From the sequence record SRR20825006_2611: 41,625 nucleotides of DNA; one strand, given 5' to 3'. Of the stretch, positions 1-41,625 are shown in pieces. Made by a program: the position numbers and the translations under genes. Positions within the stretch are counted from its first letter, which is position 1. The number at the start of each line of letters is the position of its first letter. A model generated the notes under the pieces. That model was given only the letters and a program-made list of their open reading frames with translations. It was not told the DNA's origin and made no database searches.

Positions 1-239
1 TGGCCGGAATTTCTTCCGACCACTAGTGCCCTTAGGGTGCCTTTTTTTGGCTTTTTCAAAAAAACCATGTTCAAAGCTCTCCAAGCAAACATTCTCCCAC
101 AAAAACTCAGTATTCCACATAGGCAAGAAAAACATGGACAAATACAATAATAAGTCTAGTTGCAAACGTAATACCCCCCTAAATTGAAAGAACCTCTCAA
201 CTTAGCCAAAAGATTTATTGCGATAGCAAAGAGGCTTTA

Positions 240-280
240 AAACAAATACCGCCCTGAAAGATTTTCTTCCAGAGCGTTAT
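240..280 (-). terminator. Likely intrinsic terminator of the susC-susD-lipoprotein transcript
   Basis: Minus strand of 250-276 reads CGCTCTGGAAGA-AAA-TCTTTCAGGGCG (12-bp stem with G-U pairs) followed by GTATTTGTTT; about 70 bp after the stop at 350. Confidence 0.6.
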
Positions 281-349
281 ATTTCATACAAAACTTAAAA
301 TTAACCGGGGAAAGATTACGAACCTTTGGGCCCATAATTCCTGCCAATC

Positions 350-1570
350 CTATTCCTCGGAAAGAAAGTAATAATTATCGTGATAACTTAAATAAGTAGA
401 GTAGAAACCGGCTACACCACCAACAAAGGTACTTTGATCATCTACAACCGTTCCTTCAACAATGACCGCCCCTTCCGCCGTCAGTACCCTTAGATCAAAC
501 GTATATGGAGTATTGGAGCTGACCTCTAACCTATAGGTGTTGTTTCCTGGTAATTGTGCAGCAAAACCAGAAGTGGACAATACTGCACTGGCATTTCCAT
601 CTATTACCCTGATCAACTGGAGCAGTCCTCCTCCTCCAATACGGAATGCATAGTAATCATCTTCACTTTGAACATGGAAAGCAATGCCACCAAGAGCAGA
701 ATCAGTAGTAGCAGGTATGTATACATCACCTCCAAGGCTATAGCTCATACCATTTTGGTTTGAGGTCACCGAAGGCATGTTCACCATAAGGTTATCACCC
801 GCCACAACTCTTCTAGCTGAAATAAAGTTGTCTCCACCAGGTCCTTCAATCATCCACTCTCCACTTCCAATAACCCAGTTGGAACCAATAGGGTTAGGCA
901 TGGTTTCCAAATCGGCCCATTCTGTAGTAGGTCTGTTAAAATCATCGATTATAGCGGGGATCCCTACTTCAAAAGTAACTTGGTTAGAAGAAAGACCATC
1001 ACGCTCGACTTGGACCATAACTTCGCCATCGGCAGCGTCTTGCGGCACTTTCACCCATATATTTTCATAATTAAGACTGTCTATTTCAAGTGATTGTCCT
1101 CCAAACAATACGGAAACCTCTTCGATATGCTGTATGCTGTCAGAAACAAGGAAGTTATTAGCCAAGAAGTCTCCCAAAATAGTGAAACTTGATCCTGCAC
1201 GTCCTTGTGAAGGTGCCAAATCTGAAATAAAAGGTGGAGAAGGAATAAGTTCGAAATCGGCACTTACAATAGCTGTTTTTCCAGTTCTCACTTGAATATC
1301 CCCATCCCGCGCCCCCATGGGCACTACCACATCGATTTCTGTAGGTTCGGCCGAGACTACCTGTCCCAACATACCTCCCTCAAAACCAACCACCGTGGTA
1401 TGTAGCCCTTTAAAACCGTTTCCTCTAATTGTAATGGTATCACCGATCATTGCCTGTGGCGGCATTACACTATCAACTCTAAGGTCTTCTACCACATCAT
1501 CGGAATCACAGGAAACCAAGGTGACGAGGACCAAAAAACATAATAATATTGAAGCTTTAGATTGAATCAT
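350..1570 (-). CDS. Surface lipoprotein with two IPT/TIG domains and a C-terminal beta-sandwich (lectin-like) domain; probable surface glycan-binding protein
   Basis: Lipobox LVSC plus acidic tail DSDDVVED; IPT-like repeats (PPQAMIGDTITIRGNGF, APSQGRAGSSFTILG); directly downstream of susD. Confidence 0.8.
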   Translation of the reverse strand: MIQSKASILLCFLVLVTLVSCDSDDVVEDLRVDSVMPPQAMIGDTITIRGNGFKGLHTTVVGFEGGMLGQVVSAEPTEIDVVVPMGARDGDIQVRTGKTAIVSADFELIPSPPFISDLAPSQGRAGSSFTILGDFLANNFLVSDSIQHIEEVSVLFGGQSLEIDSLNYENIWVKVPQDAADGEVMVQVERDGLSSNQVTFEVGIPAIIDDFNRPTTEWADLETMPNPIGSNWVIGSGEWMIEGPGGDNFISARRVVAGDNLMVNMPSVTSNQNGMSYSLGGDVYIPATTDSALGGIAFHVQSEDDYYAFRIGGGGLLQLIRVIDGNASAVLSTSGFAAQLPGNNTYRLEVSSNTPYTFDLRVLTAEGAVIVEGTVVDDQSTFVGGVAGFYSTYLSYHDNYYFLSEE

Positions 1571-1618
1571 GATAATAATGTTATTGCTTATGAATCTTTT
1601 GTTTGAATATGTCCTTCC

Positions 1619-3250
1619 CTAGTAACCAGGGTTTTGCTCTATTGGGCTCAGTTCTATTTCGGTCAACGGAATAGGGAACCATATTTTATAGGGTTCCAAA
1701 TTTGCCTGCATAATGGGAACTGCAACGTTCCACCTTCCTCCATTTTCATCAAGGCCCATAATGGCATCGTAAAATTTGCCGAACCTTATCAAATCTATTC
1801 TTCGTTGACTTTCAAAGGCAAATTCCCTAGATCTTTCATCCAAAAGTTCTTCCAAAAAATCAGCCTTATAATAGGCATCGTCCAAGATATCGACTTGGGA
1901 TACATCACTCACCGACCTAGTCCTCACCTCTGTAAGCCTTTCACGTGCGCCTGCCTCGTCTCCTGTCATGTAAAGGGCCTCGGCATTCAGCAGTAAAATA
2001 TCGGCATACCTCAATAAAGGGTAGTTGCCCATGGATTGGCTAATGTCTATCGGTTTGCTCGATGGGTCTACATAACGGTATTTTGCCACAGAGTAGAAAC
2101 CAGCGGTTACCCCATTTGCAGGATCGGGCACATAATAAGTATCTCCCTCGATTGTTTCGGTAGTAGAGGACGCTGAGAATGAATTAGAAAGGTTGTGCGC
2201 CCTTCTCATATCCAAAGCATTGTACTTATAGAACATCTCTCCTGTTGGACGGAACCATCCATAACCGCCACCCATGGTGGTAGTATTCCCCGGTGGTACC
2301 ATCCATTGCACCCAAACATGATAATTACCTATTATTGAGCTGCTACTTGACACTGACGAAAACAAAGATTCTTCCATTTGAAATTGATTGGTAGTCTCCC
2401 GAAACAGATAATCGTAGTTGTCTATCAACTCATAACCGCTCTGGGCAATTATCCCATTGGTAATGTCCCTGGCACGTGTATAAAAATCATCAGCATCGAC
2501 CCAGTCAAAACTATTGAGCTCAAACCCTAGATCAGCACCAACTCCATTGGTCTTACAACTGGCTAAATAGGTATATACTTTCGCAAGGAAACCGGCAGCA
2601 GACCATCTGTTCGCTCTTCCTTGAATATCCGCTCTGTTTGGTAGATTTGAATAAGCTGTTTCAAAATCGGATATAATCTGAGCGTAAACCACATCCAAAG
2701 GCTCCCGCAAGGCATTTTCATCGTGCTCCCCTGTGGTATACACTGGCACACCCCCATACATTTGGGCCAAATACATATAGTAAAGGCCCCTTAGGAAATG
2801 TGCTTCCCCCATGATTTCGGCTTTACGCTGTTCTCCCATCTCCGTATCCTCTATGGCATCCAAAAGATAGTTACATCTATTGATACCTACGAACATGGTA
2901 AAAAAGTGTTCTTCAATTGTTGGTGTCTGGCTTGTTACCGCCAAATTACCGAAGGGGGCATAACCAATTGCAGTTAATCCGTCTCTTGTGACCAACTCAT
3001 CTGTTCCTGCGCTCAGCATAAAGGTCATACTTGAATTGAAATTACCTCGCCAAACGCCTTGTACGGATTGGGCATTGAGCGCACTATAGCAACCTATAAG
3101 TGCCGATTCCGCATCATCCGCTGTTTGATAGAAATTCTCCACCGTAGTGAAGGATAGTGGCTTGGTATCCAAAAAATCGTTACTGCACGAACTACAATAA
3201 ATACCGATGAACGTTAAGACAACAATATTCTTTAGTATTCTATTTTTCAT
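1619..3250 (-). CDS. susD: SusD/RagB family glycan-binding lipoprotein
   Basis: Lipoprotein start SSCSNDFLD; motifs GEAHFLRGLYY, RYADILLLNAEA, ERSREFAFESQRRIDLIRFG; C-terminal QNPGY. Confidence 0.96.
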   Translation of the reverse strand: MKNRILKNIVVLTFIGIYCSSCSNDFLDTKPLSFTTVENFYQTADDAESALIGCYSALNAQSVQGVWRGNFNSSMTFMLSAGTDELVTRDGLTAIGYAPFGNLAVTSQTPTIEEHFFTMFVGINRCNYLLDAIEDTEMGEQRKAEIMGEAHFLRGLYYMYLAQMYGGVPVYTTGEHDENALREPLDVVYAQIISDFETAYSNLPNRADIQGRANRWSAAGFLAKVYTYLASCKTNGVGADLGFELNSFDWVDADDFYTRARDITNGIIAQSGYELIDNYDYLFRETTNQFQMEESLFSSVSSSSSIIGNYHVWVQWMVPPGNTTTMGGGYGWFRPTGEMFYKYNALDMRRAHNLSNSFSASSTTETIEGDTYYVPDPANGVTAGFYSVAKYRYVDPSSKPIDISQSMGNYPLLRYADILLLNAEALYMTGDEAGARERLTEVRTRSVSDVSQVDILDDAYYKADFLEELLDERSREFAFESQRRIDLIRFGKFYDAIMGLDENGGRWNVAVPIMQANLEPYKIWFPIPLTEIELSPIEQNPGY

Positions 3251-3273
3251 CTCTATTGATTTTTTTGCTGTTA

Positions 3274-6200
3274 TTAAAATGTGAAACTGGCTCCAAAAGT
3301 GAATGTTTTGGTCCTTGGATAGGTCAATCTATCATATCCGGGCAAAAGCGAGTTTCCTGAATGGATTTCTGGATCAAATCCAGAGTAGTTGGTCCACGTG
3401 TACAGATTGGTGCCCGTGAAGTAAATACGAGCGTAATCTATTCCCATTTCCTTAATCCATTTCCCAGGAAGGGCATAACCAAATGAAATGTTCTGAAGCC
3501 TTAACCAAGAAGCATCCTCTACATAATAGCTAGAAGCCAACAAAGAAGTCCTGTTCCAAAGGTCGTCGGCAAAAGTACCATATTGATTCGTTGGGTTCTC
3601 AGGAGTCCACCTATTGCTGAAAAAATCATCGGAAATGTTCATCCAAGTGTTTGACACCCCTCCCTCTAGCCTATATTTGGCTTCGTTGAATATTTCATTT
3701 CCATAGGACCAATTGAACATTACGGAAAGGTCGAAGTTTTTATAATTAAAGGTGTTGTTAATACCTCCAAAGTGCTTAGGAAAGCTTCTGCTAATGGATG
3801 TTCTATCATTGTCCACATCAATGGTCCCATCTCCGTTTAAATCTTTGAACTTAAATGATCCCGGCTGCACATTGATCCCGTCTACGGTAACAACTCCTTC
3901 GTTCAGGACATAATCACGTTGCTCGTGCGGAATGGTCGCATCGCTATCGTTCTGCCAATTAAAATCTGATATCTGATACACACCATCAAACTCATAGCCA
4001 TAAGCGTTACCCAAAGATTCCCCTTCGATTACCCTACCTGCATTTGTAATCCAACCACCTCCTATGTTCACAGGAATAAAGTCTACACCTCCAAGGTCCT
4101 TTACAATATTCCTGTTGCTACTGATATTGAAATCTGTTTTCCATTTGAAATCGCCTCCTTCAATATTTCTGGTCGAAATCTGAAGTTCGGTACCATCATT
4201 GTCTACTCTACCAAGGTTTTGCCATTGCTGTTGGAAACCACTTCTTTTAGGCACCAATGCGGCAATCAACATATCCGTAGTAACTTTATAGTAATAATCC
4301 CATGTAATGCTAATTCTATCGTTCACCAGTCCAAGGTCAAAGCCTGCATTGAACTGTGAGGTCTCTTCCCACTTTAGACCATAATTGGCCCTAGAGTCTG
4401 GTGCAAGTCCCAAATCTCCACCATAATCCGTGTTCACCATTCGTGCCAAGTATCTAAAGGAAGGAATTCTATCATTACCCGTAATACCATAACTCAAACG
4501 GAGCTTCAAGTTGCTCAAATCATCTACATTGGATAGAAAAGGCTCCTTATGCAACTGCCACCCATAGGCGAAGGATGGAAAGTATCCAAAGCGATTGCTA
4601 GGACCCAATTTATCCGATCCATCTGCCCTAAAGGTTGCTGTCAACAGGTGTTTACCCTTAAACTGATAATTGAACCTTCCGAAATAGGACATCCTGTTTA
4701 TGATGTCCTTACCAGTGGAATTGTTCTTTATCCTCCTACCTTTACCGATATCATGAACCCCCGTAGACTCATCGGCAAAATCGGCTACCTCCATAAACAT
4801 ATTCTCCCAACTGTACCTGTTTGCTTCAAAAGCCACCATGGCTGTTAACAAATGATCTTGATTGGGTCTTAATGTATAATTCAATCTACTGGTTACGTTC
4901 CATGAATTTGCTCTTGCCTCTTGTACCATAGCTCGACCATTGTCCAAATTACCCCAGTTGGTATACTTGCTATAGAATTCCTTTCCCTTGGAGCTGGAGA
5001 GAAAACCACCTCCCGAGACATGGATTTTTAGGTCCTTCATCAATGCATATTCCAAATAGGCATATAGGTTGTTCCTCAATGAAGAAACATTTTTCTCCGC
5101 ATTATCGATCATCGATAAAGGGTTGATGTATCTTCCATCCGTATCCCAGTTAGGGGCGAAAAATTCCAACGGTCTTGATATCACAAGATTTTGAACAACT
5201 CCATTGAATATCCCGGAACCACCACCGCTCTGTGTTGCACCGTTAAGCTCAGAATAGCCCATGTTGAAATTCAAACCCATCTTTAACCTATCGCTATGCT
5301 GGTCATCAAGGTTGAGCCTCATGGTGTATCGTTGGAAGTTGTTGTTGATTATGATCGCTTCCTGATCTAACATTCCAATTCCACCAGAAAAAGTGGTTCC
5401 CTTGTTATCCCCGCCGGAAATTGAAATATTGTGGCTATGGGAAACAGCAGTTCTCAACATCTCGTCTTGCCAATCATGCATGGGCAGCTCATAAGGATCC
5501 CTTGGAATATCATCCGAATTGTACAACCCATCTTGATTGCTATCCGTATAGAACAAAAAGGTCTCAGGATTGAGTGCGGCCCTATACTCAATATATCTTT
5601 CGGCATTAAGCACAGGTAGTTTTCGTGTTACTGTACCCAAACTAACAAAACCGTCATAGGTAATCTTGGTATCCCCTGCTTTACCTGATTTAGTGGTAAT
5701 TATAATAACACCGTTTGCACCTCGAGCACCATAAATAGCGGTTGCGGAGGCATCCTTGAGCACTTCAACGGACTCTATGGATGATGGGTTCAGTGTTGCC
5801 AACGGGTTGGACGATGTACCGTTCCCTACACTGGCATCGGCAACCTCTCCATTGTTGACATCATAGGGTACCCCATCTATCACATAAAGAGGAGCTGAGC
5901 TACCAAATACCGTATTGGCACCACGAATGCTAATATTCATGGCTGCACCAGGTTCACCGGATGAAGACGAAACTTGTACCCCTGCCAGCCTTCCCTGAAT
6001 AGCCTCTTGGAATGACAATACCTTGCTTTGGGAAATCTCTTCCGCCTTTACACTGGAAATGGAGCCGGTCACATCAGCTCGTTTTTGCTGACCGTACCCA
6101 ATTACCACCACCTCATCCAACCTATTCTGGTTTTCGGATAACTCAATTGTAATGGATTGTCTTCCGGATACGGCTACCTTTTTGGTAGAGAAGCCCATAT

Positions 6201-6432
6201 AGGAAAAAACCAATGTCCCTTCGGGATCCATAGTTATGGTGAACTCACCATCAAAATCGGTCACGGCCCCGTTGGTGGTTCCATCCACTACAACATTCAC
6301 CCCTAATAGCGGTAAGCCTTCACTTTCTGAGATGACTTTACCGTTAACCTCAATTCGTTCTTGTGCTGCAGCTGTTTGTATTGCCAAAATTACAACGAAC
6401 AGACAGCAGAATGTTGTTTTTAGTATTTTCAT
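3274..6432 (-). CDS. susC: SusC/RagA TonB-dependent transporter
   Basis: CarboxypepD-like N-domain, LDEVVVIGYG, plug motif IESVEVLKDASATAIYGARGANGVIIITTK, terminal aromatic F; adjacent to susD. Confidence 0.97.
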   Translation of the reverse strand: MKILKTTFCCLFVVILAIQTAAAQERIEVNGKVISESEGLPLLGVNVVVDGTTNGAVTDFDGEFTITMDPEGTLVFSYMGFSTKKVAVSGRQSITIELSENQNRLDEVVVIGYGQQKRADVTGSISSVKAEEISQSKVLSFQEAIQGRLAGVQVSSSSGEPGAAMNISIRGANTVFGSSAPLYVIDGVPYDVNNGEVADASVGNGTSSNPLATLNPSSIESVEVLKDASATAIYGARGANGVIIITTKSGKAGDTKITYDGFVSLGTVTRKLPVLNAERYIEYRAALNPETFLFYTDSNQDGLYNSDDIPRDPYELPMHDWQDEMLRTAVSHSHNISISGGDNKGTTFSGGIGMLDQEAIIINNNFQRYTMRLNLDDQHSDRLKMGLNFNMGYSELNGATQSGGGSGIFNGVVQNLVISRPLEFFAPNWDTDGRYINPLSMIDNAEKNVSSLRNNLYAYLEYALMKDLKIHVSGGGFLSSSKGKEFYSKYTNWGNLDNGRAMVQEARANSWNVTSRLNYTLRPNQDHLLTAMVAFEANRYSWENMFMEVADFADESTGVHDIGKGRRIKNNSTGKDIINRMSYFGRFNYQFKGKHLLTATFRADGSDKLGPSNRFGYFPSFAYGWQLHKEPFLSNVDDLSNLKLRLSYGITGNDRIPSFRYLARMVNTDYGGDLGLAPDSRANYGLKWEETSQFNAGFDLGLVNDRISITWDYYYKVTTDMLIAALVPKRSGFQQQWQNLGRVDNDGTELQISTRNIEGGDFKWKTDFNISSNRNIVKDLGGVDFIPVNIGGGWITNAGRVIEGESLGNAYGYEFDGVYQISDFNWQNDSDATIPHEQRDYVLNEGVVTVDGINVQPGSFKFKDLNGDGTIDVDNDRTSISRSFPKHFGGINNTFNYKNFDLSVMFNWSYGNEIFNEAKYRLEGGVSNTWMNISDDFFSNRWTPENPTNQYGTFADDLWNRTSLLASSYYVEDASWLRLQNISFGYALPGKWIKEMGIDYARIYFTGTNLYTWTNYSGFDPEIHSGNSLLPGYDRLTYPRTKTFTFGASFTF

Positions 6433-6468
6433 ATTACATTAATTGTGAATTGTTCAAAAAAGTTGATT

Positions 6469-6515
6469 CAAATCTATATAATGGGAATAGACCAAGTATC
6501 CTGCCCCATCCTGTT
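6469..6515 (-). promoter_or_regulatory. susC promoter with candidate GntR operator
   Basis: Perfect -7 box TAGATTTG (6469-6476, minus); pentamer box GTATC CTGCC CCATC CTGTT (6496-6515, plus-strand reading) 19 bp upstream. Confidence 0.7.
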
Positions 6516-6998
6516 CCCCTTAAACAAATGGGGTAAAAGAGTTTTTGGCCCTATTTCACAGGCGTCAATGCCACTTTGTCCCAACGCTTTTAACACAAGC
6601 ATTACAAAAGATTTAGTAGGAAAAAAACCACTTTAAATATCGAGATATAAGGTGTTAAGAATAGAAAGATTCCAAATAAAGAACAGTATCTGTAGCACGC
6701 GTATTTGTAGGTAAAACCAACAGTTTTATCAAAACTGGTTTAGCAAAAACATTGAATAGGTTCAACTAATCGAGATATTGTTGGGGAAAAATCAAAAAGA
6801 AGAAGAAAACCCGGGATAATGACCAACCAAGGCGCCAATATTTAACCTTATGGTACAGCATACATTGATAGGAAAAGTATTTTGCTCCTATGCGGTAGAA
6901 GCCCTAACCGCACACCCTCCACATCCCGGGAAGTTGTCCAAGCGCAAGACGCCTGTATTTATATGGACCAGCATATATTGAAATCTGACAATAGACTA

Positions 6999-7673
6999 TT
7001 ATTTTAAGTAAGGCTCCATGACCTTTTGCCAAATCTGATAGCCCTTGGCATTCATGTGAAGGCGGTCGTCCAAAAAGATTTCCTCTTTAATATTTCCTCC
7101 TTCGTCCAACATTGGGTAAAATATGTCGATGTATGATGCATTTGACTTATTGTCCAGATAATCGGCTATCATTTTATTGGCCTCAATGGATTTATTCAAG
7201 ATATTCATCCGAGAAGGACTTGGTTTAATGGATAAATAGTTTATCGTGGCTCTTGGGAAGTTTACACGGATCATCCCGTATAAGGTCTCAAAACGTAGAA
7301 AAAACTCTTCTACCGAGAGGTCGTTGTCAAAAGCAAAATCATTCTCACCACAATAAATGATGACCTGATCGGGGTTATAGGGAACAATAATGTCATAGAA
7401 ATATCGGGTTACATCCACTAATGTCGACCCTCCAAACCCTCTATTGATAATTTGATGATTTGGAAAATAATCATTGACATCCTTCCAGAACTTAAAGGAA
7501 CTACTTCCGATGAAAAGTATTCGATTTTTTGATATCGAGCCTGAAGCGTCCAACTCCTTAAAATCTACGATTTCATTCCATAGTGTTGGGTATTCCTGAG
7601 CTGACAACTGGAAGTTGAAAACAGATATTACCAACAAAATTAGAATGTTATATTTAATTGAATTAATTTTCAT
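6999..7673 (-). CDS. Secreted SGNH/GDSL-family esterase (possible carbohydrate acetylesterase)
   Basis: Signal peptide; SGNH blocks FIGSSS, NRGFGGS, YCGEND, DRLH. Confidence 0.9.
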   Translation of the reverse strand: MKINSIKYNILILLVISVFNFQLSAQEYPTLWNEIVDFKELDASGSISKNRILFIGSSSFKFWKDVNDYFPNHQIINRGFGGSTLVDVTRYFYDIIVPYNPDQVIIYCGENDFAFDNDLSVEEFFLRFETLYGMIRVNFPRATINYLSIKPSPSRMNILNKSIEANKMIADYLDNKSNASYIDIFYPMLDEGGNIKEEIFLDDRLHMNAKGYQIWQKVMEPYLK

Positions 7674-7744
7674 AAGTACTTGATTTACATTTCTATTTTA
7701 TAAGTGGTGGTTAGATAAGTGTCGCTACGGCAACAGCCCAGTTG

Positions 7745-7791
7745 CAAAACTATTTTAAAGTCTCTGCAGTACCATCCTGTACCCTACTGTT
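7745..7791 (-). promoter_or_regulatory. SGNH esterase promoter with candidate GntR operator
   Basis: Perfect -7 box TAGTTTTG (7745-7752, minus); box CCATC CTGTA CCCTA CTGTT (7772-7791) 19 bp upstream. Confidence 0.72.
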
Positions 7792-7793
7792 AA

Positions 7794-8828
7794 CTAGTTT
7801 CCGGCGCGATACCTGCCCGTAAGTTGAAGTTCACGCACCAACATACCGGAATCGAAAGTCCCTGTGGTTTCCCATCCGAAATTGAAGCTGGAAATAAACA
7901 TATCGGACCAGTGCGCATCTTGCAAATACCCTTGTCTCTTGGCTCGTTCAAATGCGTTTTTAATGTACGGCAATATATCCTTGTCCACATCTATACTTCC
8001 GGATTTTTGTAAACTTCCTGGGAAAAATTCCTCACTTGCTATACTCACAATGAACTTTTTACTGGCATCATCCTTGCCCAAATCTTGGGCAGCGTACAGC
8101 GGAATCCCCTCTGGCCTCCTGTGGTCAAATACGGGAATACCAAACCAAAAAAAGTCGGTCGAATCACTAATGGTCAAATAAAGTGAAACCTGAGAGGTAT
8201 GAAGACTTTCGTCAAACTCGGAAGGGTCCATCATCATCTTGTCATACACAAGCGAAAGGCCCATGTTCAATTCAAGGGACTCCATATCCTCTAGGGCTAT
8301 TTTATCTGCCATGGTCTGCTCTAATAATAAATGGGGCCAATCTTCTCCATCTTTACGAACAGAAGTATAATCTTCGGAAGCTATTACTTCCAAAAGTACA
8401 TGTGGTTTATCCTGAGCTTTCTCCTTTATGAACACTACCCGCTTTGCTTGATTGGCATAGATTATTGAATCTCCCTTCACCTCTTGTTCCACATTGCCAA
8501 AGGCATGGTTACTGCCCCATTCGGCAAGTTTCCAGCTAGCTGTTTCCGTTGCTGTTGAATAGGGGTAGATAAAATCCAAGGCTTTAATGTCAGAGGTATC
8601 GGTACCGAGCAAGCGAATACCATTTATGAACCCAGTGTCCTTTACAAATTCAACGGAGCTCAGAGAATCTTCATCATCGACATCACCATCTTGCTGGGCA
8701 ATATCGGATTGTGATTCGTCATCTTCCAGATTGTGCCCATTGCCGTTGCATCCAACAAATATGAACATGCCCAACATTACCATTCCTAGTTTTAGTGCTT
8801 CCGGCCATAATACTTTACTTAATCTCAT
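7794..8828 (-). CDS. Lipoprotein of unknown function in the PUL (possible uncharacterised CAZyme or glycan-binding protein)
   Basis: 344-aa ORF, lipobox FVGC, acidic linker, Trp/Glu-rich core (WKLAEWG, WPHLLLEQ, FFWFGIP, NFGWE). Confidence 0.8.
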   Translation of the reverse strand: MRLSKVLWPEALKLGMVMLGMFIFVGCNGNGHNLEDDESQSDIAQQDGDVDDEDSLSSVEFVKDTGFINGIRLLGTDTSDIKALDFIYPYSTATETASWKLAEWGSNHAFGNVEQEVKGDSIIYANQAKRVVFIKEKAQDKPHVLLEVIASEDYTSVRKDGEDWPHLLLEQTMADKIALEDMESLELNMGLSLVYDKMMMDPSEFDESLHTSQVSLYLTISDSTDFFWFGIPVFDHRRPEGIPLYAAQDLGKDDASKKFIVSIASEEFFPGSLQKSGSIDVDKDILPYIKNAFERAKRQGYLQDAHWSDMFISSFNFGWETTGTFDSGMLVRELQLTGRYRAGN

Positions 8829-8911
8829 ATGCTTATATCTTTACGTTAGGTTCTCGTCAACAGTTTCAAAATCCAAAGACTCTTAAATGAGTGAAAAATG
8901 AAACTTTCGTG

Positions 8912-8985
8912 CTAAAGTAACAGCAGTGACTTGGTTAAGCATCCTGAGGTGTCAGGTAATAAAATTCGTCCGGAACTGTCCTGTA
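8912..8985 (-). promoter_or_regulatory. Promoter of unknown lipoprotein with two degenerate pentamer boxes
   Basis: -7-like TACTTTAG (8912-8919, minus); GCATC CTGAG GTGTC AGGTA (8939-8958) 19 bp upstream; second box TCGTC CGGAA CTGTC CTGTA (8966-8985). Confidence 0.55.
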
Positions 8986-9029
8986 AGACAGGAAATAGAT
9001 AATTTTAAAATAAGGTCATATTGAAATGA

Positions 9030-11438
9030 TCAATCGATTTGGATGTCGTTCTTACCTTCTTTAAGTGCCAGGTTACGACCATTCCAGATCAAGGTGCCAT
9101 CTAGCCCCTTTGGAAGCTCAATCTTGCCCTTGAGACCGTTTTGCCCTCTTTTTTTAAGATTAAATTCTATTTCGCCCAAATGGTGCGGCACTTTACCATT
9201 GACCTCTTCTAATTTTCCTAAATGAGGTTCTACATGTATCTTCTGAAATCCCGGCGCCGCGGGTTGAATTCCACAGACCATTGACAGAAAATGATACATT
9301 GGGGAGGCGCTCCATGCATGGCAGTCCGACCGGGTAGGTTCTTGCTTTTCCGCAAATGTGGTGAGGCCATTATCGAGCATTTCTTCCCATCTGCCCATAA
9401 GCCCAAGATATTTCTCTTCCATTCCGGTATGCCTAAGTGCCTCGGTCAAATAAAAGGAAAAATAATAGCTAGTCTTTGCTAAGGACTCATCTTCTAGAAC
9501 CTTTTTCATTAAAGAAGCGGCTTTTTCACCAGAGACAACATTCGCCAGTATGGCCATAATATTGGTATGCTGACTGAATTTTTCACCTTTCGGGGTATCA
9601 CTGAACAATTCCTTTTGCTCATCCCAAGCGAGTTCCTTTACTTTGGCCCTTATGTTTTCCAATCTACTTCGATAGAGATCGGCCTGCCCAGTATGACCAA
9701 AAACTTCCAACATTTCAATGGCATATTGAAGGGTATAGGCATATTGCAGGTTGATAAGTATTGAGTTTCCTTTTTCAGCACCGGGAGGCACCCCTCGAAC
9801 CCAATCATGTGTATCCACCCAATCGACGAACATCCACCATTCGTTTTGCTCCACTAGCCCGGATTCTCCACTTCTCTTTTCGAACCAGTTGAGAATATTG
9901 AGTACATTCGGCATCATTTTGCCAACAAATTCTTCATCTGGCAGAAGCATCCAGTAATCGTGCAGCATGGTTATCCATATGAGAGAAAAGGTTGGTATGA
10001 ACTGTGTTTCGTTGCTAGGATAACGGCTCTGGGTGAGACCGAAAGATTCCTGTGAGTGCTGGAAGGATTCCAAAGCATTTTTATAAAGCCTTGAATCACC
10101 TGAAACATAGGTGGTCACCAAGCTCTGTATTCGGGTATCCCCTATGTACTGCAATTGCTCGTAGTAGGGGCAGTCAAAATAATTCTCGCCCGAACATAAA
10201 CGCTGTGTTCTCCAGCTTACGTCCCATATCTTATCCAATAAAGAATTCTTGGTTCCGAACTCTGCAACTTGCTTAAAGGGATATCCCGTGAACCGCGATG
10301 CAAAATCATCCAAAACCAATGGTTGTTCCTTGGTCTCGATATCCAATTGCACATACCGGAACGTTCGCCACCAAAGCGGTTCATAAACCCGTCCTTCCTG
10401 ACCATCTGGACGTATGATATCGATATTGCCCTCGATGCTTTTGCCCTCTATTTCATTTCGATTCCCTTTTTGCCTCTGAGCATCATAGAGAGCCTCAGCG
10501 TAAGTGATGTCGATTTGTGAACCACTTCCTTTTGAAAAGCTTACAATTGGGTAGGCATTGGTTAAATGTCCTTGGTCCAACAAAACAGTAATTTTGGTAT
10601 GGGGAGGAACGATAAGTTTCTCTTTTCCTGATATAAAATCTGGCACCGACTTCTTTATCGATGTCCTTCTGATAGATTCAAAACGCTGAAACTTTTCCTC
10701 CATTAATGGAATATTCCTTGGAACAAGTATATGGGATGGAACAATGCCATATCCAGCAACCCCATTTTTAGGAGTTCCTTTGGAAATACTCTTTGCCGGT
10801 ACAAATTCTTCCGATTTAAATCCCTCGGTCATCCATCCCCATGGATACTCGCTTGAATCAAAGTCTTCCCCTGCACCAGTAATCAGGTAGATTCTTTGGT
10901 CTATTTGCGTTGGCCCATGTGCCCTACTTTGCATTACGGACCATTTTTCATCCGTGTTTAGCTTTTGTTCAGCATCTCCGTTTCCTTGAAGAATAAAACC
11001 TGTTTTTACCGTATGCTGTGCCAAGGGACGATAATCAGAAAAGTTCCAAACCACTGCTGACAATGTATTCTCTCCATTTTTTAGATAAGGTGCAATATTC
11101 AAGGTTTCAAAGCGCCAGTTCAATTGATCCCCTCGTGCCGGTCCGCTGGCCACGTATGTTCCGTTCACATAAAATTTGTACCTGTTATCCGCACTAAGGT
11201 GTACTATAAATTCCTCTGGAATATCTCCCAACTGTGTAAAGTTTCTCTTAAAGAAAAATACACCGTATTCATGGCCCTCTATTTCTGGGTGAGTAATCCA
11301 GTTGGCTTTCCAAGAGGTCAACAATCTATCATTTATTTTATCCACTTGCTGGGCGTTTGCCCCAATTCCAATGAGAAGACAAATGATGAACGAACAAAAA
11401 ACTTGCCTTGTTAAATGATGAAATACTGCAATCTTCAT
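9030..11438 (-). CDS. Alpha-L-rhamnosidase, GH78 (paralog 1)
   Basis: Signal peptide; GH78 motifs DCPYYEQLQYIGD and TTFAE...RSDCHAWS; N-terminal SADNRYK domain. Confidence 0.93.
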   Translation of the reverse strand: MKIAVFHHLTRQVFCSFIICLLIGIGANAQQVDKINDRLLTSWKANWITHPEIEGHEYGVFFFKRNFTQLGDIPEEFIVHLSADNRYKFYVNGTYVASGPARGDQLNWRFETLNIAPYLKNGENTLSAVVWNFSDYRPLAQHTVKTGFILQGNGDAEQKLNTDEKWSVMQSRAHGPTQIDQRIYLITGAGEDFDSSEYPWGWMTEGFKSEEFVPAKSISKGTPKNGVAGYGIVPSHILVPRNIPLMEEKFQRFESIRRTSIKKSVPDFISGKEKLIVPPHTKITVLLDQGHLTNAYPIVSFSKGSGSQIDITYAEALYDAQRQKGNRNEIEGKSIEGNIDIIRPDGQEGRVYEPLWWRTFRYVQLDIETKEQPLVLDDFASRFTGYPFKQVAEFGTKNSLLDKIWDVSWRTQRLCSGENYFDCPYYEQLQYIGDTRIQSLVTTYVSGDSRLYKNALESFQHSQESFGLTQSRYPSNETQFIPTFSLIWITMLHDYWMLLPDEEFVGKMMPNVLNILNWFEKRSGESGLVEQNEWWMFVDWVDTHDWVRGVPPGAEKGNSILINLQYAYTLQYAIEMLEVFGHTGQADLYRSRLENIRAKVKELAWDEQKELFSDTPKGEKFSQHTNIMAILANVVSGEKAASLMKKVLEDESLAKTSYYFSFYLTEALRHTGMEEKYLGLMGRWEEMLDNGLTTFAEKQEPTRSDCHAWSASPMYHFLSMVCGIQPAAPGFQKIHVEPHLGKLEEVNGKVPHHLGEIEFNLKKRGQNGLKGKIELPKGLDGTLIWNGRNLALKEGKNDIQID

Positions 11439-11545
11439 ATTATAAAAATAGTGATATGATTAATGGACAATATTGCCATAAGTTTGTTTATTGGGCAGAA
11501 CCTTAAGATTAAAGTACCCAAACAGAAAAGAGGACAATACAAATA

Positions 11546-11592
11546 CAAGAATAAGACAGAGCGCCCACATAACCATCCTGTACTGTTATGAA
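11546..11592 (-). promoter_or_regulatory. GH78-1 promoter with candidate GntR operator
   Basis: -7-like TATTCTTG (11546-11553, minus); box CCATC CTGTA CTGTT ATGAA (11573-11592) 19 bp upstream; ACCATCCTGTAC identical to 7771-7782. Confidence 0.68.
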
Positions 11593-11938
11593 GATTGCTC
11601 CTTCCTATACAATGGATTTCACTCTAGAACATAAATAAATGAAAGATGCTCTTGAAAATGAGTTTGACTGTACTTTTTCTTTTCGTTTACCAACTATGGT
11701 TATGGACGGAAACGATTCCCAAGGACTTCTCTATATAAACCATTTTTAAGTTTTTTATGGAAAGTGGCCTACGGTCATAAAATATTAAAACAGTTGAAAA
11801 GTAACCATATCTTTCTTAAAGCGATTAGGGGCTTATAGTCATGATTATCTATCTTCGTTTGTTTTTGCTTTCCTACCAATTGTGGGGTTTACCCCTATTA
11901 ACGGTTCTTGTCAATTTCGTAACTTAAAATATTATCAT

Positions 11939-14287
11939 TTAAATGGTGACGTTGTTAATTCCAGATTTTATTTTGGCCGATTTTCCCTGCCAAATAAATT
12001 CACCGTAAACCCCTTCAGGTAATGTAATGGTTGCCTTCACCTTCCTACCTGTTCTTTTATAATCCACGGATATCATTCCCGATGGATGAGGTATTTCGCC
12101 CCCAATTTTTTCGATGTCCCCCAAATTTGGGGCTATCCGTACCGTTTTAAAGTTCGGCGAAGCACTTTCTATCCCTAAAATAATCCTGAAAAATTCTATG
12201 TTAGGACTTGATCCCCAAGCATGGCAATCGGAACGCGTAGTTTCCACTTGGGAAATTTCTGCCCAAGTGGTCAGCCCCAACGCTATGTTTTTTCTCCAAA
12301 CATCTAACCAATCCAGATACTTGTTGCCGTATCCTGCCTCGTTAAGAGCCTGATGAAGATAATAGCTAAAATAGATGGAGGCTGGAGCCAAGGATTCATC
12401 GTCCAACAGTGATTTTCCAATGGCCATTTTCTGGTCGGCATCCACTATATCGGCAAGAATGGCCAAAGAATTGGTATGCTGCGAATACTTGTTCTTTTCC
12501 GGGGTATCGGCAAACATCTTCTTGTCCGGGTCCCAATATTTATTTTTGATGGTCTCTGTTAATTGCTCGACCATTGTTGTGTACAGGGTTACGAATTCCT
12601 GCTTCCCCAATTCCTTCTCCAGAGCTATTCCATATTGTAGGGCATGGAGCATTTGTAAATCCAAGGCGGCCGATGAACCGTCTTTGGCCATCGGGGCCAC
12701 TCCCCCTTCCCACTCCGGGACCCAGTCCGTAAAGTTCCACCCGGGAACGTTCTTCAAAGAGCCATCCTCATCCAAATACGTAATGAAATAATTCAGTACC
12801 TGTCGAGATCCCATTAACTTCTCTTCAATAAATTCCATATCACTGCCATACATCATATAATCATAGAGAAGGGCAACATACCAAAGAGAGTAGGTTGGGA
12901 TTACCTGATCCTGTCTGTCCGGGTACCTGCTCAAGGTAAATCCGTCCGGTTGTCTTGAATAATCAATTAGATTGATGGCATTTTTGATCAACCGATCATC
13001 CCCGCTGTTATAAAATGATACAAAATGCTGGATTCTGGTATCCCCCACATATTGTAGCCTTTCATAATATGGGCAATCCATATAGGTATCCACAGCACAA
13101 AGTCGGGCAGTTCTCCAACCAATTTCCATCATATTGGAAAGTTCTTTGTTATCCGAAATGAGATTTGCCTTCATTTGGAACGGATACCCCGTGAAAGTGC
13201 CATAAATATCGTTTATGATCAAGGGCTCTTCCTTTGTCTGAACCCCAACCTCCACATACCTATATGTTCTATAGGTCAAAGAAGTGTATTCTTGATCAGC
13301 TTTTCCATTGGAAATGATGCTATCCCTTCTTCCTGCCATCGATTTTCCTTCGATAACATTGCGGTTTCCCTTAACTCCTTCGCTATCAAAGAGTCCTTCT
13401 GCATATGAAAGGGTAATTATACTATTTTTTCCTCCACTGAACAACAAGGTTAAGTAAGCGTTAGTCAAATGCTCTTGATCCAATAATATTTTGACATTGG
13501 AATTGGCCCCTACCTTGATATCCTTAGGTTTAGCTGGAAAAGATGATGGGACTTTCACTCCCTCGGACTTTCTTACCGTTGCCAGACGCTCTGCGGTCAA
13601 CTCCATTTCCGGTAAAATAGTTGGAGTCAACTGCCAACCTTCTTGATACCGTATTCCGCCTCCCCTTTGTACCTCCTCAAAAACAGTATCTGGGGATTGC
13701 CATGCACTATCATCAAAGCTCTGGGACTTCCAGCCCGTCAATGCCTTGTTCATATCTATAAAATCCCCCGCACCGGCCGCATAGTATCCTCTTATGTCCT
13801 GTTTCAAAGGAGTATAACTTTCATCTTTGATGACTTTCCAACTGCCATCCGTATCCACTATTTTTTCCAAATCGCCCTCACCTTGTACAAATAATGCAGT
13901 TTTATAGGAAAATTGTGCCACCGCTCGCATTTCGGCTTCATTCCAAACTTTTATTGCCAAGATATTGTCACCTGCCTTTAAATGTTTGGCAATATCCACG
14001 TTGTGATAGTTCCAATGCTTTATATCTCCCCAGTTGGGGCCTACAGAAGCCAAGGTTCCATTTACAAAAAGTTTATATCTGTTATCTGCAGAGATACGTA
14101 TTCTAAACTCGCTCGGCACGGTATCCAACGTAAAGTCCTTCCTAAAAAGGAAGGACCCGGCAGCTTGCGTATCTATTTTGGGCATGGTAATCCAATTGGC
14201 CGTCCATTCCTGATCCGCACTGAGTTTCTCCTGGGCCATTGAAATTAAAGTCGTACATAAAATAAGTAGTGATAGAAATTTTCTCAT
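11939..14287 (-). CDS. Alpha-L-rhamnosidase, GH78 (paralog 2)
   Basis: Signal peptide; DCPYYERLQYVGD and TTWAE...RSDCHAWG motifs. Confidence 0.93.
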   Translation of the reverse strand: MRKFLSLLILCTTLISMAQEKLSADQEWTANWITMPKIDTQAAGSFLFRKDFTLDTVPSEFRIRISADNRYKLFVNGTLASVGPNWGDIKHWNYHNVDIAKHLKAGDNILAIKVWNEAEMRAVAQFSYKTALFVQGEGDLEKIVDTDGSWKVIKDESYTPLKQDIRGYYAAGAGDFIDMNKALTGWKSQSFDDSAWQSPDTVFEEVQRGGGIRYQEGWQLTPTILPEMELTAERLATVRKSEGVKVPSSFPAKPKDIKVGANSNVKILLDQEHLTNAYLTLLFSGGKNSIITLSYAEGLFDSEGVKGNRNVIEGKSMAGRRDSIISNGKADQEYTSLTYRTYRYVEVGVQTKEEPLIINDIYGTFTGYPFQMKANLISDNKELSNMMEIGWRTARLCAVDTYMDCPYYERLQYVGDTRIQHFVSFYNSGDDRLIKNAINLIDYSRQPDGFTLSRYPDRQDQVIPTYSLWYVALLYDYMMYGSDMEFIEEKLMGSRQVLNYFITYLDEDGSLKNVPGWNFTDWVPEWEGGVAPMAKDGSSAALDLQMLHALQYGIALEKELGKQEFVTLYTTMVEQLTETIKNKYWDPDKKMFADTPEKNKYSQHTNSLAILADIVDADQKMAIGKSLLDDESLAPASIYFSYYLHQALNEAGYGNKYLDWLDVWRKNIALGLTTWAEISQVETTRSDCHAWGSSPNIEFFRIILGIESASPNFKTVRIAPNLGDIEKIGGEIPHPSGMISVDYKRTGRKVKATITLPEGVYGEFIWQGKSAKIKSGINNVTI

Positions 14288-14383
14288 ATTTTAAATCTAA
14301 ATGATTTGTGCAAATATCCTGAGGCCTATGTATTTTGAATCAAGCGAAAACTCGCCATACGCCCCCTTATAAAAGGCCCAATG

Positions 14384-14435
14384 CAACGTTAATATAAGGT
14401 CTAAAGAAAACTATTCCGTTCTGTACTGTTCTGGT
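14384..14435 (-). promoter_or_regulatory. GH78-2 promoter with candidate GntR operator
   Basis: -7-like TAACGTTG (14384-14391, minus); five pentamers CTATT CCGTT CTGTA CTGTT CTGGT (14411-14435) starting 19 bp upstream. Confidence 0.7.
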
Positions 14436-14461
14436 AAAAAGGCAAGTCCTCCAATATTGGA

Positions 14462-15490
14462 CTATAGGGAGCTTCTTTGAATTATATGAAAAGGGTTTTC
14501 CGTGTAGATGGTCTGGTTCTTCAAGACAATTTCAGCAGCTTTTTTCCCAAGGTTCTCAAAGTCGGTGGATATTACGGTGATGCCATCCAGAAGCACTTCC
14601 TTTAGCGGGGTCTCGTTATATGAAATAATCCCAACATCTTGTCCCAACACAAAATTGGTCTCCTTTATTTTCTTGATCAAAATAACCAAGTCACTTTCCT
14701 TAAGATTAATATAGACAGTTTGCTTTTCAATTTCACTGGATTCAATTTCCTCTATAATTCCAAATTCGTAAGCAAATTGTGCGCAAAACTTTATGAAGCC
14801 CTTTTTGATCTCAATTGGATGGTACGTCTTCTTTCTTAATAAGAGTTTGATCTGCCGGTATTTTTTGAGTTTAGGGTTAAGTGCAACCAAAGCTGAATAT
14901 ATGTCCTGCTCAAAATCTTGATAAATGCTGGAAACGGTATTCGCCAGACCATCCAATCTTTTATCGAGTACAATCAGTTTTTCCAAAGGAATTTCATCTT
15001 TGATAAAGTTGATCACATCATCACCTCCTTCTTCAAAATGACTGATCACAACATAATGTGTGTAAGTGTAGGATCTTTTCTTGGACTCCAAGATTAGTTC
15101 CTTAAAATGTCTGTAATTATTTTCATAGATAAAAAAGTCTATGGTAGCATTGTCTCCCAAAGTTCTGGCAAAAGCATCATAAATAATTTTTTTATGTGCA
15201 CTCAACTTATTAAAAAGAAGAAAAACTTTTGCTTTCAAGGCCAACTCATCTTCCTTTACATAATAGCCTTTTCCGGGTACGGACTCTATAATTTTGTTCT
15301 TCTTCAAGTGGTCGTAAGCCCTTACCACAGTATCGCGGGATATATCAAATTCTATTAGCAACTCATTCACGGAAGGCAACCTATCGTCCAATTTGAGCTT
15401 GCCATTTTCAATGGCTGCTAAAATGGAATCAACGATTTGTTTGTACTTTGGAACCTTTGATTCCTCCTTTATATCTATCAATTCCAGCAT
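14462..15490 (-). CDS. GntR-family regulator with C-terminal sugar-binding domain (Bacteroides FucR-like); probable rhamnose regulator
   Basis: GntR HTH (PKYKQIVDSI...LPSVNEL...ISRDTVVRAY...GKGYYV); start moved to ATG 15490 (342 aa) because the longer ORF overlaps rhaEW. Confidence 0.9.
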   Translation of the reverse strand: MLELIDIKEESKVPKYKQIVDSILAAIENGKLKLDDRLPSVNELLIEFDISRDTVVRAYDHLKKNKIIESVPGKGYYVKEDELALKAKVFLLFNKLSAHKKIIYDAFARTLGDNATIDFFIYENNYRHFKELILESKKRSYTYTHYVVISHFEEGGDDVINFIKDEIPLEKLIVLDKRLDGLANTVSSIYQDFEQDIYSALVALNPKLKKYRQIKLLLRKKTYHPIEIKKGFIKFCAQFAYEFGIIEEIESSEIEKQTVYINLKESDLVILIKKIKETNFVLGQDVGIISYNETPLKEVLLDGITVISTDFENLGKKAAEIVLKNQTIYTENPFHIIQRSSL

Positions 15491-15502
15491 TTTATTAACT
15501 TT

Positions 15503-15549
15503 TACGGCACAGTACAGAACACTTAATAGAAAATGGGTAAGTACATTTA
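15503..15549 (+). promoter_or_regulatory. rha operon promoter with candidate GntR operator, shared with divergent gntR
   Basis: Reverse complement of 15503-15522 is GTGTT CTGTA CTGTG CCGTA; -7-like TACATTTA (15542-15549) 19 bp downstream; 15509-15520 is the exact reverse complement of 14418-14429. Confidence 0.75.
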
Positions 15550-15577
15550 CCGACAACAATAATAAAAAAAATACCTG

Positions 15578-17677
15578 ATGGGGATTAAGACTTTTAAACA
15601 TGTGGATTATTTATGGGACGAAAAAAAGGCCTTGGAACTTGGCGACGACCAAGTGGCTTTGTTCCTATATAGGTCCAATATTTTGGGCTCCGATTTAAGG
15701 ATTACAAACTACGGTGGAGGAAATACTAGTTGCAAGACAATTGAAAAGGATCCACTGACCAATGAAGAGGTTGAAGTAATGTGGATTAAAGGTTCTGGAG
15801 GAGACATTGGTACCCTTACCCGTTCAGGAATTGCCGGACTTTATACAGAACGATTGAGAAACCTGAAAAAAGTCTATAAAGGATTGCATGATGAGGATAG
15901 AATGGTGGGACTTTTTAACCATTGCATTTATGATTTGGACAGTAGGGCCCCGTCCATCGACACTCCTCTTCATGGATTGCTTCCATTTAAACATATCGAT
16001 CATCTACACCCTGATGCCCTTATTGCTGTAGCAGCGGCCAAGGACAGTGAAAAAGTGACCAAAGAAATTTGGGGGGACACCATGGGCTGGGTGCCATGGC
16101 AAAGACCTGGTTTCGACCTGGGCCTTCAATTGGAAAAATGTTTGGACGAAAACCCAGGAATACGTGGTATAGTGCTAGGAAGCCATGGTCTTTTTACTTG
16201 GGGAGACACCTCATACGAATGCTATATCAATAGTTTGGAGGTCATTGAAACGGCTTCTGATTATATTGAAAAGAAAATAAAAGAACAGGGAAAAGTTTTT
16301 GGCGGTCAAAAAGTGGAATCGTTACCTGCCGAAGATAGAAAAGAGAAAGCGGCACAGTTGATGCCCCTCCTTCGTGGACTGTGCTCTTCGGAAAACCGAA
16401 TGATAGGTCATTTTACCGATGCTGATGTGGTCATGGAATACATCAACAGCAACGATTTGGAAAAATTGGCCCCGATGGGGACCTCTTGTCCGGATCACTT
16501 TTTAAGAACCAAGATACAACCGTTGGTATTAACTTTGGACGCCGGTGAAGATGTATCCAATGCAGAGGAAGTGCTTAAAAAATTAGAGCCCGCCTTTGAA
16601 CATTACCGAAAAGAATATAAGGAATACTACGAGAACTGTAAGCACGATAACAGTCCAGCGATGAGGGATCCGAACCCTGTCATCATTATTTATCCCGGGG
16701 TGGGTATGTTCAGTTTCTCGAAAAACAAGCAAACTACACGGGTAGCCAGTGAATTCTACATCAACGCCATCAATGTGATGCGTGGTGCAGAGGCCATTTC
16801 CGCCTACACTTCGTTGCCGAGACAAGAGGCTTTTGATATTGAATATTGGCTATTGGAAGAAGCCAAGTTACAGCGTATGCCCAAAGAACAACCGTTATCG
16901 AGAAGAGTGGCCCTGGTCACCGGTGCCGGTGGAGGAATTGGTAAAGCTATCGCGGACAAACTTGCAGAGCATGGGGCAAATGTGGTATTGACCGATATTG
17001 CCGAGGACAGATTGAAAGAAGCTGTTGAAACCTACACAAGGGACGTGGCCACTTATGCAGTGTGTGATGTAACAAGTGCCGATTCCATAAGAAAGGCATA
17101 TAAAGATGCCTGTCTGGAATTTGGAGGTGTGGATTTGATTATCCACAGTGCAGGATTGGCCATTTCCAAACCATTGGAAGAAACTATCGAAAAGGATTGG
17201 GACTTGCTTCAAAATGTTTTGGTGAAAGGACAGTTCGAACTCTTTAAACAGGGAGTCGATATTATGAACAAACAAGATTTGGGAGGAGACATTGTAAGTA
17301 TTGCCAGCAAAAATGGTTTAGTTTCAGGACCGAACAATGTAGGCTACGGAACTGCGAAAGCTGCCCAACAACACATGGTACGTTTACTTGCGGCCGAACT
17401 CGGGGGCAAAGGAATCCGAGTGAATACGGTAAATCCTGATGGAGTCATCGTAGGCAGCAAAATTTGGGAAGGCGATTGGGCCGAAGGAAGGGCCAAAGCC
17501 TACGGTATTAAAGTTGAAGAACTTCCTGCTCATTACGCCAAGAGAAACTTGCTCAACGAAATTATATATCCAGAAGACATCGCCAACGGTGTATTCGCTT
17601 TTGTAGGTCTACTGGATAAAAGCACTGGAAACATTATCAATGTGGATGGCGGTATGGCAAATGCCTTCACTAGATAA
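15578..17677 (+). CDS. rhaEW: Bifunctional rhamnulose-1-phosphate aldolase / short-chain (lactaldehyde) dehydrogenase
   Basis: Class II aldolase domain (GGGNTS, PSIDTPLH, HLHPD, CPDHFLRTK) fused to SDR (TGAGGGIG, YGTAK). Confidence 0.93.
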   Translation: MGIKTFKHVDYLWDEKKALELGDDQVALFLYRSNILGSDLRITNYGGGNTSCKTIEKDPLTNEEVEVMWIKGSGGDIGTLTRSGIAGLYTERLRNLKKVYKGLHDEDRMVGLFNHCIYDLDSRAPSIDTPLHGLLPFKHIDHLHPDALIAVAAAKDSEKVTKEIWGDTMGWVPWQRPGFDLGLQLEKCLDENPGIRGIVLGSHGLFTWGDTSYECYINSLEVIETASDYIEKKIKEQGKVFGGQKVESLPAEDRKEKAAQLMPLLRGLCSSENRMIGHFTDADVVMEYINSNDLEKLAPMGTSCPDHFLRTKIQPLVLTLDAGEDVSNAEEVLKKLEPAFEHYRKEYKEYYENCKHDNSPAMRDPNPVIIIYPGVGMFSFSKNKQTTRVASEFYINAINVMRGAEAISAYTSLPRQEAFDIEYWLLEEAKLQRMPKEQPLSRRVALVTGAGGGIGKAIADKLAEHGANVVLTDIAEDRLKEAVETYTRDVATYAVCDVTSADSIRKAYKDACLEFGGVDLIIHSAGLAISKPLEETIEKDWDLLQNVLVKGQFELFKQGVDIMNKQDLGGDIVSIASKNGLVSGPNNVGYGTAKAAQQHMVRLLAAELGGKGIRVNTVNPDGVIVGSKIWEGDWAEGRAKAYGIKVEELPAHYAKRNLLNEIIYPEDIANGVFAFVGLLDKSTGNIINVDGGMANAFTR

Positions 17678-17711
17678 GGTTTTGAGTTTAGTTATTTTTA
17701 ATTCAAATTTT

Positions 17712-17742
17712 CCGCAGGTCTACATATTGGCCTGCGGTTTTT
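17712..17742 (+). terminator. Intra-operon stem-loop with short T tract
   Basis: CCGCAGGTC-TACATATT-GGCCTGCGG-TTTTT between rhaEW and the isomerase. Confidence 0.6.
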
Positions 17743-17759
17743 AAAGATTAAATCATCCT

Positions 17760-19040
17760 ATGATTATCAATAAAGAACAAATCGCATCGCATAACCAAAT
17801 CAACTTTGACAACCATGATCAAAGTTTTGATTTTTTGGCGAACCAGCTGTCCAAAAAAGGATACGATGTGGAACATATACTCAAAAAAATCAGCGACTTT
17901 CAAGTAGCCATTCCAAGTTGGGCCTTGGGTGCCGGCGGAACGCGCTTTGGGAGATTCTCCTATCATGGGGAACCTGGCACTTTGGAACAAAAAATCGAAG
18001 ATGTCGGAATGATTCATGCGCTAACCCAATCTGCAGGGGCCATTTCCCTTCATATTCCATGGGATGTGCCAGAAGATACTGAGAAGGTTAAAAAATTGGC
18101 CGGTGTCCTGGATCTAAAGTTCGATGCAATGAACTCCAACACCTTCCAAGATCAGCCTGAACAAGAACATTCCTATAAGTTCGGTTCACTTTGCAGCACC
18201 GACGAAAATGCACGCCAGCAGGCCATACAGCACAATATTGATGTTATCCGATTAGGAGAAAAATTGGGTTCCAAAAGTCTTACCGTATGGTTGGCGGACG
18301 GCTCCAGTTTTCCTGGACAGAACAATTTCCAGACCGTACTTAAAAACACACAGGATAGTCTTCAGCAAATCTACAAAACATTACCCGAGGACTGGAAACT
18401 CTTTATCGAGTACAAACCTTACGAACCTTATTTTTACAGCACGGTCATCCAAGATTGGGGAACTTCCTTTATGTTGGCCAACGAATGTGGCCCAAAAGCC
18501 TATACTTTGGTAGATTTAGGGCATCATCTGCCAAACACCAACATAGAACAGATTGTGGCCACTTTGATGATGAAGGGCAAATTGGGAGGATTCCATTTCA
18601 ATGACAGCAAATATGGGGACGACGACCTTACCGTTGGAAGCATAAAACCATATTCCCTGTTCTTGATTTTCAACGAACTGGTTTATGGTATGGAGAACAA
18701 TCCGCAAAACCCCTACCCTGCCTGGATGATAGATGCCAGCCATAACCTAAAAGACCCTTTGGAAGACTTAATGCAATCGTTGGAAGCTATTAGATCTTCC
18801 TATGCAAAGGCTCTTTTGGTAGACCAAAAGTCACTTCGTGAAGCACAGAGGAACCATGACGTGTCACAATGTCAAGAAATTCTTCAAGATGCTTACCACA
18901 CCGATGTAAGACCGTTATTGGAACATGCTCGAATCTCAAATGGGGGCGCTCTGAATCCATTGGACACGTACAGATATCTCAATATCCGTAAACAATTGAT
19001 TGACGAGAGAGGTAAACATACCATGGCAACGGGGCTATAA
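17760..19040 (+). CDS. rhaI: L-rhamnose isomerase (RhaI type, xylose-isomerase-like TIM barrel)
   Basis: PSWALGAGGTRFGRF, SLHIPWD, EYKPYEP, DLGHH, GGFHFND..YGDDDL motifs; operon context. Confidence 0.9.
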   Translation: MIINKEQIASHNQINFDNHDQSFDFLANQLSKKGYDVEHILKKISDFQVAIPSWALGAGGTRFGRFSYHGEPGTLEQKIEDVGMIHALTQSAGAISLHIPWDVPEDTEKVKKLAGVLDLKFDAMNSNTFQDQPEQEHSYKFGSLCSTDENARQQAIQHNIDVIRLGEKLGSKSLTVWLADGSSFPGQNNFQTVLKNTQDSLQQIYKTLPEDWKLFIEYKPYEPYFYSTVIQDWGTSFMLANECGPKAYTLVDLGHHLPNTNIEQIVATLMMKGKLGGFHFNDSKYGDDDLTVGSIKPYSLFLIFNELVYGMENNPQNPYPAWMIDASHNLKDPLEDLMQSLEAIRSSYAKALLVDQKSLREAQRNHDVSQCQEILQDAYHTDVRPLLEHARISNGGALNPLDTYRYLNIRKQLIDERGKHTMATGL

Positions 19041-19051
19041 TAAATTTATAT

Positions 19052-20425
19052 ATGGCTAAAGATGTAATCGCAATTTTTGATATAGGAAAGACCAATAAAA
19101 AATTCTTTCTTTTTGACCTTGACTTTAAGGAGGTACATCGCGATTACACCTATTTGGAACCTATTCAGGACGAAGATGGCCATCCAACAGAAGATGTTGT
19201 CAAACTCCAGGACTGGATAAAAGCCACTTTTCACAACATCCTAAAATCTAAGGATTACAAAGTAAATGCCGTAAATTTTTCATCTTACGGTGCCAGTTTT
19301 GTGCACTTGGACGACATGGGCAACGTTGTGGCTCCGCTTTACAACTATACAAAGCCCATACCGGAAGAAGTTATCGAACAATTTTACGACACCTACGGTC
19401 CGGAAATAACATTTTGCAGGGAAACTGGAACAACAAAGGAAGGTATGCTTAACTCAGGCATCCAATTGTATTGGTTGAAACACCATAAACCGGAAGTTTT
19501 TTCAAAAATCAAATATTCGCTTCATCTACCACAATATCTAAGCTATTTGTTTACAGGAATACCGATCAGTGAATATACAAGCATTGGATGCCATACCGCC
19601 CTTTGGAACTACGAAAAACAAGATTATCACGATTGGGTCTACAAAGAGCAGTTGCACAGGGTACTGCCTTCCATTGTGGATACCGGGACCAGTATAAAAA
19701 CTAATTTAATGGGGCACCAGATAAAAGTTGGAGTCGGTATTCACGATAGCTCATCGGCCCTTTTGCCCTACATAAGAAGTATCGATAAAAAATTCCTACT
19801 ACTCTCCACAGGCACTTGGAGCATCTCCCTGAACCCATTTTCAAAAGAGTTTTTAACGGAAACGGACACCCGCTCCAACTGCATCAATTACATGCGGATA
19901 AACGGAGAGCCCGTTAAGGCCGCTAGGTTATTTTTGGGAAACGAGTACAATATCAAAATAAAGGAACTATCGGAGCGCTACGGGGTTGAAGAGGATTATC
20001 ATAAATCGGTCGATTTTGATTCTGAATTGTACCATCGTCTCAAGGATAGTTTTTCACATAAATTCCAGTGGTCCAGTCTAGATGTTAGTGCTTTGGAAAA
20101 TCTCGCTCCAATGCACTTCAATTCTTATGAGGAAGCCTATCATCAATTGCTGATGGAGCTGGTGGAGTTGCAGATTGAGAGTATCCAACGGGCTATCGGT
20201 GAGGAAGATATAGCCCAATTGTACATCGATGGAGGCTTTGCCAACAATCAAATTTTTGTGGAGCTGTTGGCACAGGGCCTTAACCATATGAAGGTAAAAA
20301 CTACCGATGCCTCTCTAGGTTCGGCACTTGGCGCGGCCATTGTCATATCCAACGTGGAACTGGACCAAAAGTTCCTAAAAAAGAAATACGCATTAAAAAA
20401 ACATAGACCCCTAATTACAAATTGA
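19052..20425 (+). CDS. rhaB: FGGY-family carbohydrate kinase, probable rhamnulokinase
   Basis: DIGKTNKK, GIHDSSSAL, STGTW, DGGF motifs; follows the rhamnose isomerase. Confidence 0.85.
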   Translation: MAKDVIAIFDIGKTNKKFFLFDLDFKEVHRDYTYLEPIQDEDGHPTEDVVKLQDWIKATFHNILKSKDYKVNAVNFSSYGASFVHLDDMGNVVAPLYNYTKPIPEEVIEQFYDTYGPEITFCRETGTTKEGMLNSGIQLYWLKHHKPEVFSKIKYSLHLPQYLSYLFTGIPISEYTSIGCHTALWNYEKQDYHDWVYKEQLHRVLPSIVDTGTSIKTNLMGHQIKVGVGIHDSSSALLPYIRSIDKKFLLLSTGTWSISLNPFSKEFLTETDTRSNCINYMRINGEPVKAARLFLGNEYNIKIKELSERYGVEEDYHKSVDFDSELYHRLKDSFSHKFQWSSLDVSALENLAPMHFNSYEEAYHQLLMELVELQIESIQRAIGEEDIAQLYIDGGFANNQIFVELLAQGLNHMKVKTTDASLGSALGAAIVISNVELDQKFLKKKYALKKHRPLITN

Positions 20426-20426
20426 T

Positions 20427-21572
20427 ATGGCCCAAAGTTTCGATACCCGATACCCTTCCGTCGATGACCTTAGGGAAAAAGCCAAGAAAAGAATCCCCCG
20501 TTTTGCTTTTGAGTATTTGGATGGTGGCTGCAACGAAGATGTAAATATTAAACGGAACACCTCCGAAATTAGGGACGTTACGCTAAAACCGACCTATATT
20601 AAAGACTTTAGGGGAGCTTCTATCAAAACCAAACTTTTTGGACATGAATATGATGCCCCATTTGGCGTGGCCCCGGTCGGCCTTCAAGGACTAATGTGGC
20701 CAAATTCACCGGAAATCCTTGCGAAAGCAGCCCATAAGCACAATGTGCCCTTTATTCTGAGTACCGTAACCACTATGGATATAGAACGGGCGAGTGAGTT
20801 GACCGAGGGCAAGGCCTGGTTCCAGCTGTACAATCCGGCAGAAAATGCCGTAAGGTTCGATATTATCGACAGGGCCGCCGCATCCGGTTGTCCCGTTTTG
20901 GTATTGTTGTGCGATGTACCCACTTTTGGGTACCGCCCGCGTGACTTTAAAAACGGATTGGCACTTCCGCCAAAAATGACCATGGCCAATATACTTCAGG
21001 TTTTGGGCAAGCCCAGTTGGGCCATGCAGACCTTAAAATATGGCATCCCTACTTTTGAAACTCTAAAACCCTATACCCCGGAAGGACTGAACCTGAAACA
21101 ATTGGGCAAGTTTATGGACAAAACGTTCTCTGGTCGGTTGAACGAGGAGCGCATTAAACCGATCAGGGATAGATGGAAAGGTAAGTTGGTTTTGAAAGGG
21201 GTCGCGTCCGAAGAGGATACCGAACAGGCCATTGGATTAGGGTTTGATGGCATCATAGTTTCCAATCATGGAGGAAGACAGTTAGATGCCGGTGAATCCA
21301 CCATTGCACCATTGACTCGAATAGCGGAAAAATATAAAGATCAAATAACCGTAATGATGGACAGCGGCATGCGCTCAGGCCCGGATATTGCACGCTCCCT
21401 TGCACGGGGAGCGGAATTTACATTCATGGGCCGTTCTTTTATGTACGGCGCCGCCGCCATGGGAAACAAGGGAGGCGACCATACCATGACCATCCTTAAA
21501 GTACAACTACAACAAATTATGGACCAATTGTGCTGCGAGAATATCCAAGACCTGCACAGGCACCTGATCTAA
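20427..21572 (+). CDS. lldD: FMN-dependent alpha-hydroxy acid dehydrogenase, probable L-lactate dehydrogenase
   Basis: FEYLDGG, VSNHGGRQLD, DSGMRSG motifs; 1 bp after the kinase stop. Confidence 0.85.
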   Translation: MAQSFDTRYPSVDDLREKAKKRIPRFAFEYLDGGCNEDVNIKRNTSEIRDVTLKPTYIKDFRGASIKTKLFGHEYDAPFGVAPVGLQGLMWPNSPEILAKAAHKHNVPFILSTVTTMDIERASELTEGKAWFQLYNPAENAVRFDIIDRAAASGCPVLVLLCDVPTFGYRPRDFKNGLALPPKMTMANILQVLGKPSWAMQTLKYGIPTFETLKPYTPEGLNLKQLGKFMDKTFSGRLNEERIKPIRDRWKGKLVLKGVASEEDTEQAIGLGFDGIIVSNHGGRQLDAGESTIAPLTRIAEKYKDQITVMMDSGMRSGPDIARSLARGAEFTFMGRSFMYGAAAMGNKGGDHTMTILKVQLQQIMDQLCCENIQDLHRHLI

Positions 21573-21612
21573 CAAACTAGCACATAAAAATTAACGAACA
21601 AACCAAACCTAT

Positions 21613-23013
21613 ATGAGCCAATATAATATTGATGAAGAAGTTGAGGAAATAGCTGGCGGAGAATTTGAAAGACAGCCCGTTCCGCAGTCCAAATTAAAAA
21701 GCTGGAAAAGTTTCTTGGGCATGTATGCCGGTGAGCATGCCGCAGGTACCGAATTCGTGATAGGCCCTTTATTCTTGACCACGGGAGTAAGTGCTTTTGA
21801 CCTTATAGTCGGACTGTTATTGGGAAATCTTTTGGCTGTGCTCAGTTGGAGGTTCTTGACGGCAGAAATAGCCGTAAAGTATCGTCTTACCTTATACTAT
21901 CAATTGGAAAAGATTGTTGGAAAAAAATTGGTCATTGGATATAATCTGGCCAATGGGATTCTCTTCTGTTTTCTTGCCGGTGCCATGATTACCGTTTCGG
22001 CCACGGCGGTTGGAATTCCTTTTGACATGGAAATGCCCAAGTTAACGGATACCATGCCCAACGGTATTACATGGGTCGTTATCGTATTGGTTATCGGGGC
22101 TGTAATATCGTTGATTGCAGCAAAAGGGTACGAGACCGTTTCAAAAGCGGCCAACTATATGTCCCCTATTATTGTATTGGCATTTTTGGCAAGTGGTATC
22201 GTGGCATTGCGCGATCTTGATGTAAATAGCTTCTCCGACTTTTGGAACATTTGGGGCGAAGGTGGAGAACCTTTTCCTGGACAGATAAAATATACTTTTT
22301 GGCACGTCACCATTTGGTCATGGTTTGCCAATGCTGCGATGCACGTAGGCATGTCCGACTTGTCCGTATTTAGGTTTGCGAAAAAGGCAAGGTCAGGTTG
22401 GACCACCGCAGCGGGAATGTACGTGGGACACTATATGGCGTGGATTGCGGCAGCATTACTTTATGCTGTTTACCTTAAATCCCCAGAAGCTCAGGCCGCT
22501 TTGGCCGGAGGTAATGCACCGAATGTTGCTCCCGGACCATTGGCCTATAATGCTTTGGGCATTTTTGGTGCCATTGCCGTGGTCTTGGCGGGATGGACAA
22601 CGGCCAATCCGACTATTTATCGGGCTGGACTGGCTTTTCAGGCCATTATTCCTAAAACATCCACATTTTGGGTGACCATTATTGCCGGTAGCGTGGCGAC
22701 CCTTGCAGGGCTTTTCCCTGCCTTTGCAATGAAATTATTGGATTTTGTGGCGCTGTACGGTTTTATTTTGGCCCCAATGGGCGCGATTATAGTTTTTGAG
22801 CACTTCTATGGGAAAAAGGCCAACATCATAATAGATTATGCCGAAAAAATGAACGTGAAGTTCAACAGAGCCGTATTCTGGGCCTGGGCCATAAGTTTTG
22901 GACTATGTTATTTCATCTCCGTCACTTTTGATGTCTTTTTATCCTTTATGACCTTGCCCGCTTGGTTATTGTGCGGCGTACTGTTCTTGGTGATGTCCAA
23001 AAAACGAAGTTAA
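21613..23013 (+). CDS. NCS1 (purine/cytosine permease-like) family membrane transporter
   Basis: About 12 hydrophobic segments; N-terminal EFERQPVP, SDLSVFRFAK and WTTANPTIY segments resemble CodB-like permeases. Confidence 0.8.
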   Translation: MSQYNIDEEVEEIAGGEFERQPVPQSKLKSWKSFLGMYAGEHAAGTEFVIGPLFLTTGVSAFDLIVGLLLGNLLAVLSWRFLTAEIAVKYRLTLYYQLEKIVGKKLVIGYNLANGILFCFLAGAMITVSATAVGIPFDMEMPKLTDTMPNGITWVVIVLVIGAVISLIAAKGYETVSKAANYMSPIIVLAFLASGIVALRDLDVNSFSDFWNIWGEGGEPFPGQIKYTFWHVTIWSWFANAAMHVGMSDLSVFRFAKKARSGWTTAAGMYVGHYMAWIAAALLYAVYLKSPEAQAALAGGNAPNVAPGPLAYNALGIFGAIAVVLAGWTTANPTIYRAGLAFQAIIPKTSTFWVTIIAGSVATLAGLFPAFAMKLLDFVALYGFILAPMGAIIVFEHFYGKKANIIIDYAEKMNVKFNRAVFWAWAISFGLCYFISVTFDVFLSFMTLPAWLLCGVLFLVMSKKRS

Positions 23014-23054
23014 AACACTTTGATATCCAAGGAAGTTTTAAAAAAGTAAACTCA

Positions 23055-23780
23055 CTAACTTTTGAATCTATAAATATAAGGAGCCCTATTCTGGGCTCCT
23101 GTATATTTTTTGCCCAGTCGTTCCAATACATCAAGACCCAATATTTTCTTTTGAAAATTGTTCATGGGGAATTTCTTATCATAAATGGCCTCATATAACT
23201 CCTTGATTTCCCTCATGGTAAACTCCTCAGGAAGTAGATTGAACCCTATCAACTTCTCATCAAGGTTTTGACGCAGCGATTTATGGGCCTCTTCAACAAT
23301 CTCATTATGGTCATGCGTCATATTGGGAAGATCCTCGATGCTGACCCATTTTAGAAACTCCTCGAACTCTCCTATTTTTGGGTCCACCTTTTTCAAATCC
23401 ACCAAGGCATAATAACCGATACCGACAAAACGGCTTGTTACCCAGTCTATGGCTTCGTCATCAAATTTCTTTGCGGCAAAATCCCGAAGTCCAGCCCTTA
23501 CCACTCCCCTATATTCACTTCCAATGATTCTATCAGAACTTCCGAAAGCTCTAAACTGCTCTAAATAAATATTGTCCAGTCCAGTTCTCTCAATTAAAAT
23601 ACGTGAAGCTGCCTGATCAATACTTTCCGTTTGGAGAATATACCCACCCGGTAAACTCCATAAATCCTCTCCATAACTCAATTTTGAGATCAGCACCTTC
23701 AATTCGTTATTATTATATCCGAAAATCACACAGTCAATCGAAAGTTGTGCGATATAATCTTCTTTTCGAAACTCTCCCAT
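23055..23780 (-). CDS. NrtR-family (Nudix plus winged helix) transcriptional regulator
   Basis: LSIDCVIFGY, WSLPGG, degenerate Nudix box, LEQF.AFG, LLPEEFTMRE..ELYEAI, NFQKK; start ATG 23780 preferred over 23819. Confidence 0.9.
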   Translation of the reverse strand: MGEFRKEDYIAQLSIDCVIFGYNNNELKVLISKLSYGEDLWSLPGGYILQTESIDQAASRILIERTGLDNIYLEQFRAFGSSDRIIGSEYRGVVRAGLRDFAAKKFDDEAIDWVTSRFVGIGYYALVDLKKVDPKIGEFEEFLKWVSIEDLPNMTHDHNEIVEEAHKSLRQNLDEKLIGFNLLPEEFTMREIKELYEAIYDKKFPMNNFQKKILGLDVLERLGKKYTGAQNRAPYIYRFKS

Positions 23781-23860
23781 AATCGTTCTATTAACACAAC
23801 TGTAAATACAAGCATTCACAACTGTTTAAATATCATTGTAAACTAATTAAAGTAACAACA

Positions 23861-23902
23861 CAAATCTATTATCTTTTATTGAGAAAATAATATATATATT
23901 TA
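23861..23902. promoter_or_regulatory. Divergent promoters with candidate NrtR box
   Basis: TAGATTTG (23861-23868, minus) and TATATTTA (23895-23902, plus) flank a 21-bp imperfect palindrome ATTAT-CT-TTTATTG-AG-AAAAT (23868-23888). Confidence 0.6.
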
Positions 23903-23931
23903 TCATGCACACAAAACTAAACAAAGTAATC

Positions 23932-25287
23932 ATGAAGCATTTTTTTCAACTTCGGGAATACGCTTTGGGCAATATATTGCATCTGTTCCAAAGGTATTTC
24001 CTGCTTTTTCTTGGGCTTCTTATAAGTTCATCCATGCATTCCCAGAACGATTCCATTGCCATCATCAAATTATTGGAAAAGGAAGGGCTTACTTGGCGTA
24101 TGGGCGATAAGGAAGCACATGCAGATTGTTGGATGGAACGAGCCTACAGTAGCATATTGGTATCCACTTCGGATGGTCGAACCATCGATGTCCCAACAAA
24201 GACCATTATCGACCCACCGTCCAGCATGATAGGAAAGGGAGGATTTGCCTTCCATACCAATCATAAAATGAAAATTGATGAAAACATAGCCTGGGTAACC
24301 CATGATGAAGTTTCAGTGGGAACCAATGGTAAGGAAACCCTATCCAAAGAAGTCCGGTTTCTGGAAAAATTTGATGGCGATTGGAAATTGGTAGGACAAT
24401 CCAATCATTTTTATAATCATCCCCCAGAAAATAAAATCGATACGACCAGTTACATTCAAACAGTGGATATTGAAACCGGTAGAATCGAGACGGTTCTTAC
24501 TATTGACGACCACTTTGAAGCCCCAAACTGGCATCTTGATAATTATCTGATAGTCAACAGTAAAGGAAAACTATATACGTTGGACCTAAAAACAAAGGAT
24601 TTAGAGCTATTGGATACCGGTTTTGCCGATCAGAACAATAACGACCACGGTATTTCCCCAGATAACCAATGGTTGGCCATAAGTCATAATGATGTAACAG
24701 ACCCATCACCAAAGTCCTATAAATCGGCCATTTATGTGCTGCCCATTGAAGGTGGCAAACCTAGAAGGATCACCTCAGAGGTGATGTCCTTTTGGCATGG
24801 TTGGTCTCCCGATGGAAAACGATTGGCCTATTGTGCCGAGCGAAACGGCAATTATGATGTGTATTCCATTAGCGTTGATGGTGGAAAAGAAAAAAGGTTG
24901 ACCACGGCCGAAGGCTTGGACGATGGACCCGATTATTCACCTGATGGTAAATACATTTACTACAACTCGTACAAATCTGGACATATGCAGATTTGGCGCA
25001 TGCGAACCAATGGTAAAAAAAAGGAACAATTGACCTTTGATGAAAACTCGAACTGGTTTCCGCACCCATCTCCGGATGGAAAATGGATTGTGTATATTGC
25101 ATACACTTCTGACCAGAAACAAAACCATCTATTTGGAAAGCAGGTCAAACTAAGGCTTATGAATGTTGAAACAAAGAAAATTAAGGATATTACACCTGTA
25201 TTTTTCGGTGGACAGGGTACCATAAATGTGCCCTCCTGGAGTCCGGACAGTAAAAAATTGGCCTTTGTGAGTTATTCCGTCAACTAA
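23932..25287 (+). CDS. Exported protein: NTF2/SnoaL-like N-domain fused to a TolB-like (PD40) beta-propeller
   Basis: Signal-like segment; RFLEKFDGDWKLV ending typical of NTF2-like folds; repeats GISPD, GWSPDG, DYSPDG, HPSPDG, SWSPDS; start 23932 lies downstream of the predicted -7 box (alternative 23905). Confidence 0.8.
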   Translation: MKHFFQLREYALGNILHLFQRYFLLFLGLLISSSMHSQNDSIAIIKLLEKEGLTWRMGDKEAHADCWMERAYSSILVSTSDGRTIDVPTKTIIDPPSSMIGKGGFAFHTNHKMKIDENIAWVTHDEVSVGTNGKETLSKEVRFLEKFDGDWKLVGQSNHFYNHPPENKIDTTSYIQTVDIETGRIETVLTIDDHFEAPNWHLDNYLIVNSKGKLYTLDLKTKDLELLDTGFADQNNNDHGISPDNQWLAISHNDVTDPSPKSYKSAIYVLPIEGGKPRRITSEVMSFWHGWSPDGKRLAYCAERNGNYDVYSISVDGGKEKRLTTAEGLDDGPDYSPDGKYIYYNSYKSGHMQIWRMRTNGKKKEQLTFDENSNWFPHPSPDGKWIVYIAYTSDQKQNHLFGKQVKLRLMNVETKKIKDITPVFFGGQGTINVPSWSPDSKKLAFVSYSVN

Positions 25288-25311
25288 ACCATACATATTA
25301 TATCAAAGCAC

Positions 25312-26712
25312 ATGAAAAACAACGATGAGAACAAACGACGAAAGTTTCTACGGCAAATTGGAGCCACTACCCTAGCTTCTGCCGCTACCCCATTTGCTTC
25401 TTTTGCTGCCCAAGAAAAAGCAGAGGAGAGAATCTTGAGATACAACAGGACATTCTCGAACAACGACACTGTAAGAATCGGTGTCATCGGATACGGTGTA
25501 CAGGGCCATTTTGATTTAAGGACCGCCCTACAGGTTCCCGGTGTTGAGCTTGCAGGTATCTGTGATATCTACAAAAGTAGATTGACTCGTGCCCAAGAGG
25601 AATTTGGAAAGGATTTATTCGTAACCCGAAGCTACAAGGAACTTCTGGCCAAGGATGATATTGATGCCGTTCTGATATGCACCACCGATGTATGGCACTC
25701 CCAAATTACATTGGATGCCCTTGCCAAAGGCAAACATATTTACTTAGAAAAACCGATGATGCACAAAATTGAGGAAGGTTACCCAATGATGAAAGCTGCG
25801 GAAAAATCCGGAAAAGTGTTTCAGGTGGGCAGTCAACGAGTGAGCAGCGTTGGATATGCAAAGGCCAAAGAGCTTTTGGCTGCCGGTGAAATCGGTGACC
25901 TAAATATGGTTCAGGCAGCTTGGGACCGCCAAAGTTCCATTGGTGCTTGGGAATATACCATCCCAGATGATGCCAGTCCAGAAACTACCGATTGGGATAC
26001 CTTTACCGAGGTGACGGACAAAATGGAATTTGACGCCAAAAAATTCTTTTGGTGGAGAGCTTATAAAGAGTTTGGTACGGGTGTAGCTGGGGACCTATAT
26101 ATCCATTTGTTGAGCGGAACCCACTTTATCACCAATTCCAAAGGACCGGAAAGCATCTACAGTACCGGACAGTTCAGCTATTGGAACGATGGCAGAAACA
26201 TGCCCGATGTTATGTCCGGGGTAATGCAATACCCAAAAAGTGAAGAGCACCCGGCATTTCAATTAAACCTTCGGGTAAACTTTATCAGTGGCACGGGAGG
26301 TCAGGAAGTAATCCAGTTGATAGGTTCTGAGGGCACCATTACCATTGACCGTAATGATATTATTGTAAGTTACAGCAAAATGCCTGAGGCTCCAGGTTTT
26401 GGAGGATACGATTCCGTATTTACTTTTCCGGAGGCCATGCAAGAACGCATGAAGACCGAATACAACGCCAAATGGACCGAGGCACAGCAAAAAAGACATC
26501 CGAAAGGTGATGTAATCCATAAAGCACCTGAGGGATATAGTGACCATTTGGACCATTTCACCAATTTCTTTGATGCCATAAGAGATGGTAAAGAAGTAGT
26601 TGAAGATGCCGAATTTGGCTTTAGGGCCGCTGCACCTGCACTAGCTTGTAACACGAGCTATTTTGATAAGAAAATCATGCAATGGGATCCCATAAAAATG
26701 AAATTGGTATAA
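25312..26712 (+). CDS. Tat-exported Gfo/Idh/MocA NAD-dependent oxidoreductase
   Basis: Twin-arginine KRRKFL signal; IGVIGYG, LEKPM, FQVGSQR, GDLYIH. Confidence 0.92.
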   Translation: MKNNDENKRRKFLRQIGATTLASAATPFASFAAQEKAEERILRYNRTFSNNDTVRIGVIGYGVQGHFDLRTALQVPGVELAGICDIYKSRLTRAQEEFGKDLFVTRSYKELLAKDDIDAVLICTTDVWHSQITLDALAKGKHIYLEKPMMHKIEEGYPMMKAAEKSGKVFQVGSQRVSSVGYAKAKELLAAGEIGDLNMVQAAWDRQSSIGAWEYTIPDDASPETTDWDTFTEVTDKMEFDAKKFFWWRAYKEFGTGVAGDLYIHLLSGTHFITNSKGPESIYSTGQFSYWNDGRNMPDVMSGVMQYPKSEEHPAFQLNLRVNFISGTGGQEVIQLIGSEGTITIDRNDIIVSYSKMPEAPGFGGYDSVFTFPEAMQERMKTEYNAKWTEAQQKRHPKGDVIHKAPEGYSDHLDHFTNFFDAIRDGKEVVEDAEFGFRAAAPALACNTSYFDKKIMQWDPIKMKLV

Positions 26713-26744
26713 AATAATTTCCCACCATCTTTTGGAAAGAAGAA

Positions 26745-26816
26745 GGAGACAATAAGTTAATTTTTCATTGGTATCTCAGATTGTTTTATCATTGTTTGGG
26801 CTAGCTTATTGTCTCC
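26745..26816. repeat. 15-bp inverted repeat with 42-nt spacer
   Basis: GGAGACAATAAGTTA (26745-26759) and TAGCTTATTGTCTCC (26802-26816), one mismatch. Confidence 0.8.
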
Positions 26817-26877
26817 ACCAAAAAGTTATGGTTATACTAAAACCTTAACCAGCCTTTGTTGTTCTCTAACTTATTGA

Positions 26878-26908
26878 TATATTTGCATGTTTCAATATAT
26901 TATAGCAT
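26878..26908 (+). promoter_or_regulatory. arsR promoter and candidate ArsR operator
   Basis: Perfect -7 box TATATTTG (26878-26885); imperfect 10-2-10 repeat ATGTTTCAAT-AT-ATTATAGCAT (26887-26908). Confidence 0.6.
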
Positions 26909-26909
26909 T

Positions 26910-27179
26910 TTGAACTTAAAACAAATAGAACGGATTTCGAAAGCGCTCAGTGATGTTAATCGCCTAAAGATTGTCCAAGCCATACAGTCCTGCGATGGTA
27001 AACTTGAATGTAGTACCATTACAGCGTCCTTGAACCTTTCACAACCATCGGTTAGCCATCATATCAAAAAATTAGTGGACGCCGACTTAATAGAGCCCCA
27101 AAAAGAAGGTAGGTTCTACTTTTATACCCTAAACCATGAGGTTATGGACAGTTATTTGTCATCACTCAAAAAGCTATAA
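26910..27179 (+). CDS. ArsR/SmtB-family transcriptional regulator
   Basis: KALSDVNRLKI, LSQPSVSHHIKKL, EGRFYFY; start assigned to TTG 26910 downstream of the promoter. Confidence 0.88.
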   Translation: MNLKQIERISKALSDVNRLKIVQAIQSCDGKLECSTITASLNLSQPSVSHHIKKLVDADLIEPQKEGRFYFYTLNHEVMDSYLSSLKKL

Positions 27180-27195
27180 TTTTTTTATTTCAACA

Positions 27196-27217
27196 ATATA
27201 TCGATACATATAAATAT
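27196..27217 (+). promoter_or_regulatory. Second candidate ArsR operator
   Basis: ATATATCGAT-AC-ATATAAATAT resembles 26887-26908 and abuts the LLM start codon. Confidence 0.5.
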
Positions 27218-28258
27218 ATGGATTCAAAAAAAATTGCGTATTCTATTTTAGAATTGGCTGTTCTCCCAAAAGGAAGCACCATCAACCAAGTCTATAAAAA
27301 TACCGTTGCATTGGCCCAAAAAGCGGAAGAGTTGGGCTATGAAAGAATGTGGTTTGCAGAGCACCACAATATGCCCGCGATTACCAGTAGCGCACCCGAG
27401 ATTTTGATTGGCCATGTGGCGGAGGCCACCACCAGTCTGCGCTTGGGCTCTGGAGGCATAATGCTGCCCAACCACTCCCCTTTTGTTGTTGCTGAACGCT
27501 TTGGGACATTGGCCAACTTGTACCCAAATCGTATTGACCTTGGTCTTGGCAGGGCTCCCGGCACCGACCAACCTACTGCACATGCCATAAATCCTGGTTT
27601 TATAGAAGCCACTCATTCCTTTCCCAAGGATATTGAACAGATTCAACACTATTTTTCAAGTGATAACCATACATCAAAAATCAGGGTGCCATTGGCCGAA
27701 GGATTGAATGTACCCATTTATATTTTGGGCTCAAGCACCAGTAGTGCCAGATTGGCCGCCCAAAAAGGTTTGCCTTATGCCTTTGCTAGTCATTTTGCAA
27801 CGGCACAGCTCTTCAATGCGCTTGAAATTTACAGAGACCAGTTTCAACCTTCCGATGCATTGCAAAAACCTTACGTAATTGCCGGTATCAACGCAGTCGT
27901 TGCGGATACGGATGAGAAGGCCGAACGTTTATATACTTCTGCGCTAAGGATGGTCATTAATATATTATCTGGCACGCAAACACAGTTTATAGAACCCCCT
28001 ACGGAGATGAACACCAGTTTAAAGGAAGTAAGGCAACACCCGGCCATTATGCAAATGACCCGCTACAGTTTTGTTGGGAGCAAAAAAACCGTAAAAAAAC
28101 AGGTGGAAGATTTCCTTGAGCAAACCCAAGTGGATGAAGTTATTGTCTCTTCTACGATGTATGATAGCGATGACCGTATAAAATCGGCAGGATTGTTCGC
28201 CGAAATCATGAAGGACATCAATAAGAGCAATAGAGTTGCCAAAACATCTTCCTTGTAG
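27218..28258 (+). CDS. LLM-class flavin-dependent oxidoreductase (luciferase-like, YhbW group)
   Basis: WFAEHHN, GSGGIMLPNHSP, RIDLGLGRAPGTD, YAFASHF. Confidence 0.93.
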   Translation: MDSKKIAYSILELAVLPKGSTINQVYKNTVALAQKAEELGYERMWFAEHHNMPAITSSAPEILIGHVAEATTSLRLGSGGIMLPNHSPFVVAERFGTLANLYPNRIDLGLGRAPGTDQPTAHAINPGFIEATHSFPKDIEQIQHYFSSDNHTSKIRVPLAEGLNVPIYILGSSTSSARLAAQKGLPYAFASHFATAQLFNALEIYRDQFQPSDALQKPYVIAGINAVVADTDEKAERLYTSALRMVINILSGTQTQFIEPPTEMNTSLKEVRQHPAIMQMTRYSFVGSKKTVKKQVEDFLEQTQVDEVIVSSTMYDSDDRIKSAGLFAEIMKDINKSNRVAKTSSL

Positions 28259-28356
28259 TTTACCAAAAGTGTAGTCAAGAATTGAAACCAACTTTTAAAA
28301 TCACCTATGGAAACCCGTTTATCAAGCATCCATAGCCAACTTCCCCAAAGGGCCGT

Positions 28357-29355
28357 ATGAAAAAATCAATCAAAATTGACAAATTTGTGGTAGGTATAAT
28401 CCTAGTAATAATTTTGGCCTACTTTTTCCCAGGTCTTGCCAGTAGAGAGAGTACGGTTCCTTTAGATACTATTTCAGGAATCGGGATATCGCTCATTTTC
28501 TTTTTTTATGGACTAAAACTCAATCCCGAAAAAATAAGGCACGGATTAAAAAATTGGCGTTTGCACATTTTGGTGCAATCCTTCGTGTTCCTAATTTTCC
28601 CATTATTGGTAATAGTTTTCTATCCACTGTTCAAGTCGAGTGATTTTTTACATATCTGGCTTGCATTCTTGTTTATGGCTTCCCTCCCCTCTACCGTATC
28701 CTCCTCGGTGGTGATGGTTTCCATTGCAAAGGGGAATATTCCCGCAGCAATTTTCAATGCAAGCATATCAGGATTGATTGGCATTGTGGTAACGCCATTG
28801 TGGATGGGCATTTTCTTGGAACATCAATCAGGTGATTTTAGCCTCATGGATGTCTATACAAGTTTGATGTTACAGATTTTATTGCCCGTATTTCTTGGAT
28901 TGTTACTACATCGATATTTGGGCGGGTTTGCCGCACGATATAGTAGTTATCTGACCCTTTTTGATAAGTTGGTGATTCTATTGATCATATATAAAAGTTT
29001 TGTGCACTCTTTTGAAGATGGAATCTTTGACTCAGTGAAATTGGAACAGCTGGTCCTGATCTACTCAGGGGTACTTGCCCTATTCTTCTTGGTCTACTTC
29101 ATCATAGGCCGGGTTTCCAAACTACTGAAGTTTTCAACAGAGGACACCATTACAGCACAGTTCTGCGGCACCAAAAAATCCTTGGTACATGGAACCGTTT
29201 TCTCGGGCATCCTATTTCCCGCTTCTTTTTCGATAGGGATAATTTTATTGCCGTTGATGCTTTTTCACGTGACACAGATTTTCATCATCAGTATTGTTGC
29301 CAGTAAAGTCTCCAAACGTGATGATACAGGGGGAATAGTCACCTCTAATCAATAA
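28357..29355 (+). CDS. Bile acid:sodium symporter family protein (SBF-like, YfeH group)
   Basis: IFFFYGLKL, LPSTVSSSV, AKGNIPAAIFNAS, FCGTKKSL, LPLMLFH. Confidence 0.9.
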   Translation: MKKSIKIDKFVVGIILVIILAYFFPGLASRESTVPLDTISGIGISLIFFFYGLKLNPEKIRHGLKNWRLHILVQSFVFLIFPLLVIVFYPLFKSSDFLHIWLAFLFMASLPSTVSSSVVMVSIAKGNIPAAIFNASISGLIGIVVTPLWMGIFLEHQSGDFSLMDVYTSLMLQILLPVFLGLLLHRYLGGFAARYSSYLTLFDKLVILLIIYKSFVHSFEDGIFDSVKLEQLVLIYSGVLALFFLVYFIIGRVSKLLKFSTEDTITAQFCGTKKSLVHGTVFSGILFPASFSIGIILLPLMLFHVTQIFIISIVASKVSKRDDTGGIVTSNQ

Positions 29356-29410
29356 AGCAAATAGAACGGTAAGGCTTAACAACGACCATTTTTGGCAAAC
29401 AAGCTGCCAT

Positions 29411-29638
29411 TTAATCAATGGAGTCTTGATTCGTGGAATCAGTCTTTATGGCGGCACTATCTTTTGTTTTATTGGATTCGGACCATTCCTTATACTTATC
29501 CATACTTTCAGTTTGGGTCTCTTTAACCTCCTTAAGTTCTTCTCCCTCTTTTGGATGATTTAATTTTTTCTCCCGGCAGGAAGTGGCAAGAGCCATCAAA
29601 AGAGATAATGCGAACAATAAACCATACTTCTTCATCAT
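29411..29638 (-). CDS. Small lipoprotein of unknown function
   Basis: MMKKYGLLFALSLLMALATSC lipoprotein signal then charged tail; start moved from 29749. Confidence 0.75.
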   Translation of the reverse strand: MMKKYGLLFALSLLMALATSCREKKLNHPKEGEELKEVKETQTESMDKYKEWSESNKTKDSAAIKTDSTNQDSID

Positions 29639-29664
29639 TATTTTTTTTAAGATTGTATAGAAAA

Positions 29665-29813
29665 ATAATATGTCTTTCTCTTGGACATGGTTCTTATCCG
29701 TTCGAAAATTGTCTTGATTCAAACAACCACACAAACTACTGTTAGTCAATCAGAAATGAATCAATTTTTTCTTGGAAAAAGCAAATACCCCCCTTCAATC
29801 TCCAGTATCTTGA
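29665..29813. promoter_or_regulatory. Divergent promoters with stress-cluster boxes
   Basis: Leftward: TTGATTCAAAC (29714-29724) 41 bp from CATATTAT (29665-29672, minus). Rightward: revcomp TTGATTCATTT (29754-29764) 41 bp from TATCTTGA (29806-29813). Confidence 0.55.
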
Positions 29814-29879
29814 AACTGGAATAAGAGCTGGATGTTTCCAGTTTTATTTTAAAAGAAATATTAATAAAAAACACACATT

Positions 29880-30413
29880 ATGAAAACTTTGAAAACAATA
29901 ACCGTATTGGCAACTTTTTTTGTTGCTTTCGGAACTTTTGCCCAAAACAGTAAGGACAAACAAATTATTGAAGATGCCAAAAAGGCTAAAAAACAGCTCA
30001 TTGCAAAAGATGCGGGACTTAAAAAGTTCTTTGAGACATCCACAGGGTATGTAATTTTCCCAAATGTTGGTGAAGGTGGCTTTATTTTAGGTGGTGCTTC
30101 GGGAAACGGAGTGGTATATGAGAACGGGAAAAAAGTAGGAATGGCCGACATGAAAAAGATTGATGTTGGGCTCCAAGCAGGAGGCCAGGCTTTGACCGAA
30201 GTTATCTTTTTTGAAACTGAAGACGCATTAAACGAGTTTAAAACCGGAAGCTATGCTTTTTCGGGTGACCTTTCTGCCATTGCCGTAAAATCCGGAGTTT
30301 CCAAAAGCGCAGATTATGACGATGGTGTTGTAGTATTTGCCATGCCTAAAGCGGGACTTATGGCAGATGCCTCTATCGGTGGCCAAAAATTTGAATATGT
30401 TCCTTTTCAATAG
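29880..30413 (+). CDS. SYLF/YSC84 lipid-binding domain protein, secreted
   Basis: Signal peptide; YVIFPNVGEGGFILGGASGNG, GLQAGGQ, GLMADASIGGQKF. Confidence 0.88.
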   Translation: MKTLKTITVLATFFVAFGTFAQNSKDKQIIEDAKKAKKQLIAKDAGLKKFFETSTGYVIFPNVGEGGFILGGASGNGVVYENGKKVGMADMKKIDVGLQAGGQALTEVIFFETEDALNEFKTGSYAFSGDLSAIAVKSGVSKSADYDDGVVVFAMPKAGLMADASIGGQKFEYVPFQ

Positions 30414-30435
30414 GATGTAATATATTATAGCTAGC

Positions 30436-30469
30436 AAAAAAGGTCGGTAGAAATACCGACCTTTTTTTT
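30436..30469. terminator. Bidirectional intrinsic terminator
   Basis: AAAAAAGGTCGGTA-GAAA-TACCGACCTTTTTT between convergent genes. Confidence 0.92.
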
Positions 30470-30516
30470 ACCCAGAATCAAATTTATGGTTTGATTTTGG
30501 CATCCGAATATACGTT

Positions 30517-31011
30517 CTATAAGTTCACAAATCCCTTTTCACTGGAACTGGAAGACACATTGCCTTCCTCTGCTCCAAAGAAGGGTACCAACTTACTGTT
30601 CTCGTTATCCCAGAAAAAAGCATTTTCCATATTAACGCTGATGAGTGTAAGGTCGGGGTCGTCCTTACCTTCGAACCAATTGAGCAAATGATGGTTCCAT
30701 AGTTCCTCTTTTTTCTGTTCGGCTATAATGTGTGTTGCGTTTCCAAAAATGGACAAGTATTGCTGCTTGTTGTCATCGTTATAGATTATCTGAACCCGAT
30801 TGTCTTCCTCGATATCCTTAAAAAGTCCACTATCCTTGGAAACAAAGAACCAAAGGTCTCCTTTTTCATCCATTTGTTGGACGGTCATCGGGCAGACCGA
30901 AAATGGTATGGTATTTAAATTACTGGCCATCATCACAGTTTTCTGTTCATCAATCAAAGTCCTGACTTTTCTGAGGCCTTCTTCATTTTTCATATAATTT
31001 CTCTTGTTCAT
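30517..31011 (-). CDS. Pyridoxamine 5'-phosphate oxidase-like general stress protein (YdaG/Gsp26-like)
   Basis: CPMTVQQMDEKGDLWFF, YLSIFGNA, LWN...WFEGKDDPDL, FWD motifs; alternative start at MKNEE. Confidence 0.88.
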   Translation of the reverse strand: MNKRNYMKNEEGLRKVRTLIDEQKTVMMASNLNTIPFSVCPMTVQQMDEKGDLWFFVSKDSGLFKDIEEDNRVQIIYNDDNKQQYLSIFGNATHIIAEQKKEELWNHHLLNWFEGKDDPDLTLISVNMENAFFWDNENSKLVPFFGAEEGNVSSSSSEKGFVNL

Positions 31012-31143
31012 CGTTTTTGTTTTTATGTATTATTGATTCAGTTATATCATCCGGCCAAGAAGGGCTCTTACTATATTTTCATCTACTGGCCCCGCTCTGA
31101 CCATCATCTACTTTAGTTTGATGATTGCATTTGGATGATTTCA

Positions 31144-31333
31144 TAAATCTAACCGAAATACAACTGTTGGCTTTGCTCTTTAGATAATATGTTGGACGTA
31201 ATCAAATAAATCACAATATTTCCATTCAAGATTCAACATCTCATATTCAATATATTACCCGCACACATTCACCATATACGGCAATCTTTCAACCATTAAC
31301 GTCAAAAAGTCCGTCGTATGTGCTTTATATTAA
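31144..31333. promoter_or_regulatory. Divergent promoters with stress-cluster boxes
   Basis: Leftward: TGGACGTAATC (31193-31203) 41 bp from TAGATTTA (31144-31151, minus). Rightward: revcomp TTGCCGTATAT (31274-31284) and TTGACGTTAAT (31295-31305), 41 and 20 bp from TATATTAA (31326-31333). Confidence 0.55.
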
Positions 31334-31401
31334 TATTGATGATGAACGGTACTGGGAAACGGCACCATTAAAATGAACTTTTAACCTTTAAAAAAATAGT
31401 T

Positions 31402-31542
31402 ATGAGTATTGCAGATAAAAGAAAATTTAAACGAAAAGTAAAACAGAACAATCCAACAAACCCTACTGGTAACACCACTATCGATACGAACAAATTTGAT
31501 ATTGATGAGAATACCATTAAAGAACAGCAGAATAAAGAATAA
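31402..31542 (+). CDS. 46-aa small protein MSIADKRKFKRKVKQNNPTNPTGNTTIDTNKFDIDENTIKEQQNKE (not in ORF track)
   Basis: A-rich Bacteroidota-type initiation region, own candidate promoter, tandem TAA TAA, terminator 25 bp downstream. Confidence 0.75.
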   Translation: MSIADKRKFKRKVKQNNPTNPTGNTTIDTNKFDIDENTIKEQQNKE

Positions 31543-31567
31543 TAAAAATAACTGTTAGTAGATTAAG

Positions 31568-31597
31568 AAAAAAGCTCTCGTAAAGAGAGCTTTTTTT
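31568..31597. terminator. Bidirectional intrinsic terminator
   Basis: AAAAAAGCTCTC-GTAAA-GAGAGCTTTTTTT between the sORF and the convergent AraC gene. Confidence 0.9.
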
Positions 31598-31693
31598 AAT
31601 GGTAATAAGTCCCGCAAGGAAACTATACTAATAAATGGATAACATAATTATGTTATGAATATATAGAGATACAACACTAATGTTGCAATTATT

Positions 31694-32716
31694 TTATGCT
31701 GAAATGGCAAAGCTTCTCTGTTTGTCCTTATACTCTTTGGGACTACAGTTATATTTTGCTTTAAAGATTTTTGAAAAATAACTTCTACTGATAAAACCAA
31801 TGCTGTAAACAACCTCGGAGATGTTCATATCGGTGGTCTTGATTAGATTCTCTGCCAATCGCACCCTTACATCCCTTATATAGTCCGTTACCGTTGTCCC
31901 GTGCATCATTTTAAAGCCCTCTTGCAATTTGGAAGGTGATAAACCTCCTTTTTTACAGAGATATGCTACAGATAGCTGTTTTTCGGGATAGTTATTAATA
32001 AAGACGGACAGTTCCCTTACAATCTCTCTTTCCTTTTTTGTCAACGAGGATTCTTGTACCGTCGCATTCTTAAGGTCATCGGAATGCTGCTGAATCTCTA
32101 GGGCCAAGATCAAATGTACCAACCCTTCTATCATCAACTTTCTGGCAATCCCGGTCACGGATACGGTATTTATTTGACGTACCTTTTCCGCTACTTTTAG
32201 GTTGTAAGAACCTATGTATGCAAAATTGTCCACAACATTATCCTTGAAGAACAGTTTTTGAAGTTCATGGTTTAAATGGTTCTCGTTTCCCGTTCTTTTG
32301 GTAGGGCTTACGATAACCAGTATCATTTTAAGGCGCATGTCCTTCTCAAAATAGAGAACATTGTCCTGTAACGTTTTGCTTGTTAGAATACCTGTCTGAA
32401 AATTTTCCAAATCATGTTTTTCACCTTTGCGTCCAAAGCTGTGCGACACTTGACCTTGTGAGCAATAGGCAAAACAAATTGGGGTATATTGGGTGGAACT
32501 TGCCACCAACATAACATCTTCCGTGAATTCCATGTCAAACTCCATGTAGGATATGCCTCCTTTAAAAGAAATGCCTTTTATAAGGCCTTGCCCTAATGGA
32601 TTGTCTATTTCGAGAATATGCTCCTCCGCATCATGTGTTAGGTTACCTGCAAAATCTGCTTGCAATTGTTCGAATACTTGATGGATTTTTGCTGTTTTTA
32701 GGGATATCGTTTTCAT
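31694..32716 (-). CDS. AraC-family transcriptional regulator (340 aa)
   Basis: C-terminal double HTH: LSPSKLQEGFK, MNISEVVYSIGFISRSYFSKIFKAKYNCSPKEY. Confidence 0.93.
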   Translation of the reverse strand: MKTISLKTAKIHQVFEQLQADFAGNLTHDAEEHILEIDNPLGQGLIKGISFKGGISYMEFDMEFTEDVMLVASSTQYTPICFAYCSQGQVSHSFGRKGEKHDLENFQTGILTSKTLQDNVLYFEKDMRLKMILVIVSPTKRTGNENHLNHELQKLFFKDNVVDNFAYIGSYNLKVAEKVRQINTVSVTGIARKLMIEGLVHLILALEIQQHSDDLKNATVQESSLTKKEREIVRELSVFINNYPEKQLSVAYLCKKGGLSPSKLQEGFKMMHGTTVTDYIRDVRVRLAENLIKTTDMNISEVVYSIGFISRSYFSKIFKAKYNCSPKEYKDKQRSFAISA

Positions 32717-32775
32717 GGCTTATTGTGTTTTAGGTTGTTTTCTATTACTGATTGATAATGAAAAATCTTGTTTTG

Positions 32776-32839
32776 TAAAGATCACCTACTAAGCCACAAA
32801 GTATTTTATACAACTTTTGGATTCTGTTATAGAACTTTT
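32776..32839 (-). promoter_or_regulatory. AraC(340) promoter with 21-bp-spaced direct repeat
   Basis: -7-like GATCTTTA (32776-32783, minus); TTATACAACTTTT (32806-32818) and TTATAGAACTTTT (32827-32839). Confidence 0.62.
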
Positions 32840-32861
32840 TGATATGCCCGGAAATAGTGTT

Positions 32862-32885
32862 AAAAAGCTCTTAAACAAGCTTTTT
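32862..32885 (-). terminator. Weak terminator-like hairpin after the kinase
   Basis: AAAAAGCT-CTTAAACA-AGCTTTTT. Confidence 0.4.
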
Positions 32886-32911
32886 GATAGAGTCTTTGAA
32901 TAAGTTCCGGA

Positions 32912-35083
32912 CTAAACAGGAAGGTAGATGGTAAAAACGGAGCCCCTGTTCTTGTCACCGGAGGCATGGATAAAACCGTGGTGGTTCTCCACAATTTTTT
33001 TGCATATGGCCAACCCGATACCTGTGCCGGAGTATTGGGTCTTTGAATGTAGCCGCTGGAAAACTTCGAAGATTTTTTTGGCACTTACATTGTCAAATCC
33101 GATGCCATTGTCGGTTAAACTTATCTTGAAGTAGTTTTTAGCGTGTTTTAGGAATTCTTCTGGCATTTGATCATTGGCAACCATTTCCGATGTTACCTTT
33201 ATCTTGGGCGCTACTTTGGGATTTCGATATTTTAAGGAATTGGACACCAAATTGCCGAAAAGTTGCTCAAGCTGGAAACCCACACCGTGTACCATTGGTA
33301 GATTATCCCAAACGATACTTGCATCTTCACCTTTAATGCGCTCTGCATTTTCTTCGCTGACCTTTTTCATAACACTGTTAAGGTCGACTACCTCAAAATC
33401 ATCGTGGGTACTATCTATTCGAGAATAGTTCAATAGGTTACGAATCAAGGATTGCATCCTGGCCGCTACTTTGTCTATTCTATCAAAATATACTCTTCCC
33501 CTCTCGGACAATTTATTTTTTTCCTCCCCATCAATACGGGATATAAACATTTGGATTTTTCGCAGCGGCTCCTGTAAATCATGGCTTACCACCCTATTGA
33601 ACGATTCCAGTTCCACATTGCTGCGCTCTAGTTCAAGATTCTTTATCCGCAATGTATTTTCTGCAGCTATCTGGTCGGATACGTCCTGTACTACACCGAT
33701 CATTACAGTTCTCCCATCCTTTTGTATAAACTGACCCTTGGTACGTATGTGTTTTACTTCTCCGCTTTTAGATATAATTCTATATGTATGGTCCCGTGGT
33801 TCTTGCTTTGCTCTATGCCATTCCCCGTATTCATCATATTGCTTCAAATCATCCGGATGCACAAAACTCCTGTATCGTTCCAGTGATGGTTTAAACTCGT
33901 TTGGTTCGCACCCCAATATTCGGTAGTAGTTTTCGGATATTTCTGCCTCCCCGGTATCTAAATACCATGTATAACTTCCAATTTTTGCCACCTTCTTGGC
34001 CTCGGACATAATAAAGTTCTGAACTTCCAGTTCTTGGTTGGCCCTTAATAGGTTTTCCTTGGCCTTGTACTCCTCTGTATTGTTTCGCACAACTTCCAAT
34101 ATTCCCCCATCCATTGCCCTAACAAAGGTGTGGAACCAAAATTGTTGACCCTCCACGGTAACCTGACGTTCGAAATCTATGGTCTTGTTTTCAAGAAAAC
34201 AATCTATCATCCGTTGCAGTTCGTTGTTCTTGAGAACAAACGGAAAAACATCGGTTATGGGCTTTCCAAGAAGTTCATCCGGCTCTAGGTTTAAATAATC
34301 CCTATTGCATATATTGGCGAAGGCTACCCTAAAATCGACCACCTTTGCATTGGAATCGTAAATGGGCTCATAATAGTTCATTATGTTATCGGTACTCTGA
34401 ACAATGTTCTGCAACAAAGCCTCAGAGGATTGAATTTTGTTTTTGTGCCTCCGTAACCTGAAAAATGCTATAGTGAACATAACAATGGAAAACAGGGCAA
34501 GGAACAATGTGGTTAGCGGCGTAAGAAAGGTAAGCCTCCTATAGGTCACCAATTTGTCCTGAAGAAAGTTCTCGTTATTCGCCAGCATATTTCTCTTGAA
34601 TCCCCTAAGTTTTTTTAGGATGGAAGCTGCTCTCTCCACATACACCATGGCGGTAGAATCTGCCTCCATTGGCTTTACCTTACCGTGTAATGCGGTCAGG
34701 GTCGTATGTAGGCTATCCTTTAACTTTGAAACAGTATCCAAATTTCTCCGATGGTAGGGCATCTCCTTGACCAGTCCATACAACCTATCGAAGGTTCTAT
34801 CATTTTGCAACTTATGGTCTATGTACGATTCTTCAAAAGTTGAATCCTTTAAAATCACAGATCTGAACTCGGCAGACTCCATCAGGTCATATTGGGTGAA
34901 CAACTTATTTATTTCTTTGTCCACCGTTAAGGAATGGGATACCATCTCTGCGGAAACTTCCAGATCTCTTATCTGTTTGAACAATACGGTGGTAATAAAA
35001 AGAAGCAATACTATGGCCAATGCCAAGGCGATTCTGTCCACTACGGGTGATTGGGCTATGCGACGAAAAATCTTAAAATCCAT
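32912..35083 (-). CDS. Membrane sensor histidine kinase (CHASE3-like periplasmic domain, two PAS domains, HisKA, HATPase)
   Basis: Two TM helices; VSHSLTV CHASE3-like start; PAS motifs (DFRVAFAN, FVHPDD, GVVQDVS); H-box VSHDLQEPLRKI; NLVSNSLKY, DNGIGF, FQRLH, GTGIGLAIC. Confidence 0.93.
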   Translation of the reverse strand: MDFKIFRRIAQSPVVDRIALALAIVLLLFITTVLFKQIRDLEVSAEMVSHSLTVDKEINKLFTQYDLMESAEFRSVILKDSTFEESYIDHKLQNDRTFDRLYGLVKEMPYHRRNLDTVSKLKDSLHTTLTALHGKVKPMEADSTAMVYVERAASILKKLRGFKRNMLANNENFLQDKLVTYRRLTFLTPLTTLFLALFSIVMFTIAFFRLRRHKNKIQSSEALLQNIVQSTDNIMNYYEPIYDSNAKVVDFRVAFANICNRDYLNLEPDELLGKPITDVFPFVLKNNELQRMIDCFLENKTIDFERQVTVEGQQFWFHTFVRAMDGGILEVVRNNTEEYKAKENLLRANQELEVQNFIMSEAKKVAKIGSYTWYLDTGEAEISENYYRILGCEPNEFKPSLERYRSFVHPDDLKQYDEYGEWHRAKQEPRDHTYRIISKSGEVKHIRTKGQFIQKDGRTVMIGVVQDVSDQIAAENTLRIKNLELERSNVELESFNRVVSHDLQEPLRKIQMFISRIDGEEKNKLSERGRVYFDRIDKVAARMQSLIRNLLNYSRIDSTHDDFEVVDLNSVMKKVSEENAERIKGEDASIVWDNLPMVHGVGFQLEQLFGNLVSNSLKYRNPKVAPKIKVTSEMVANDQMPEEFLKHAKNYFKISLTDNGIGFDNVSAKKIFEVFQRLHSKTQYSGTGIGLAICKKIVENHHGFIHASGDKNRGSVFTIYLPV

Positions 35084-35158
35084 TAGTAGTTGCAGTAACC
35101 TGTTTTAAGGTTTTATTATAAGTAGCACATAATTAAAACATATGCTGCTCAATTTTGA

Positions 35159-35626
35159 TCACAATCGCAACAAAAAATTATCCCGATTGAGGTTAGAGGT
35201 GTGGTACTGCCAGTTTATCTGCAAAACCTTCTCTATGGAATCCCTCAATTTACTAAAGTTATTGGGCTTGTTCAAATAAACATTGGCTCCATTGACAAAA
35301 GTTTCCTCGATATCGTTTTCGGAACATGAAGTTGAATATATGGCAATGCACACATCATTGAGCTTTGGATTTGAACGAATCTCCTTTAAACACTGCATTC
35401 CATTTTTAATGGGCATGTTCAAGTCCAAAAAAATCAAATTCGGCAGAATAATGTTAGGAAGGTTCAGGTAGTCCATCAATTCCTGTCCATCGCTCAATAA
35501 CGATAGTTTTGTTCGGATGGAAATATCCTCAATAGCTTCTTGAAAAAATAAGCGGTCGTCCTCATCATCATCGGCAAGGGCTACATTTAAAATCTGTTTG
35601 CCTGAATTGGAAGGAAATTTATTCAT
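35159..35626 (-). CDS. Single-domain response regulator (Rcp1-like receiver)
   Basis: LADDDEDD, IFLDLNMP, YSTS, YLNKP; ATGA overlap with the upstream AraC. Confidence 0.93.
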   Translation of the reverse strand: MNKFPSNSGKQILNVALADDDEDDRLFFQEAIEDISIRTKLSLLSDGQELMDYLNLPNIILPNLIFLDLNMPIKNGMQCLKEIRSNPKLNDVCIAIYSTSCSENDIEETFVNGANVYLNKPNNFSKLRDSIEKVLQINWQYHTSNLNRDNFLLRL

Positions 35627-36186
35627 ATAGTTTGTTGTATTCTAGTACCTCTTCGTCTTTCCAATATTTCTTGAAACTTGGTAGGTGTCAATCCCGTTAT
35701 TTTCTTAAACTGTCCGGACAAGTGCGCTACACTACTATAGTTTAAACGATAGGCTATTTCTGTTAATGTTAGGTCGGTGTCGGCCATAAGGTCTTTGGCA
35801 TGGTCGACTTTTCTGAGAATCACAAAATTCTCTATTGATGTATAGGTTGTTTCAGAAAAAAGGTTGGAGAGATAGGTGTAGGAATAGTTCAATTTATCAG
35901 CAAGGTACTCAGAGACCTTTTGCGATTTTAACTGGTCATCTTCCAACATCTCGTTTATGGTATTCTTTATTCGTTGCACCAAAGCTGTTTTCTGATCGTT
36001 CAGGACATAAATGCCATATGCATTCAAATTATTTAACAATTCCTGCATCTCTTCATCAGAAATTGCCCGCTTTATCTCTATCTCACCAGTACCATGAAGC
36101 AGGTGGGGAATATCCAATTTATCCAATTGCTCCTTTAAAATGGTTTTACAAGTGATATTTAAATCATATTTGACACTAATTTTCAT
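35623..36186 (-). CDS. Short AraC-family regulator (187 aa)
   Basis: YSYTYLSNLFSE, LTEIAYRLNYSSVAHLSGQFKKITGLTPTKF. Confidence 0.93.
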   Translation of the reverse strand: MKISVKYDLNITCKTILKEQLDKLDIPHLLHGTGEIEIKRAISDEEMQELLNNLNAYGIYVLNDQKTALVQRIKNTINEMLEDDQLKSQKVSEYLADKLNYSYTYLSNLFSETTYTSIENFVILRKVDHAKDLMADTDLTLTEIAYRLNYSSVAHLSGQFKKITGLTPTKFQEILERRRGTRIQQTI

Positions 36187-36238
36187 CCTTCTCCTGCATA
36201 ATTTGGCAAAGTCTCTTTAAGGCCGGGGCAAGCCATTG

Positions 36239-36297
36239 CAAGTATAGACTAAATTTAAATAATTATTTAACACAATTGCGGTGTTTTTGGCCAATAT
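36239..36297 (-). promoter_or_regulatory. Promoter of araC(187)-receiver-kinase operon with stress-cluster boxes
   Basis: TATACTTG (36239-36246, minus); TTAACACAATT (36267-36277, 20 bp) and TTGGCCAATAT (36287-36297, 40 bp). Confidence 0.55.
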
Positions 36298-36496
36298 TGA
36301 ACTTACCGCATAAATGAAGGGAAGAATGTCTTGATGACCTATTCAATACTCTAATACAGTGTCTTTCCTTAAAAAAAAACTCTGTTTAATGGAACATACA
36401 TCCACGTTACCGTTAAGAAGAAAATAAATACTAGTAGAAGGGTACTAGAATTTTTGAAAGGAATTTTGCAGATTCGTTGTTTATTAAATGGAAAAA

Positions 36497-36832
36497 TCAA
36501 GAATCAATGCTTGCCTTATCGGAAACATTCTCATCGGGAATGGCCTTAAAGAATTCGGCTGCATCCAAATCGGCATTGGGACCATACCCTAATAAATAGG
36601 TTCCTTTTTTTCCATCATTGGTTTCCAAAACATATAAAATTGACATGTCCGACGGGTTGCTCATACCTTCATAACGATGGTCGGCAACAATATGGATGTC
36701 TTCCGGGGAATAGGTTGTTTTAGAATTGGAAGCAATCAGTTTTCCTTCCTCGAACCTAAAATTGGCAGTATATCCCTTTTCTTGATATGCTTTTATATAA
36801 TCCTTTTCGTGCTTTGCGTTTTCATTTTCCAT
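36497..36832 (-). CDS. Small acidic Bacteroidota-type protein of unknown function
   Basis: KGYTANF and RYEGMSNPSDMSILYVLET.DG.KG motif; start ATG 36832 chosen because the -7 box overlaps the 36853 start. Confidence 0.8.
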   Translation of the reverse strand: MENENAKHEKDYIKAYQEKGYTANFRFEEGKLIASNSKTTYSPEDIHIVADHRYEGMSNPSDMSILYVLETNDGKKGTYLLGYGPNADLDAAEFFKAIPDENVSDKASIDS

Positions 36833-36850
36833 CCCTGATGCTATTTTCAT

Positions 36851-36931
36851 CAAATATGGGGAAATACAACTATTTTGGTTGACACATTACCTAACATTCT
36901 TGACCCATTTAAAAATAAAATTGGCACATAA
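36851..36931 (-). promoter_or_regulatory. Promoter with three boxes at 21-bp period
   Basis: CATATTTG (36851-36858, minus); TTGACACATTA (36879), TTGACCCATTT (36900), TTGGCACATAA (36921). Confidence 0.72.
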
Positions 36932-37045
36932 CTGAAAAATATACGTAATTAACAGTTTAAAACTAAATAATAGTGTCTTTGGCAATCTTCTTTTTACAAG
37001 TTGATCATAGCCCGGCCATAGCCTACTGTCTTATAGATTATAGCA

Positions 37046-38077
37046 ATGAGCGTTACATTTGAAATACGTGATACGGACACCAAACAATTGATCAATGATC
37101 TGGCCGATAACCTTAAAATAGATGTCGAGGAAGAAAACAACGAACACTGCCTACGTTTACCCTCCAAATTGGGTTCAGGGTTCGTTAAGGGCACTTGTTT
37201 TGAAAACGGAGTGGGCGTTTTGGAATTTGATTGCCAACTAAAAAAAGAACTGGTACTGGAATTCAAAAAAGGATTGGTACACCCTTTAAAACTTATTTTT
37301 AACAGGGAATCCCCTATTGTGCACAGGTTCGATGAAATCGATGGGGAGCATGAAATACAACGATTGGAGAACGCTATTTTATCGAGCACGCCACACAATA
37401 ACCATATATTCCGTTTTCCGGCCAATCAACCCATTTGTGTTTATAGTTTGGAGATCAACAGGAAACTTTTTGAGGATAAGATCAGTGAGTTCCTTCCTGA
37501 AATGAATACAGATTTAATGGATCTCTTCCGCGATCTGAACGGTACCCAACTGTTTTATCACAAATCCCATTACAGTCTGGAAATTGCAAAGTTTATGGAA
37601 GAATTTACAGAGTGTGATCTAACTGATTTTATGAAGACTGTATATCAGGAAGGCAAGGCATATGAAATACTTTCACATCAGTTACAACAGTATCTAGATG
37701 ACCTGAACGGGTCTGGAGAACATAAAATACTCAGACAGGCCACCCTATCCAAAATTGAAAAAGCTGCAGAAATAATCCATGATGAGCTAAACAGAATGGA
37801 CAATATTGTTAGTTTGGCCAAAAGAGTGGGATTGAACCAAACCACATTGCAACTTGGGTTTAAAAAGCTTTACAATGCATCGGTAAACGAATACATCCGA
37901 AATTACAGGATTGAAAAGACCAAAGAATACCTGGAAAATACCGACATGAACATTACTGAAATAAGTTATAAGGTAGGGATAAATTCCAGAAGCTATCTTT
38001 CCAAGCTCTTTAAGGAAAAGTACAATATCACACCAAAGGAATATCACACTCAGGTCAAAAATGGCCATTCAAAATAA
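37046..38077 (+). CDS. AraC-family transcriptional regulator (343 aa), paralog-like to 31694-32716
   Basis: GLNQTTLQLGFK, DMNITEISYKVGINSRSYLSKLFKEKYNITPKEY; N-terminal LGSGFVKGTCFENGV resembles LGQGLIKGISFKGGI. Confidence 0.93.
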   Translation: MSVTFEIRDTDTKQLINDLADNLKIDVEEENNEHCLRLPSKLGSGFVKGTCFENGVGVLEFDCQLKKELVLEFKKGLVHPLKLIFNRESPIVHRFDEIDGEHEIQRLENAILSSTPHNNHIFRFPANQPICVYSLEINRKLFEDKISEFLPEMNTDLMDLFRDLNGTQLFYHKSHYSLEIAKFMEEFTECDLTDFMKTVYQEGKAYEILSHQLQQYLDDLNGSGEHKILRQATLSKIEKAAEIIHDELNRMDNIVSLAKRVGLNQTTLQLGFKKLYNASVNEYIRNYRIEKTKEYLENTDMNITEISYKVGINSRSYLSKLFKEKYNITPKEYHTQVKNGHSK

Positions 38078-38113
38078 TTTTCTATTTTGATTTAATCTTT
38101 ACTTGTACAGTTT

Positions 38114-38554
38114 TTATGATTGTGCAATCTTTCCCAATCTTTTTATGATGTTCAAGTCATTGGAGATTTTGTTCATTTGTTGGCGAATGATTACCTCTAC
38201 ACTGGAAGGCAGATCTATTTCCTGCAATACCATTCTATAACTATCAAGCGTTGCTCCCTCGGCTTCTATGGCTCCTACAAACATAGGCTCGTTCCTGTTT
38301 ATGGAAAAATCCATCCATCCCTGTTGCAATGTTCCTGCGGAGCCTACGTTTTCCCTTATTTCTTGATTGAACTTCATCATCTCTATTTTCAGTTCATGCC
38401 CAAAATGACAGCGTTCCTTGGCCTTATCGAAAAAAAAGTTTTTTAAAGAGGGACTATCGGCTAATTTCCCCGCCCTTTCAAACTCATTTTCAGAAATATA
38501 TATTTTTTCCAGAAGATTATTGAGTTTCTTCCCCAGTGATCGAGAATAGTTCAT
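38114..38554 (-). CDS. PA2169 / DUF2383-like ferritin-like four-helix bundle protein
   Basis: KLNNLLEK, LKNFF..KAKER..FGHELK.E, GSAGTLQQGWMD pattern; appears diverged. Confidence 0.8.
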   Translation of the reverse strand: MNYSRSLGKKLNNLLEKIYISENEFERAGKLADSPSLKNFFFDKAKERCHFGHELKIEMMKFNQEIRENVGSAGTLQQGWMDFSINRNEPMFVGAIEAEGATLDSYRMVLQEIDLPSSVEVIIRQQMNKISNDLNIIKRLGKIAQS

Positions 38555-38614
38555 TTACTTTTGATTTTAAGGGGGATGGCTTTATCGGGGGGAGTAAGAA
38601 TTCATCCTTATAAC

Positions 38615-38812
38615 TAAAGATACTTCAAAATAAAGTTCAGCGACTATCTCAGAAAAAATGATTGTTGACCCATTTGATCAACATATCTGTACAAAGAACA
38701 CAAAAACATGCCCATTGCTGTCTTAATGGAAGCACAGGGGTTGACCTCCACTTTTTGAGTCAATATTTTTTTTGAATATGCTAAGGCAAAAAAATAAAAA
38801 CCTATAGTTTCA
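38615..38812. promoter_or_regulatory. Divergent promoters with stress-cluster boxes
   Basis: Leftward: TTGACCCATTT (38665-38675) 42 bp from TATCTTTA (38615-38622, minus). Rightward: revcomp TTGACTCAAAA (38753-38763) and TTAGCATATTC (38774-38784), 41 and 20 bp from TAGTTTCA (38805-38812). Confidence 0.6.
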
Positions 38813-38869
38813 CCCAACCAATGATTAATCATTGGAATAACCTAGCCATCAACTTTAAGATGACTCATT

Positions 38870-39070
38870 ATGAATAAGAAAGATCAAAAACAGCCTCAAG
38901 AAAATACGGAACTGGTTAAAGATGAAAACAGCCCCAAACGAAACTATATTTTCCAAAAAAGTGGTATTACCAAACTAGGATTTGTAATCATATTGGCTAT
39001 ACTCATACTCATCATATTTGGAATTGTTCTTTCGGGGCTCTTTTTTGAAACACCGGACTTTGCTTCCTAG
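38870..39070 (+). CDS. Small single-pass membrane protein (66 aa)
   Basis: Charged N-terminus, one long hydrophobic helix; fills an intergenic gap and has a candidate promoter. Confidence 0.72.
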   Translation: MNKKDQKQPQENTELVKDENSPKRNYIFQKSGITKLGFVIILAILILIIFGIVLSGLFFETPDFAS

Positions 39071-39117
39071 GCATTGTACTGGTATAATGTTTTACCTTTG
39101 GTCGGCTGAACCTGGAT

Positions 39118-39726
39118 TCAACTTTCCCAAACTTCTTTAAATACAAAGTCTTCTTGGGGTATTCTTTGTCGGTCGGCCTGCTCGCTTTCCTGAAGTTTTT
39201 TGGGCAGCTTATCCAGTTGTCCACCATAATATCCTACAGCAATAGCGGATGAAACATGGTATCCGTCCGGCACATTGAATTCTTTCTCGGCTTTTTTCCA
39301 ATCCACACCGGCCATGTGGTGCAGTCCTATATCCAAATATTGGGCTTGTACGGACATACTGCCCAAGCAAAGCCCCAAATCGTGCAGCGCATGGAAGTTT
39401 TCTTTTCCTTCATCCGTTGTTTCTTTGTAAATGGCCAACATTAGCAAAGGGGCTTCTGGAGCCCATTTCTTGTTAAAATCACTTAAGCAATCTACAATCT
39501 TTTCAAAAGCTTCAGAGCCTTTTTCGGCATAAATGAATCGCCATGGTTGCAAATTATTTGAACTGGCGGACCATCGTGCAGCTTCAAAAAGTTGATTCAA
39601 TTGGCCTTTTTTAATTTTCTCTTCCCTAAATGTTCTGGGGCTATATCTTTGCTTTAACAAAGCAAAAATTTCGTGATCGGTATCCGCTATTTTACCTAGT
39701 CTGATTTGTTCCAATTCTTTTTTCAT
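39118..39726 (-). CDS. Nitroreductase family protein
   Basis: QRYSPRTF, EAARWSASSNNLQPWRF, HDLG, HHMAG, IAVGY. Confidence 0.93.
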   Translation of the reverse strand: MKKELEQIRLGKIADTDHEIFALLKQRYSPRTFREEKIKKGQLNQLFEAARWSASSNNLQPWRFIYAEKGSEAFEKIVDCLSDFNKKWAPEAPLLMLAIYKETTDEGKENFHALHDLGLCLGSMSVQAQYLDIGLHHMAGVDWKKAEKEFNVPDGYHVSSAIAVGYYGGQLDKLPKKLQESEQADRQRIPQEDFVFKEVWES

Positions 39727-39740
39727 TGCTCTTTTTTATT

Positions 39741-39800
39741 TAAGTATACTTTTATCAATTCAGATCAGTTGTTGCTAAACCTTATTATTTTGACGCTATT
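39741..39800 (-). promoter_or_regulatory. Nitroreductase promoter with stress-cluster box
   Basis: TATACTTA (39741-39748, minus); TTGACGCTATT (39790-39800) 41 bp upstream. Confidence 0.58.
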
Positions 39801-39866
39801 GCATTAAAGAAATCCCATCGGTCTTTTTTGAACAAAATCAAGTTCAATCAATCTTTTGCCATCACG

Positions 39867-40883
39867 TTATTGAACATCTTCTTTACCATACTCCCTTTTG
39901 TAAATCCTTACGATTACTAAAAACAGATTGATTAGCAAAGGGCCAAAAACCAGGCCTATGAATCCAAACAGCGGTATTCCCACAATAACCCCTATCAAAG
40001 TGATCAGCGGGTGCACATCGTCCAGTTTTTTGAGCACGTACAATCTGATGATGTTGTCCGTTAAGCCTACCACAACAATCCCATATATCAGAATCCCCCA
40101 AGCTTGAAAGGTTTGCCCATTGCTCAGGGAGAGTATAAAGACCGGAAGGGTTCCTAAAAAATTACCTACAAAGGGAATCATTGAGCCAATGGTAACCATG
40201 AGAGCCCAAAAAAATGGGTTTTCGATTCCAAATATCAAGAAACCGATCAAAGCAACAACTCCTTGGGCCAAAGCCACCAATGGGATTCCCAATGTATTTG
40301 CTTTGACAATATCCCGTATTTCCTCTCCAATAATCGTTAGGTTCTTGTTGCTTATGGGAACATAATCAAAAAGAGATTTGTAAAGTTTTTTTTGATTGGT
40401 AAGCATGTAATACAGAAGAAAATACATTATGGATATGGCGATTGCGGTATTGAAGGTACCCCCCACAAAACCTTGCAGACTTCCCGACAGCCATTCAGAT
40501 ACGGCAGAAGCATCTACTTGTGAGCTGAACTTGTACCCCACTAGATTTTCAAAATACTGTATTTGCGATTTTATAATGGATGTGAGCTTTTCCGAATTAT
40601 CCAACGCCTTACTGATTTTGTTTCCCAACATTAGCAAGGCCCCCGAAATCGGCAACAGTATAATAAAAAAGGACATTACCATTAGCAAACTGGCAGAGAG
40701 TACTGGATTCCATCCTTTGCCTACCAATTTTTTCATTGGCTTTTTCAATAATACAAACAACGTAATTGTTCCGAGTACTCCCGAAAAATAGGGCGCCATT
40801 TCCAACATGATCAACCCTCCGATCAATAAAATTAAAAGGAGAATAAAAATCTGGCGGATTATTTTTGGGTGGATATATTTCAT
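39867..40883 (-). CDS. AI-2E family transporter (UPF0118)
   Basis: Multiple TM helices; SMIPFVG, DNIIR, HPLITLIGVIVG..LFGFIGLVFGP. Confidence 0.92.
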   Translation of the reverse strand: MKYIHPKIIRQIFILLLILLIGGLIMLEMAPYFSGVLGTITLFVLLKKPMKKLVGKGWNPVLSASLLMVMSFFIILLPISGALLMLGNKISKALDNSEKLTSIIKSQIQYFENLVGYKFSSQVDASAVSEWLSGSLQGFVGGTFNTAIAISIMYFLLYYMLTNQKKLYKSLFDYVPISNKNLTIIGEEIRDIVKANTLGIPLVALAQGVVALIGFLIFGIENPFFWALMVTIGSMIPFVGNFLGTLPVFILSLSNGQTFQAWGILIYGIVVVGLTDNIIRLYVLKKLDDVHPLITLIGVIVGIPLFGFIGLVFGPLLINLFLVIVRIYKREYGKEDVQ

Positions 40884-40911
40884 AAACTTATTTAAATTGA
40901 AATCGCTTTTA

Positions 40912-41151
40912 TCAGTGGTTTCTCAAAGCACCTATGAGCTCTTTTTTTGACATTTTGGAACGGCCTTCTATACCTACCATCTTGGCCTTTTTATATAGTT
41001 CTTGCTTGGTCCATTCTTCATAAGGGCTTGCTTTCCCTCCTTTTTTTCCTGAATCCGGTGTATTTGCAATCCGGGCCGACTTTTCTTTACTGTAGCCCTT
41101 ATCCCTCAGAGCTTCATACTGTTCTTCATTTTTTATTTGTGGATTTGGCAT
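40912..41151 (-). CDS. Small basic protein with C-terminal Rho_N-like helical domain
   Basis: IKNEEQYEALRDKGYSKEKSARIAN plus WTKQELYKKAK..GIEGRSKMSKKELIGALR; start moved to ATG 41151 (79 aa). Confidence 0.88.
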   Translation of the reverse strand: MPNPQIKNEEQYEALRDKGYSKEKSARIANTPDSGKKGGKASPYEEWTKQELYKKAKMVGIEGRSKMSKKELIGALRNH

Positions 41152-41196
41152 AACACTAATTTTTGATTTGTTATAAGATTTAATACCTGACCTTTT

Positions 41197-41359
41197 CAAA
41201 ATTTAAAAAATCAAGTGGGTATGCTTGCCCCATTTGACTTTTTTATTGTCTTTATAGGCATAATCAATCCTTGATAACCGTAAAAAAGATCAAACTTTTG
41301 ATTGCGTCAATATTTTAAGTTTCCGAGGTGATCTCCCGCGATGGAAAGAAATACATTGG
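41197..41359. promoter_or_regulatory. Divergent promoters with stress-cluster boxes
   Basis: Leftward: TTGCCCCATTT (41225-41235) 20 bp from AAATTTTG (41197-41204, minus; assignment ambiguous). Rightward: revcomp TTGACGCAATC (41300-41310) 41 bp from TACATTGG (41352-41359). Confidence 0.6.
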
Positions 41360-41391
41360 ATGTATAATTATTAATTTAAAATTTTACAGAT

Positions 41392-41577
41392 ATGAACAAC
41401 GATCAATTAGAAGGCAAGTGGAAACAGGTAAAAGGAAAGTTCAAAGAAAAATATGGTGAGCTTACTGATGACGACCTGAAATATTCTGAAGGAAAGTTTG
41501 ACCAAATGTTGGGAAGACTTCAAGAAAAGACAGGAAATTCCAAAGAAGCTTTGAAAAAGGAAATCGAAAAATTATAG
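41392..41577 (+). CDS. csbD: CsbD family general stress protein
   Basis: DQLEGKWKQVKGKFKEKYGELTDDDL...GRLQEKTG signature. Confidence 0.95.
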   Translation: MNNDQLEGKWKQVKGKFKEKYGELTDDDLKYSEGKFDQMLGRLQEKTGNSKEALKKEIEKL

Positions 41578-41595
41578 GTTAAACCGGTTTTCCAT

Positions 41596-41625
41596 AAAAA
41601 AGCCCTCAAAATTTTGAGGGCTTTT
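41596..41625 (+). terminator. Intrinsic terminator (probably bidirectional; T tract cut by the window edge)
   Basis: Perfect palindrome AAAAGCCCTCAAAATTTTGAGGGCTTTT (41598-41625). Confidence 0.88.

Follow-up and report, generated by a model that had tools for sequence, protein, structure and literature searches.

A candidate two-tier AraC relay acting on housekeeping promoters of general stress genes in Flavobacteriaceae

E. coli RpoS and alphaproteobacterial EcfG are examples of sigma-driven general stress responses, and in the alphaproteobacterial case the input consists of a kinase and a single-domain receiver placed on top of the system. Among AraC-type regulators, several paralogues may share one box, as in MarA/SoxS/Rob, and SoxR and SoxS follow a two-step logic. 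LytTR-type regulators, in turn, are associated with 21-bp repeats. In B. subtilis, the SigB list includes csbD, dps, katE, ydaG and ytxH (PMC7824861). In Bacteroides, 21-bp repeats are typical of AraC-type domains (PMC3878776), for which footprints have been reported (PMC13292587). A literature search, with most subscription papers outside its reach, found neither a description of the flavobacterial system presented here nor an account of how flavobacteria coordinate their starvation and stress genes.

The DNA analysed was a stretch of 41,625 nt from sequence record SRR20825006_2611, hereafter the window, to which all coordinates refer. An earlier note on this stretch had proposed that a single box, at a fixed distance from a weak -7 element, marked about 11 promoters. 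All 13 of its quoted 11-mers were present at their coordinates and strands, the gaps of 41, 20 and 62 bp between box and -7 element were as described, and none of the -7 boxes in the window was a perfect TAnnTTTG. The single box was replaced by a pair of 13-bp half-sites. This direct repeat (box A, TYWWTTGRGTYAA) has a 21-bp period, and its two half-sites end at distances of 41 and 20 bp from the housekeeping -7 element downstream. The two-box model was adopted because a strict single-box pattern was too weak, giving 12 matches in the whole G001 genome against 13 for the control. In promoters of other genomes, the gap to the -7 element peaked at 41 and 20 bp in 290 and 289 promoters, and the proximal half-site emerged unseeded at the 21-bp period.

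When scored by a model that had been refined on genomes other than this one, all 11 named promoters of the window exceeded chance against 1000 dinucleotide shuffles, in agreement with the number first proposed. Eight of them gave 0/1000, and these preceded the SYLF/Ysc84 gene 29880-30413 (29752..29813, plus strand, 17.0 bits), the gsp26/YdaG-like gene 30517-31011 (31144..31205, minus strand, 21.2 bits), a 46-aa ORF at 31402-31542 (31272..31333, plus strand, 20.4 bits), a 111-aa gene at 36497-36832 (36851..36912, minus strand, 25.7 bits), which carried a third half-site 21 bp upstream of the pair, a 66-aa membrane protein gene at 38870-39070 (38751..38812, plus strand, 21.4 bits), the nitroreductase gene 39118-39726 (39741..39802, minus strand, 22.4 bits), the DUF7218/Rho_N gene 40912-41151 (41197..41258, minus strand, 20.1 bits) and csbD at 41392-41577 (41298..41359, plus strand, 21.7 bits). 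Judging from a 28-bp gap, the promoter at 41197..41258 would also serve the AI-2E gene 39867-40883.

The three weakest sites, all on the minus strand, were those of a 75-aa lipoprotein gene at 29411-29638 (29665..29726, 13.7 bits, 2/1000), of the DUF2383/PA2169-like gene 38114-38554 (38616..38677, 13.2 bits, 6/1000), with a strong distal half and a poor -7 register, and of the araC187-receiver-kinase operon (36239..36300, 14.6 bits, 1/1000). In the last case the box noted earlier was present, but only its proximal half was convincing (the distal half reached 1.4 bits) and it did not generalize, since only 3 of 44 araC187 promoters reached 14 bits; feedback on this operon is possible. A model never trained on Flagellimonas scored nine of the 11 window promoters at 14 or more and left the lipoprotein and PA2169-like sites below 12. 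None of the 16 remaining window genes passed the shuffle test for box A, the best giving 139/1000.

The pattern extended well beyond the window. A motif model trained on other genera recognized 99 of the 176 promoters tested, whereas shuffles gave 0-1. Altering the spacer lowered this count to at most 13, and the distance from box A to the -7 element was also rigid, with 99 promoters at 20 bp against 31 at 19 bp and 40 at 21 bp. Fresh loci carried box A in 17/26 promoters, and 25 of the best 30 genome matches lay outside long ORFs. Direct-repeat half-sites spaced by two turns of the helix and set at a fixed promoter distance, a trait of AraC-type activators, were found in the spacer scans for box A and for box B, described below. 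The box pattern is therefore confirmed as real and as more extensive than had been described.

Box A recurred ahead of more than 20 unrelated gene families and marked csbD, dps, large catalase, ytxH, pfpI and hpf, so that the protective gene set shared by sigma-driven general stress responses was recovered among its families. Counting training loci, it preceded DUF1328 genes in 27/27 cases, CsbD in 19/22, DUF892 in 13/14, YtxH in 11/12, Dps in 6/6 and HPF-like genes in 5/7; among families never used in training, it was found at large catalase genes (3/3) and not at small ones (0/2). The targets predicted earlier were accordingly recovered in part: dps and large catalase carried the box, but it was missing before otsA-type trehalose genes (0/3) and at 24/25 OsmC-family loci. 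The families of csbD, dps, katE, ydaG and ytxH, all named in the SigB list of B. subtilis (PMC7824861), are among the outputs here. The boxes also give a likely stress role to many small proteins that lack annotation (DUF1328, DUF5670, DUF7218 and the 111-aa and 66-aa proteins).

All three AraC proteins of the window matched HTH_18, and no curated family reached its cut-off. The araC340 gene (31694..32716, minus strand) encodes a cupin-type regulatory domain and an AraC double helix-turn-helix (Pfam HTH_18, model pLDDT 89), the same arrangement of cupin, helical regulatory domain and double helix-turn-helix as in AraC, RhaS, ExsA and CuxR. Its N-domain (residues 31-218) aligned with CuxR (Z 10.4, rmsd 3.8, 160 aligned) and ExsA (Z 9.4), and the protein aligned with the DNA-binding domain of AdpA (Z 16.2, rmsd 1.5, 110 aligned); its recognition helices are near-invariant.

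Across 149 Flavobacteriaceae genomes related by descent, whose orthologous promoters are not independent, box A co-occurred with this ~340-aa family, including in genomes without the 187-aa AraC. Matches averaged 13.3 in the 32 genomes with a close AraC340 and 3.0 in the 117 others (controls 4.4 and 4.1), where the E-value cuts of 1e-55 and 1e-44 were set post hoc on data already seen. This comparison omits G001 and G037, and the counts for genus g161 omit G501, because heptamer arrays inflate box A counts there; moreover, one box A count pattern and one box B pattern were partly derived from genomes in which they were counted. Seven genomes with AraC340, in which AraC187 was not found, still averaged 9.9 matches. 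Conversely, at 11 loci with AraC187 and without AraC340 (the absence checked genome-wide for five), box A was found in 0/24 promoters. AraC187 was therefore rejected as the reader of box A.

The association was not uniform. In genus g161, 15 AraC340-positive genomes gave 10.8 matches against 10.4 for the reversed control, with densities per Mb of 2.13 in positive and 0.99 in 55 negative genomes (controls 1.98 and 1.80). G468 and G009 had 11 and 10 matches yet no AraC340 was found, G500 carried a 28-bit site in the same situation, and G115 and G075 had AraC340 with only 2 and 3 matches. Six genomes with AraC187 only showed a mild excess (5.8 vs 2.9), and 11 genomes with more distant AraC340-like proteins showed none, though the helices of G136 were similar. 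Taken together, these comparisons favour AraC340 as the protein that reads box A. They also support the earlier idea that general stress genes have housekeeping-type promoters with a direct repeat of 21-bp period, which an AraC protein would read. AraC paralogues with matching recognition helices numbered up to seven per genome. In the window, araC343 (37046..38077, plus strand) is a divergent, accessory paralogue of AraC340 with neither box in its own promoter; it was rejected as a needed reader, since box A was found in genomes with a single family member.

The earlier note did not say which of the AraC proteins is the active one or by what route the kinase feeds in; the present evidence points to AraC340 and adds a tier above its gene, absent from that note, which is defined by a second element, box B. 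The araC340 promoter (32776..32836, minus strand) contains two half-sites 21 bp apart and, after a gap of 22 bp, a weak -7 element (32783-32776), with a predicted transcription start near 32771. The spacing of box B was 21, 27 and 48. The model used for box B came from other genomes: 30 sites, seeded by regex in loci free of AraC340 and probably including some chance matches, served to train it. It gave this site 20.8 bits, and no other site in the window reached 13 bits. A free EM model was discarded, because coding sequence contaminated it and it gave many false window matches. In G001, box B had two matches genome-wide, one of which was the exact match before araC340. It preceded 35/38 araC340 orthologues of clade I (support 97 in a quick tree; three near-duplicate rows, L055, L056 and L061, omitted), against 0/38 for the reversed pattern and 1/40 other paralogues. 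In genomes with both AraC proteins, box B stood directly before araC340 in 22/23 cases and was the sole match in 14; in AraC340-free genomes, it lay directly upstream of stress genes. Public-run contigs X1 and X4 over araC340 ended at 32741 and 32744, ~30 bp behind the predicted start, and X3 continued; such ends are a weak hint of the start itself.

Downstream of araC187 (35623..36186, minus strand), which encodes a small N-domain and an AraC helix-turn-helix, lie a single-domain receiver gene overlapping it by 4 bp (35159..35626, minus strand; Asp68 and a conserved C-terminal tail) and a sensor histidine kinase gene (32912..35083, minus strand; weak CHASE3, PAS, PAS_3, HisKA and HATPase, His501). 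The three are separate ORFs with no single-chain fusion, and together with box B and araC340 they form a single cassette in many genera. The AraC187 N-domain weakly matched the CopA metal-binding domain (E 0.31). AraC187 belongs to one family with the small CxxC-type AraC proteins found beside metal-transport genes in Bacteroidota and is associated with the same box B; in contrast to them, it no longer carries the MV[SC]xRC motif and has acquired a receiver partner of its own. A receiver followed AraC187 without the motif in 42/42 cases and with it in 0/6. The modelled AraC187-receiver complex scored 0.69, against 0.00 for the best control, a mark reached by 116/157 solved and 2/215 mismatched pairs; its runs shared at least 68% of contacts, with a partner pLDDT of at least 84. 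The modelled interface involved receiver residues 107-113 and tail 136-155 and mostly spared the recognition helices. It differs in this from BT4124, whose receiver latches a recognition helix via other surfaces (PMC13292587). We propose that AraC187 is the partner of the receiver, held as a separate subunit in a split response regulator, and that it reads box B. Since box B also accompanies CxxC-type paralogues ahead of metal-transport genes, with three more such paralogues in G001, AraC187 was singled out by synteny and not by motif.

These observations suggest that a two-tier AraC cascade probably runs a general stress programme on housekeeping-sigma promoters, with binding, activation and stress induction inferred. 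Gene order and the intact His501 and Asp68 suggest that the kinase would phosphorylate the receiver, which, as modelled and as co-variation supports, would dock on AraC187. The latter may then bind box B and turn on araC340, apparently almost its sole target in this genome. The half-sites of box A, at about -66..-54 and -45..-33, would each be occupied by an AraC340 subunit, and the pair would bring sigma-A polymerase to promoters with a weak -7 element, such as those of csbD, dps, ytxH, pfpI and ydaG-like genes. In this way, the signal would pass from kinase to receiver and AraC187, through box B to AraC340, and through box A to ~30 or more stress promoters. The wiring also varies: in lineages without AraC340, box B stands directly before the stress genes, and some lineages lacking AraC187 retain box A together with stand-alone AraC340 paralogues.

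Other readings were weighed against this cascade. Box A could define an AraC340 regulon whose upper tier is built otherwise, with box B read by a metal-type paralogue, AraC187 acting without the receiver, or AraC340 responding mainly to a cupin ligand. The presence of box B behind CxxC-type paralogues, the persistence of box A in the seven genomes where AraC187 was not found and the AraC-type regulatory domain of AraC340 agree with this reading, but it is made unlikely by the conserved cassette, by the co-variation and modelled complex of AraC187 and receiver, and by G146, where AraC187 was not found and the clade-I gene has no box B. It is less likely still that the sites are real and the AraC proteins repress, or that the regulon serves one narrow signal. 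The proximal half-site does overlie the upstream promoter region, and otsA-type and most OsmC-family genes do lack the box; nevertheless, the rigid 20-bp spacing and imperfect -7 boxes fit activation through polymerase contact, and the targets overlap the SigB list (PMC7824861).

An unlinked reader of box A, whether a LytTR-type regulator, an ECF sigma or an extra sigma-A paralogue, seems improbable to a slightly greater degree. An RpoS model stayed under the family cut-off in 5/5 genomes, and a region-3 sigma search returned ~287-aa sigma-A-like proteins and nothing else. Their genes numbered four in G001 and two in each of three other tested genomes, which would leave room for a paralogue, but G131 has a single one and still 19 box A matches, and neither box was found at any of the 11 sigma-A-like genes checked. 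No LytTR protein was found among the 19 window proteins or the 35 scanned of 59 recurring cluster families, which included one sigma family (3 loci), and the same target genes lack box A where AraC340 is absent. That the pattern arose by chance in AT-rich DNA, or reflects promoters of common descent without function, is the least credible reading and already largely refuted: the failed single-box pattern and the dependence among orthologous promoters speak for it, whereas the shuffles, spacer scans and strand tests, the unrelated families behind box A and the position of its best matches outside long ORFs speak against it.

The proposed cascade resembles the alphaproteobacterial input in that it begins with a kinase and a single-domain receiver, and differs from sigma-driven responses in that the sigma-A -7 element is kept and specificity would reside in activator boxes of two tiers. 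It has in common with AraC/XylS activators a 21-bp offset between half-sites, of which the proximal abuts the upstream promoter element; unlike them, it would serve not one operon but tens of promoters at scattered places, and one AraC apparently transcribes another. With MarA/SoxS/Rob it shares the two-step logic and paralogues with matching recognition helices, which may read a common box; what sets it apart are half-sites in pairs where that regulon has a single box, full-length two-domain activators and the kinase input. Bacteroides hybrid two-component systems, kinase-receiver-AraC fusions such as BT4124, combine the same three functions with 21-bp repeats (PMC3878776; PMC13292587), whereas here these functions lie in three genes and the targets are stress rather than glycan genes.

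In its widest form, which we hold to be slightly better than an even bet, this would be the master circuit of the general stress response in Flavobacteriaceae, the first for Bacteroidota and independent of a dedicated sigma factor. A split response regulator would head it, with a free receiver docked by its tail on a formerly metal-sensing AraC; a second AraC would have been inserted as an amplifier, and box A would have replaced box B across the whole regulon; living genera would still show each of the three wiring states. It would be a clear example of how a regulon is rewired: the same genes stand either directly under box B or under box A, with box B then placed one tier higher. The analysis names the regulators, proposes the order in which they act and gives two operator sequences; if true, it implies that AraC activators working at housekeeping promoters can make up a general stress response. 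For flavobacteria, abundant in the sea and in soil and, there and on roots, major degraders of polymers, the AraC relay would supply the missing master switch.

The window is assigned to a Flagellimonas, since its AraC187 shares 99% identity with the F. aurea protein, and the genome used as its stand-in (G001) matches it at 100% over 29400-41625. At its right end lies a stress island, in which SYLF, gsp26/YdaG-like, DUF2383, nitroreductase, AI-2E, DUF7218/Rho_N, and CsbD genes surround three AraC genes, araC340 (31694-32716), araC187 (35623-36186), and araC343 (37046-38077), together with genes for a kinase and a single-domain receiver. Inverted repeats behind csbD (41581-41625), where the matching stretch of G001 contig C41 also ends, likely form a terminator. 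We take the region at 350-25287 to be polysaccharide-utilisation-like, presumably comprising a SusC/SusD-like pair, two large genes resembling glycoside hydrolases, an operon of sugar isomerase, kinase, and aldolase-like genes, and GntR- and Nudix-type regulators; neither box A nor box B, the two repeats described below, was found in its tested promoters. In a public run (X1), one contig is nearly coextensive with araC340 (window 31729-32741) and has a depth of 743 versus 7-39 for its neighbours, although contig depth provides no basis for ranking genes.

The earlier note had proposed an AraC-activated general stress regulon, in which one box recurs at fixed distance in about 11 window promoters. 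All of its quoted boxes and gaps were found in the window, and the named promoters beat shuffles in 11/11 cases, against 0/16 for the remaining window genes. The motif, box A, was then assessed on promoters from other genomes among 70 related loci; the two most closely related species were excluded along with the window and its copy in G001. GTCAA-to-TAnnT distances, measured in 290 de-duplicated stress-gene promoters, peaked at 41 bp (27 promoters' worth) and 20 bp (17), all remaining distances giving 0-10, and 141 regulator promoters presented no peak. Of 289 promoters, a matrix built from the window alone matched 67 when the gap was 41 bp and 46 when it was 20 bp, versus 3-20 at the remaining gaps, at most 5 in shuffles, and 20 on the reverse strand, the last probably derived from divergent promoters. 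Expectation maximisation with the proximal half unseeded recovered TYWWTTGRGTYAA twice as a direct repeat of 21-bp period, followed by 20 bp and TAnnTTTG. In the cleanest test, a model trained on 73 promoters of non-Flagellimonas loci (threshold at least 14) scored 99/176 test promoters versus 0-1 in five shuffles, which bears out the enrichment of box, gap, and -7 element that the note's reading called for; genes outside the recurring families scored in 11/113 cases. Altering the half-site spacer left at most 13 promoters, and setting the spacer to the -7 box at 19 or 21 bp left 31 and 40 (vs 99). PMC9723704 gives the -7 consensus and places this element at -12 to -5, so that the half-sites would lie near -66 to -54 and -45 to -33. 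The geometry, targets, and distribution of both boxes come directly from sequence. A (GGGTTAA)n array of at least 700 bp was also observed at G001:C19:102111-102816 and beyond, as well as in two other genomes (G037, G501); it carries the box A core words in register because three units make 21 bp, and is either chance or a decoy.

In G001, the two-box pattern gave 56 matches versus 25 in the control, and 25 of the best 30 lay outside long ORFs. Pattern search and a matrix scan of a further 212.5 kb, that is, part of the genome, indicated about 30 or more promoters, with targets including Dps, YtxH, DUF5670, PfpI, hemerythrin, two short-chain dehydrogenases, a second gene each for DUF2383 and gsp26, a glyoxalase-like protein, YetF, MgtC, SRAP, and an outer-membrane barrel. 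When all loci were counted, those used for training among them, box A preceded DUF1328 (27/27), CsbD (19/22), nitroreductase (16/18), DUF892 (13/14), YtxH (11/12), Dps (6/6), and HPF-like genes (5/7), and it preceded kinase genes in 0/42 cases and araC187 in 3/44. The expectation that classical stress genes would belong to the regulon held for Dps and for large catalases (3/3, with small catalases at 0/2, both families outside training), and failed for otsA-type trehalose genes (0/3) and the OsmC family (1/25, via an operon). Genes that we take to be OsmC-like by sequence carry box A in two loci of one genus (g161). Since this gene content overlaps the SigB set of B. subtilis, which includes csbD, dps, katE, ydaG, and ytxH (PMC7824861), the output of box A would be a general stress response.

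Which protein reads box A was addressed by co-occurrence across Flavobacteriaceae, each genus being represented by a single genome (149 in all); their heptamer arrays led us to leave out G001 and G037. With a close AraC340 defined at E<=1e-55, a cut-off picked post hoc, and a search pattern built in part from the same genomes, box A matches averaged 13.3 in the 32 genomes with AraC340 versus 3.0 in the other 117, and reversed controls gave 4.4 and 4.1. The mean was 9.9 where AraC340 occurred without AraC187 (7 genomes), 5.8 where AraC187 occurred without AraC340 (six genomes), and 2.9 with neither (76 genomes); in six positive genomes with matches listed, the majority lay outside the fetched regions. 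At 11 loci with AraC187, similar target genes, and no AraC340 (an absence profile-checked genome-wide in five genomes), 0/24 promoters exceeded 14, the best reaching 7.4, and fresh AraC340 loci had box A in 17/26 promoters. The signal was weaker in g161, a fresh genus, at 2.13 matches per Mb in genomes with AraC340 vs 0.99 in those without, with no excess of box A density over the reversed control, and its best sites cluster close to araC340. Both recognition-helix regions are nearly invariant in the AraC340 family, as expected for one common operator, and the modelled structure presents an AraC-type cupin domain and dimerisation helices. The family occurs in 13/23 sampled Flavobacteriaceae versus 1/278 sampled other Bacteroidota. 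As for sigma factors, none of five genomes had an RpoS above the family cut-off, and one genome (G131) has a single sigma-A-like gene and a full set of box A sites. Altogether, AraC340 very likely reads box A.

G001 itself harbours four sigma-A-like genes (L262-L265; contigs C1, C82, C19), of which three share 58-83% identity with the primary gene, and three other genomes have two each, all of them without box A or B. Some islands harbour three or four AraC340 paralogues (L036, L039, L042, L044, L050, L135), and weak box A sites (14-21 bits) in the promoters of two paralogue types there suggest possible feedback inside the family.

Box B, AATTnTRTAAC followed by AATTnTRTAA in a 21-bp repeat, 22 bp before the -7 box, was found in AraC340-free loci on promoters without box A. 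A matrix built only from 14 such loci, searched over 800 bp upstream, detected it before 35/38 clade-I araC340 genes, that is, the orthologue group (reversed, 0/38), 1/40 other paralogues, and 8/12 fresh genes; the three exceptions were the gene of G146, a genome in which AraC187 was not detected, and the second araC340 copies of G001 and G098. Its sole window site lies in the araC340 promoter (32776-32836). In AraC340 loci, it was absent upstream of the tested stress genes, among them CsbD (0/18), DUF1328 (0/26), and YtxH (0/11), the exception being DUF5670, which sits directly upstream of araC340. A genome without AraC340 (G134) had 20 matches versus 3 in the control. In genomes with both AraCs, a match stood directly before araC340 in 22/23 and was the sole one in 14; as the pattern derives from pooled sites, its presence is partly circular, its uniqueness not. 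Seven genomes without AraC187 had 0, 0, 1, 0, 0, 0, and 0 matches. Box B also adjoins AraC187-family genes in other Bacteroidota families, and this recurrence in unrelated settings ties the motif to their DNA-binding domain. The AraC187 family would thus, with high probability, read box B.

G001 has two box B matches in all, the araC340 promoter and a site between the gene of a CxxC-type small AraC, a paralogue of AraC187, and a heavy-metal P-type ATPase gene (L154, G001:C93:161451-161511). This second arrangement recurs in G143, G021, G006, G073, and G106, and may reflect an operator that serves an undescribed metal regulon throughout the family. In other genera and in another family (f14), box B lies 275-480 bp upstream of araC187 (L178, L179, L182, L183, L189, L192), which suggests an autoregulation without counterpart in Flagellimonas. 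AraC187 relatives that bear an MV[SC]xRC motif and lack a receiver adjoin CsbD-like or YtxH genes (L204, L146, L145, L077), which have box B upstream in L145, L146, and L077; such relatives may represent a third input to the stress programme.

The receiver gene overlaps araC187 by 4 bp. A receiver directly followed AraC187 in 42/42 cases without the MV[SC]xRC motif and in 0/6 with it, and a conserved receiver tail was present in 39/42 adjacent receivers versus 2/22 others. The modelled receiver-AraC187 complex scored 0.69, with 0.00 for the best control, a mark attained by 116/157 solved pairs and 2/215 mismatched pairs; at least 68% of contacts agreed between runs, and partner pLDDT was at least 84. 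Such a score could stem from likeness to a solved receiver-AraC structure, BT4124. However, the predicted interface joins receiver residues 107-113 and 136-155 to AraC187 residues 115-135 and 164-181, whereas BT4124, as described in PMC13292587, uses other surfaces and holds a recognition helix. The model supports binding of the receiver to AraC187.

In the proposed circuit, the kinase and receiver would gate AraC187, the AraC187 family would act on box B and AraC340 on box A, both as activators. Taken jointly, these readers, the gating, activation, and a general stress output appear probable. We would guess that osmotic or envelope change acts on the periplasmic domain of the kinase, and that its PAS domains respond to a metabolic signal. 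The individual parts are of already known kinds, and Bacteroides AraC-type domains likewise use 21-bp repeats (PMC3878776; PMC13292587). None of the curated AraC families fits. Among the papers listed by literature searches, none described these regulators, either box, or a Bacteroidota general stress regulator, and AraC, general stress, and RpoS were all absent from the main text of PMC9723704. What we rate as new is the assembly, a predicted general stress circuit that combines a split response regulator with a cascade of AraC proteins.
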